A stretch of 47,603 nt of DNA, from IMG/VR virus record IMGVR_UViG_3300049228_000125, positions 1 through 47,603 of that record, one strand, 5' to 3'. The notes below the pieces were generated by a model. The model was not told the DNA's origin and made no database searches. It worked only from the letters and a program-made list of their open reading frames with translations. This document shows positions 1 through 47,603 of the stretch, piece by piece; within the stretch, counting starts at the first letter, position 1, and each line of letters opens with the position of its first letter. The translations under genes and the position numbers were made by a program. The stretch is from a virus. Lineage: Duplodnaviria > Caudoviricetes.

Positions 1-127
1 GCTAACGACCGGCTTGGATGAGTCTATGTCGAGCAAGGCAATAGGTAAGTCGTCCCATTGTTCGCTCGAAGCATCGAGGGTTGAATAGAGTTTAACGTGC
101 AGATGTCCAGGAGGGTTTCCATGGAAG
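1..127. repeat. Terminal direct repeat copy 1 (circular assembly overlap)
   Basis: Bases 1-127 are identical to 47477-47603; 127 nt is a common assembler k-mer and an ORF reads through the join. Confidence 0.95.
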
Positions 128-246
128 TCTGCCTTGAACTGGAGGTGCGCGCGATCCCCGACACCAAGGGTAATTTCAGTGTCGAAAAATACCTCCGAAG
201 TGATGCTGCTCAATTTCGTCGCGTGTGTTTTTGTACCCCAGGTCAT
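1..246 (-). CDS. Hypothetical virion-region protein, 5' part (116 aa in total, continues at 47476..47372 across the circular join)
   Basis: ATG at 246 after GAGG; translates MTWGTKTHATKLSS...KPVVS|FIMRDYYKFRVSV...WYRVGIQL* without a stop across the junction. Confidence 0.75.
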   Translation of the reverse strand, partial: MTWGTKTHATKLSSITSEVFFDTEITLGVGDRAHLQFKADFHGNPPGHLHVKLYSTLDASSEQWDDLPIALLDIDSSKPVVS

Positions 247-270
247 ACCAGCCTCGCAAGGTTAAGGTTT

Positions 271-1002
271 CTATCTTTCCCACCATCCGATTTCGGGGAG
301 GAAGGATGACGCCACTGACTGCGCCGGAAGCCAGAGGTGGAAGAGAAGGCTCTCGTCCGGGCCGAGCACGATGGGAGGAATATTCTGCGTGTTCGCCATG
401 ATGGTCGAGATCGTGATCATATCCGGGATACCCGCCGCGCCGGAGCGGATCGTGTATTGGTCTCCGATGACGGGAATAGCCCCCTTCAACCAACGGTTGC
501 CGATAAGCGTCCGGACAGATGCCGTCGCAGCGGAAGCCGTGAGGTTCCCCGCATAGAGCTTCGCAACTGACGCGACGCTCGTCGGGCCGAGGTTCGTTAC
601 CTTCGAGGTTAACTCCGTGCCGCCGGAGGTGTAGCGATTGCCTCGATCCTTCGTAATCGCACACTGCAAGCTGGTCGGACCTGTCCCCGGCGCCGTGTTG
701 AGGAGCATGAGATAGTCAAGGTAGAACCTCGGCGCGACTTCGTCCGACGGATAGCCGTTATTGTAGAGGATAAGAAACGGGTTCGTTGCGGAAAACGCTG
801 TCGGCGCCGCAGCCGTTGCAAGCCCGGTTTGGTCGTTCGTCGCCATGTAGAACGAGCCCTCATCGGCAAGGGCATGTTTCGTGACGATAATCGGCATGGA
901 GAACTGCTCGCGATAGCGCGAAAGCCTCGGGTCGATGTCCGTACCATCCAGCTCGGCGTGTGGACGTGTACGATCCACCTCCATCATCGGGGTAAAGTCC
1001 AT
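271..1002 (-). CDS. Hypothetical protein, probably virion structural
   Basis: 243-aa Thr/Ala-rich ORF tightly packed in the late operon. Confidence 0.7.
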   Translation of the reverse strand: MDFTPMMEVDRTRPHAELDGTDIDPRLSRYREQFSMPIIVTKHALADEGSFYMATNDQTGLATAAAPTAFSATNPFLILYNNGYPSDEVAPRFYLDYLMLLNTAPGTGPTSLQCAITKDRGNRYTSGGTELTSKVTNLGPTSVASVAKLYAGNLTASAATASVRTLIGNRWLKGAIPVIGDQYTIRSGAAGIPDMITISTIMANTQNIPPIVLGPDESLLFHLWLPAQSVASSFLPEIGWWER

Positions 1003-1005
1003 GGG

Positions 1006-1251
1006 TTATAGCTCCATCGTGGAAAAGGTTGCGTTGGAATTGAGGAGATTGAGGATTTGGAAGAGAAGCTGGTTCGTCTCATCCAGTTTTGCGACGATCG
1101 CGGAGGTGTTTAGAACCTCATCCTCATCATCCCGGACCTCTACCCGCTGTCTCTCGACGGTGACCTGGGTATCCGCCCGGAGGATCTCCGCCGTATCGAC
1201 TTTCTTCCCGACAGAGTCGGCCGGGACTTGAATAAATCCATCATCGGTCAT
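1006..1251 (-). CDS. Hypothetical protein
   Basis: 81 aa, ATGA-coupled to the upstream ORF. Confidence 0.7.
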   Translation of the reverse strand: MTDDGFIQVPADSVGKKVDTAEILRADTQVTVERQRVEVRDDEDEVLNTSAIVAKLDETNQLLFQILNLLNSNATFSTMEL

Positions 1252-1493
1252 CTCGGCGTCATCCTTTTAATCGCCCGAGCGAGGGAGGCAAGGGTTTGCC
1301 GTTTATCGAAAAGACCTCCCTCATGGAGAAGGATATCATTCTTATAGCGCTCAAGCTCGCTAGGAGGAAGAGAAGCGAACCGTTCGTCCCGCTCCTTCCT
1401 CGGGGAGGTGGCCTCGATCTGTTCGATCTCCTCCCGTAACCGAAGAAATTCCTTCTGCATATTCTCCGGGAGATAGGGGTTTTCCATCATCAT
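1248..1493 (-). CDS. Hypothetical helical protein
   Basis: 81 aa, 4-nt overlaps with both neighbours. Confidence 0.7.
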   Translation of the reverse strand: MMMENPYLPENMQKEFLRLREEIEQIEATSPRKERDERFASLPPSELERYKNDILLHEGGLFDKRQTLASLARAIKRMTPR

Positions 1494-1915
1494 GTCGCCT
1501 GGAGGATCCCATTAGTTGCGTCGAAGTCGACCGTGAAGACCTCGCCGTTGAGGAGGGTGATCGCCGAGCCGTAATCCCACCACGCGCAGAGGGGTTTGGC
1601 CGGGGAGGTCTGCGTGTCGTCGTAAAGAACGGCGTAACGGAACGGTCCGATCGACCCACCCGAGGCGGTGAAGACAACGTCGGAGGCAACGGCTTTATAC
1701 GTGCCGGAGGTTTGCGCGGAGGAAGTAATCGTTGTCGCCGTTCCTCCCGCAGAGTACCCGTTCCCGGCGGAGATATCGGTAAGGTCGGCTTTTATAGTAT
1801 TCGTCGCAACGGGCGCCGAGTTCGTCAGCATGACCTTAAAGCTATGCGTTTGGAAGTCGATTTTCGCCTCGAAAACTTCCTCCACAAACGCCTGGAATTT
1901 ATTAAACGCAGCCAT
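1490..1915 (-). CDS. Virion structural protein (tail/fibre-associated type)
   Basis: MAAFNKF...FKVMLTN...GNGYSAGG...GPFRYAVLYDDT...DYGSAITL pattern typical of a widespread phage structural family. Confidence 0.75.
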   Translation of the reverse strand: MAAFNKFQAFVEEVFEAKIDFQTHSFKVMLTNSAPVATNTIKADLTDISAGNGYSAGGTATTITSSAQTSGTYKAVASDVVFTASGGSIGPFRYAVLYDDTQTSPAKPLCAWWDYGSAITLLNGEVFTVDFDATNGILQAT

Positions 1916-2247
1916 TAGTAGTCATCCCCTCCCTCATCCGCGTCCATCATCGCGGTTAAGTCGGCGATCCCGGACGGGGCGGTTGTTGCGGCCATGTTCG
2001 GCTTGCCCTCGAGGTCGATTTCGATCCGTCCGGGGAAGATTTTCGTCGGGCGAGGCTTATCTCCAGCCTCCTTATAATCCCATGGAGCTTCATAATCCGT
2101 TCCTTCATAGGGAGCCCGGACAGATTTAACCGATCCGTTCGCTGTGACCTGAACCTGCTTCCCTATTCCGAAGTCGGAGAGGTTCGTATCCGGCTCCACC
2201 GCCATCTCGAGGCACTCGCCTCCATATTCCTTTTTAGAGATGTACAT
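1915..2247 (-). CDS. Hypothetical protein
   Basis: 110 aa, AAGGAG RBS, TAATG overlap with the next gene. Confidence 0.7.
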   Translation of the reverse strand: MYISKKEYGGECLEMAVEPDTNLSDFGIGKQVQVTANGSVKSVRAPYEGTDYEAPWDYKEAGDKPRPTKIFPGRIEIDLEGKPNMAATTAPSGIADLTAMMDADEGGDDY

Positions 2248-2259
2248 TAGATAGCTCCT

Positions 2260-2604
2260 TTAAACCCAATACATGGCGCCGATTATTTGATTGAGGGTCA
2301 CGGCGGTCGTATCGCTGTCCGCAACAAGGTTCGTGATCGCGTATGCAATACCGAGGGCGAACGGGGTAGTCGCATGGGTCCGGTAGTTCACGAAGGTTCC
2401 GGCGGGGATGAGAATGGTTTCAACGGGGATATCAGTTCCAACAACAGGGGAGGTGGCCTTATCATACAGCTTCAAAAACGCCGCCGCACCTCCCGTATTT
2501 CCAAGGTTGATCCCCATAATCTTCCCAGGAGTGGACTTCACTAACGTCGCATTCGTCGTCGCAGCGGACATTATCCGCAAGCGGTTTGCGGCTTCGAGGA
2601 ACAT
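2260..2604 (-). CDS. Small beta-rich virion protein
   Basis: GGAGG RBS; SAATTNATLVK...FLKLYDKATSPVVGTD pattern common in phage structural regions. Confidence 0.7.
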   Translation of the reverse strand: MFLEAANRLRIMSAATTNATLVKSTPGKIMGINLGNTGGAAAFLKLYDKATSPVVGTDIPVETILIPAGTFVNYRTHATTPFALGIAYAITNLVADSDTTAVTLNQIIGAMYWV

Positions 2605-2618
2605 ATAAACCTCCGGGC

Positions 2619-2655
2619 AAAGAAAAAGGGAGGAGGGACGAACCCACCCTCCCTC
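2619..2655 (-). terminator. Rho-independent terminator after the capsid cluster
   Basis: Minus strand GAGGGAGGGUGGG-UUCG-UCCCUCCUCCC-UUUUUCUUU. Confidence 0.8.
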
Positions 2656-2682
2656 GATTTACGCGAGATAAGAAGAAAGCTT

Positions 2683-3018
2683 TTAGGCGAGTTCGAGAAG
2701 GAAGAGTTGAACTTCGGGGTCTACATCGGTCCAGTCTTCCGTATTGGTCTGGAATTCAAGGACTGTATCGACATCAAAGGCTCTATATCCTGCCCCACCT
2801 CCTTGCCATCCTCCATTAGAGAGCACAGCTACCGCTATAGTTTCATTAACGGTTTGCCCTTTAATTCGAAGATAGAGGCCAACTGCCTTCGGCACATTAT
2901 TCGTCATCATACCGAGCACTACATGACGGGCCGGTAGGACATATTCCTGAAGCTCAGTTACATGCTCAAGCTTCTCGATTTTAATCGATGGGCCGCAAAC
3001 ACTGGCTGTATGTAACAT
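2683..3018 (-). CDS. Hypothetical protein
   Basis: 111 aa, GAGG RBS, between the decoration gene and the terminator. Confidence 0.65.
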   Translation of the reverse strand: MLHTASVCGPSIKIEKLEHVTELQEYVLPARHVVLGMMTNNVPKAVGLYLRIKGQTVNETIAVAVLSNGGWQGGGAGYRAFDVDTVLEFQTNTEDWTDVDPEVQLFLLELA

Positions 3019-3031
3019 CTAGACCTCGTTA

Positions 3032-3409
3032 TTAGGCGGGAACAACCGTAGCCGCTGCAATTACTGCCTGCGACCAAGAAGCGATCACCCACCATTGGCC
3101 TTGCATAAACTGGAAGGTGACAGAACTTCCGGCCGCCGTGAGCTGAATTGTAGCTGAGACCGGGGCAGCTCCTGCAAAGTTTGCGGGGGTGATGACAGGG
3201 CTGCCGCCATTTACAGCAAGCACAACTCGTTTGATTTGCCCATCAACGCCATCAGCAAGAGTGAGGGCGTTGGCGCCGGTCGAGGTGAAGTAGGTCGTTT
3301 CCGTAAGGAGAGAAAGCGCTCCTGCTCCCGACATCATGTCGTAGGAGCCACTTACCTTCCCGCTCGATTTACAGTCCTTGAACTCAGAGTCGAATAGATT
3401 TTGACGCAT
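3032..3409 (-). CDS. Putative head decoration / minor capsid protein
   Basis: GGGAGG RBS then ATG at 3409 (MRQNLFDSEF); LTLADGVDGQIK...GSSVTFQF...WWVI beta-rich pattern; immediately follows the MCP. Confidence 0.65.
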   Translation of the reverse strand: MRQNLFDSEFKDCKSSGKVSGSYDMMSGAGALSLLTETTYFTSTGANALTLADGVDGQIKRVVLAVNGGSPVITPANFAGAAPVSATIQLTAAGSSVTFQFMQGQWWVIASWSQAVIAAATVVPA

Positions 3410-3420
3410 AGAAGCCTCCC

Positions 3421-4677
3421 TTAGGCCGTCGGCAGGCCGATAACCAGCCCGGTGAAGTTGCCGTGATAGGCCATCGTCAATCCGCCCCGATCGATCTGGA
3501 TCGAGCATTCGGTCTGGAAGAAGCCCCTCCGAACGTCCTCATCGTCGGCCTGGACGTCATCCTTCGACTTCGTATCGCGGTTTTTCATCGCGACGTAGCG
3601 CAGGGAGTCGAAGTCGATATAGAAGGCTGAGGAGGTGTACTTCCCATGCACGTTCATGAGGGGGTGAGAACGAAGGAAGATGCTCCCCTGCGGCATACGG
3701 AACCGCATGAACTCAAACCCGTACACCTTGACCGGGCCGACGTAATGAATGTCGGTGTTGGGGTCCTGGTTGATGAGCTTATTGAAGGTGTTCAGGTATT
3801 GGTTTCCGCAGAAGCCGATACGCTCATCGCCACCACCCGTTTCATAGTCGAACATGGGGTAGAGGTTGTTAAGCATGTCGTTGACGGTTGTGGTCGTGCC
3901 GGAGAAGATGGTCGTCCGGTTCGCGGGAATGAAGTCTCGGAGCCCGCCCATATAACGGAGCGGCTTCCCATTCGTACCCGTCGTTTCGAACTTCTGGCCG
4001 TAGAGGATGGACCACTCGATCCCTCGCGCATGATCGAAGGTTTTGCGCTTCTTATCATTGCTCCAGGCACTGCCGGTCCGGAAGTTCGTCTGGTCGGTCG
4101 TGCCGGTGAGTTCGTAGGTGTCCTTGAAGATCTGCGTCAGGTTCGAGTATTTGATGGGATTGCGAGAGACCGCCTGCGGTGCAGGGGTACCTTCCGCGTA
4201 GGCCGAGCCCATCAGGGTGAGTTTGTCGTTGGTGGAAAGGGAAACAGCGGTCGAGCCGGCGACGCCTCGCTCCGCCTGGAACTGGGTGATGGAGAGGACC
4301 TGGATGACCCGCATAACTTCGTCGTTATGATTGGTCGTTTCGGTCTTTTCCACCCGAATGAGATCACCGGGTTTCAGATGCGTTGCGAGGCCCCATTGGG
4401 CGTCCGGGGTCGTCGCATCCGGGTCGGTCGAGTTCACGTTGATGGTGGTCTCGGCGGAAGTGTGGGAGGCGGAGACATTAAGTCTCACGTTCACATTCGG
4501 CTCGTCCCACCAGGAGAATTCCGGATCATCCGTCGTGCGTTTCTTCGCCCGGGAGGTGAGCGCGTAGATTGGGCTCGCCCCGTTCGGGTTCCGAAACATG
4601 ATCATTTCGCGGAAGTTCTTCGGGCGCTCATCCGTCCCGAAGTCACCCGTCGCGCGCAGGCCAGCAACAGCAGCCAT
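3421..4677 (-). CDS. Major capsid protein (SU10/DUF5309-like)
   Basis: 418 aa after the scaffold; NLTQIFKD, IEWSILYG and RYMGGL motifs recalled from this MCP family. Confidence 0.85.
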   Translation of the reverse strand: MAAVAGLRATGDFGTDERPKNFREMIMFRNPNGASPIYALTSRAKKRTTDDPEFSWWDEPNVNVRLNVSASHTSAETTINVNSTDPDATTPDAQWGLATHLKPGDLIRVEKTETTNHNDEVMRVIQVLSITQFQAERGVAGSTAVSLSTNDKLTLMGSAYAEGTPAPQAVSRNPIKYSNLTQIFKDTYELTGTTDQTNFRTGSAWSNDKKRKTFDHARGIEWSILYGQKFETTGTNGKPLRYMGGLRDFIPANRTTIFSGTTTTVNDMLNNLYPMFDYETGGGDERIGFCGNQYLNTFNKLINQDPNTDIHYVGPVKVYGFEFMRFRMPQGSIFLRSHPLMNVHGKYTSSAFYIDFDSLRYVAMKNRDTKSKDDVQADDEDVRRGFFQTECSIQIDRGGLTMAYHGNFTGLVIGLPTA

Positions 4678-4702
4678 TTAGTCCCTCATGAAGGAAAAAG
4701 TT

Positions 4703-5602
4703 CTATTCATCGCCAGCCCGAAGTTGGGCGTTGAGGAAGTCCAGCCCCGCAAGGCCTCCGCCAGTTCCCTGCCCCGTCTGTGGAGCCGACGCACCTGCCG
4801 GGGTAAACGGGCGCGGTTGACCGCGTCGCACACCCGGACGTACAGGGGCATTCGTCTTGACCGGAAGGGGGAGTTTGAAGATTGAATGAGCTGTTTCGCC
4901 GAGAAGCTTAACGAACTCCGCCTTCGCCATCGTGGGGTTGAGGCCACGGAGGGTAACGGCAAGCTCTTTAAGGGGCTTCACGAAACGCTCTTCCTTCAGC
5001 GCAGGAAAGTCTCCATAGAAACCGTCATGCACTTCCCGCGTCCGGTTCGTCAGGTCAACGAGGTTTGCGACGACCGTTGGAAGGGTCGCCCTAAGCGCGT
5101 TGTTCACCTGCACCATGGTGAGGAGGAAATTCTTGGCGTTCTGCTTCTCGATGAACTCCGTAACCTCCGGAGCGAAACCGAGCGCCTCAGCCGTTTTGGG
5201 GTCGATCTTGAAATGCGTCGTGGCGAGGTTGCCGATGATCGCATCCGCGTTTGCGGCGACAAATTCCTCGATGTTCACGGAGGGCTGAGGCTGTTCCGTG
5301 GCACCGGGTTGCACAACAGGCTGCTGGGTCTGCTGCACGGGAGGGACAGGGGGAGGAGGCGTCACAGGCTTTACATCTGTGACGGGAACCTTCGGGGCTG
5401 ACGCACCAGAAAGGTCCTGGACGACCGGAGGTGCCTTCGCGGCGGGGGGAGCTACCGCTGCGGGTTTCTCTGTCCCCGCAGACATGTCACTTTCGTTTAG
5501 GTCCGCCGGGTCATCCCCGCCCTCGCCGAAGCTCAGGTCGAGTCCACCTTCGTCGAAACCGAAATCAATTCCGCCGTCGTCATCACCTTCATTCGTCATC
5601 AT
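4703..5602 (-). CDS. Capsid scaffolding protein
   Basis: Acidic, Pro/Gln-rich disordered N-terminus and helical core; lies between portal and MCP. Confidence 0.7.
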   Translation of the reverse strand: MMTNEGDDDGGIDFGFDEGGLDLSFGEGGDDPADLNESDMSAGTEKPAAVAPPAAKAPPVVQDLSGASAPKVPVTDVKPVTPPPPVPPVQQTQQPVVQPGATEQPQPSVNIEEFVAANADAIIGNLATTHFKIDPKTAEALGFAPEVTEFIEKQNAKNFLLTMVQVNNALRATLPTVVANLVDLTNRTREVHDGFYGDFPALKEERFVKPLKELAVTLRGLNPTMAKAEFVKLLGETAHSIFKLPLPVKTNAPVRPGVRRGQPRPFTPAGASAPQTGQGTGGGLAGLDFLNAQLRAGDE

Positions 5603-5912
5603 GGGACGTCTCCATAGCTACAGAAAACTCGTTGATTATGTTCTCCGGAACACCCATAACGTACATATACGTCTCGGCTTCGCGGAGATCGAGGTTCACG
5701 GCCAGGAGGGCATCCAGAGAACCTGCGGACATTTGACGCATTCTGATGCGCCACGCATGGTCCTGAAGAACACTACAAAGGTACTGCCATCCTGGAGACG
5801 AAACAAGCGCTCTAAGCTTTGCGATTACCTCCCGCTTTTGAGCGGAGTCTTTTTCGGAAGGAGTCATGCCCTCATAAGGGTCATGCGGAATATTATGCGG
5901 CAAGTCGGCCAT
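5589..5912 (-). CDS. Hypothetical protein (small gene between portal and scaffold)
   Basis: 107 aa with LVSSPGWQYL motif; overlaps both neighbours. Confidence 0.7.
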   Translation of the reverse strand: MADLPHNIPHDPYEGMTPSEKDSAQKREVIAKLRALVSSPGWQYLCSVLQDHAWRIRMRQMSAGSLDALLAVNLDLREAETYMYVMGVPENIINEFSVAMETSHDDE

Positions 5913-7845
5913 CGGCGTTTCCTATCGGGAGCGGTCCTTGCCCTGGGATTTGGCGAAGGAGGTTGGGGTTGGAGGAAGGAGCCCCACCTTGGATGGGGAT
6001 GTCATTCGGGGCGGGTTGCTCGCCCGGCTGCATCATCTGGATTTTAAATCGGTCGATGTTGCGAATACCTGCGAGCTGAGCGATGTAGGCGAAGATCTTC
6101 CCGATGTCATATTGCATAGCGATAGGCTGGGAGGTCATGATGGCCTGGAGAAGCTCCTTCCAGAGGTTCACCTGGGCCATGCGGTCAAGGGGGAAGGTCC
6201 CATCGATCGCGACGAAGTCGAAGTTCCCGGCGATAAGAGCGGGGTTGACCTGAAGAAAGGCTGCGCCAGCATTCATCGCGAGGTCGCCAACCACCCGGAC
6301 CTTCATGTCCGCATCGAAGTACTGCTGGGAGTTCATGACGATCTGAGAGGCGAAGTCCTCAAACCCGAGGCACGACATATATTCGGTCGTAACCTTTTGC
6401 CGGCCGGCGGAGGCGGTATTGGAGGAGCGGATTTCCGTCGCTGTACGCCGGCCGGACTTCGTCTGCGTCCCGGTCATGGCATCGCTTACGCCATGAGCGC
6501 GCTCCCCGATCCCGACCATCGTGTTCATGTCGCTCACGTGGGTGCGGGTGACGTCCATGACATTGAGCTGCTGCACCGCATCTCCGGGGGTGAGGCGCGC
6601 ACCTGGGCGGAGACGGATAAGCCCGCCTGGAAGCGGGTCGGTTAGGTCCTTCATGTTGACTTTAGAGGGGTCGACAACGAGGAGATTATTCAACGCGGCT
6701 CGAACATTGTACATGTGAGCGTTGAACAGCCAGTCCATCGTGGTCTGCACGCCTTTATTTATCTCCGGGAAGCCTCGGTTCGAAAGGGCATAGGCATCGG
6801 GCTCCATTTCGTTGACAGAAAAGGGATACCGGCAGTGCATCGCGCCGAAGGGTTGAGCTCCGATGACTGTCTTCCAGTCGGCGGTTATGGTGAAGACCCA
6901 TTTCGTCGGGTAGGTCGACCCTCCAAGCTTCCAATCTGCGGGGACGAGTTGGACAAAGACCTCATAGATAGGGACGATGTCCGGGTGAGTCGGGGAGTCG
7001 GAAGAAAGTCTTGAATAGGAGATATCAAGGTCGATAGCGTCATCGGTCGGACGTTCGACGGAAGAGTCCTCGCCCCGATCGTCGAGGAAGCGCGGGAGGA
7101 TTTTCGAATCGATAGCGTCCAGGTTCATGTAGAACCCGTCCCGCTCGCGCTGTTTGATCGTCAGCCAGGATAAACGCTGGCGAGTTCCGCAGTACTGCCC
7201 CTTTTGGAAGTCCCGCATGGCGACGCGAGGATCGGGAAGGAAGTCGCGAGGATGGACGTTGAACGCGGCGTTCCCGGTGTAGCCTTGGACCGTAGTGGTT
7301 TGCATCTCCTCGCCAAGGTCCGCGCCGGTAAGCTCATCGGTGAGGGGAACGATCTCGGTCACCTCCTGGACGTCGTTCATCCAGTAGTTCCCGATGATGC
7401 CCGTCCCGTTCTTCGCGGTGTCATAGAGCCAGGAGTAGATGTTCGGCCCCATCCTCGCGCCACGGTATTGGTAGTCAATGAGGGCCTCGACGGCCATGCA
7501 TTGCTGCTGGGTCTCGCCGTGCCGCCCATCGAACTGGAAGATCGGGGTACGGGAGAGGAAGACGCTCGCCATGTAGGAGAACGCCGACATCGTCACGCCG
7601 TAGGTATAGGGAACCTTAATCGTCGTGAAGGACGGCTTTCCCTTTACCTCGCGATTGTTCCGCCTCCGCATGTCCGCGTCGGACTCCGGGATGTAGGCGA
7701 CCATCTCGTCTTCAGCTTCGGTCCATTTCTTCCGCTTATCCTGGAACTTGCGCTCCGAGAATTTCATGAACCTCCGGCATTCGTTGAGGATGAAATCATG
7801 GAGGTCGGTCCCCCGGCGGATATCTCTACGGGACAGGCTCGGCAT
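5893..7845 (-). CDS. Portal protein
   Basis: About 650 aa directly after TerL (TAATG overlap); RRTATEI motif and length typical of podovirus portals. Confidence 0.85.
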   Translation of the reverse strand: MPSLSRRDIRRGTDLHDFILNECRRFMKFSERKFQDKRKKWTEAEDEMVAYIPESDADMRRRNNREVKGKPSFTTIKVPYTYGVTMSAFSYMASVFLSRTPIFQFDGRHGETQQQCMAVEALIDYQYRGARMGPNIYSWLYDTAKNGTGIIGNYWMNDVQEVTEIVPLTDELTGADLGEEMQTTTVQGYTGNAAFNVHPRDFLPDPRVAMRDFQKGQYCGTRQRLSWLTIKQRERDGFYMNLDAIDSKILPRFLDDRGEDSSVERPTDDAIDLDISYSRLSSDSPTHPDIVPIYEVFVQLVPADWKLGGSTYPTKWVFTITADWKTVIGAQPFGAMHCRYPFSVNEMEPDAYALSNRGFPEINKGVQTTMDWLFNAHMYNVRAALNNLLVVDPSKVNMKDLTDPLPGGLIRLRPGARLTPGDAVQQLNVMDVTRTHVSDMNTMVGIGERAHGVSDAMTGTQTKSGRRTATEIRSSNTASAGRQKVTTEYMSCLGFEDFASQIVMNSQQYFDADMKVRVVGDLAMNAGAAFLQVNPALIAGNFDFVAIDGTFPLDRMAQVNLWKELLQAIMTSQPIAMQYDIGKIFAYIAQLAGIRNIDRFKIQMMQPGEQPAPNDIPIQGGAPSSNPNLLRQIPGQGPLPIGNADGRLAA

Positions 7846-9335
7846 TAGGGGCACCCTCCAATTCTTACAAGGGGGTTGAAGGCTTCGTCGAGTTCATCGT
7901 CCTGCTCCTCAACCTCCGCCGAAGCAAGGCCATCTATGCACATGGCGACAGCGTCAAGGACGTCATCGTGCGTGACGGCGGGGTAGTCAGTGTATTGGTC
8001 GATGAACTCGGAATGTTGGGGTAAGATGTAAAGCATACCTTGGGAGGCGGGGCCCGACAAGGCGTCGACGATCCGGGAACGCTTCGACCGCGTGTCCGGG
8101 GTTTCGTCAATCTCGGTGTATTCTCGGCGGAGGAGCATGGCTTTTTGAAGTAGCCAGGCGAGGGTGCTCTGGTAGCCGGTAGGCTCTACCCGCATCTTCT
8201 TCGGCCGCCAGCGGGAGCGCATTTCGAAGAAGGTCTTTATGCTCCACTCGGGATCGTGACCCCGGGACATCTTGTAGTCGAGGAGGTAGTAGGCACCACG
8301 CCAATATCCCACGCAGGCGAAGACCTCGAAGTCCTTATTGATATTCCCTCTCTCCAACTGGGCCTTCGACGGTTTCGGGACGGGGTCAACCGACATGACC
8401 TTCCACATTTGGTGGATAGGTAGGTCCTCCATGTCGTAATACTTCAGCCACTCGACCTTGAAGTCGGAGGTCTCAGCCGTGACGAGCTTGCACTCCATTT
8501 CTTTCGCAAAAAGGCTCTTCTTATTCCTCGCGATCGCGCCAACTTTCTTCCGCCTCAGCATCTGCGTGGGAAAGCGGTACTCCCAGGAGGATTCTTGGAA
8601 GTCGAGGGGAAGGTCCTCGGTCTCCAGCGTCCAGCATCCCTGGCGGACGTTATACCATTCGGGGTCTTTTAGCGCCTGCATCGAGGCGTCTTGCGGATGG
8701 AACGGGGTTTGGAGCATCGCGAGCATGGCGTTCTCGTTCTCGGTCTCCGGGGCGAGGGAGTTAACGAGGGCGCCGAGGATTTTGTCCTCAATCTTTAGGC
8801 GTTGCTCCGGGGATGCTGTGGACTCTTCGTCATACGCGTCGTCAACGACGATAAGATCGGGGCGGTAATCGTCAACGTTGATACCTCGGTGGGAGCCATG
8901 GATACCCATCCCAAGAACCCATATGGAATGGCCGAGGAGCTTATGTTTAATCTCAAGCGTATCATTATTCCAGGTGTCTCCTATTTCGAGGTGATATGCC
9001 TGGCGAAACCGCTCGTTTGTTTCAATAACCTTCTTAATCCATCCGACGGATTGAAGGGCTTTCCTCTCGCTCGCGCCGATATAGAGAACGGTCCGGGACA
9101 TTCCATAGGCGATGCGCCGGATTGTGAAGACCCGGCACCGTGTTGTTTTCGCCGAACCTCTGTACATCTGTAGGTTAAGAAGCCGGACCTTCGTGCTCTC
9201 CAGCGGCGCCCAGACCCTGTTCTCGAAGTTGGGAAACGGATCGCGGAACGTGTTCGGGAACCACGAACGACAAAAGAAGCGGTGGTCAACCGCTCCTAGT
9301 TCGACAACTTCCTTCAGGTCGGGGAGAAGAGCCAA
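7845..9335 (-). CDS. terL: Terminase large subunit
   Basis: Walker A-like YRGSAKTT, Walker B LIVVDD, RNase H-like nuclease acids (SVDP...HDDVLDA); TTG start after GAGGA. Confidence 0.92.
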   Translation of the reverse strand: MALLPDLKEVVELGAVDHRFFCRSWFPNTFRDPFPNFENRVWAPLESTKVRLLNLQMYRGSAKTTRCRVFTIRRIAYGMSRTVLYIGASERKALQSVGWIKKVIETNERFRQAYHLEIGDTWNNDTLEIKHKLLGHSIWVLGMGIHGSHRGINVDDYRPDLIVVDDAYDEESTASPEQRLKIEDKILGALVNSLAPETENENAMLAMLQTPFHPQDASMQALKDPEWYNVRQGCWTLETEDLPLDFQESSWEYRFPTQMLRRKKVGAIARNKKSLFAKEMECKLVTAETSDFKVEWLKYYDMEDLPIHQMWKVMSVDPVPKPSKAQLERGNINKDFEVFACVGYWRGAYYLLDYKMSRGHDPEWSIKTFFEMRSRWRPKKMRVEPTGYQSTLAWLLQKAMLLRREYTEIDETPDTRSKRSRIVDALSGPASQGMLYILPQHSEFIDQYTDYPAVTHDDVLDAVAMCIDGLASAEVEEQDDELDEAFNPLVRIGGCP

Positions 9336-9336
9336 G

Positions 9337-9558
9337 CTATTCCTCGCTGATGACTACGGGCTTCCCCGTTTTGCGCTCGATTTCGGCGTTGACTTCTCCC
9401 GCAAGCATTTCGGAGATGCCTTTAATGCGATGGCCTCCGCCGTCGATAGGATCTCCGTCACGGTTGAGTATGGGTGACTGCTCGGGATGGTCAAGGTCGA
9501 TGACGCGGTAGTTTTGATTCTTGCGCTTGCTCACGCTTTCCTTCACGCCGGCTCTCAT
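9337..9558 (-). CDS. Hypothetical protein
   Basis: 73 aa, fills the gap, ATGA-coupled. Confidence 0.65.
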   Translation of the reverse strand: MRAGVKESVSKRKNQNYRVIDLDHPEQSPILNRDGDPIDGGGHRIKGISEMLAGEVNAEIERKTGKPVVISEE

Positions 9559-9734
9559 TTCTTCTTCCCTCCGAACGGATTCGCCTTCGGGGTTGCTGCG
9601 TAGTCGCCGAGCTGGCTTTCACTCATGGCCTCCATATCGCCAGAGGGTGTTCCTTTCGGGAGGCTTACACCTTTCCGCTTCGCGCCGAGGGCTGCGCCGG
9701 CGGCCTTCTGCTGCGCTTTACTTTTCGGGGGCAT
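9555..9734 (-). CDS. DUF3008-like small basic protein
   Basis: MPPKSKAQQKAAGAALGAKR...MSESQLGDYAAT closely matches the DUF3008 pattern as recalled; GGAG RBS before ATG 9734. Confidence 0.75.
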   Translation of the reverse strand: MPPKSKAQQKAAGAALGAKRKGVSLPKGTPSGDMEAMSESQLGDYAATPKANPFGGKKK

Positions 9735-9969
9735 TGCTGTTCTCCACTTTGCAGAGGCGCTCGTAGGTGAGGTTAAGCTTCGAGACAGCTCGTTTCGTCT
9801 CGAGGGTGTCCTTCCGGGATAGAAGAATAGGGTAGCTCCCCGCACCGACCTGGCAAAAGCTGTCCACCGCCAGAGGAAGCCCAAGCGAGTTGGTACAGGC
9901 GCTCACGCTCATCGTCAGACAGAGAGCTAAACCAGCGCGAGTAACCCGGCCAATCAATCCCTGTACCAT
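9718..9969 (-). CDS. Putative o-spanin lipoprotein (Rz1-like)
   Basis: Signal peptide with lipobox VSA-C; further Cys residues; overlaps the end of the preceding membrane-anchored ORF. Confidence 0.65.
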   Translation of the reverse strand: MVQGLIGRVTRAGLALCLTMSVSACTNSLGLPLAVDSFCQVGAGSYPILLSRKDTLETKRAVSKLNLTYERLCKVENSNAPEK

Positions 9970-10184
9970 CCTTTGTTCTGGACATATTCATCCAGCTCCT
10001 TTTCATTTAGCCCTTGAAGCTCGGAGGGGATTTTCGCCGCTTCGATAAGGGAGGCGTTTAGTTTCGCGATAACCCTCGCCCGTTCAACGCTTTCGATCTC
10101 GGAGATTAGGGTGTTACGCTCTTTCTCGCGAAGAAGGATTGTGAAGAACTGGACGAGGGAAGAGATGAAGGTAAACCAGGTCAT
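9954..10184 (-). CDS. Putative i-spanin (Rz-like)
   Basis: N-terminal hydrophobic segment followed by a charged helical region; adjacent to the lipoprotein. Confidence 0.55.
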   Translation of the reverse strand: MTWFTFISSLVQFFTILLREKERNTLISEIESVERARVIAKLNASLIEAAKIPSELQGLNEKELDEYVQNKGWYRD

Positions 10185-10399
10185 TCAGGCGAGGAGGGGG
10201 AAGATGTCTGGCCCTGATCGAGTGCGAACTTCGGGAGCTCGGTGATCTTCACGGAGCGCGAGGAATGGATGTGGAGCGTGCGCTCGGTGAAGGGATGAAT
10301 AAGCTCGCGCTCGACGGTGTACCGGCCGGAACCGCTCTCGTCCTTGATTTTGAGCTCAACGGGCCATTCGACGGTTTTGATCGTGATTTGCGTGGTCAT
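10181..10399 (-). CDS. Hypothetical protein
   Basis: AAGGA RBS then MTTQITIKTVEW, 72 aa. Confidence 0.65.
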   Translation of the reverse strand: MTTQITIKTVEWPVELKIKDESGSGRYTVERELIHPFTERTLHIHSSRSVKITELPKFALDQGQTSSPSSPE

Positions 10400-10454
10400 G
10401 AAATGTTTTCCTTCTGCGGTTTGGTTGTGCCCTCGGAACGGTTTGGGTGCCACC

Positions 10455-10721
10455 TTACGAGGTGGGAGGGGAGGCTATCTGCGCGGCCTGAATTTGGTTG
10501 ACGGTGACTTCGTTCCTCGCTGCACGGGAACCGAGGGCTAGGCCGAGACCTCCCATAGCGACCGTGTTGATGATGGTCAGGGTCTCGGGGGTTAGGTTGA
10601 TCCCCCAGAAGGTATGGATGACTCCGGCGATCAGACCGATCAGGAGGGTGAGGAGAGACACGCCCTCCGTCTTCCCGGGGAGCTGGCCGGTTAGCTTGTC
10701 GAGGAGGGTAGGGTTATTCAT
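10455..10721 (-). CDS. Putative holin
   Basis: 88 aa with two hydrophobic segments; lies in the lysis cluster. Confidence 0.6.
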   Translation of the reverse strand: MNNPTLLDKLTGQLPGKTEGVSLLTLLIGLIAGVIHTFWGINLTPETLTIINTVAMGGLGLALGSRAARNEVTVNQIQAAQIASPPTS

Positions 10722-11190
10722 GGTACGTCCTCGCTTTCCTCTGCGCTGCGACCCAGACGTCGCGGACGGCTTTAAGGTACGCCGCCTTCATGTTCTCCGT
10801 CTGGGAGTTGAAGTCCGGGAGATAGCCGGAGGCTTTGCCGATAGCGTTGTGGACCTCCCGGGCAAGATCGACCTGCTCCTCGATGGATAGGTCGGCGAGA
10901 TCGAGGCGGAAGTTCTTCACGTGTTCCTCCGAGATGGGGAAGACCATACCTCCGAGGACGGCATTCACCTTCTCGGTGTCGGAAGAGAGGGAGGGTAGAT
11001 CCCAGTCAGCGCCAGCGATTATCGGAACACCCTCCGATGCAGCCTTGAAGTCGACGGGCTCCGGTTCATTGGAGGGGTTTCCCCCGAAGCCGAACGGATC
11101 GCCGTCCTCAATGCTCGGAACCGTCCCCACTTGGGCGACCGGCAGTTCGTCTGATGTGGGCGTCAGGGAGGATTGTGGTTTTTTCGCCAT
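10714..11190 (-). CDS. Hypothetical protein
   Basis: 158 aa, GAGGA RBS, acidic N-terminus. Confidence 0.7.
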   Translation of the reverse strand: MAKKPQSSLTPTSDELPVAQVGTVPSIEDGDPFGFGGNPSNEPEPVDFKAASEGVPIIAGADWDLPSLSSDTEKVNAVLGGMVFPISEEHVKNFRLDLADLSIEEQVDLAREVHNAIGKASGYLPDFNSQTENMKAAYLKAVRDVWVAAQRKARTYHE

Positions 11191-11389
11191 TGGGGTCCTC
11201 AGAGGGAATGAGCGCGTACGCTTTTGCGCGGGTCAGGGAGCCACGTATGTCGGCGAGGTGGAAGGGCTCGATCTTGTCCTCCCCGCCGTAGACGGAACAG
11301 ATGTTTTCGTACACGGTGTAGAAGATCTGCTCGATATGGGATTGCTGTCCTTCGCGGTTTACTTTAGCGATGGCTTCGTCGTGGGTCAT
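11108..11389 (-). CDS. Hypothetical protein
   Basis: ATG 11389 overlaps the amidase stop; GAGG RBS. Confidence 0.55.
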   Translation of the reverse strand: MTHDEAIAKVNREGQQSHIEQIFYTVYENICSVYGGEDKIEPFHLADIRGSLTRAKAYALIPSEDPNGEKTTILPDAHIRRTAGRPSGDGSEH

Positions 11390-12024
11390 GTTAGGGATAC
11401 CTCTATGGGATGTGTGTCGTCGTCCCCTCGTCCGATTAATCGGCTTCGTAACCTTTCGAGCGGGAAGAGGGGGTTGGTGTCGATTTTCCTCCCGGGGGAG
11501 ATCTCCCAATGCGGGGCACAGGAGGTTATATTATACTTCTCCTTAATCGCCATGCAGAGGGCGAAGCCGGTCGTAAGCTGGGCCTCCGTGTAGGGCATCC
11601 AGAAGCCTCGGCCGTGTTGAGGGGTTTCTTTATACTCCACCCCATACGCCTTGATGTCGTAGGTCTTTCCAAAGTCCGCACGGACGAGGGGAGAACCCTC
11701 CACACCTCGGAGCTTTCCGGGGTTGGCGAACTCGACGCCTATTGCGAAGGCATTCACATTGGAACGTCCATGATATGATGAAACCCCCGCATGCCAGCAC
11801 CTCACTAAACAGGAGGCGAGCTGAACGATCTCACCCTTCCTCCCGATCACGAAATGGGCTGAAGCTTTCGCTTGAGGGTTGCACAACCACTCGACGGAGG
11901 TCATATAATCCAACTGCCCGGCGGTGTCGTGGACGATGATAAGTTCGGGGACGATGCTTCCGCTTTTGTTCGGGGTCGGGATTACCTTTACCCCCTCGGC
12001 GAAATGATTCGCGTTTATCTTCAT
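11386..12024 (-). CDS. Endolysin, N-acetylmuramoyl-L-alanine amidase (Amidase_2)
   Basis: IIVHDT, ASAHFVI, CWHAG.S, N..AIGVE, H.EISPGRK.D motifs. Confidence 0.92.
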   Translation of the reverse strand: MKINANHFAEGVKVIPTPNKSGSIVPELIIVHDTAGQLDYMTSVEWLCNPQAKASAHFVIGRKGEIVQLASCLVRCWHAGVSSYHGRSNVNAFAIGVEFANPGKLRGVEGSPLVRADFGKTYDIKAYGVEYKETPQHGRGFWMPYTEAQLTTGFALCMAIKEKYNITSCAPHWEISPGRKIDTNPLFPLERLRSRLIGRGDDDTHPIEVSLT

Positions 12025-12036
12025 AGGGTCGTCCTT

Positions 12037-12420
12037 CTAATACGGAGGGCATTTGAGCTGGCGGTTCTCCACGCAGAGCCGGAGAAGGTCCGCCTTGTAT
12101 GCTACGTTCTCCGGCAGGGTAGGGGGCTTTGCAAGAGCAACGGATATTTGGGACACTTGCGTGGCGAGGGCGGTCACTTGGATGCGTAGCTCAGAGAGTT
12201 GGGACATGGTGCTGATCGCGTTTTGCTCCTTTCCCCCGAAGTACATACCTAGCCCGATTGATGTGGGAATGAGAAAGGTTAAGATAAGCACAAGGGGGAC
12301 CATACCTTTAGATAGGTCTTGCATGTTAGTCGTTGGCGGGCTCATCTTCGTGGGGGGGTCCACGGAACGATCGTCAGCCTTCCGGTCGGGGCGTGGAGAA
12401 GCTGGTCCAGTGGTAAGCAC
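12037..12420 (-). CDS. Membrane protein with coiled coil (lysis-associated, holin/antiholin-like)
   Basis: One TM segment (LVLILTFLIPTSIGLGMYF) plus a heptad region; next to the endolysin; true start may be an internal Met. Confidence 0.6.
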   Translation of the reverse strand: MLTTGPASPRPDRKADDRSVDPPTKMSPPTTNMQDLSKGMVPLVLILTFLIPTSIGLGMYFGGKEQNAISTMSQLSELRIQVTALATQVSQISVALAKPPTLPENVAYKADLLRLCVENRQLKCPPY

Positions 12421-12755
12421 AGGGGTACCTCCGGGAGAGGAACATGAGGGTGAAAGATCTTACATATACACACGCGGGAGGAAGAGGCGTTCCCCTCCGC
12501 ATATCGGAGGAGCTGTTTATATGCGTCGAGCGACCACTGGGATTTGATTTCGATAAGGAAGGTATGTTCGGGGGAGGTGAGTTCGTAATCTACATACCCT
12601 CCGTTCCTTGGCGCCTGGGCTTTAAGCGTATACCCCCGAGGACGCATGCAGGATAGAATGCCTCCCACCTTCTCTTCATACTTCTTCCCCGCCTTAGTCG
12701 ATGCCCTCGATGCCCCGAACCCTGGGAGCCGTTGGTAGTCCGTCCTCATCGACAT
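12342..12755 (-). CDS. PD-(D/E)XK-superfamily nuclease
   Basis: YEE...GYVD...IEIK...A..QLLRY signature. Confidence 0.6.
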   Translation of the reverse strand: MSMRTDYQRLPGFGASRASTKAGKKYEEKVGGILSCMRPRGYTLKAQAPRNGGYVDYELTSPEHTFLIEIKSQWSLDAYKQLLRYAEGNASSSRVCICKIFHPHVPLPEVPLCLPLDQLLHAPTGRLTIVPWTPPRR

Positions 12756-13347
12756 GGGGGATAAGCTCCACTTGGGGTTGATGTTCGAGCTCGATGGTTC
12801 TTCCGTGGTTGAACGCGGCGGCTCGGGCCCTGGCGATGTCCTCGGCGGTCACGCCATTGAACACCATGGTCACGTTTTGGGAAGGAGCTGCCCCTCCGGG
12901 AAGCTGCGCAGCGGACTTCTGCGGGAAGACTCTATCCAACAGAAGCTCGGCGGCTTTGAGCAGAGTCGCCTCCGCCACGACAGCATCCGGGTTCGCGATG
13001 CGGCGAGCTATCGCATCGAGAAGAAGTGACGCGGTTTCCTCCATCTTCGCCTGGATCTCCATAAGCCTAGGCCCGTGGAGGCGCTGGACAAGCTCGGCCC
13101 TTTGCGCGGTGAAGGCATCGGACTTCATGACCTTCCGCACCCAGGTAGAGGAAGCGCCGGTCAGGACCGCGACGTCATCCGGGTTGAGCAGGGGATGCCG
13201 GGCGGTAAGCTCGAGGATCGCCCGATAGGTCCGCCTGCGCAGGTCCGGAATAGCTCCTTCGACGGTTCTTTGCAGCGGTGAAAGTTCGGCCATTCGGGGG
13301 TGTCTCGCGGGTTCGGGATGCAGTTCCTTGGGGATGTCGATTTTCAT
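12694..13347 (-). CDS. Putative terminase small subunit (HTH)
   Basis: First gene of the late arm; HTH-like DVAVLTGASSTWVRKVM followed by helical oligomerisation-like region (KAAELLLDR). Confidence 0.55.
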   Translation of the reverse strand: MKIDIPKELHPEPARHPRMAELSPLQRTVEGAIPDLRRRTYRAILELTARHPLLNPDDVAVLTGASSTWVRKVMKSDAFTAQRAELVQRLHGPRLMEIQAKMEETASLLLDAIARRIANPDAVVAEATLLKAAELLLDRVFPQKSAAQLPGGAAPSQNVTMVFNGVTAEDIARARAAAFNHGRTIELEHQPQVELIPHVDEDGLPTAPRVRGIEGID

Positions 13348-13681
13348 GCGATGCCGCAGTCCGCCTGGCGGCGGGGGATGTCGTCTATCTTAGGTCGCGT
13401 ATCTTACCTTGGGTGAGAGGACACCGACCTGCGGTCGTTTATAGCGGGGAGCCGGGATTAGCCTCCGAGCCAGTCATACCTTGCGGCGTTTACCTTTCTG
13501 GAAGCTGTCCCGGCTCCTTGAGGAGGGGAGCTGATCTGAGGCATCCCGGACACAGACCGCTTCGACCCTCCCCCGGCGGAAGGGAGCATGGAGGTGAACC
13601 CGCCCCTCCTTCCGCGATACGATCTTACGCGCGCGGGAGAGGCGGGGCAAGGGCTCGGGAGAAGAGAGGTAGGGGAGGATG

Positions 13682-13721
13682 GAAGAGTGTGCTTTTGCTG
13701 CACCGGAAAAGACACACTGTT
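13682..13721. promoter_or_regulatory. Dispersed palindromic element copy A
   Basis: AGTGTGCTTTT-N10-AAAAGACACACT; homologous to 16889-16925 and 32175-32213. Confidence 0.6.
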
Positions 13722-14093
13722 CGCGAGGGTGGAGATTCTTCCGGGGAAAGCGTGCTTGCGAGGCTGCCCATTTCATCGGGATGCTTTTCCGGCCGGCTTC
13801 GCCCCTGCGGGGCTTCGCTCGTCCTAGTGTGTCCGGTTTGGTTTTTGGGTCGTGCGGTGGAGAGGGGCCTTGACATAGGGTGTGGGCGGGGGAGCCTGGG
13901 AGGCTGGCCGGGGTACACGCTCAAGTAGCGGGAGCCTTTTACCGCACGCAACCCTCTTTCACCCATGGAGGTAGCAGAATCTCTTTCACACAACCGAATA
14001 AACAGGGGTGGAGGGTGAAATCGCCGGGCGATTCCCCTTGCAACAGGCGGCGAGTCGTGATCTAGATGGGTCATCGGAACAGGGAGCTTACAC

Positions 14094-14300
14094 ATGATCA
14101 CGAACAAGCAAGCGGCAGGCTGGGTTACAACGCATCTCTGCCAGATTGGATATGACGATTTCAACATAATCGGCACGACAGCCTCGATTGAGTACCCCGA
14201 TGCATTTGAAGTAACCTTCACCTTCCCGGGCGAGACAACCAAGGGGCATAGTTTCATCGTGTGGGAGCTTGAAGACGGCACAATCTACGGGGAGTGGTAG
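14094..14300 (+). CDS. Hypothetical early protein
   Basis: AGGGAG RBS, 68 aa. Confidence 0.7.
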   Translation: MITNKQAAGWVTTHLCQIGYDDFNIIGTTASIEYPDAFEVTFTFPGETTKGHSFIVWELEDGTIYGEW

Positions 14301-14302
14301 AC

Positions 14303-14446
14303 ATGCACAGCATCGGGAACGCTATCGCATACCTGATCGCACGGTTTCGGGTAGAGTCCTACGGTGGGATGACCTTCTTCCACGTACCTTTCCCGTTTAG
14401 CAACCGGAAGGTGGTCATCATGTTCTGCTTTTCCGAAAAGTTTTAA
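14303..14446 (+). CDS. Small hypothetical protein (47 aa, not in ORF track)
   Basis: GGAG upstream, ATG 2 nt after the previous stop; MHSIGNAIAYLIARF...FCFSEKF*. Confidence 0.5.
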   Translation: MHSIGNAIAYLIARFRVESYGGMTFFHVPFPFSNRKVVIMFCFSEKF

Positions 14447-14476
14447 AGGAAATTCCGGTTTGGGCGCAGGAATAGC

Positions 14477-14505
14477 TTGTGCCCTTCCCCGAGTCTCTAT
14501 ATCTT
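14477..14505 (+). promoter_or_regulatory. Putative sigma70-type promoter
   Basis: TTGTGC-N17-TATCTT upstream of the 224-aa gene. Confidence 0.45.
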
Positions 14506-14572
14506 CGGACTCGCAGGGGAAGAAAGGAAGGGATAGGCCCTTCCATCCCTGAAATCTTAAGGACTCATCCCA

Positions 14573-15247
14573 ATGGCCAAGCTCGATCAAGTCGCAGGCA
14601 AGCAGGTTAAGGTTCACTCCCCCCTTCCCGAGGCGGCAAACAGCGCCACTCACGCCGCAGCCCCACAGAAAGCGGTAGGCGAGGCCTCCGGGAAGGTGAA
14701 AAAGAACACAAACATTACCGTCATGTATCTCGACAAGGACGGGAAAGAAGTTTCCCTGGGCGCGGACGTCACATCTTTGAAGACGATCACGAAGGCGGGG
14801 GAAACCCTCGTTGAACTTTCTCGCCTCCCTCGCCCCATGCTGGTCGCGGCCGCCGCTTTCGGCCTGAACACCACCTTCCGCAACGCTCACAACACGACCG
14901 AGCACGGCGGCGGGGACGGGATCCGCGCTCTCGCCAACCGGATAGACGGTATCCTCGCCGGGGAATGGCGCGCAACGGGCGATGGCGAAGATTTGGGCGT
15001 CCCGCTCGTCATCGAGGCCATGATAAAGGCCAAGAAGGACGCCAACGCCTATGCAGAAGGCATGGAGAGCAAGTGGCTCGAGGCCTACCGCTCCCTCGAC
15101 AAGGACGGCAAGGCCGCGTGGACAAAAACCATGTCGGCGAAACGCCCGATCGAAATTGCCCTCCTGAAGATCAAAGCCGAACGAGCCGCGAAAAAGGCGG
15201 AAAAGGCAATCTCAGGCACCACGGAGGGCACGGACGATAGCTTCTAG
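14573..15247 (+). CDS. Hypothetical early protein (224 aa)
   Basis: AAGGA RBS; Lys/Ala-rich; followed by a strong terminator. Confidence 0.85.
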   Translation: MAKLDQVAGKQVKVHSPLPEAANSATHAAAPQKAVGEASGKVKKNTNITVMYLDKDGKEVSLGADVTSLKTITKAGETLVELSRLPRPMLVAAAAFGLNTTFRNAHNTTEHGGGDGIRALANRIDGILAGEWRATGDGEDLGVPLVIEAMIKAKKDANAYAEGMESKWLEAYRSLDKDGKAAWTKTMSAKRPIEIALLKIKAERAAKKAEKAISGTTEGTDDSF

Positions 15248-15275
15248 GACGTCCGCCGCATCGCATCTACGCATC

Positions 15276-15312
15276 ACCGCATTGGGGGCGACTCCGGTGC
15301 GGTTTTTCGTTT
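15276..15312 (+). terminator. Rho-independent terminator
   Basis: ACCGCAUUGGGG-GCGA-CUCCGGUGCGGU stem (with GU pairs) followed by UUUUCGUUU. Confidence 0.85.
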
Positions 15313-15496
15313 CATACGCCCCGCAGCGCACGCCACACGGGCGTTTCAGCTTTTTAGCCACAGGGGTAGCGGCTCGCCCCATTTTTCGCCCCACGCCGAT
15401 CTATGGCCGCGTCAATCAATTTCCGCGTTTCCTTCGGCTCCGCTAACACCGTGCATTCCTACGCACCTCAAGCGCGACCTGCTACCTCGACGTGTG

Positions 15497-15637
15497 TCAC
15501 AAAAATATCACACAACCATTCAAGATATGTAAGGGTGAATATATTATATATATTTTTTTTTTTTTCAAGCACTTTTCGTTTAATAACGCCAAGAGTTTGT
15601 ATAACTCCACACTGTTGCATAAATACATACACCAATA
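15497..15637. other. AT-rich non-coding tract, candidate replication origin or genome-end region
   Basis: ATATATTATATATA followed by a T13 run in an otherwise GC-rich genome; no credible ORF. Confidence 0.5.
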
Positions 15638-15965
15638 GCGTGTAGGGCGTCGAGGGTCGCACTGACGAGTCCACGGACCCGAAGGAATCAAAGGAAAAAC
15701 ACAATTCCTTCACAATTTGACCACAATCATAGCCCATAATGCACCTGTTTCGGGCCATTCTCACGCCCATATCCCTCTCCACCACCACGAGGCAACGAAA
15801 GGCATCCCATGCCAGACGCAAAAAGCCCGAGACGTCGCAAACGGAGGGTCCATCCCCTCCGCTCGAAAGAGGGCAGAGTAAGCAAAGCCAAATTGAGAAT
15901 AAGTTTCGACCGCCACACCCAGGTCGAGGCTTCAATTGAACAAGCCATGAAGCAGGTAAAGAAAG

Positions 15966-16439
15966 ATGACTAACGCCTCGCAGGAAGAAATGCTCGACGA
16001 CGCCCTCACGATCCGCGACAAGCTCGTAAAACGCGAATTCACCTACCTCGGAACCACCCACGAGGTCTACATCCCGGAAAGTCATCGCCTCATCACGAAG
16101 GCAGAACTCACAGCCACCCTCATGGCGCTGGAAGAGGCGAAAGCGCATATCTCCTCCATGCAACGCGCCAAGCGCGAAGCGGTGAAGGAAGCTACAGAAG
16201 GCCTCGCGGGGACGATAATCCGGCAGGAGAAAGCTCTTCGTCTCATCCGCACGGACCACGTCGCCTTAATGCGGGAACACCGCCATCTCAAAGCGGCGAT
16301 AAAGAACCCCCTCAAGTTCATATACCTCGCGCTTCTCGGCCGAAGCATAAGGAACGAGGAAGAGGCAAGGGCGAAAGAAACCCAAAACATCCTCAAAACC
16401 GCAGAAGAACTTTTAAAGAAGGACGCCACCCATGTCTAA
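15966..16439 (+). CDS. Hypothetical coiled-coil protein
   Basis: 157 aa, coupled to the next ORF. Confidence 0.75.
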   Translation: MTNASQEEMLDDALTIRDKLVKREFTYLGTTHEVYIPESHRLITKAELTATLMALEEAKAHISSMQRAKREAVKEATEGLAGTIIRQEKALRLIRTDHVALMREHRHLKAAIKNPLKFIYLALLGRSIRNEEEARAKETQNILKTAEELLKKDATHV

Positions 16440-16620
16440 AGCTTCCACCCTAATCTCCCTCCAATGCCGGCCTCATTTCTCCAGCGAAAACGGCCCTATG
16501 CGCGTATGGCGGACCGACTGGCAGGGCGATCAATTCGAAATTCTTTCGAAAGAGGAATTTGCCTCCCTCAAAGCCAACCTCGCCCGCTTCAACATCGATA
16601 TCGAGCATATGGAAGATTGA
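16432..16620 (+). CDS. Hypothetical protein
   Basis: AAGGA RBS, 62 aa. Confidence 0.7.
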   Translation: MSKASTLISLQCRPHFSSENGPMRVWRTDWQGDQFEILSKEEFASLKANLARFNIDIEHMED

Positions 16621-16621
16621 A

Positions 16622-16879
16622 ATGTCTAAAGGCCCCTCCACCTACGCATTAAAAGGCGGCGCACCTCGCTATTCAGAGGAGTACGAGAACTTCCACCTGG
16701 CCTCCCAATACGGAAGCAAAACAGCCTCCGAACTCGACCATTGGAGGAAGGCGCATTCGAAGAAGTTCCTCCTCCCCCTGACTCCCCTTCAAGCCACTTC
16801 CCTCCACTACGCCCACAAGCACGGCAACGCAAGACAGACGGCCTGGGCTCGCACGGACGGAATAATCGAAATAAACTAG
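16622..16879 (+). CDS. Hypothetical protein
   Basis: ATG 1 nt after the previous stop (MSKGPSTY..., 85 aa). Confidence 0.65.
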   Translation: MSKGPSTYALKGGAPRYSEEYENFHLASQYGSKTASELDHWRKAHSKKFLLPLTPLQATSLHYAHKHGNARQTAWARTDGIIEIN

Positions 16880-16925
16880 CCTCGCAAGAAAACACATTTG
16901 CCGCTGCGGCAAAAGCACACTCTTC
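16878..16925. promoter_or_regulatory. Dispersed palindromic element copy B (inverted relative to A)
   Basis: 16909-16925 is the exact reverse complement of 13682-13698; 16878-16888 is the reverse complement of 13755-13765. Confidence 0.6.
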
Positions 16926-16945
16926 ACATCACCAGGACGCATCCC

Positions 16946-17080
16946 ATGACCGGAAAAAGCATCACCACGAAGATAACCATCCACGACGTCACCTCCAACT
17001 GCCGCCGACGCACCACCTCCCATGGCCTCGTCGAAACCGGCATCCACCCCATGTCCATGAAGGACTTCCTCAAGGGCTGA
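16946..17080 (+). CDS. Small hypothetical protein (44 aa)
   Basis: AGGA RBS, MTGKSITTKITIHDV... Confidence 0.55.
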   Translation: MTGKSITTKITIHDVTSNCRRRTTSHGLVETGIHPMSMKDFLKG

Positions 17081-17093
17081 AGGCGAAGCTTCA

Positions 17094-17126
17094 GGAGGGA
17101 GGTTCGCCTTCCTCCCCTTTCTCTTT
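17094..17126 (+). terminator. Terminator-like hairpin
   Basis: GGAGGGAGG-UUCG-CCUUCCUCC followed by a pyrimidine tail (CCUUUCUCUUU). Confidence 0.55.
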
Positions 17127-17129
17127 CCT

Positions 17130-17353
17130 CTGGCCGTGAAGGGCGGAAAGGCCCGCCGAAGAAGTGAAGAGGTCGCAATCCCTTTTCCTTCCCGTCCGGG
17201 GTCGAAGAAACGAGAACCTATCTAGGCCGCCCTCCACCGATGCAACCTCCATCGGGGCCTCTATAGCGGAAGAGAGTTTCTCCCCTGCTTCCTCTCTTTC
17301 CCTCGTTCTTCCCCTTCACGGCCGCAGCAAGGAGCAAGGAGGCGAAGCCTCCG
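17130..17353 (+). ncRNA. Candidate structured non-coding RNA / ssDNA element
   Basis: Perfect 12-bp closing stem 17132-17143/17312-17323 enclosing several nested stems; intergenic; strand inferred from context. Confidence 0.45.
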
Positions 17354-17377
17354 CGCAGTAACGCAAAAGGCATCTAC

Positions 17378-17452
17378 ATGAAAATTGAAATTCTCCTCAT
17401 CCTCACCGGCCTCTTCATCCAAGGGGCATTATTAATAGGACTCTTCCTATGA
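17378..17452 (+). CDS. 24-aa hydrophobic peptide (not in ORF track)
   Basis: AAGG RBS; MKIEILLILTGLFIQGALLIGLFL*; ATGA overlap with the next gene. Confidence 0.5.
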   Translation: MKIEILLILTGLFIQGALLIGLFL

Positions 17453-17658
17453 CGATCACCACAACCGTCCTCCTCCTTTTCCTCCACACAAGAGGCGATG
17501 GCCTCCATCCCCCTCAAGTGGACATCTTCAAATTCAACTTCCTCTCCCAAGCCACCTGCGTAGAAAAAGCCCTCGAAATCGAGAGGGCATGGGCACACAG
17601 CGCAAAAACCTCCGTCTCCTGGGACTGCCTCTCCGAAGAGGAGCTCGATCTCGAATGA
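17449..17658 (+). CDS. Small hypothetical protein with hydrophobic N-terminus and two Cys
   Basis: AGGA RBS, 69 aa. Confidence 0.6.
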   Translation: MTITTTVLLLFLHTRGDGLHPPQVDIFKFNFLSQATCVEKALEIERAWAHSAKTSVSWDCLSEEELDLE

Positions 17659-17687
17659 AGCGCCGCAGGCGCAAAGGAGTAAATACC

Positions 17688-18149
17688 ATGTCCTCACAAA
17701 CCTGTATATGCCTCACAGTGAAAATGCCTCCCTGCTCATTCTGCGAAAGCCTCTCCCAACTCGAATGCGACATCATGGACGCGGAAGGGATGGAGGTCCT
17801 CCTCTGGTTAAGGTCTCACTACCTCCTCCACGAGGGGAAGTGGGACTTTGAACCCGGAAGCGAGGGCCTCACCGGACCGGGAGAGACAGAGGAATCCTAT
17901 GCTGCCGCCTCCATCGTCATAGCGAAGGGGGGCATTACCCTTCGAAAGGAAGCGAGCGCGATCAAAGCCGAGGCCCTCATCGCCGCGACGAAAGAGGTAA
18001 ACAAGAAACCTCCCCCCCACCTCACCCACATAGGGAACGGCGTCCACCTCCCCACAGCAGCAGTGAAAGCCTCTTCCGCAAAAATCTACGACTTCACTCT
18101 TTTCCGAAAGGAGCGCAAGAAACCCCATGGCACGTCCCGCACACCCTGA
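17688..18149 (+). CDS. Hypothetical protein with N-terminal Cys cluster
   Basis: AAGGAG RBS; MSSQTCIC...PPCSFCE possible zinc site. Confidence 0.7.
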   Translation: MSSQTCICLTVKMPPCSFCESLSQLECDIMDAEGMEVLLWLRSHYLLHEGKWDFEPGSEGLTGPGETEESYAAASIVIAKGGITLRKEASAIKAEALIAATKEVNKKPPPHLTHIGNGVHLPTAAVKASSAKIYDFTLFRKERKKPHGTSRTP

Positions 18150-18609
18150 CAAGCACGACGAGCGGCTCCGCTCCCTCCTTGAACAAGCGCTTTCCGAGGA
18201 AGTCCTCATCCCCTGCCCAGACATGGCACACGCAAAGCTCATGCGCTCGAAGTTCAAGGAAATCATCCGAGCGCATCGGGAATGGGAGACTGGCCAGCAC
18301 CTCCGTTTCAAAGGCCTCCGCTTCCGCCTCCGTCAAACCCACGAGCTTCAATCCGCTCGTCCTCACTATCTCGCGGATGAAAAACGCCACCCCTACACCC
18401 TCGCTATGGACCGCCGCAGCGTCCTTGACGAGATTCTTTCCTCCGTGTCAACCTCCTCCACGTCAGTACCTCTTACCAACAAAACCACCGAGGCAAGAGC
18501 AGATGAGCCCGACGAGTGGGACTACGACCCCGACGAGGAGGAGGACTCCTCCGACGACTACGACAAGCTCGCCCATCTCTACCGCATTCCTAAAGAAGGG
18601 AGCGTTTAA
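18127..18609 (+). CDS. Hypothetical protein with acidic C-terminal region
   Basis: 160 aa, coupled to neighbours. Confidence 0.7.
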   Translation: MARPAHPDKHDERLRSLLEQALSEEVLIPCPDMAHAKLMRSKFKEIIRAHREWETGQHLRFKGLRFRLRQTHELQSARPHYLADEKRHPYTLAMDRRSVLDEILSSVSTSSTSVPLTNKTTEARADEPDEWDYDPDEEEDSSDDYDKLAHLYRIPKEGSV

Positions 18610-18813
18610 ATGCCTCGTGGCTCCCCCAACGTCCGTCTTCAAGTAAAGCTTGACCCCGACCTCGACGTAAAGCTCCGGGCCATTCTTGCCAGCCCCCTCA
18701 CCGGACGTATACAATACGGTTCCATATCCGCCCTCATTAACCATCTACTTCTTGACTGGGTCGTCAAGGAAATGGAAAGAAGAAAGGCCACACCACCCCA
18801 TGGGAGCAATTGA
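18610..18813 (+). CDS. Putative ribbon-helix-helix DNA-binding protein
   Basis: VRLQVKLDPDL (beta strand then helix) ... SISALINHLLLDW, an RHH-like pattern. Confidence 0.55.
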   Translation: MPRGSPNVRLQVKLDPDLDVKLRAILASPLTGRIQYGSISALINHLLLDWVVKEMERRKATPPHGSN

Positions 18814-19186
18814 CCTATTCGGAGAAGAAATCCCCGAAAGCACCTCCGAGGGCGAAGGCACCTCCGAGGGCACACCCATAGCGCAAACGCTCACCCCTCC
18901 TGTCTCTTCCGAACCTCCCCTCCATCTCCAATTCACCGAGGTCCGCAACGAACTCCTCAGCATGGAGAGGGCCAAAGGCGAGGGCAAAGACGTAAACATC
19001 GACCGGGTTCAGGAGCTTGTAAGGAAAGCTGCCGACCTCATGGCGAGGATACAAACCTCCACAACCGGGCCGAAGAAGAAGGTCATCGACGGAACAATCG
19101 TGGAGAAGAAAACCAAGAAGGCCGCTTCTCCAAAAAAGCCTTCCTCTATCGCCCACCTCAACATCCCAGAAGGGGACGATTTTTAA
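18800..19186 (+). CDS. Hypothetical protein
   Basis: MGAIDLF..., 128 aa, Lys-rich C-terminal region ending EGDDF. Confidence 0.7.
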   Translation: MGAIDLFGEEIPESTSEGEGTSEGTPIAQTLTPPVSSEPPLHLQFTEVRNELLSMERAKGEGKDVNIDRVQELVRKAADLMARIQTSTTGPKKKVIDGTIVEKKTKKAASPKKPSSIAHLNIPEGDDF

Positions 19187-19247
19187 CTCCACCTCGTAGG
19201 GTCTCACCACTCCACCTCGTAGGGTATCGTAAGGTATCACCACTCCA
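19186..19247 (+). repeat. Tandem TCGTA(G/A)GGT repeat cluster 1
   Basis: ACTCCACCTCGTAGGGT x2 at 23-nt period, then TCGTAAGGTATCACCACTCCA. Confidence 0.85.
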
Positions 19248-19262
19248 TCAAGGACCTCTCCC

Positions 19263-19574
19263 ATGTACATCCTCGGCCTATCCGGACGCCCCGACACTTT
19301 CACCTGCAAGGGAAGCAAGAAGGACTTCCTCACCTCCATCGACGCCACGCTGAACAAAAAGTACCAGGATGCGAGAGGCCAGCATATCTTCTTCTTCGTC
19401 CACATCCCGGACGCTTCCCGCGTATGGGTGACCGGCGTAAAAGGCAAGCAAGACACCTTCTGCGCCTACACCACGAGCGAGGAGGCGCAGACGCAGAGGG
19501 AAAAGTACGCGAAATTCTACGGAATAAAGGAGGTTTATATGATCTCCTTCGGGGACGACGACAATGACAAATAA
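19263..19574 (+). CDS. Hypothetical protein
   Basis: AAGGA RBS, 103 aa. Confidence 0.7.
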   Translation: MYILGLSGRPDTFTCKGSKKDFLTSIDATLNKKYQDARGQHIFFFVHIPDASRVWVTGVKGKQDTFCAYTTSEEAQTQREKYAKFYGIKEVYMISFGDDDNDK

Positions 19575-19941
19575 CCCTCGCTTTATCACCATCGCGAACA
19601 TGAGGGATCGCGACCTAACCCTCTGGCTCCCCCGCACCTACCGCATCCTCTGCGCCGTCGCTATCGAGCCAACTCAAGCAACCCAGGTCTACATCGAGCG
19701 CACGAACGAGGAACAAGAGGAGAAACGCTTCGTCCATCTCTCCTTCTGCTCCTTCGCATTCGAGGCACTCAATCCCGAGTTCGAATTCGTCTGCCCCGTA
19801 ATCGGGTCGGAACTATCCTACCCGCGATCCTATGGCATGCTTTTCCTCTACGCCCGGTGTGGATGGAAGAGCGAGGATCAGATGCGCTGGCTCCGCTCCC
19901 ACGGCCTCCTCGACGACAAGGACGAACCCCGCTATGGATGA
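19564..19941 (+). CDS. Hypothetical protein
   Basis: 125 aa, overlapping neighbours. Confidence 0.7.
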   Translation: MTNNPRFITIANMRDRDLTLWLPRTYRILCAVAIEPTQATQVYIERTNEEQEEKRFVHLSFCSFAFEALNPEFEFVCPVIGSELSYPRSYGMLFLYARCGWKSEDQMRWLRSHGLLDDKDEPRYG

Positions 19942-20305
19942 GACCGCCCACTACATCCCTACTCTCTCCCTCGTTGCCGCCCTCATTCGCGACTTCACCC
20001 CGCGATGGAACTCCTCCAAACTCCACGGGCAAGAGGACCACTGCGTCTACCGCTGGGAGAACCACGAACGCCTCATCGTCGCGAGGTTCCCCTTCCGCAA
20101 GCACGCGCAAGCCTACGTCAAGCAACTCAACGCGGAGGAGCTACTTACCATGACCCTTATAGCCCTCTATAACGCCACAGGCTCCTCCTCCCTTGAAGAG
20201 CGCACCTTTCGCATCCGCCTCACCGCCCTCCATATGGAGCTACCCACATGCCCAGACCCCGACATGTTCAAGACACAGCTCTACCCATTCCCGAGGGGGG
20301 AGTAA
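19934..20305 (+). CDS. Hypothetical protein
   Basis: AAGGA upstream of ATG 19934 (MDETAHY...). Confidence 0.65.
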   Translation: MDETAHYIPTLSLVAALIRDFTPRWNSSKLHGQEDHCVYRWENHERLIVARFPFRKHAQAYVKQLNAEELLTMTLIALYNATGSSSLEERTFRIRLTALHMELPTCPDPDMFKTQLYPFPRGE

Positions 20306-20385
20306 AAAGGGTCCTAGCTATTACCCTCCTCATCTACCTCCCCTTCATCCTTCTTCTAGGGCTCCATTCATGGCAAGGACGGTAA
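20248..20385 (+). CDS. Small single-TM membrane protein (45 aa, not in ORF track)
   Basis: GGAG RBS; MPRPRHV...KRVLAITLLIYLPFILLLGLHSWQGR*; fills an otherwise empty gap. Confidence 0.5.
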   Translation: MPRPRHVQDTALPIPEGGVKRVLAITLLIYLPFILLLGLHSWQGR

Positions 20386-20386
20386 A

Positions 20387-20581
20387 ATGAATCACCCCCA
20401 CACCTGCGAGTGCATAGACTGCTGGAACAATAACGAGCTGGCCCTCTGCGCCATCGAACAACTTAAGGATCTCCCATGCTCCTCCGCCCCCTCAACCTCC
20501 GCGTCATCGACTTCGAGACCTCCAATCTCCCCGCAAAAGGAGGGAAGATCATCGAAATCGGCTGGCTCGATCTCGAAGTAA
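20387..20581 (+). CDS. Small Cys-rich hypothetical protein
   Basis: AAGGA RBS; H..CECIDC; long overlap into the next gene. Confidence 0.4.
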   Translation: MNHPHTCECIDCWNNNELALCAIEQLKDLPCSSAPSTSASSTSRPPISPQKEGRSSKSAGSISK

Positions 20582-21264
20582 CAAGAGAAACCACAGGGGA
20601 AATTTCCCTTTCTGACAGCAGTAACCTCTCCAGCGCTCGCTACGGCCTTCCCCAAGGTGAGGAAATCGACCTCTTCGCCCAAGCCGTCAACCACATAAGG
20701 AAGGAGGACCTCCCATCCTGGTACGTGCTTGACAGTCTTTCCCTTTCCTCTTACCTCCAATGCGAGGCCGGAACCACCCGCCAATTCGACTACCTCATCG
20801 CCCACAACGCATCCTTCGAAGAGGCCATGTTCAAGAACTACGGAATAGAGCAAGGAGGTGAAATCTTCCCCCTTCCTCCCCTCATCTGCACCATGAAAGT
20901 CGCAAAGCGTGTCTTCCCCTCACAGAAGAGCTTCGCCCTCCAATACCTCCGCTATGCCCTCGACCTTGAAGGGGGGAAGAGAGATCTTCGCTGCGATCCT
21001 CCTCATTCCGCCGGCGCAGACGTGTGGCTGACATTCCTCCTTTTTAAAAAGATGCTAGAAGAATTCCACGTCACCATCGACGAAATGGTCGGCTTTTCCT
21101 CTCGCCCAACCCTCCACCTCACCTGCCCAATCGGAAAGTACAAAGGCGCCGCCTGGAACGAGGTTGAAACCGGCTACCTCAAATGGATTCTCAAATCCCC
21201 CACCATCGATGCCGACGTAAAAGCCGCCGCAAAAGATGAACTTATCTTCCGAGGCCAAGCGTAA
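20476..21264 (+). CDS. DEDDh 3'-5' exonuclease (ExoX/DnaQ-like) with C-terminal DUF3820-like domain
   Basis: IDFET, AHNASFE, HSAGADV motifs; C-terminal PIGKYKG...YLKWIL. Confidence 0.88.
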   Translation: MLLRPLNLRVIDFETSNLPAKGGKIIEIGWLDLEVTRETTGEISLSDSSNLSSARYGLPQGEEIDLFAQAVNHIRKEDLPSWYVLDSLSLSSYLQCEAGTTRQFDYLIAHNASFEEAMFKNYGIEQGGEIFPLPPLICTMKVAKRVFPSQKSFALQYLRYALDLEGGKRDLRCDPPHSAGADVWLTFLLFKKMLEEFHVTIDEMVGFSSRPTLHLTCPIGKYKGAAWNEVETGYLKWILKSPTIDADVKAAAKDELIFRGQA

Positions 21265-21281
21265 AAAAGGACTCACCTCCC

Positions 21282-21488
21282 ATGACCGATAAGAAAGACT
21301 CCACGCCCTCCCCCAAAATCGACTCCGCGAAACACTCCACCTTCGCAAAGGAGGCCGACCAAAAAGCCGACGAAATCAAGGTCATCACCCACAATGACCT
21401 CCTCCACAAAGAAGGCCTCCGCAACCTCGCTAACGAGCACCGGAACATCGCCTCCCACGGAACACCGGAGAACAAGGACAAGAAATGA
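21282..21488 (+). CDS. Hypothetical protein
   Basis: AAGGA RBS, 68 aa. Confidence 0.65.
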   Translation: MTDKKDSTPSPKIDSAKHSTFAKEADQKADEIKVITHNDLLHKEGLRNLANEHRNIASHGTPENKDKK

Positions 21489-21589
21489 GCGATTTCTTTT
21501 TCACCTTCATCTGCTTCCTCATCGACGCAAGAGAAGATTCCTCCGACCCCGACTGGGAGCGGGACGCCGAGGGGGTATCTTTTTCATGA
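21485..21589 (+). CDS. Small hypothetical protein (34 aa, not in ORF track)
   Basis: ATGA overlaps at both ends; MSDFFFTFICFLIDAREDSSDPDWERDAEGVSFS*. Confidence 0.5.
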   Translation: MSDFFFTFICFLIDAREDSSDPDWERDAEGVSFS

Positions 21590-22623
21590 AACTTCCTCTC
21601 GACCACTACTCTATCGGGGAGGCCTACAACCCCCCCTCTCTCCTCCCTCCGGGGGTTCGTCCCCCCCTTCCCGAAACCATGGACAGCACGATGCTCGTTG
21701 CCTATCGGGCCTGCGCCGCAAAATTCTATCGCGAACATGTCCTCAAACGCACGATCCCCGTCCTTTCCGTTCATCTACTCGCGGGAGGAGCTTTCGCAAG
21801 CGGCATCGAAGCTTACAGAAGGGCGTACTACGCTGACGGCTACTCGAAAGAGACTTCCCTCGACATCGCCTTCCTCGCCGCGAACGTCGCCTGGGGGGAA
21901 GCGGACCCGTTCCCGAAGCACCCCTCCATCGCAAACAAATCCCTCGACCGAATATTCGCCGCAATAGCATCCTATTTCGAAACTTACCCAATCGACACCG
22001 ACCAATTCCAACCACACCTCCGCGCAGACAACGGCTTCCCTACTATTGAATTCAGCGCTGCTGTACCCCTCGACCCATCGCATGGCTTTCCTCTCCATCC
22101 TTCAACGGGCGAGCCTTTTATCTGGCATATACGATCTGACGGCCTTGGCAAATTTCGTAACCTCCACGTATTCTCCGACGAAAAAACGACGGTATCTCTC
22201 GGAACAACCTGGAGCAGTAAATGGACCCTTCGAAACCAATTCCTCGCTTACGCATGGCTCTATAGAGAGATGGGCCTCCCATATCGCACAGCTCTGGTTA
22301 GAGGAGTTGGGCTTTTAAAAACAAAGATCTCTCATGCCGAATGCCTCGTCCACTACCCCGACCATCTCCTCAACGCATGGCAAGAGACGGCGGTTTACTC
22401 CATGCAGCAAATGGTCCAGCATTGGGAGCAGGACTACTGGCCGGAGGAATTCGGGGACGCCTGCACCTCTTACGGCAACTGCATCTTCACCGATGTTTGC
22501 CTCGCCTCACCGAGCAGGAAGGAGAACTACCTCGAAGCGAGCTATATGCCCCGCTCCTGGGACCCCTCCATCATCCACAACAGGAGGACTAATCTTGAAG
22601 AAGCCTTCCTCGCACTGGGTTGA
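21586..22623 (+). CDS. PD-(D/E)XK exonuclease (RecB/Cas4-like) of the recombination module
   Basis: DSTML..YRAC, IEF, SDG...SDEKT, QF..Y and C-terminal C..YG.C.F..VC cysteine cluster. Confidence 0.8.
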   Translation: MKLPLDHYSIGEAYNPPSLLPPGVRPPLPETMDSTMLVAYRACAAKFYREHVLKRTIPVLSVHLLAGGAFASGIEAYRRAYYADGYSKETSLDIAFLAANVAWGEADPFPKHPSIANKSLDRIFAAIASYFETYPIDTDQFQPHLRADNGFPTIEFSAAVPLDPSHGFPLHPSTGEPFIWHIRSDGLGKFRNLHVFSDEKTTVSLGTTWSSKWTLRNQFLAYAWLYREMGLPYRTALVRGVGLLKTKISHAECLVHYPDHLLNAWQETAVYSMQQMVQHWEQDYWPEEFGDACTSYGNCIFTDVCLASPSRKENYLEASYMPRSWDPSIIHNRRTNLEEAFLALG

Positions 22624-22969
22624 GCGCGTCATCTCCGTTGAAAGCGTCCTAGAAACAGGTCACATCTTCGTCTACGGAACGACCAAGCTTTCTTCCCCCC
22701 TCCTCGGCCAAGTGTGGAAGGTCCTCTTCATCCGGAGGGAAAACTGGAAGATCGTCACCGCCCACTCCCTCGTCCGCTGGACCGTTCTCCTCAATAAATT
22801 CCGCGTCAACCTTTCTCTTCTCCCGGAGCTATCCCCATGTCCCTCACGAAAGACACCAAATTCGACCGCAGGCGTTCCCACGACTTCGACGAAGGAGAGT
22901 CCTCCTACGACTGGCTCGCCGAATGCGACACCGGTGATAGTAGGAGCTGTGAAGGAGCCGTCAACATAG
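22595..22969 (+). CDS. Hypothetical protein
   Basis: AGGAGG RBS with TTG start at 22595; fills the gap 22623-22837. Confidence 0.5.
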   Translation: MKKPSSHWVERVISVESVLETGHIFVYGTTKLSSPLLGQVWKVLFIRRENWKIVTAHSLVRWTVLLNKFRVNLSLLPELSPCPSRKTPNSTAGVPTTSTKESPPTTGSPNATPVIVGAVKEPST

Positions 22970-23115
22970 ATGACTCCACCTTTAAGGAGGCGGGGGAGAA
23001 GCTAAAATCCTTCGGCTGGCAGATATTTAAGAACTCGAAGGGTGAATGGACCCACCGCTGCCAGATATGTAAAGAGTGGAAAATGAAACACGCCTTCGAG
23101 GAGATGAAGAGATGA
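22837..23115 (+). CDS. Small putative zinc-binding protein
   Basis: ECD...C...GW.......W.H.C..C pattern. Confidence 0.7.
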   Translation: MSLTKDTKFDRRRSHDFDEGESSYDWLAECDTGDSRSCEGAVNIDDSTFKEAGEKLKSFGWQIFKNSKGEWTHRCQICKEWKMKHAFEEMKR

Positions 23116-23128
23116 GGGGGGCCTTCGG

Positions 23129-23533
23129 ATGACCAACCTAACTGACGCGAGAATCCTCTATCGCACCTGGGCACAAAGCTTCGACCCCTCCTCCTCCGGC
23201 TCCCTCGACCGCCTAGCCTCTCCTTCTCAAGAGGCCTGGCTCTACATCGCCGCCACGGCTAGAATGTTAAGCTCGGAGGAGGACACTCCTCCTCCGATAG
23301 TCCCCGGACTCCTCTACCTCGCAACCTGGACCCCCTCAGCCCGGTGGGGAAACAAGCTCGCACCTCAATCCCCCCAACTCTACATGACCTTCTTCCCGGA
23401 GGACGACAGACTCGGCGGCTACGTAGTGGAGCAGGAGAGAGGAGGCTTCCCTACCCTCACCTACATCTCTACCATCCCCGAAAAACTCCGCCGCATCCCC
23501 GGCATGATTTATCCTCCTTTCCCTCCCCTATAA
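23129..23533 (+). CDS. Hypothetical protein
   Basis: GAGG RBS, 134 aa. Confidence 0.7.
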   Translation: MTNLTDARILYRTWAQSFDPSSSGSLDRLASPSQEAWLYIAATARMLSSEEDTPPPIVPGLLYLATWTPSARWGNKLAPQSPQLYMTFFPEDDRLGGYVVEQERGGFPTLTYISTIPEKLRRIPGMIYPPFPPL

Positions 23534-23545
23534 GGACACCTCCCC

Positions 23546-24214
23546 ATGACCGTTAAAGATCGAAAGCTGAGCCTTGCTATGGTCGTCTCCACCGAGAAAG
23601 CTGAATTCTCCCTTTCCTTCGAGGGCGACGGCTCCGTCCGCATATTCGAACGAGGCGACTTCATGGTCCAGCTCTACGAGGAGCAGGTTCAGGACGTATT
23701 TACCGCAATCATGGAGGGCTTTCATATCATCCGAACCGGCCACCTCCCGCAAGTCCTCCCCTGTATCACCCAGGAAGAGCCCTCCAACGTGAAGTTCGAG
23801 GAAGGTCCCTCTCAGCCTCCCGAAAAACTCGACCCCATCCACTTCGACGACCCCAACATCGTCTACCTCCTCCGGCATGAGTACAAGGACAACTTCTTCT
23901 CCGCCTCCGACATGCACAACGACCGCAGAGAATATACCGGCCGGCGGGACGAGGCCTATGCCTTCCCGACCCGCTACGCAGCTCTCCGCTTCACCCAAGG
24001 CATGCGGCACCCGACCATCCTCATCCCCGAGGCCGCCGCCCACATCGTAAGCTGGAAGACCTCCGACAACGACATCGAACACTTCCACGACGGAAGCGCG
24101 ATTGGAACCATCCACGAGGAGAAGGCGCAGAAGCTCACCCTCAAGGAGGCCCAGGCCGTCTATTCCCGCATCCCCGGCCAGTTCATCCTCACCGTTAAGA
24201 AGGTCGTGAAATAA
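23546..24214 (+). CDS. Hypothetical protein
   Basis: AAGGA RBS, 222 aa. Confidence 0.75.
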   Translation: MTVKDRKLSLAMVVSTEKAEFSLSFEGDGSVRIFERGDFMVQLYEEQVQDVFTAIMEGFHIIRTGHLPQVLPCITQEEPSNVKFEEGPSQPPEKLDPIHFDDPNIVYLLRHEYKDNFFSASDMHNDRREYTGRRDEAYAFPTRYAALRFTQGMRHPTILIPEAAAHIVSWKTSDNDIEHFHDGSAIGTIHEEKAQKLTLKEAQAVYSRIPGQFILTVKKVVK

Positions 24215-25176
24215 TGGCATTCATCCCGCCAAAAGGGGCTCCGGCCCCGTCAATCACCATTCCTCCCCGTTCCGCTGGACCCGTCCGCCCGGTAGTCTCC
24301 CGCCCGATAATCATCCGGGACGAGCCACTAACTCCACCCGCCCTTATGCTCCTCGGGGACATCGGGAGCGGCAAGACCCATTCCATCATCTCCGCGTTGA
24401 AGAAAGGCCTCGAAGTCTTCGTCCTCATCACGGAGAACACCGGGGTCGAAACCCTCATCGACGCCTGCAAGAAAGAGGGCGTGAGCATGGAGCGCCTCCA
24501 CTGGAGAAGATGTACTCCGACGCAACAAGGCTGGGACGTCATGAAAGCCCAGGCCAAGCTCACGAACTCCCATTCCGTGGGTGAGTTACAGGAAATGAAG
24601 AACGGCCTCGACCGCTTCAAATACCCCGCCTTCCTCAAGCTCCTCGAGGCCTGCGAAAACTTCGTCTGCGACCGGACGAAGGAACACTTCGGCGACATCA
24701 TGACCTGGGATGACACCCGGCTCCTCACCCTCGATTCCATGTCCGGGCTGAACGAGATCGTCTCCTCCCACGTCACCGGGCACCGGATCACCATGACCCA
24801 ACCGGAATTCGGCGTGGTCCAAAACCACATCTACCAGCTCTGCAATACCCTCTGCGGCCTGAACTGCTACTTCATGGTCACCGGGCATATTGAGATGGAG
24901 AGCGACGAGGCCAAGGGCACAACCAAATTCATGATCTCCACCGTCGGGAGGAAGCTCGCCCCGAAACTTCCTCGCGTCTTTTCCGAAGTCGTCTACGCGA
25001 AGAAAGACAACGGGAAATACGTCTGGACCACCGACGACTCGAAGGTCATCACAAAGTCCCGCGCACTCCCCGTGGGGACGATGCCAGCGGACTTCGGAAT
25101 TCTCGTAGACATTTACGAGAAGCGCAAACTTGAAGCACAGGAGGAACTCAAAGCAGCAGAGAACACATCCCTTTAA
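24214..25176 (+). CDS. AAA_24/Sak4-like ATPase (recombination/annealing)
   Basis: Walker A GDIGSGKT, Walker B LTLDSMS, VTGH.E, GRKLAPKLPRVFSEV; context exonuclease-ATPase-SSB. Confidence 0.8.
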   Translation: MAFIPPKGAPAPSITIPPRSAGPVRPVVSRPIIIRDEPLTPPALMLLGDIGSGKTHSIISALKKGLEVFVLITENTGVETLIDACKKEGVSMERLHWRRCTPTQQGWDVMKAQAKLTNSHSVGELQEMKNGLDRFKYPAFLKLLEACENFVCDRTKEHFGDIMTWDDTRLLTLDSMSGLNEIVSSHVTGHRITMTQPEFGVVQNHIYQLCNTLCGLNCYFMVTGHIEMESDEAKGTTKFMISTVGRKLAPKLPRVFSEVVYAKKDNGKYVWTTDDSKVITKSRALPVGTMPADFGILVDIYEKRKLEAQEELKAAENTSL

Positions 25177-25181
25177 AACAC

Positions 25182-25208
25182 AGTAACCTCAAAGCATAGT
25201 AACCTCAA
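25182..25208 (+). repeat. Short direct repeat AGTAACCTCAA x2
   Basis: 25182-25192 and 25198-25208, in the intergenic gap before the putative SSB. Confidence 0.7.
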
Positions 25209-25221
25209 GGACTTACATCAC

Positions 25222-25731
25222 ATGGCACGTTTTGATAAAGAAGCCTTCCTGCAAGCCGAATACGAAGAAGCTGCCGACACCGAACGCACCCTCTTCCCCG
25301 CCGGCGAGTTCGTCGCCCAGGCGATTGAAGAGGTCACTATTATCGATCCGAAACCCTTCGTCGACGAAAAAACCGGCGCAACGAAAGACGGCTCCCCCCA
25401 ACTCCAACTCAAACTCCTCATCCGCGAGGACCACGCAATCCGTGTCCGGGAGCAATTCGGCTACGACGCCGACCGGCCGGTCTATTTCACCACCCGTCTC
25501 TATCTCGACATCAACCCCGAGTCCGGCTGGCTGGAGTTCGGTCCGAACAAGAACATCGACCTCGGTAAAATCCGCAAGGCCCTCGGGCAGAATGAGCCCG
25601 GCGTCCGCTGGAGCTTCCCCAACCTGAAAGGCGCCGGTCCGCTCGCCTTCATCGTGAAGCACGAGAGCTGGGAGAAAAACGGAAAATCCGGCACCTCCGA
25701 GCGCGCCCAAGCCTGGGCCGCAGCCGACTAA
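25222..25731 (+). CDS. Putative single-stranded DNA-binding protein
   Basis: Follows the Sak4-like ATPase; FPAGEFVAQ...LGKIRKALG pattern; beta-rich. Confidence 0.55.
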   Translation: MARFDKEAFLQAEYEEAADTERTLFPAGEFVAQAIEEVTIIDPKPFVDEKTGATKDGSPQLQLKLLIREDHAIRVREQFGYDADRPVYFTTRLYLDINPESGWLEFGPNKNIDLGKIRKALGQNEPGVRWSFPNLKGAGPLAFIVKHESWEKNGKSGTSERAQAWAAAD

Positions 25732-25784
25732 CCTCGTAGGGTAAGAAGGTTCGTAGGGTCTCACCCCTCACCTTTCGTAAGGTA
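25731..25784 (+). repeat. TCGTA(G/A)GGT repeat cluster 2
   Basis: ACCTCGTAGGGTA, TCGTAGGGTCTCACC and TCGTAAGGTA; same units as cluster 1. Confidence 0.85.
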
Positions 25785-25796
25785 AACCGTTCAACC

Positions 25797-25823
25797 GGGG
25801 AGGTGCGATCTCCCCACTTTTCT
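25797..25823 (+). terminator. Probable intrinsic terminator
   Basis: GGGGAGG-UGCGA-UCUCCCC then ACUUUUCU. Confidence 0.55.
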
Positions 25824-25838
25824 CAAAGGAAACCTCCC

Positions 25839-26132
25839 ATGACCACCATCTTCCCCGGCATGATGCGCCACGCAGTCTTCGGCGACGAGGCCGACAGCAA
25901 CAAGATAAACATCGTCCCGGAGAATGAAGTCCTCATCTCTCTTCTCCGCGACTCTTCCGGCGTGAAAATGACCGCGAAGTTCAAGGGCCACAGCGTCGTC
26001 CTTCCTCGAGGTAGCGCGGTCCAGTTCATTTACCTCCAGGCCGTGACCGCTTCCGGAGGTATCGGCTACGCGGACCCCGAGCCGCCGACCACGTCCGAGT
26101 CTAAGCTTTCCCTCCTCAAACCCCGCCAGTAG
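25839..26132 (+). CDS. Hypothetical protein
   Basis: AAGGA RBS before MTTIFPG, 97 aa. Confidence 0.65.
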   Translation: MTTIFPGMMRHAVFGDEADSNKINIVPENEVLISLLRDSSGVKMTAKFKGHSVVLPRGSAVQFIYLQAVTASGGIGYADPEPPTTSESKLSLLKPRQ

Positions 26133-26135
26133 CTC

Positions 26136-27458
26136 ATGTTCAACTCGATCGCCATCCCCCTCATCCTTATCAACGAGCGCACCCGTGAACTCGACCCCGC
26201 CCATCGTGACGAACTCGCTTCCGACATCCTTCGAAACGGTCTCCTCCAGCCCATCATCCTCGGCGACTCACCAGACTCACCCCCGCTCGTCGACGGACTT
26301 CACCGCCTTCGGGCGATTGAGGCGCTTCACGCTTCCGGGGAAATCATCTTCTACGACGGTGAACCCCTCTTCGTCGGGCAGGTTCCCTTCATCCGTTTCG
26401 GTGACCTATCCCCCGCTCGTCTTCTCGAAGCTGAGATCGCGGCTAACCTCTTCCGCCGCGACCTAACCTGGCAGGAGCGCACCGATGCCCTCGCCCGCCT
26501 TCACCGCGCCCAACTGGAGCTTGACCCCAATGCCACAGTTTCCTCGACCGCAGCAAAGCTTGCCGGAGCCACAGGGAAGAGTGAGTCTACCCTCCAAAAA
26601 GCCATCGCCCGAGCAACCGTCATCGCCGACGCTATTGAGGCGGACCCTTCACTGGCTTCTGCCCGCTCTGAAACCGAGGCCATGTCCCGCGTCAAATCCG
26701 ACATCACCCGCCTTGCTTCTGGGCTTCTCGAAGGAGGGTTTTCCACTACTAACTCACTCCACACCCTCATCGCCGGAGATGCTACTGCGATACTCCCGAA
26801 CCTCGGGGCTGAGACCGTAGACCTCATCCTCTCCGACCCACCCTATGGCGTCGGCGCGGACACCTGGACGAGCAAATTCCAGGACGCCCCTCACCACTAC
26901 AAGGACGACTGGAAGTCGGCGGAAAAGCTCTACGGAACAATCCTCCTCGAAGGCTCCCGCCTTGGAAAGGAGCGCTCCAACATCTTCCTCTTCTGCGCCG
27001 TCGAGCGATGGCATCTTATCCGTGACATGGCAGACGGCCTCGGTTGGAGTGTTTGGCCTCGCCCGATCATCTGGCATAAGAGCAATGAGGGAATCCGCCC
27101 TTGGGGGCAGAAAGGCTACGCATATTGTTATGAAGCAATCCTCTTCGCCTGCAAAGGCCAACGGGGACTGTACCGGACTGGCTCTGACGTTATCTCGGGC
27201 ATCTATAAAGTCCGGGATCGAGAGCACGGAGCAACTAAACCGGCGAGTCTGTTCGGGCAGCTTATCACTTCTGCCTGCCTCCCCGGCGACACCGTCCTCG
27301 ACCCGTGCTGCGGTTCAGGGACAATCTTCGAAGCTGCAACGCTCACTTCAACAATTGCTACGGGAATTGAAAAAGATGAGCACTATATTGGACTCTCTCG
27401 ACAAAGACTAGAGCTTACGAAAGAAGATCTCACCGTGGAAGAACTGGACACATTCTGA
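26136..27458 (+). CDS. ParB-N domain fused to an N4-C/N6-A DNA methyltransferase (beta class)
   Basis: ParB motifs GLLQPI and LVDGLHRLRA; MTase motif IV DPPY precedes H.ATKP and motif I VLDPCCGSGT. Confidence 0.88.
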   Translation: MFNSIAIPLILINERTRELDPAHRDELASDILRNGLLQPIILGDSPDSPPLVDGLHRLRAIEALHASGEIIFYDGEPLFVGQVPFIRFGDLSPARLLEAEIAANLFRRDLTWQERTDALARLHRAQLELDPNATVSSTAAKLAGATGKSESTLQKAIARATVIADAIEADPSLASARSETEAMSRVKSDITRLASGLLEGGFSTTNSLHTLIAGDATAILPNLGAETVDLILSDPPYGVGADTWTSKFQDAPHHYKDDWKSAEKLYGTILLEGSRLGKERSNIFLFCAVERWHLIRDMADGLGWSVWPRPIIWHKSNEGIRPWGQKGYAYCYEAILFACKGQRGLYRTGSDVISGIYKVRDREHGATKPASLFGQLITSACLPGDTVLDPCCGSGTIFEAATLTSTIATGIEKDEHYIGLSRQRLELTKEDLTVEELDTF

Positions 27459-27781
27459 TGGCTACTCGGAAGCAGACTAAAGCAAAGCTCAATCTCCTAG
27501 GCATTGGAGTTGGCATCCCGACTCGAGCCTACGCGATCATGCTGGCGTGGAACTGGCTCGCCCCCATGTACACGACGGTTCAACTTACCTTCGCTCAGGG
27601 GATTTTTATTGTCCTCCTCGCCAGCTTTCTATCCGTGAAGATCTCCGACTTTCATGACGGCGGAGAGCACCTAGTCGACATTGACGACCATGCCGTCTTC
27701 GTAATGAGATGGTGCCTTGTATCACCCCTCGTCCTCATTGGCCTTGCTTACCTCCTAAAGTGCATCATGATAGGGATCTAA
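27458..27781 (+). CDS. Membrane protein (about 3 TM segments)
   Basis: 107 aa with three hydrophobic stretches. Confidence 0.7.
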   Translation: MATRKQTKAKLNLLGIGVGIPTRAYAIMLAWNWLAPMYTTVQLTFAQGIFIVLLASFLSVKISDFHDGGEHLVDIDDHAVFVMRWCLVSPLVLIGLAYLLKCIMIGI

Positions 27782-27782
27782 C

Positions 27783-29567
27783 ATGAACCTATTCGCTGGA
27801 ACTCGCGGGCCCGAAAGGGCTCGCATCCTCATCATCGGCGAGGCATACGGCGCGACAGAAGAGCGCTTCGAAAAGCCCTTCATGGGTGAGAGCGGAAACG
27901 AACTTTCGAATATGCTTAAAGAGGCAGGCGTAGGCCCGGACGAATGCCTCTACACAAACCTCATCAATCGCCGACCCGAGGATAATAACTTCAAGCACTT
28001 TCTCCTCCGCACGCAAGAGGCCAAGGATGAAAAGCTCAAACCGTTTCGGGGAGTATTCCCGAAAGAAGAATTACTCACCGCCTACAACCGACTCCATGAG
28101 CTTATCCTGCACGTTAAGCCCGCAATCATTATCGCCCTCGGAAACTGGGCTCTCTGGGCTGTCACCGACCACATCCGAATCCGTGCCGGAACAAAGAAGG
28201 AGCGCAACAACGGCTACAAACTCGCCACCGGCATCGACACCTATAGGGGAAGTATGGAGCGCGCTTCTTCAAGCCTGGGCAGCATCCCCGTCCTCGCCAC
28301 TTACCACCCCGCTGCCGTCCTACGTATGTGGCCGTGGCGCTTTACTGCGGTCTCTGACCTACGAAGAGTTCGAGAGTACATATCCCAACCTATCCCTCTC
28401 CGGAAGTGGGGTCGTAGCCCAAGCATTAAACGGTGGATTGTCCCGGACGTCTCGACCGTCGAAACCTGGATCGAGGGTTTCTTCCAAGGGAAGGAGAAGG
28501 AAACCACCCTCGAACTCACGCTCGATCTGGAGACCTACGCCGGCAAGATCCACCTTATGGGACTATCTACCCCTAACTCAACCCGGCTCATCGTCCCCTT
28601 CATGGACGTTAGAAAGGGAAGCACCAAGCCCTTCTACTCTCCTTATGACTGGCGACGTGTTTACTCCTCCATCCGTTCCCTCCTTACCCACCACAAGGTA
28701 CGTCTCCTGGGACAGAACCTTCTGTATGACGCTCAATACCTCCACAATGAGTTTGCATATGTGCCACGTATCGGATTTGATACGATGGTCGCCCAGCATC
28801 TCCTCTGGCCAGCCCTTCGTAAAGGCTTGGACTACATGGCTTCGATATACTGCGACTCCTATACCTACTGGAAAGAGGACCGCAAGACATCTCTCGAGAA
28901 TGAAGACCTCGACCTCGCCTCAAACTATAACGCTGACGATCTGGACTACACAGAAGATGTTGCGGAGGAGCTGAAGAAGCAGCTTAAAGCTGAGGGAATG
29001 GAACAGCTTTTTTCCGACCGTATGGAGCTAGTCGAGATCCTCCTCGACATGATGATCCACGGGGTCCGCGTTGACGGGAAGAAGAAGCGCGTTCAATCCC
29101 TCGCCATGATGATGACCATGGGGGAATTAATCTCCTGGCTCGAGGGCGCGATCCCCGACTACCTCAAACCTGTAGGAAAGAAGGGCTCGAAGCCGTGGTA
29201 TTCTTCCGACACAAAACTAAGGACGCTTTTCTATGAGAATCTTGAACTCGATCCGATCTACGATAAAGAAACTGGCGAGCCTTCGCTTAATAAGCATGCC
29301 CTCGAACGCCTTGGGTTCAAGTACCCTGAGTTCAAGCCGCTTTTTGGAGCTCTTACCCTCTTCCGAAGTGCAAGAACTTTCCGAGGTACTTTTCTGGACG
29401 CCGTTCTCGATCCGGACGGACACTGGCGCTGTGCTTACACTATCACAACTGAGACCGGACGGCTCGCATCAGCAGAGAACGTTTACGATCGTGGCGGGAA
29501 CCTCGCGAACATACCCCGCGATCGTGAACCGCTAAACTTTTACAACGCAATCGAGGCCTTATCATGA
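27783..29567 (+). CDS. DNA polymerase A, N-terminal fragment: UDG-like domain + 3'-5' exonuclease + thumb
   Basis: UDG motifs GEAYG..E...PF.G.SG and TYHPAAVLR; Exo I DLET, Exo II QNLLYD, Exo III YNADD; PolA TETGRLAS...NLANIP then a stop. Confidence 0.9.
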   Translation: MNLFAGTRGPERARILIIGEAYGATEERFEKPFMGESGNELSNMLKEAGVGPDECLYTNLINRRPEDNNFKHFLLRTQEAKDEKLKPFRGVFPKEELLTAYNRLHELILHVKPAIIIALGNWALWAVTDHIRIRAGTKKERNNGYKLATGIDTYRGSMERASSSLGSIPVLATYHPAAVLRMWPWRFTAVSDLRRVREYISQPIPLRKWGRSPSIKRWIVPDVSTVETWIEGFFQGKEKETTLELTLDLETYAGKIHLMGLSTPNSTRLIVPFMDVRKGSTKPFYSPYDWRRVYSSIRSLLTHHKVRLLGQNLLYDAQYLHNEFAYVPRIGFDTMVAQHLLWPALRKGLDYMASIYCDSYTYWKEDRKTSLENEDLDLASNYNADDLDYTEDVAEELKKQLKAEGMEQLFSDRMELVEILLDMMIHGVRVDGKKKRVQSLAMMMTMGELISWLEGAIPDYLKPVGKKGSKPWYSSDTKLRTLFYENLELDPIYDKETGEPSLNKHALERLGFKYPEFKPLFGALTLFRSARTFRGTFLDAVLDPDGHWRCAYTITTETGRLASAENVYDRGGNLANIPRDREPLNFYNAIEALS

Positions 29568-30175
29568 CCGTACCTTCATCCCTCTGGATCCAAACCCTTC
29601 ACGGAGGTGTATATGACTACGACTCCGAAAAGAACTCTACTCCTATCACCCCTCACACGATTGCTCATTCTCTTGCTCGCACTTATCGCTTTCGTGGACA
29701 TTCTCGTTACCGCTGGACGGTTGCCGAGCATTCCTTGCTCGTCCGCGATATCGGGATGCAGCTATTATCCTCAGATAACGAGCGGCTTCTCGCAGCTCCC
29801 TATCTCCTCCTCCATGATGCTCACGAGGCCTTCCTCGGTGACATGCCGGCGCCGCTGAAGAAATTTTTAAAGACGAAGTTGAACTTTAATATGGAGATGC
29901 TCGAGGCCGACAGCGATAAAAGAATTAGGAAGGATTTAAAGCTCGACTTCCCTCCTCATTGGGTTCTTCCCCTTATCAAAGAAGCCGACGTCTACGCCTT
30001 AAAGCTTGAGCGCGAAGCATTCATGGCCTCGAAGCATGAATGGGTCATCGACGAAATAAAAATCCCCTCGATCGTCACCGCCTCCCCTTCCCGAGAACTC
30101 GGCATCCCCACCCTCACCCGTGTATTCCGGACCGCTATCGAGGACGCCATCCATGCTACACAATCCGCTCCATAA
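29564..30175 (+). CDS. HD-domain phosphohydrolase (5'-deoxynucleotidase YfbR/YfdR-like)
   Basis: RFRGH, VAEHS, LLHDAHEAFLGD..APLK, IKEAD motifs. Confidence 0.88.
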   Translation: MTVPSSLWIQTLHGGVYDYDSEKNSTPITPHTIAHSLARTYRFRGHSRYRWTVAEHSLLVRDIGMQLLSSDNERLLAAPYLLLHDAHEAFLGDMPAPLKKFLKTKLNFNMEMLEADSDKRIRKDLKLDFPPHWVLPLIKEADVYALKLEREAFMASKHEWVIDEIKIPSIVTASPSRELGIPTLTRVFRTAIEDAIHATQSAP

Positions 30176-30941
30176 GGTCACAGCGCAGTCATTCGATTTC
30201 CCTCCAATCCGGGACATCTTCATCCCCGATCCAGGGTTCACGATAATCGACATCGATCTTGAGGGAGCGGATGCTCGTGTCGTTGCATGGAGGGTAAACT
30301 CCGTCCGCCTGAAGAAAGCCTTCCGTGAGGGGCTCAAGGTCCACGCGGTCAACGCAAAGCTAATGTTTCCCGTCTCCGAATGCGGGGAGGACGGGATGAA
30401 GGAGCCCACCTATACGAAGACAAAGAAATGCACCCACGGCACAAACTACGGCGTCACCGCCCCAACCATGTCCTCCCACACAGGCTTCCCCGTTCATGAG
30501 TGTAAATCCTTCATCATTCGATGGCTCCGTGCCAACCCCGAAATCCCCGAGTGGCACAAGGAAGTCGAGTTCCTTATCCAACGCGACAGGGGTATCTCCA
30601 ATCCCTTCGGCTATAAGATCCGTTGGTTCGACCGACCTCACGCTCTACGCAATAAAGGCCTTGCTTGGGAACCGCAAAGCGTCGTCGCGGAGGTCACGTA
30701 TAGAGTCCTACGTCGCCTTAGAAAAGAGGAGCCCCGAATACAGCCCCTCATGCAAGTCCACGACTCCCTCGTCCTCCAATGCCGGACGATCAATCTACAA
30801 TCCTGCTTACGCTCCCTTTATCGAATATGCAATGACGTAATCGTTCCCTATCCCGATCCCCTCATAATCCCCTGGGGGCTGAAGCTCTCAACCACCTCCT
30901 GGGGGGAGGCGACTAAGGCGAAATGGGGAGATTACATCTAG
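30153..30941 (+). CDS. DNA polymerase A, C-terminal fragment (palm/fingers, motifs A, B, C)
   Basis: GAGGA RBS, ATG 30153; IRDIFIPD, motif A DLEGADAR, motif B K..THGTNYG, PQS..A, motif C QVHDSL. Confidence 0.88.
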   Translation: MLHNPLHKVTAQSFDFPPIRDIFIPDPGFTIIDIDLEGADARVVAWRVNSVRLKKAFREGLKVHAVNAKLMFPVSECGEDGMKEPTYTKTKKCTHGTNYGVTAPTMSSHTGFPVHECKSFIIRWLRANPEIPEWHKEVEFLIQRDRGISNPFGYKIRWFDRPHALRNKGLAWEPQSVVAEVTYRVLRRLRKEEPRIQPLMQVHDSLVLQCRTINLQSCLRSLYRICNDVIVPYPDPLIIPWGLKLSTTSWGEATKAKWGDYI

Positions 30942-30950
30942 GGGAACCTC

Positions 30951-32168
30951 GTGGCAAGACACTTCGACAGCTGGTTTAACGGGTACAGGGAGTATACCTT
31001 CAACACAGAAGCCCCCGGAGCTTTCCATTGGTGGACGGCCGTCTCCACCATAGCCGGCGCGCTACAGAGGAAGGTCTACATCGACCAAATCGCTTTCGAC
31101 TGGGTACCTAACTTCTATATCTGCCTCGTCGGCCAAGCCGGGTTAGTCACAAAATCCACCTCCCTCCGAATGGGAGAACAGCTACTTAAAAAGCTCGGAA
31201 AGAAGATCCGCTTCGGAAGTCAGTCAGGCTCCTGGCAGGCTATGGCTAAGGAGATTCAAGACTCAAAGTACCAAATCCAGGGAGGAATAATGTCATGTCC
31301 GATATCTTACTTCGTCTCCGAGTTTGGAACCTTCTTCGATCCGCAAAATCGCGAGCAGGTCGATTTCTTCGTCGACTCCTGGGACGCACAGAAGACCGGG
31401 TTCACGAGATCGACGATATCCGGCGGTCAAGTCGAAATCCAATGCCCCTGTGTCAACATCCTTGCGGCGACCACCCCGACATGGATCAAGGAGAATTTCA
31501 CGGCAACTATGGTGGGTGGCGGCTTTGCTTCACGCCTCATTTTTGTGCGCGGTCACGCAAAGAGGAAACTCATCGCCTACCCCGGACTCGAGAAAACAGC
31601 AGATGACCACCTTCCTCTTCAGGCCAAGCTTGTCTCCGACCTCAAGCAGATAAGCGAACTTGAGGGGCCGATGCAGTTAACCGAGGAAGCGATCACATGG
31701 GGAAAAGACTGGTACGAGAGCCACTATACTAAGAAGCGTCAACTCTCCGGCGAGCGGTTCGACGGATACTACGCGAGGAAGCAAACCCACATGCATAAGC
31801 TCGCAATTATCCTCTCGGCTGCGGAGGGAAATTCCATGAAGATTGAGGTGAGGCATCTAAGCCAGGCGAACGCTCAACTTCTTCTCGTGGAGAAAGATCT
31901 CGCGAGCGTAATCGACAATGTAACCTCGAAACAGATCTCGACCACTCATAAGCGGGAGATCCTATCGATCATACGTGGGGAGGGAGAGATAGATAGGGAG
32001 GAGCTTTACGCTCAACTCTTCCAGATGATGTCAGGGCCGGACTTCGATAAAGGCCTCTCGGATTTAATCAAAGCCCGGCAGATTACGATATCCCCGCGGG
32101 GAGGGAAAACCTTGCTCACTATCAAGGATACCTCCCCCGTGGTCGTGCCGATTAAGAAGAAGGGGTGA
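30951..32168 (+). CDS. DUF3987-like P-loop NTPase (putative replicative helicase)
   Basis: EAP..FH.W, PNFYICLVG..G..TKST Walker A variant, SEFG, GGFASR; C-terminal winged-helix-like region. Confidence 0.7.
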   Translation: MARHFDSWFNGYREYTFNTEAPGAFHWWTAVSTIAGALQRKVYIDQIAFDWVPNFYICLVGQAGLVTKSTSLRMGEQLLKKLGKKIRFGSQSGSWQAMAKEIQDSKYQIQGGIMSCPISYFVSEFGTFFDPQNREQVDFFVDSWDAQKTGFTRSTISGGQVEIQCPCVNILAATTPTWIKENFTATMVGGGFASRLIFVRGHAKRKLIAYPGLEKTADDHLPLQAKLVSDLKQISELEGPMQLTEEAITWGKDWYESHYTKKRQLSGERFDGYYARKQTHMHKLAIILSAAEGNSMKIEVRHLSQANAQLLLVEKDLASVIDNVTSKQISTTHKREILSIIRGEGEIDREELYAQLFQMMSGPDFDKGLSDLIKARQITISPRGGKTLLTIKDTSPVVVPIKKKG

Positions 32169-32174
32169 GGAGAA

Positions 32175-32213
32175 AACAGTGTGCTTTCGCCGGTTTGGAA
32201 AAAGCACACTCTC
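32175..32213. terminator. Palindromic element copy C at the convergence of the two arms (possible bidirectional terminator or operator)
   Basis: Perfect 10-bp inverted repeat AGTGTGCTTT-N13-AAAGCACACT between converging stop codons. Confidence 0.6.
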
Positions 32214-32214
32214 T

Positions 32215-35200
32215 TTACCTCCCCGGCACTTTTTCCCTACGGGTCACAGCTTCAGGATACAACCTATCAACCTGACCTGTGATCCCCCTCACCGCCTTAT
32301 TCACCGGGACGCCTGCTTCCTTAAATTTCAGGTTGCGTCCCTGCGCCTGCATGGATTTCTTGAGCGTATCGTTCGTGATCCGCAGCGCCTTGTCCGGGGC
32401 CTCCTCATTGAACCCCCTGATCGCCTTAACGGCGTCCTCAATCCCCTCCTTATCTTTCAACCTCTTCGCCCGGAACAACTCCTGCGTGAGGATTTGCCGC
32501 TGCCCCAGCCAGTACCTCTGCACCTCCATCTGAGCGCGGGTATAGTCCCATTGCCGAGAGAGCTTAGCCGGTTGAAAACCCGCAGCGACGGAGGCTATGT
32601 CCATCTGATCGCTCATATCATTCGGATCGAACGAAACGACTGTCGCCCCCGACCTATCCCTCTCCCTCTGCTCGGCCATAAGCCGGGACGATTTCATCAT
32701 CGCTCGAAGTGCTCGCGGAAACGTCCTCTCCCACCGCTTCACGTCATCAGCAGGGAGGGAATGATCCATCACCGACTGATAGATATTGAACGGGACACCG
32801 AGCCACGGACCGGCGACTTCACTCGTCACCTGCCCGACGGTTTCCCTCCACGAGGAGCTATCCGGATTAATCATCCCTTTAAGTCCCGGAATGAGCTTAC
32901 CCATAGACAGGCTCCCCGACAGGTCCGGCGTAGCAGAGGGGATACCGAGCCCGTTCAACGCCGCAGGGATGCCGAACCCGATACGTGAGGCCCCATGCAG
33001 GACGATATCCCCCGTGTTTCCCTCCGTCCAATCCGCCATCATCGTCCGGATCATCTTCTCAAAATCGAAGTTCATCCCGAACTGACGTAGCAGCCACTTC
33101 ATCAGCTCATTTGCATCGTCCGCACCGGGGAGCCCCATAAGCCCGGCCGTCGCCGCGAGCCCGAGCAACATCCTCACCTGCACCCCTCTATCCTGCTTGA
33201 AGAGGAAGAAGAGCATATTTTGCAGGTAAGACTTAAACATGAGGAGCACCCCCTTCGGCCCGGACATCAGCTTCGGTCTGGCCCAACGGGAGTATTCAAA
33301 TTGAGTCGTTCTGACCGCGTCAGCTGCGACCATATACGCCCGGAGATGCGGCTCATCCCACCCCCGGTCCACGCGCAGTTGATCAGCCTCTTGCTGATTC
33401 CCCGCCATGACCTCATTAACATGAGCGCTGTTATTATCTCGGAGCGCCATCGCATAAGCTGCTCGGAACGTAACCGCCCGGTTGAACTTCTCGGCCAGAG
33501 AGAACGGCGCCGTCCCCCATTGTCCGAGTCGGCGAAGACCCTGCCCGAACTTACTCGTCGAAAGAGTTCTCTGAAGCACACTTCCCTGCGAGATAGCTGC
33601 GAGTTCTTGGGCGAAACCGTCATCGAGGAGTCGGCTTTCATGCGCCTCTTCTATTGCTTCCGAAAGTATGCCCTCATCTTTCGGCTGAATTCCTCGGAGT
33701 TCATTGAAGTAGTCCTTCGAAACCTGCGTGAACGCGGAAGTCACCTTCCCCATTGTGGCTAAATCGCCGAACTTCGTCGCGAGGTATGGCATTGCCACCA
33801 TCGGAACCTGCGTGAGGTTCACGAACGCCGTTGCAGGGACGAACGCAAAATACCACAGATATCCTATCGCCCTCATTTCCGCCCAATCGGTCGAGGGCTT
33901 CATCAACTCCTCATAATGCCGCGTCATGTAATCCGCGATACGAGTTCTAGCATCTTGAGAAATTGGGCTTCCACTTTGCCGGACATCTCGGATAGCACCT
34001 TCGAGCCGCTTGGTATATTCTTGCCTCGCAACAAACCTTGCCGCTCTTGCGAAGTAGGTCCCATAAGCTCTAAGACCATCCGCAGAATACCCCGGCGTGT
34101 TCGCGCGCTCGAGCAACTGACGACGAAAGGAAGTAGTTGGAGCCGCTTGGAGGGCCAATGCCTCCAGGAGTTTTTTATCCTTCTTTTGCTGGGTAGTAAG
34201 GTCGGGTTTATCAAGCCCGAGCGCGCTTTCAATATTTCTGAGCGCAAATGCCGGAAGCCCCTGCCATTGCTGCAAGGTCGGGGAGAGTTCGTCCTCAACG
34301 ATAGAGTTCTCCCCCGGGACTTTATATGCCTTCTCAATCGCGACGACAGCACCATCCCGCTCCTTCTTTGAAGAGAAGGCTTCGAAATGGAGGACCTCCC
34401 CCTTGCTATTCCTCACCGTTACGACATACTTCCCGAACCTCATATGCGGGAAATACGGCCGGGCTTTCATTTGCGACACTTCCCCCGCAATGCTCTTCAC
34501 CTCCTTCGCAAGTTCGAGGGGATCCTGGATAGTCTCTATCGCCTTCTGGGTGGAGACCTCCTCGAGGTAGGACAGGAACTGTAGGAAATCCTGACGAATG
34601 TTAACATATGCGTCGAACGCGGCCTTTTGCAGCCCGTGCTTTTTGACGAGGGCAAGTAGCTCCTGCTCCGTCGGCCAACGGGTTTCATGATTTTCCCTCT
34701 GTTCCTTCGTGAGGTACGTCATTTGATCAAGCTCGAACAGCAGCTTGAACAGCGCGTCCGACTGCGCCTTACCGAGCGCATGCACTTCCCTTACGCGCGA
34801 GTCGGCCAGCGACGCCCAGCTAAGCGCCGTGTTTTCCATGGCCCGGTTCAGGGACTTATACGCCTGTAGGCCGGCTATATGCGGGTTCAGGTCGGCCATC
34901 TGATGGATACCTAAGATCCATTCCATAATGGTGTTATGCCGATCGGCGACGGCCAGAAGCCCCTTAATCTTTGCCCTATCGGCATGGGCGTCCTTCGGGA
35001 AGATTTTGAGCAACTGCTTCACCCGGAAAGTCGACGCCCTTTCCGGAAACATCGTCACGCTTTCGTCGAGGCCTAAGGCTTTCGCGTTCTTCACATTCCT
35101 CGCAATAGAGTCATTCAACGCCCTCCGAGTAGGCTCCGATAGGAACGGCTCCTCCTGCGTGACCTTCCCCCTCTGCATGAGCTTATCGAGCCACTCCTTC

Positions 35201-38200
35201 ACGATAAACTCTGGCCGGCCGAGATTAAGATCGTTCCGATAAGGCGCTTCCTTGTTCTTTATCCTCGTAATGATCCCATCGATGAGGTCTTTAATCTTCC
35301 CCGCAGTCGTGCGGAAGAACTTCTCGACAGGTCCGACAGGAGTATGAGGCTGCACCATCCAGCGGGTGATATTCGAAACGAGCCACTCCTCGAAGTTATA
35401 CGCAGCCCGATGTCTCCCGCGTTGCTCCCCGATCGTCCTTTCGAGAACGGGATGGGCGACAACCCTCGCGAGCTGGGTAGCTTTGTTCTGCCCTTGAGAA
35501 GCATGACGTTCTCTTCGATACGCCACCTTAAACAGCTCCTGCTGTGGCGTACCCATCCTCTCCCATTCATACGAGGCTATGATCTTCGACGCCTCATGCG
35601 CAACATCCGTGACGAACGCAGCAGCATCGGGCTCCTCCACAAACATTTTCGTAGTCGGGACGCCTAGTGACTGTGCCGCCTTCCCCGCAGGAGAAAGATT
35701 TAACGCCTTTACCTTCGGCGGAGGTACGGCATCTCCCTTCTCCGCCTTTGTATATGCGAGGGTATCTTGCCCCACAAGATTATCTGTCCGAGCGAGATTA
35801 CCATTCCCCACCTCGTCATCCATTTTCATCGTGAGCGCGTCAAATGTTCCGGCTTCCTGGAACTCCCATACGCCTCCCTTGCCCTGCTTCTCCAGAAGAT
35901 GGGTCACACCCGGATAAGCCGTATCGAAATCCGCCCTCGACATCGTCTTCAACGAGGACTCTTTCAGCCCCGACAGCTTAATGACCGGTTGAATTCTATA
36001 CGCATCCCCTCTTTTCTGCCCGGGCTCCCGCTTCGCGACGAAAAGCTGTTTCTCCCCCTCCGGACGTTTAACAAGGGGCTTCTGGCCAACTGTCTGCCTC
36101 CCATAAAACCAGGGATCGACCTGAATAACCGATCGAGCTTGAGGCTGGCCATTCTTCGTAAGAACGACGGACTTCTCCTCGTATAAAGTCCCTCGCCCGT
36201 TTAAGCTCCCCGGCGCGACGATTTCAATCGCGACATCCGTCCGGATTGCCATGGACTTAAAGATGTCTCGGATCATATCTCCGATAGGAGAAATACCGGG
36301 TATGTTCGTACCACCAGCTCCCATGCCTACCAGGCCCGAGAGGATTCGACGAAGAGAGGTATTATGAAACTGCGACATAAACGCCGCTTGCACGGCGGGA
36401 GTCTGGAAGATTATCCTCTTCGCAACCCTTGGCTCACCCGTCCGCTTCGACCGGGACCGGATGATTTTCTGTAGGTCTTTGTCCTTCCCGGCAGAGGGCT
36501 CCGTTATCTCAACCCCCTCCGCAAACCCGTTCGGGGCTAGCCTGCGTAGGAGAGCAAAATTAGGAGTATCAGCTGTGACATCGAGACGGAGACCTCTATC
36601 CACCAGAGACATGAACCGCTCGACCGAAGCCTTTGGAAACTTCTGGAAGCCCTTTGAAACACGACCTGTCCCCTGAAGAAATTGCACAAACTCTTTAAGT
36701 AGGTTCTTCTGGGTCGGAACATCCGTGACCCCTTCAAACCTAATTCCCTTCGCCTTTGCGCGACCAACATCAAGCTTTCGCGAAATCTGTTGATCCGCCT
36801 GCACCTGACGGGAAAGGTCCTGCGTTGGAAACGCCGTAACGTCCCCCGGACGTACCCTCTCGAGGTCGACCGTCTTTCCACGTCCCTCGTCCTCGCCAGA
36901 AAGACGGGAGAGTACGTAGAAGCTCTTCCCATTATCCCTCGTCCGCGTTTCCTTCAGCTCCGCCTTGCTCCGCATGGAGGACAAGTCCGTCGGCCCCTGC
37001 GCCTGCATAAGTTGCGTGTGCTTGTTCGGATCGCGAAGGACGATTTGAGAATCCGGGAAGGGCTCCACCCTGGCGCCGTTATCCATGGCCTGACGGTAGA
37101 ACACCGCCGCTTTCGCCAGCGCATTCTCCCTCGCCTGCGGAGTTGTCCCTGTTTTTGCTTTATCCCTCCACTTGATCGCCTCGACGAGGTTATCCGCCGC
37201 CTCTTTCAGGGTGTTCTGATTGAGGAAGTCAACGCGCGAGTCCGCAATGCTCGACGGAAGATCCTCGACAGAAACAGAAATATCTCCCCGATTGACCTTG
37301 TCCGGGTCAAGACGGAGATATGACGTTACTTTTGCGTTGGCTCCGTCATTAAGAGCTTGATCTTGCGACCCAAACGTAAGCTCCGTCCCTGGAATAGCCG
37401 CAGCAAAGAGGCCTCGCCGGCGAATATCAACAGTGCTTTGTAGGGCGTCAAGCTCAGCGATATTGGCCACCCCGACAGTGGCATCAAGTCCGGGGAGAGA
37501 GGCGTCAATCGCAGCCTCAGGGCCGGTAGTTGGGAGTTCATCAGGGCCTTGACCCGTGAGGTAAGGAACATCTCCCGCAGCCTTACGCACGTCGGAGTCT
37601 TTAAGCGCCTCATCTGGATGTGACCCGTGATAGAGGGAGAAAAACCCGCCGCCGATACCACCTGCTACGAGGGAGTTCAGCCGGCGGGAGTTAGCTTCGG
37701 GAGAGAGGTAGCCGTAATTCTCGTCAATGTAGCTCCGGGTGATAATGTCAGCTTCTTCCTGAAGAGCTTCGGTCCCCCCCTCCGTCGCAGCACCAACTCC
37801 CAGCTTTCCGAGCCGTCCGCTTCCCTGGTATATACGATCAAGGAGATGAGTTGCTTGGTTGCCGGTAAGTCCAAGGGATTTTCCTAACATAAGAGGGAAG
37901 ACACTTTCGAGCGCACCCTTAGCTGAGCCAGCGAGGAGGGAGGCCCCCGTGTAGATATCCTTCTGGGAGTCCCATAGCTCCTGCCCCGTCGCCGCGCTTT
38001 CTATCCCAGCCGCAGTCGCAACCGCTCCGGCCGTCGAGGCGGGGATAGAATTGAGGATCGCAGAACGCGTAGCGGTCTGGACCCCTTTTTTCGCAAGCAT
38101 CCCCGCTAGCATATCCGCCGCCCCAGCTCCCGACATGATCGCCGCAACGAAGGGAAGAGTCTCCCCAATCGTCCCGGCAACGTACCTACTCCACGTAGAG

Positions 38201-38592
38201 GGGTCCATGAGCTTAAGTTGCTCGATAGACGCTATACCTCTCTGCGCCCCGCCGGAGGCTATATCGGAGGAGGTCTGCATAAGGGCCTCATCCAGCCCGT
38301 GCGTATCCGCCCCGGTCCAGTCCTCGACCTTCCTTACCCCCATAGCAGCTAGGGCAGGAGCGGTCGAAACCACCTGCCTCACGCCCTGTTGAAGCCCAGC
38401 TCCAAGCTCCCCGAGCGTCGTTTCCGCCTTTGCATTTCCAAACAACGTTGAACTCTCCGAGAGCTTCTGCCCCACGCTTTTCGGCGCGGACTCTCCCGGA
38501 GCTTCTGACCTGAATTCGGCCCACGGATCATGCTCGGCTGGAGCCTGTGCATTCACCGCCCTAAATTCAGCCCATGGATCATTTTCAGCCAT
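32215..38592 (-). CDS. Large internal virion / DNA-ejection polyvalent protein with PLxRFG-type domain
   Basis: 2125 aa, last late gene; Ala/Gly-rich N-terminal region; YFPHMRFGKY motif; degenerate zincin-like HEASK. Confidence 0.75.
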   Translation of the reverse strand: MAENDPWAEFRAVNAQAPAEHDPWAEFRSEAPGESAPKSVGQKLSESSTLFGNAKAETTLGELGAGLQQGVRQVVSTAPALAAMGVRKVEDWTGADTHGLDEALMQTSSDIASGGAQRGIASIEQLKLMDPSTWSRYVAGTIGETLPFVAAIMSGAGAADMLAGMLAKKGVQTATRSAILNSIPASTAGAVATAAGIESAATGQELWDSQKDIYTGASLLAGSAKGALESVFPLMLGKSLGLTGNQATHLLDRIYQGSGRLGKLGVGAATEGGTEALQEEADIITRSYIDENYGYLSPEANSRRLNSLVAGGIGGGFFSLYHGSHPDEALKDSDVRKAAGDVPYLTGQGPDELPTTGPEAAIDASLPGLDATVGVANIAELDALQSTVDIRRRGLFAAAIPGTELTFGSQDQALNDGANAKVTSYLRLDPDKVNRGDISVSVEDLPSSIADSRVDFLNQNTLKEAADNLVEAIKWRDKAKTGTTPQARENALAKAAVFYRQAMDNGARVEPFPDSQIVLRDPNKHTQLMQAQGPTDLSSMRSKAELKETRTRDNGKSFYVLSRLSGEDEGRGKTVDLERVRPGDVTAFPTQDLSRQVQADQQISRKLDVGRAKAKGIRFEGVTDVPTQKNLLKEFVQFLQGTGRVSKGFQKFPKASVERFMSLVDRGLRLDVTADTPNFALLRRLAPNGFAEGVEITEPSAGKDKDLQKIIRSRSKRTGEPRVAKRIIFQTPAVQAAFMSQFHNTSLRRILSGLVGMGAGGTNIPGISPIGDMIRDIFKSMAIRTDVAIEIVAPGSLNGRGTLYEEKSVVLTKNGQPQARSVIQVDPWFYGRQTVGQKPLVKRPEGEKQLFVAKREPGQKRGDAYRIQPVIKLSGLKESSLKTMSRADFDTAYPGVTHLLEKQGKGGVWEFQEAGTFDALTMKMDDEVGNGNLARTDNLVGQDTLAYTKAEKGDAVPPPKVKALNLSPAGKAAQSLGVPTTKMFVEEPDAAAFVTDVAHEASKIIASYEWERMGTPQQELFKVAYRRERHASQGQNKATQLARVVAHPVLERTIGEQRGRHRAAYNFEEWLVSNITRWMVQPHTPVGPVEKFFRTTAGKIKDLIDGIITRIKNKEAPYRNDLNLGRPEFIVKEWLDKLMQRGKVTQEEPFLSEPTRRALNDSIARNVKNAKALGLDESVTMFPERASTFRVKQLLKIFPKDAHADRAKIKGLLAVADRHNTIMEWILGIHQMADLNPHIAGLQAYKSLNRAMENTALSWASLADSRVREVHALGKAQSDALFKLLFELDQMTYLTKEQRENHETRWPTEQELLALVKKHGLQKAAFDAYVNIRQDFLQFLSYLEEVSTQKAIETIQDPLELAKEVKSIAGEVSQMKARPYFPHMRFGKYVVTVRNSKGEVLHFEAFSSKKERDGAVVAIEKAYKVPGENSIVEDELSPTLQQWQGLPAFALRNIESALGLDKPDLTTQQKKDKKLLEALALQAAPTTSFRRQLLERANTPGYSADGLRAYGTYFARAARFVARQEYTKRLEGAIRDVRQSGSPISQDARTRIADYMTRHYEELMKPSTDWAEMRAIGYLWYFAFVPATAFVNLTQVPMVAMPYLATKFGDLATMGKVTSAFTQVSKDYFNELRGIQPKDEGILSEAIEEAHESRLLDDGFAQELAAISQGSVLQRTLSTSKFGQGLRRLGQWGTAPFSLAEKFNRAVTFRAAYAMALRDNNSAHVNEVMAGNQQEADQLRVDRGWDEPHLRAYMVAADAVRTTQFEYSRWARPKLMSGPKGVLLMFKSYLQNMLFFLFKQDRGVQVRMLLGLAATAGLMGLPGADDANELMKWLLRQFGMNFDFEKMIRTMMADWTEGNTGDIVLHGASRIGFGIPAALNGLGIPSATPDLSGSLSMGKLIPGLKGMINPDSSSWRETVGQVTSEVAGPWLGVPFNIYQSVMDHSLPADDVKRWERTFPRALRAMMKSSRLMAEQRERDRSGATVVSFDPNDMSDQMDIASVAAGFQPAKLSRQWDYTRAQMEVQRYWLGQRQILTQELFRAKRLKDKEGIEDAVKAIRGFNEEAPDKALRITNDTLKKSMQAQGRNLKFKEAGVPVNKAVRGITGQVDRLYPEAVTRREKVPGR

Positions 38593-39719
38593 TACGGAGC
38601 GGTCCCTCTGGTTACTTTTCCATTATGCTCGAAGAGGAATTTTGTCCCGCTTGGAAGCTTCTTCGCATCAGCGGGAGTTTTGATGAAGGGAAGGCCCTCG
38701 AGCGTTTCCGTCCCTCCTACGTTCGGAGCCTTTGTAGGAGTGTCCAGCTTCTGCGCCTCGGCGAGGATGGTGTTAAACTTCTCCGTCGGATCGGAGTCCC
38801 CGGTCCCGAGGATATCCTCCTGATTGAGGGTCTTCAACCGTTGAGAGAGATAAAGCTTCCCCTTCGGCCCGAGGTTCGCAGACGCAGCCGCCTCATCGAG
38901 GGTAGTAGGCTGCTTCCCTTTTAGCCTCTTCGATCGAGAGCTTTCTCCCGATGCAAGATCCTCCGCGTTGGCCTTATAATACCCGGCCTTTGCTTTCGAT
39001 TCCTCGACATCCGCCCCAGTTTTCTCCGTCTTGAGCTTCTGGTTCGCCGCCTCGATCTGTATCCCCCTCTGCCGGTCCTCCTCGTTCGTATTGAGCTGCG
39101 CAGCCCGACCAGCCGCAGCCGCACCGCCTCCGACAGCCTGTCCAATTTGCGACAGGGAGTTCCCCCAACTCGGGGTCATCAAGTTCAACCCGAGCTGGAG
39201 CATCATGGCTTTAACCGGATCAGCAACGGGAGCGGCTTGCCCCACCGCCGGTACCCTCAGCTGCCCATCTGGACCTGGTACCGCCGCTCCGCCAGTGCCG
39301 GCTCCCCCTGCAAACGGGTTTCTCTCAGGTAGAGGAGGGCTCTCTCCCTCTTCGTCTTCTCCCGGAACATTTTCCGGCGGAGTTTCCGACTCATCCTTCG
39401 AAGCGGCGTCCTTTTTTTCAGGAAGGGGAACGTCAGATGAGGGAGCATTGTAGTACCTCCTCGCTTCAGCCTCAGCCTTATCACCTTTCAACTTCGTCAC
39501 GGCGGGGGAGTCACCGGTCGCTCCAAAGGTCAAGCCCCCCATGCTTGGACCTTGAAGGAGGGATTTGAGAAATCCCGGCCCAGGAGAAGGGAGAGGGGCT
39601 GCCCCCCTAAGAGGGTTCGGGGAAGGTATTCCCGGTCCGGTCTCCGGAGGTGTAAGCGGGCTCCCGAAAAGCCAATCGAGAATCCCCGGCATCTGTCCGA
39701 TAGGAGGATTTGCAGCCAT
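38592..39719 (-). CDS. Putative internal virion (ejection) protein
   Basis: 375 aa, Pro/Gly-rich; C-terminal AKKLPSGTKF motif; TAATG-coupled. Confidence 0.65.
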   Translation of the reverse strand: MAANPPIGQMPGILDWLFGSPLTPPETGPGIPSPNPLRGAAPLPSPGPGFLKSLLQGPSMGGLTFGATGDSPAVTKLKGDKAEAEARRYYNAPSSDVPLPEKKDAASKDESETPPENVPGEDEEGESPPLPERNPFAGGAGTGGAAVPGPDGQLRVPAVGQAAPVADPVKAMMLQLGLNLMTPSWGNSLSQIGQAVGGGAAAAGRAAQLNTNEEDRQRGIQIEAANQKLKTEKTGADVEESKAKAGYYKANAEDLASGESSRSKRLKGKQPTTLDEAAASANLGPKGKLYLSQRLKTLNQEDILGTGDSDPTEKFNTILAEAQKLDTPTKAPNVGGTETLEGLPFIKTPADAKKLPSGTKFLFEHNGKVTRGTAP

Positions 39720-40531
39720 TACACACCTCCGGAGAAGAGGGGATTCCGAGCAGGCACCTGAGGTTGTCCCGCCCCAAACATGGAGGTGAGAAGCGCCTCA
39801 AGGGAGTTCGGGTCCGCGTGGAAAGAGGGATTGGGGGAAGGGACAGGCGGTCGCATCGCAGGCGTATGGGGGGTCGGAGCGATCTCCGGATTGTTCGGAA
39901 CAGGTGGAGGTGGTGGAGGGGTAGACATTCTCCCTCCCATACCCTGCGCCTCCTGCATCATCGGAGGGACCTGCGTCATCTGCTGCGACTGACCCGGACC
40001 CCGAATCATATTCGCGAGGATTTCCTCGTCCGGACCGCCCTGCTGGAAGGGATTTCGCTCCGGAACGTCCATCGTCGTGGGCATCTGGGTAAAGGGAGAG
40101 CCTCCCATCGGCGCCTCCGTCGTCCCGCCGCCCATCGAAGGAGAGGGCATACCCCCGGAGAACATAGACATCAAGGCCTGGGCCATCATGGAGAGGGGGT
40201 CATCTCCCGGAGCCTGCATGTCACCCTTCGTCCCTTGCACTGTCTGCGGCGTCATGGCGTCGTTCCTTATACCATTGTCGAGTTCAGCGGTAGCTTTCCC
40301 ACGTGGAGGAAGAGACTGCTTAGCCTTCGGTGGCTTTCCAAAGAGCCCCTCCACATCTCCACGAGTAGCACCCGGCATGAGCTGTGGAATGTTGATCAGC
40401 GGGCCGGTTTGATTTGGACCGGGGACGGTTATATAATCCGCCTGCCCTGGTCCGTAGGTTTGATAGCTCTCCGGGGAACCAAAGAGGCTATAAAACTTCC
40501 CCGGATCGCCGGATTTCCCGCTTGCGCTCAT
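39719..40531 (-). CDS. Putative internal virion protein (Pro/Met/Gly-rich)
   Basis: 270 aa, low complexity, TAATG-coupled. Confidence 0.65.
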   Translation of the reverse strand: MSASGKSGDPGKFYSLFGSPESYQTYGPGQADYITVPGPNQTGPLINIPQLMPGATRGDVEGLFGKPPKAKQSLPPRGKATAELDNGIRNDAMTPQTVQGTKGDMQAPGDDPLSMMAQALMSMFSGGMPSPSMGGGTTEAPMGGSPFTQMPTTMDVPERNPFQQGGPDEEILANMIRGPGQSQQMTQVPPMMQEAQGMGGRMSTPPPPPPVPNNPEIAPTPHTPAMRPPVPSPNPSFHADPNSLEALLTSMFGAGQPQVPARNPLFSGGV

Positions 40532-40848
40532 TACCTCCCCGCGAGGAGCTGTGCAAAAGTGGGCAATTGCGGCGTATTCGCCCGCCTCGTCGCCGCCGCG
40601 TTGAGCGCCGGATTGATCGTGTCCTCCATACGCTGCAAGAAGGGCAACTGCGTACCAGAAACACCTCCAGACATGATAGGCTTTGTCGCGGCGGGAGGAT
40701 TTACCGCCTGAAACGCCTTCGCTCCAGCGGCGATGTTCCCTCCGAGACCTCCCCCCGTCCCTGGAGCCGGCGCTTCCCCCAGTCCTCCTGGTCCACCCGG
40801 ACCTCCGAAGGCATTTTGACCCAGAAGCATTTGAAGAAAGTTGTCCAT
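40531..40848 (-). CDS. Small putative internal virion protein
   Basis: AGGAGGAG RBS, 105 aa. Confidence 0.65.
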   Translation of the reverse strand: MDNFLQMLLGQNAFGGPGGPGGLGEAPAPGTGGGLGGNIAAGAKAFQAVNPPAATKPIMSGGVSGTQLPFLQRMEDTINPALNAAATRRANTPQLPTFAQLLAGR

Positions 40849-40857
40849 TTTCTCCTC

Positions 40858-41646
40858 CTACATAAACGCGAGCATTGCGGCGATACCACCTAGCCCCTGC
40901 GTGAGGGGATTGGTCTGGGGCTGAGCCCCGGTCACGGTCCCAGTTGTCCCACCTCCAGGGGTAGCGGCAGAGGCACCGAGGAGTTGAAGCCCGAGATTAA
41001 AGGGAAACATCGATTTGTCGAACTCGCCTTGGTCCTGTTGCTGAGTAAGGCCTCTCCGTTGTCCCCCGACAGTGTCCTGCGCAATTTGAGGGAAGAGATT
41101 CGCCGATTGAGTTTGTGGGGTAAGGGCTATCCCCTTCAACATGGCGTCGAGATTTTGCCCATACGCGGTGTTCAGGAGCTGGTTTACCGTATCTTTTTCA
41201 GCCGTTTGATAGGTCCCAGCTGCATAATCCCCGGCTTGTTTGCTCTTTGAGGTGCCTAGCGCACCGGCTTGGATCGCGCCACCTCGAACCGAAGGCATGA
41301 CAACCCGCTGGAAGTTCTCGCTAAGCGGGCGAACAGCCGCGTCAACAGCTCCCTTAAGATATGGATTGCTGTCCACATCCATCACATCGCCGGAGGTAAG
41401 GAAATTCGTCGCCTTCGCATCGTTTGAAGCGAGGGTGTCAAGCGACCCGCCAGGAGCAGCTTTTGCGAGAATTCCTTCCTGACTCTGCGTCTGTGCCGGG
41501 TCGAACCCCGGGACGCTAGGCGGGGTCGGAGGGCTCCCCGCCGTCGGCTTGATCAACCCCATCGCCGAGTTCATCAGGTCTCTCTGTTCCGGGGAGAGCA
41601 CCTGCTGCGTCGTCTGCGTCACGGTTGAGGGCTGTTTCTTTTGCAC
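40858..41646 (-). CDS. Putative DNA-transfer / pilot protein
   Basis: GTG start after GAGG; TVTQTT N-terminus, NPYL motif, Gln/Ala-rich, Gly-rich hydrophobic C-terminus. Confidence 0.65.
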   Translation of the reverse strand: MQKKQPSTVTQTTQQVLSPEQRDLMNSAMGLIKPTAGSPPTPPSVPGFDPAQTQSQEGILAKAAPGGSLDTLASNDAKATNFLTSGDVMDVDSNPYLKGAVDAAVRPLSENFQRVVMPSVRGGAIQAGALGTSKSKQAGDYAAGTYQTAEKDTVNQLLNTAYGQNLDAMLKGIALTPQTQSANLFPQIAQDTVGGQRRGLTQQQDQGEFDKSMFPFNLGLQLLGASAATPGGGTTGTVTGAQPQTNPLTQGLGGIAAMLAFM

Positions 41647-42088
41647 TTCTAACCTCTTTGATTAAGGAGATCTGGGCAAACTCATACCCAAGAGGGCGGA
41701 GGAGCTTGCCCCACGCAGCTCTACCATTCACGTAGACGTAATCCGCCTCAATCATCTCGGCGAAGAGGTCTATTCCGGTGAAGAACTTCTCGATATAGGA
41801 GGTGACGTTCCATCCCCCACACCACACGACGGTTATAATCTTGGCCCTAGGCGCACAGGCGACCTCTGTTAGGGCGAACATCTCGACAATATCGCCATCT
41901 CCCCCGATCCAGAGCTGGTAGATCTCATCACGGATAAGATCGATAACGTCCGTGATCGTGAGGAGGGGTGCCCAGAGTTCTGGGTGTCGCTCAAGAACGG
42001 CTTGAAGCCGAGGGAGGTAGGGTTGGGCCTCACCTACGTCGAGGATTTGAACCCAATGTTTATCCGAGTTTGTGCCAGGCTCCACCAT
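41516..42088 (-). CDS. GNAT-like protein of the podovirus tail/ejection region
   Basis: YQLW...ALTEV...VVWCGG...GRAAWGKLLRPLGY pattern; position between nozzle and pilot genes. Confidence 0.6.
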   Translation of the reverse strand: MVEPGTNSDKHWVQILDVGEAQPYLPRLQAVLERHPELWAPLLTITDVIDLIRDEIYQLWIGGDGDIVEMFALTEVACAPRAKIITVVWCGGWNVTSYIEKFFTGIDLFAEMIEADYVYVNGRAAWGKLLRPLGYEFAQISLIKEVRSAKETALNRDADDAAGALPGTERPDELGDGVDQADGGEPSDPA

Positions 42089-42332
42089 AGTAGCCAAAGA
42101 ACCCTCCATTGCCTGTTCCATCCGGGTTGAACGTTGAGCCACTTGCCACCGTAGCGACAAGAACAATTTCGCCATCTCTCGGTTTCGGCGGAACGTTATA
42201 TATTGCGGTAAGTTTTAAACCCTCTGCCCCGAAATTAAAAGCGCTCTCAAGGGCACGCTTAACATCCTCAATCCACTTGACCACAAGCCCCAGGTCCATA
42301 CGGGTCGGAGCGGGAGGAAGCTGTATCCCCAT
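42060..42332 (-). CDS. Small tail-associated protein
   Basis: 90 aa; PPKPRDGEIV...GFFGYYGGAWHKL. Confidence 0.65.
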   Translation of the reverse strand: MGIQLPPAPTRMDLGLVVKWIEDVKRALESAFNFGAEGLKLTAIYNVPPKPRDGEIVLVATVASGSTFNPDGTGNGGFFGYYGGAWHKLG

Positions 42333-43930
42333 CAATTATCTCCCAGGGGTTGGATGTCGACGTCATAGCCGGAGATCTCCGCCCCAGGTTGGAGGGTAAA
42401 GTGAAGCGCGGGAAGGCGAACGTTGAGAGGGTCTCCCGGGGGGTCGATGAAGTTAAACTCCTGCCCAGGGGTAAAGGTCACGGGGGTTGTGTAGGTCGGA
42501 GCGGTCCCAATTTGAGGGCTTCCCCCGAACTTAACCGCTACAGGACCCCCTGTCACCTTCGGCCATAGCCTCGTGACGAGGCGTCTTTGCTGATAATCTA
42601 GGAGAGGGGCCCCTTCCCTATCTTGCCCGATGATTGCGAGGGCGGTTCGCTCTACCGTCGCAACGAAAGGCGTCCCGTTGAAGTCGGTTCCTATATCGGC
42701 TTGAAGAAGGTGGGTATGAGCTTGATCCGCAAGGACAAGTTTCCTCCTCGCTGCATCCTGATACTGCTGCGCGCCGACGTTGTCGTAAGTAACAGATGAG
42801 GAAAGCGAGTCATATGTCGTGGTGGAGGGGAGTTCTACCACCCCCGTAGCTCCATAGACCGCGTTGATGTCGCGGAAGGTGATAGTATTCCTCCGATAGT
42901 TCCATACAAGCGCAATATTCGGTGTCGACATCCCATTTTGCGGGTAGCAGAACCAGGCCTCATCCTGTGCGGGATTGTCCACAACGAACGAGGCTTTATA
43001 AAACTGCGGATCGATGTCGGAATTGAGGAATTTGCGTATCTTCTTATCGACAACGCTTGTGAAATTCTGCCCGTCAAAGAAACCGACGTCTTGTCCGTTG
43101 TTTAGGAAGTGGATTTGCGTCCCATTCATCGGAAGAGTCAGCGGCGTGACGCAACGCTTCGCGAGAATCCCCGCCGTTTGAAGCTGCGTATCGAAGGACA
43201 TTATCAGTTGTCCTCCGATATGCCTCATAATCCACGTCGACTCCGATTTGTAGATGACGAACATGTCCCGGAGGGCCATACCGTCGATAATTTCCCCCGA
43301 GTTCACGTCGGAAAGATCAAACTCCAGCGCGTCAACAGCCGGGTCGGTCTCGTCCCAGGAGGTAGGAAGAACCCCGGGCTCGGCGGAATCAGACACAAGA
43401 ACTCTATGTGGCCGCACATCTCCGGGAGCGATTGTGTTCAATGCGACGAGGTAGTTTTTATACGACCGCACGACCGCAGCTTGAAGATTTGCCGGCCAGT
43501 TTGGAAGGTTTGCAAAATCCGTTGCAAGGGAGATGGTTACGAGATATTGGGGTATATCGGTCCCATTATTCAGGATAGGGATACCTTGAAAAAGGGTTGA
43601 ATTCCAATCCTCTGCAAAGTTTGCCGTATAGTTTGCCGCCCTCGACATGTCCGCATGCGCACCGGAGTTGTAACCGTAGATTTTGCTCCCAGCCCCAACG
43701 GCGTTTGCATAGATCCAGAAGGAGCCCGCCCCGACCTGCACATTTAAAAGGTGAACGGGTGCAACGGAAGGAGGCTCCATAACTTGAGCGTCGCCGAGGA
43801 AACGGACCGCTTTATTATCGATAAATCTCACGTTCCTCGCATTTGTCCAGGCTTCTGGAGGTTGTGCATGATCAGGCTCATCCGACACAATACCATGCCG
43901 GGCGATATTCGCGACAGGGATAACCGGCAT
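42332..43930 (-). CDS. Tail nozzle / packaged-DNA stabilisation protein
   Basis: 532 aa, beta-propeller-like; PPEAWTNARNVRF N-terminus; GGAGG RBS; position. Confidence 0.7.
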   Translation of the reverse strand: MPVIPVANIARHGIVSDEPDHAQPPEAWTNARNVRFIDNKAVRFLGDAQVMEPPSVAPVHLLNVQVGAGSFWIYANAVGAGSKIYGYNSGAHADMSRAANYTANFAEDWNSTLFQGIPILNNGTDIPQYLVTISLATDFANLPNWPANLQAAVVRSYKNYLVALNTIAPGDVRPHRVLVSDSAEPGVLPTSWDETDPAVDALEFDLSDVNSGEIIDGMALRDMFVIYKSESTWIMRHIGGQLIMSFDTQLQTAGILAKRCVTPLTLPMNGTQIHFLNNGQDVGFFDGQNFTSVVDKKIRKFLNSDIDPQFYKASFVVDNPAQDEAWFCYPQNGMSTPNIALVWNYRRNTITFRDINAVYGATGVVELPSTTTYDSLSSSVTYDNVGAQQYQDAARRKLVLADQAHTHLLQADIGTDFNGTPFVATVERTALAIIGQDREGAPLLDYQQRRLVTRLWPKVTGGPVAVKFGGSPQIGTAPTYTTPVTFTPGQEFNFIDPPGDPLNVRLPALHFTLQPGAEISGYDVDIQPLGDN

Positions 43931-43939
43931 AGTAACCTC

Positions 43940-45292
43940 CTAGTAGAACTCTTTAATATAGAGCGCACCTGCCGCAGCATTTCCGCCTGCATTACCTCCT
44001 GCCGCCCCTCCAGCACCTCCAGTTCCTATTGAATAGGACTGACTTGCTCCCACTTGAGCAGCGGTCATAATGAACCTAACATACTCTCCCTCACCTCCAC
44101 CTGAGCCATTTCCCCCTCCACCACCTCCACCGGTGTTGGCCTTCCCCGCCAGCCCAGCTGCGTTTTGGAGTGAAGCTCCACCTCCCGGGCCGCCACCTGG
44201 ACCACCTCCAATAGTGCCCGATCCGCTTGTGGCGAAGATAACAGAGCCCCCGCCATTCTGCCCATCTCGACGTTCTATAAGCGTGCCGGTTCCATTAACA
44301 CCTCCGGTACCTCCCGCACCTCCGGCGCTACTCCCACCCGTTAAACCCCCGTTCCCGTGAATGGCTGTCCAAGAGCCAAAGCTACTATCTGCCCCATTAG
44401 CTCCATTGTTTGTAGTGGTTGCTCCACCGCCTCCGCCTCCAGCTTTTAACTCGCCCTCGATATAACGTAGATTGACTGGAGCTGTATAAGTGCCAGACCC
44501 ACTTAGAAACCTCTGCACGGTTGGAAATATACCGGTGTTGCGGTACACCGCGATAACTTGCCAGACACCGCTCCCGTTATACCGCATCAACACGTGGTCG
44601 TTATTGGCCAGGGTGACGCTACGAGCGTCGGGGAGGTTTAAGTTGGAGCTCTGGGTTAGTACAATAGCCGCTGCCGCTCGCACGAGGTAGACAGGGAAGG
44701 CGGTGTTTGCAGAGCTTCCAAACGATGTGACCGTTCCCGCCCCGGTCATATTAACGTAATGACTTGAAGCGGTTCCTAAGTCAACCGTTGATGCGGTTGC
44801 AATGTCGATAACCGTCCCGAAGCCAGGAGTCAGGTTGTTGTCGTAAAGAGGCTTCCCGCTTGTAGGGAAGTACGCAAGAACGACGTTATTCACCGTTCCT
44901 GTACATTGAACGAGGGCGTGATCTCCCGCAACGGTAGTGATATTTGCCGCACCGGGGAGGTTAAGGGTAGAGGCGTTATGCGTAAGTTGTCTTGCGGCGT
45001 TGAAGCGGACGATTTTCCACTGCCCATCAACCCCAGAGGCAAAGCCTGTGATCGTCGTCGTGCCGAGGAGATTTGCGTAGTTGCTCGCCGCTGCCCAGAG
45101 GGCGGGAGTTGCAGCATCAGCAACGTCAATTCGAGCTTTTTCTAGATACATCGCGCGAGTGAGCGCAGGGAAGGTTGATTGGAGGACAGCTTTGACCAAC
45201 CGGAGATGGTCATCGGCTTGTTTAAGCTGGTCACTTCCTGGAGGGTTGGCGGAATTCAAATCGTTGAGGAACGTTGCGGTTTCGAGGCCCAT
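43940..45292 (-). CDS. Tail fibre with duplicated internal domain and glycine-rich C-terminal domain
   Basis: N-terminal DDHLRLVKAVLQSTFP attachment-type motif; two ~90-aa repeats; GGGGGG-rich tip. Confidence 0.75.
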   Translation of the reverse strand: MGLETATFLNDLNSANPPGSDQLKQADDHLRLVKAVLQSTFPALTRAMYLEKARIDVADAATPALWAAASNYANLLGTTTITGFASGVDGQWKIVRFNAARQLTHNASTLNLPGAANITTVAGDHALVQCTGTVNNVVLAYFPTSGKPLYDNNLTPGFGTVIDIATASTVDLGTASSHYVNMTGAGTVTSFGSSANTAFPVYLVRAAAAIVLTQSSNLNLPDARSVTLANNDHVLMRYNGSGVWQVIAVYRNTGIFPTVQRFLSGSGTYTAPVNLRYIEGELKAGGGGGGATTTNNGANGADSSFGSWTAIHGNGGLTGGSSAGGAGGTGGVNGTGTLIERRDGQNGGGSVIFATSGSGTIGGGPGGGPGGGASLQNAAGLAGKANTGGGGGGGNGSGGGEGEYVRFIMTAAQVGASQSYSIGTGGAGGAAGGNAGGNAAAGALYIKEFY

Positions 45293-45957
45293 TAGAGTGT
45301 TTCTCCCATTGCCATTCTCCGGTTTGCTAACTGTCTAGCAAGGGTATGATCGGTTATAGATTGCAGAGCAGAACCCTTTTTCTGCTGAAAGTACTGCATA
45401 GCTGTGGCGTCTCGAATTGCATGGGCATAGTTCTCCCCGGCCATACCGATTAGGACCCATGGGGCGTATTTCAGCCAGCGATTCTCATCAGTGACCAACG
45501 TCATCACCGTTTGCTTTTGATAGTAGATCATTTTGTAGGAATAGGAGGTATCGGGAGTTGGGAAAATTCGGAAGTAATCGCCGGTGAGAGCATAGGAGAA
45601 CTTGAAGCTCGCAATAGCGGAGGTGATTTCGGCGGAGGTCATTGAGGAGGTAACCTGCCGAAGGTCGTCCGCGTCGTATTTGCAGAGGAGTTTCTCCCCG
45701 CCGGAGGGAAGCTGAAGCCAGAGGGCGTCCTCTTCATGCTCGCAGATGAAGTCGGAAGGGAGAAGGAGGCGCTCCTCGTTTGCAGGGGAGGTTACGGAAG
45801 CCCGCTCCGTAAGAAGAAACCAGGGGAGGGGCTCGACCGGATAGGTCGTTTCAATCTGCTCCTGCGCGTCCTGGATGATTTCGATAATCGTCGCATCGCC
45901 CTCTTGGCGAAACCCGCACTGACGCTTGATGATATTCACAGCTCGTTGGAGGTTCAT
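45292..45957 (-). CDS. Head-tail adaptor (tail tubular A-like)
   Basis: 221 aa; LPSDF, IFPTPD..Y...Y, NRWLKYAP motifs. Confidence 0.7.
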   Translation of the reverse strand: MNLQRAVNIIKRQCGFRQEGDATIIEIIQDAQEQIETTYPVEPLPWFLLTERASVTSPANEERLLLPSDFICEHEEDALWLQLPSGGEKLLCKYDADDLRQVTSSMTSAEITSAIASFKFSYALTGDYFRIFPTPDTSYSYKMIYYQKQTVMTLVTDENRWLKYAPWVLIGMAGENYAHAIRDATAMQYFQQKKGSALQSITDHTLARQLANRRMAMGETL

Positions 45958-47357
45958 AGCTCGGGCTCCTCAACCCAGGGGTTCGTTATGGGAGTCTCCT
46001 CTGACCAGGAGGCGGAAACAGAGTCCGCCTCTACCCAGGTGTTTAAAATCTCCGGGGCTTCGACCCACATGCCACTACCTCCACCCTCCTCAACCCATAC
46101 CCAGACGGGGCGATAGGTGAAGGTGATATCCTGCCCGGAAGAGGAGAAAGCGCCGAAGTCGCTCTGACCCCGGATCGGGACGAAAAGGTCGGCATTCTGT
46201 CCCGTATAGGTGAAGCTCGTAAAGTCGGCGGGAAGGACATGTTGAGGCTGTGTAAATGCAGCGTCAATTCCTGTGAGGGTAAAGGTGCCCTGCCCTGCGG
46301 CGATACCTAACGGGCCAATGAGGGCTGCGGCTTGACCGGAATAAGTGAAGGCTCCTTGAACGGCGGAGATGAGGCCGTTATGGAGGAGTTCCGCATTCTG
46401 TCCGGTGTAGGTAAACGCTCCCTGGCCCGCAATAAGGGTCTCAGAATGGAGGAGGTTTGCAACTTGCCCCGAGTAGGTGAAAGAGCCCAGACCCGCCAAC
46501 TGCGCATATTGAAGCGTAGCGGCCCGACCTGTTAAGGTAAAAAACTCCGCCTCCGCAATTATGCTGTGGAAGCTCTGTGCAAAGAGGGTAAATACAGCGA
46601 CGCCGCTGAGGCTATCCGAGCTACCCGAGCCGCTCGAAGTCTCCGTTATATGGAAAGAGTTTAATAACTCATCGCGTATGAGCCAGTTAATCGAAGCGGA
46701 AGAGTTATAATTGAGGTCGCCTATACCTCTATTTCTAACGTCTATATTCTCCGCGACCTTACCGGGTTTGCTGGCGCCCAGGTCTTGCGTCCAGTCCATA
46801 ACAGAGGAACCAAACTCCCATCCCGGACCGTTAACAACACCAACAAGGGCACCATATTGCTGGAGCTCAAATTGAGTGAAAGTTCCGCTACTGCTGAAGC
46901 TATATTGAACATTATCGAGATCTGGGTCGAGCCCTAGGACGTTAAAGACGTAGAATCTACCGGCTCCTGTATCCCCTCGATAGACCCTAAAGGAGAGGAG
47001 AGCGGACGTCCCGGTTGCAATAGGCACGATAAAGGAGTCTAGCCACGCGTTATTGCCCGAGTCCGTCATGGGATTACCATCGAGCGTAACGTTGTCGATC
47101 ATCCCGCTACTAAAGCCGCTGTCCGTGGTGCTAACCCATACCACGAGAATATGTCGATCGGAGCGAACCTCGCCAAGCTGGACCGTCAGGTTGTACGTTT
47201 GCGGGTTGGCGGAGATGGTGTAAGGGGTAGAGTCAACAAGATGAACCTCTACACCGGGGAGGCCCAGACGTGTCCCGGTGTAGAGGAAGCTTCCTTGATC
47301 GGAAGTCCCTGGCGTGCCGGCCCAGTTCCAGAAATCTGACCAAAGGGCTAATAGCAC
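45954..47357 (-). CDS. Repeat-containing fibre/whisker-like virion protein
   Basis: AGGAGG RBS then GTG at 47357; seven G.FT(Y/L)(T/S)GQ.A.L repeats and C-terminal W.E repeats at 10-aa spacing. Confidence 0.7.
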   Translation of the reverse strand: MLLALWSDFWNWAGTPGTSDQGSFLYTGTRLGLPGVEVHLVDSTPYTISANPQTYNLTVQLGEVRSDRHILVVWVSTTDSGFSSGMIDNVTLDGNPMTDSGNNAWLDSFIVPIATGTSALLSFRVYRGDTGAGRFYVFNVLGLDPDLDNVQYSFSSSGTFTQFELQQYGALVGVVNGPGWEFGSSVMDWTQDLGASKPGKVAENIDVRNRGIGDLNYNSSASINWLIRDELLNSFHITETSSGSGSSDSLSGVAVFTLFAQSFHSIIAEAEFFTLTGRAATLQYAQLAGLGSFTYSGQVANLLHSETLIAGQGAFTYTGQNAELLHNGLISAVQGAFTYSGQAAALIGPLGIAAGQGTFTLTGIDAAFTQPQHVLPADFTSFTYTGQNADLFVPIRGQSDFGAFSSSGQDITFTYRPVWVWVEEGGGSGMWVEAPEILNTWVEADSVSASWSEETPITNPWVEEPEL

Positions 47358-47371
47358 GATGGAGGCCTCCT

Positions 47372-47603
47372 TTAGAGTTGAATACCGACCCGGTACCACA
47401 TGTCGAGATCGACTTGGTCAGTTGAGTCGGTAAGAGATACGCTGACTCGGAATTTGTAGTAGTCTCGCATGATGAAGCTAACGACCGGCTTGGATGAGTC
47501 TATGTCGAGCAAGGCAATAGGTAAGTCGTCCCATTGTTCGCTCGAAGCATCGAGGGTTGAATAGAGTTTAACGTGCAGATGTCCAGGAGGGTTTCCATGG
47601 AAG
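47372..47603 (-). CDS. Hypothetical virion-region protein, 3' part of the junction-spanning gene
   Basis: In frame with 1..246 after circularisation; TAA at 47372-47374 is followed directly by the AGGAGG RBS of the next gene. Confidence 0.75.
   Translation of the reverse strand, partial: FHGNPPGHLHVKLYSTLDASSEQWDDLPIALLDIDSSKPVVSFIMRDYYKFRVSVSLTDSTDQVDLDMWYRVGIQL
47477..47603. repeat. Terminal direct repeat copy 2 (circular assembly overlap)
   Basis: Identical to 1-127. Confidence 0.95.

Follow-up and report, generated by a model that had tools for sequence, protein, structure and literature searches.

The locus described here raises the question of how a family A DNA polymerase (PolA) can be understood when its gene is divided inside the polymerase domain and another, intact gene lies between the two parts. 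It was found in a phage genome represented by a single circular contig of 47.6 kb, and this whole stretch of 47,603 nucleotides is referred to below as the window. A UDG-exonuclease-PolA is spread over an N gene and a C gene that flank an intact HD (YfbR-like) gene (Table 1), and the cut falls in a variable loop after NLxNIP and before motif A, inside the polymerase domain and not between the exonuclease and polymerase domains. The initial annotation had proposed a two-subunit PolA assembled in trans, perhaps in a three-protein complex with the nucleotidase.

Table 1 Features of the split polymerase locus, with positions in the window.
Feature	Position	Strand	Basis
Polymerase N subunit gene, 594 aa: family-4-like UDG, 3'-5' exonuclease, thumb, first palm strands	27783..29567	+	Pfam, PHROG, alignments
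UDG domain, aa 9-187	27807..28343	+	Pfam PF03167, E 3e-19
3'-5' exonuclease core, D248/E250 via N312/D316 to Y382/D386	28524..28988	+	PF01612 (DNA_pol_A_exo1), aa 292-402; invariant columns
TGR motif (aa 558-560) to NLANIP (aa 573-578), final conserved palm block of the N subunit	29454..29516	+	Sequence, alignments
C-terminal tail of the N subunit, 16 residues; linker-loop remnant conserved in the HD clade; contains the SD-like GAGG of the HD gene (29553-29556)	29517..29564	+	Sequence comparison, model
HD-domain hydrolase gene, 203 aa, YfbR/phrog_318 type; H56, H84-D85, D142 invariant; likely cargo	29564..30175	+	Profiles, alignment
SD-like GAGG within the HD gene, 9 nt upstream of the C subunit ATG	30140..30143	+	Sequence; split vs fused test
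Polymerase C subunit gene, 262 aa: pre-motif-A helix, motif A, fingers (motif B), motif C	30153..30941	+	Sequence, alignments, Pfam
Catalytic Asp of motif A (D35)	30255..30257	+	Invariant, 67-row alignment
Motif B K91-xxx-H95-xxx-Y99, His at the variable B3 position	30423..30449	+	Alignment, pattern scoring
Motif C His-Asp (H203, D204)	30759..30764	+	Alignment

The gene layout given in the initial annotation was borne out throughout: the N ORF ends 16 residues past NLANIP; the C ORF, counted from the ATG at 30153 (an in-frame GTG at 30120 is an alternative start), begins 18 residues ahead of IRDIF; and the intact HD ORF, with an ATGA overlap upstream and a 23-nt overlap with the C ORF downstream, occupies 612 of the 690 nt that separate NIP from IRDIF. 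The GAGG sites of both downstream genes were also located, and the catalytic acids are kept, exonuclease D248, E250, D316 and D386 and polymerase D35 being invariant, and D204 nearly so, in alignments of relatives.

Family A motifs are present in both halves (T558-G-R560 in N; D35, K91, Y99 and H203-D204 in C), and the N ORF matches PHROG 17 DNA polymerase over aa 8–582, while the match of the C ORF to Pfam DNA_pol_A (PF00476, E 9e-17) begins at model position 140. A model of a fused relative, P0122, rather than of the window halves, has a Klenow-like fold when compared with the Pol I structure 8oo6 (E 3e-31, TMt 0.79), and the UDG region of this relative matches the solved UDGs 1ui0 and 1l9g. 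The N half carries the UDG motifs GEAYG and HPA, and its sequence points to a family-4-like UDG fused ahead of the exonuclease and polymerase, the arrangement that marks a UDG-PolA. Scanning of 31 ORFs in the genome detected no second polymerase. Single-chain UDG-PolAs (N4-like cluster 17; SPO1, SP-10, SP-15, YerA41 and phiLo) have the same UDG-exonuclease-polymerase order in the available text of two reports (PMC10201439, PMC13697223), but the window lineage differs from them in its length of ~780–850 aa, in the His at B3 and in an Asp five residues past the motif A Asp. B3 is Phe, Tyr or Leu in the UDG-PolA clusters covered by the available text of PMC10201439; where Phe at this position characterises N4-like cluster 17 (Czernecki 2023), the window has His, as do 110 of 115 relatives by pattern scoring (70/74 split, 40/41 fused).

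As the source is a metagenomic assembly, the locus could be a misassembly, or else a decaying polymerase gene disrupted by an insertion. Run X1, which may be the source of the record, tiles the region with four contigs and 0 differences, each junction being bridged by one contig, and two of these contigs overlap by just 10 nt, within HD. Run X2, from a different study and <90% identical, carries N, HD and C on a single 12-kb contig, and three more assemblies (L005, L006 and L091/L092) have the identical three-gene layout. The dN/dS values against three relatives were well under 1, at 0.09–0.11 for N, 0.04–0.05 for C (computable in two of the three) and 0.13–0.29 for HD, and the same cut is found in the record of a cultured lytic isolate, Vibrio phage VS-ABTNL-3, with an unrelated 184-aa gene in the gap. 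Misassembly and decay, vanishingly unlikely in our estimate, are already refuted by the assemblies, the dN/dS values and the isolate, and the locus is maintained, as first supposed.

The locus had been treated as a one-off, whereas it is one instance of a widespread, recurrent cut. A profile built from C halves that stand alone served to retrieve loci, the best 80 per collection being taken, and the 150 distinct loci comprised 82 split, 48 fused and 20 without an N half. The split share is 82/130 of the distinct related loci holding both halves, in a sample biased to split forms, so it does not estimate the frequency in the population. The comparison with homologues proposed in the initial annotation shows that the split point recurs in these 82 loci and that the 48 fused relatives are contiguous; nearly all of the 120 listed among 437 homologues of 141–450 aa begin just ahead of the LPNxR block. 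The gap in split loci is 17–2917 nt long, with frame offsets distributed 33/28/21, and contains dUTPase, RNR, ThyX, HNH, HD or nothing; 14 of the 82 gaps are ≤130 nt, mainly direct stop-start overlaps. Grouping of the split rows in a single clade was rejected (p-AU 9e-31 in joined, 2e-5 in N-only and 8e-6 in C-only trees) in an AU test of 46 rows chosen after the first tree had been seen, with a model lacking a site mixture. Since the trees are unrooted, fission is indistinguishable from re-fusion. Two near-identical sisters, L028 with a 29-nt gap and L035 with a 453-nt gap holding an ORF (HNH-like by eye, with no Pfam match), fit traffic through an existing gap, in a direction that the pair does not give.

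Such a gap could be a group I or group II self-splicing intron with HD as its ORF, whose splicing would restore a single-chain PolA. Group I introns are known in other phage PolA genes and one was proposed for phage MEP401 in the available text of PMC10580990, the N and C genes share one reading frame in the window, and HNH nucleases make up 3 of 86 scanned gap ORFs. Against this, no Rfam match was obtained for the window and four relatives, for 29200–30500 up to E 10, or for 10 further split loci, and pairwise identity in the 60-nt stretches at the ends of 62 long gaps is 25%, the level of chance, compared with 52% in the coding flank; no 12-mer is common to more than four of these 62 gaps. 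Moreover, variation among four close relatives is greatest, and includes indels, at the junctions, a ribozyme would not fit in 14 of the gaps, and start signals of its own precede the C half: an SD-like site with an in-frame ATG or GTG at most 25 codons from the C core occurs in 52/78 split and 1/42 fused loci (L006 and L091/L092 lack an SD-like site under the rule applied, and GAGG is a short SD match). Splicing of this kind is thus very unlikely, and the absence of a group I intron core, claimed at the outset, agrees with the Rfam and gap-end results. The low HNH count also led us to reject the idea that a homing endonuclease made the cut.

Ribosomal frameshifting or bypassing, giving a single N-C or N-HD-C chain, would be favoured by the ATGA and similar overlaps at many junctions (−4 in 39 of 82, −1 in 12), but the offset and gap length vary even in the closest kin (offset 0 in the window, 2 in L005, 0 in L006 and 1 in L091), a stop and a spacer separate N from HD in L005, L006 and L091, and gaps reach 2.9 kb, making this reading highly improbable. 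Trans-splicing of the halves by a split intein, as known for other fractured phage genes (PMC2677866), is more improbable still: a cis intein is present elsewhere in the N half of relative L014, but the tails are 3–6 residues in most loci and the leaders mostly <12, and a Hint/intein scan that detected the L014 intein gave no match on the window halves at E up to 1, consistent with the lack of intein ends noted before. A promoter/terminator scan of 27400–32300 returned chance numbers (1 vs 3.0; 5 vs 4.5).

In 64 of the 82 split relatives, 3–6 residues follow NIP, typically KGDEE, the same letters with which the linker of fused relatives starts. This linker is 5–27 aa long, and in P0122 it is predicted as coil, with a block pLDDT of 71–76 compared with a mean of 95 (AlphaFold2). 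The C-half leader MLHNPLHKVT varies among close kin and lies outside the confident contacts of the model. The short tails and the variable leader weaken the initial proposal of the termini as new docking devices; the part that stands concerns the HD clade, where N-tail residues 581, 583–585 and 589 contact the C half in an ESMFold2 model and the longer N tail may add to the N-C interface. As a separate observation, the linker Lys-Gly-Asp/Glu codons may double as the SD of the next gene, GGA being used at Gly in 39/69 split and 4/35 fused loci (background 24% and 22%); with only four independent supported pairs (sign test p 0.25), and with selection after the cut inseparable from predisposition, this is a lead.

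ESMFold2 prediction of N with C gave a score of 0.86, the best of three controls scoring 0.00, with runs agreeing in at least 82% of contacts and a partner pLDDT of at least 87. Among solved pairs, 116 of 157 pass the docking mark, compared with 2 of 215 mismatched pairs, and the predicted complex shows the native interface kept rather than binding, as a pair can pass through likeness to solved single-chain PolA. Assembly in trans as a two-subunit PolA, as first put forward, is strengthened by the absence of an intron or intein, the start signals, selection and the predicted docking, with binding itself at the level of prediction.

The HD ORF matches PF12917 (YfbR-like; E 2e-6, 28 bits vs a cut-off of 25.9) and phrog_318 (E 5e-33), with metal ligands H56, H84, D85 and D142 invariant in 7 rows and the uncharacterised Atu1052 (2gz4) as its closest solved relative. 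Its product is likely a stand-alone deoxynucleotide phosphatase, and the gene itself is ordinary; a Z-genome DatZ role was dropped, as no PurZ-like gene is present among the 31 ORFs scanned. HD occupies 8 of the 82 gaps, all in one clade that groups with other split rows at a support of only 85–88, so HD likely entered an older gap, and we rejected HD as the cause of the cut.

HD could nevertheless be a third subunit, compatible with the two-gene reading but adding a part to it, that attaches to the polymerase, with the 16-residue N tail as a possible contact, and screens or provides the nucleotides used in the active site. A long, similar N tail (15–18 aa) accompanies HD in 8/8 loci, compared with the short tails of most split loci, HD is retained in relatives as far as ~40–50% identity, and the coupling overlaps would yield matched amounts. 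However, HD is missing from 74/82 gaps and, within the fetched flanks, from 48/48 fused loci; related HD genes were found in 106 phage records apart from a search for such a polymerase; tail and HD mark one clade, which implies a single event; and the tail residues contact the C half in the model. We consider a third subunit improbable, and the three-protein complex of the initial annotation finds no support in the comparisons, given the few gaps with HD and the 14 gaps of ≤130 nt. Retention of HD in all 8 clade members could reflect more than chance position.

Several known systems bear on the two-subunit reading. RNA polymerase II of phage N4 (gp15/gp16) has the same right-hand fold and an equivalent cut, with the thumb and DX2GR in gp15 and motifs A–C in gp16; the purified enzyme is a working heterodimer, and most homologues are single-chain (PMC4496689, available text). 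By analogy, the similar placement of the cut is a precedent that supports a two-subunit enzyme, although N4 RNAPII is a T7-type RNA polymerase with neither exonuclease nor UDG, and that text presents its split as rare (24 of >500 homologues) rather than as a recurring cut that accommodates cargo.

In OM43 phages MEP401 and MEP402, two genes flanking a small ORF encode PolA, the division falling after the NLQN block and before motif A, and this split is retained in most group I relatives; their authors left it as a possible intron, with no test in the available text (PMC10580990). The interval is the same as in the window, but translation of the record places the MEP401 cut ~12–15 residues later, past the IKTLF block, which stays on the N half, and immediately ahead of motif A. 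The MEP401 PolA also belongs to another lineage, without UDG, and MEP401 was absent from the tblastn matches of either window half.

The exo/pol genes of T7-like cyanophages S-SBP1 and S-TIP37 likewise arose by PolA fission through a new stop and a new start, and prediction brings their halves together in the single-chain structure, leaving the termini free (PMC10201439, PMC12695635, available text). That cut is inter-domain, the pol gene keeping the entire active site, and is described as having a single origin (PMC10201439, same text), whereas the palm itself is divided in the window and its lineage shows several changes. In Aeromonas phages, gp43A/gp43B PolB and the mobE-split Aeh1 NrdA, members of other protein families, show an essential enzyme made as two chains without splicing; the gap may hold a homing endonuclease or other DNA, and the pieces co-purify and are active (PMC2988022, PMC3045599, available text). 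The Aeh1 NrdA tails are described as essential and insertion-derived (PMC3045599, same text), unlike those of the window lineage, mostly linker remnants.

Taken together, the locus very probably encodes a non-covalent two-subunit PolA from two genes cut in a variable palm loop, with HD as a likely passenger. The cut, its recurrence, the intact catalytic residues, purifying selection, the C-half start signals and the variable or absent cargo are observed directly. N would supply the UDG, exonuclease, thumb and TGR palm strands, and C both catalytic aspartates and the fingers; with the catalytic parts so divided, neither half should be able to polymerise alone. The halves are predicted to pair via the native palm/thumb-base/exonuclease interface of single-chain PolA, and a dispensable linker of 5–27 residues would explain why a stop and a new start within it are tolerated. 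Fission, or its reversal, likely happened several times in the lineage, after which the gap would gather small genes of the replication module, frequently with roles in nucleotide metabolism, whose translation is likely coupled to that of the halves through stop-start overlaps.

A bolder extension, which we hold to be unlikely, would make the palm loop of His-B3 UDG-PolA a reversible fission/fusion hinge, toggled many times, with an operon slot placed midway in the replicase gene; translation of the catalytic subunit would be chained behind a nucleotide-pool enzyme (HD; elsewhere dUTPase, RNR or ThyX), and in the HD clade the lengthened N tail would recruit the HD phosphatase as a third subunit editing the dNTP pool at the fork.

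The article text searched held no description of this cut in a UDG-PolA or of His at B3, and the available text of PMC11348598, PMC8351571 and PMC11288001 contained nothing relevant. A PolA with a two-chain active-site palm has been only glimpsed in the searchable literature, in MEP401, where it was read as a possible intron and no assay was reported. The cut site is tolerated and could serve in engineering split, conditionally active DNA polymerases, and, as a warning, the halves will be taken for fragments or pseudogenes in PolA marker surveys and by annotators. Because the lineage includes the cultured VS-ABTNL-3 and near-identical pairs that differ in having cargo, this system allows direct tests of assembly and of how genes in pieces originate. 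Across this large and mostly uncultured lineage of phages, the split PolA is a common state that has been retained for long and has changed repeatedly.

The window spans an entire phage genome as one 47,603-nt contig whose termini overlap by 127 nt, and carries virion genes (SU10-type capsid and portal, terminase) along with a replication module consisting of a Sak4-like ATPase, a ParB-methyltransferase, the polymerase and a DUF3987 primase/helicase-like gene; no second DNA polymerase was found among the 31 window ORFs scanned with Pfam. The UDG-exonuclease-PolA is encoded in two halves, N and C, with a YfbR-like hydrolase gene (HD) between them, and every sequence feature listed for this split locus in the initial annotation was found in the window. 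Alignment of a fused (single-chain) relative to Taq polymerase places the cut within the polymerase domain, in a short loop that connects NLQNIP to the IRRAF helix.

Features of the window in and around the split polymerase locus
Feature	Position	Description
DEDD-type exonuclease	20476-21264	stand-alone (phrog_192), second besides the polymerase's own proofreading domain
ParB-methyltransferase	26136-27458	ParB-like domain fused to N6/N4 DNA methyltransferase; precedes the polymerase in several relatives too
Hydrophobic ORF	27458-27781	107 aa
N gene	27783-29567	UDG, exonuclease, thumb, TGR, NLANIP, then 16 residues
UDG motif	27783-27900	GEAYG; GEAWG or GESWG in many split relatives, GEAPG in the fused consensus
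HD gene	29564-30175	start inside ATGA overlap with N
C gene	start most plausibly ATG 30153	start 23 nt inside HD, 18 residues before IRDIF; motifs A, B, C
Motif B	30423-30449	His at variable position B3
Large virion-module protein	32215-38592 (-)	2,125 aa, no Pfam match; likely ejection protein

In a 92-95% identical relative, two extra ORFs (L005:2142-2606 and L008:1385-1888) appear by eye to be HNH/AP2 homing endonuclease-like, one of them directly preceding the N gene, at the spot of the hydrophobic ORF in the window. Throughout the lineage, B3 is His (110 of 115 relatives scored), the first Arg of motif B is often replaced by Tyr, and in motif A the residue five positions past the catalytic Asp is Asp where Glu is usual. 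These changes possibly represent a compensated nucleotide pocket; a literature search on His762 returned nothing relevant.

The split is not an assembly artefact, since contigs of the probable source run bridge both junctions with 0 differences to the window. A contig from a second study, <90% identical to the window, holds N, HD and C in one piece, and the same three-gene layout is repeated in related loci (L005, L006 and L091/L092). Comparison of the window genes with three of these loci gave dN/dS values of 0.09-0.11 for N, 0.13-0.29 for HD and 0.04-0.05 for C (the third pair being partial and saturated), confirming the earlier impression of maintenance rather than decay. All three genes are maintained, and the split polymerase is real and functional-looking.

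Profile scans also bore out the reported lack of an intron core and of intein ends: Rfam gave no match in the window or in 14 split relatives, nor around the gap even at E up to 10, and intein profiles matched neither window half, while the same scan did find one in a relative: the N half of a split polymerase (L014:4578-6986) bears a cis intein in its exonuclease region, with a LAGLIDADG match that is weak. At the ends of 62 long gaps identity is 25%, the level of chance, compared with 52% for the coding flank, and indels sit at the junctions among four close kin. The C half has start signals of its own: with rows lacking a parsable motif A left out, 52 of 78 split loci, versus 1 of 42 fused ones, have an in-frame ATG or GTG with a Shine-Dalgarno (SD)-like word at most 25 codons from the C core; the N stop overlaps a start codon in 51 of 82 split loci.

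AlphaFold2 modelling of a fused relative, P0122 (77-row alignment; mean pLDDT 95, pTM 0.92), matched Pol I structures, with the linker, which occupies the position of the cut, predicted as coil and falling in the two 10-residue blocks with the lowest scores (71 and 76). For the window proteins, ESMFold2 scored N (594 aa) with C (262 aa) at 0.86, whereas the best of three controls scored 0.00; runs shared at least 82% of contacts, and partner pLDDT was at least 87. In calibration, the mark that this pair passes was reached by 116 of 157 solved pairs and by 2 of 215 mismatched ones. The surest predicted contacts are core to core, joining N 409-435 with C 22-24, 154-156, 183-187 and 198-199. Of the new terminal tails, initially suggested as docking devices, the N tail has residues 581, 583-585 and 589 in confident predicted contacts, and C residues 1-10 are absent from these. 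Because split-gene halves may reach the mark through resemblance to single chains of solved structure, the model speaks for a kept native N-C interface rather than for measured binding.

The TGR strands, the thumb and the catalytic aspartates are established elements of PolA anatomy, with residue roles taken as in E. coli. Since N carries the TGR strands and thumb and C carries both catalytic aspartates, neither half would work alone. One message would give rise to two chains by coupled translation, and these would fold together through the native interface; the polymerase is very probably a non-covalent heterodimer of N and C.

Of 667 candidates found with the C half, 437 are 141-450 aa long, and nearly all of the 120 listed homologues start just upstream of the LPNxRxxFxPD block, by a few residues. 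Longer proteins yielded 532 hits, for the most part single-chain UDG-exo-pol proteins of 750-890 aa, whose linker is polar and 5-27 residues long (parsed by pattern in about 51 of 70). A C-half profile was used to fetch 169 loci (the 80 best from viral contigs, the 80 best from metagenome contigs and 9 from genomes), a sample biased to split forms, which, classed together with earlier ones, comprised 99 split, 58 fused and 22 without an N half in the stretch at hand. Merging identical C cores left 150 loci (82 split, 48 fused, 20 without N half), with a few near-copies still among them and with four fused rows as distant outgroups. The contiguous arrangement that the initial annotation took as ordinary is found in 48 loci, and the split point recurs in 82. 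The same cut is seen in the cultured Vibrio phage VS-ABTNL-3, its gap holding an unrelated 184-aa gene; the polymerases of Microcystis phage Mel-JY34 and of MW202489 are fused. In Caulobacter phage Kuura (L004, OQ067476), a related UDG-PolA is cut elsewhere, into a 369-aa UDG-bearing gene and a 560-aa polymerase gene with two small ORFs between them. Among GTDB MAG contigs, L170, L172 and L173 (45-47 kb) are whole phage-sized members of this family assigned to MAGs from unrelated phyla, which makes their host labels unreliable.

A tree of 110 rows, left after 20 too-short rows were dropped from the 130 loci that hold both halves, has 12 state changes, at least 4 of them forced by strongly supported branches; a 46-row tree, its rows picked after seeing the larger one, has 10, at least 7 forced. 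With these 46 rows, a single clade of split forms was rejected (p-AU 9e-31 joined, 2e-5 N-only, 8e-6 C-only); as the trees are unrooted, the changes may be repeated fission or re-fusion. Among the split clades are large, deep ones (30 rows), indicating that the split state is stable. The N tail is 3-6 residues long in 64 of 82 split loci and 15-18 in the HD clade, and most tails consist of the opening residues of the former linker. The Gly after NIP is coded GGA in 39 of 69 split versus 4 of 35 fused loci, which would fit a tail that also serves as an SD sequence, though independent pairs are too few to bear this out.

N4 RNAPII, a purified heterodimer, shares the same topological cut but in a related RNA polymerase fold (PMC4496689), while the PolA of the OM43 phages MEP401/402, left by its authors as a possible intron, is cut in the same interval but 12-15 residues later and in a lineage without UDG (PMC10580990). 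The accessible part of Czernecki 2023 describes exo|pol fission only, presented as the first in PolAs (PMC10201439). Assembly without splicing is described for split gp43 (PMC2988022) and Aeh1 NrdA (PMC3045599). We found no account of this palm-loop cut in UDG-PolA in the largely open-access literature covered; within it, the split is not in print in this form, and is a variant of known genes-in-pieces.

Gap length is 17-2917 nt across the 82 split loci, whose frame offsets divide 33/28/21, and is at most 130 nt in 14, mostly with direct stop-start overlap. Among 86 gap ORFs scanned (112 picked), 10 matched dUTPase, 7 YfbR-like HD, 6 ribonucleotide reductase, 3 each HNH, DUF3310 and TSCPD, and 2 each ThyX and cold-shock proteins; about half had no match. 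In one clade (L031, L043, L044, L052, L149, L177), a ribonucleotide reductase gene of 572-586 aa lies between the polymerase halves, and TSCPD genes occupy the gap in some neighbours. Apart from 8 of the 82 gaps, HD was absent from the fetched flanks, and the 6 HD-bearing loci that the tree includes group in a single starred clade. Its presence in only 8 of 82 gaps, together with similar HD genes in 106 phage records, means that the split state does not need HD; that it is a third subunit of the polymerase, as in the three-protein complex first envisaged, is highly improbable, and it likely acts as a free enzyme trimming nucleotide pools. The HD gene made the locus look unique, yet it is interchangeable with other gap genes, the gap being a slot of which HD is one tenant. 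In near-identical sister loci, this gap is empty (an ATGA overlap) in L028 or holds a nuclease-like ORF in L035 and L070, a natural before/after pair for cargo traffic.
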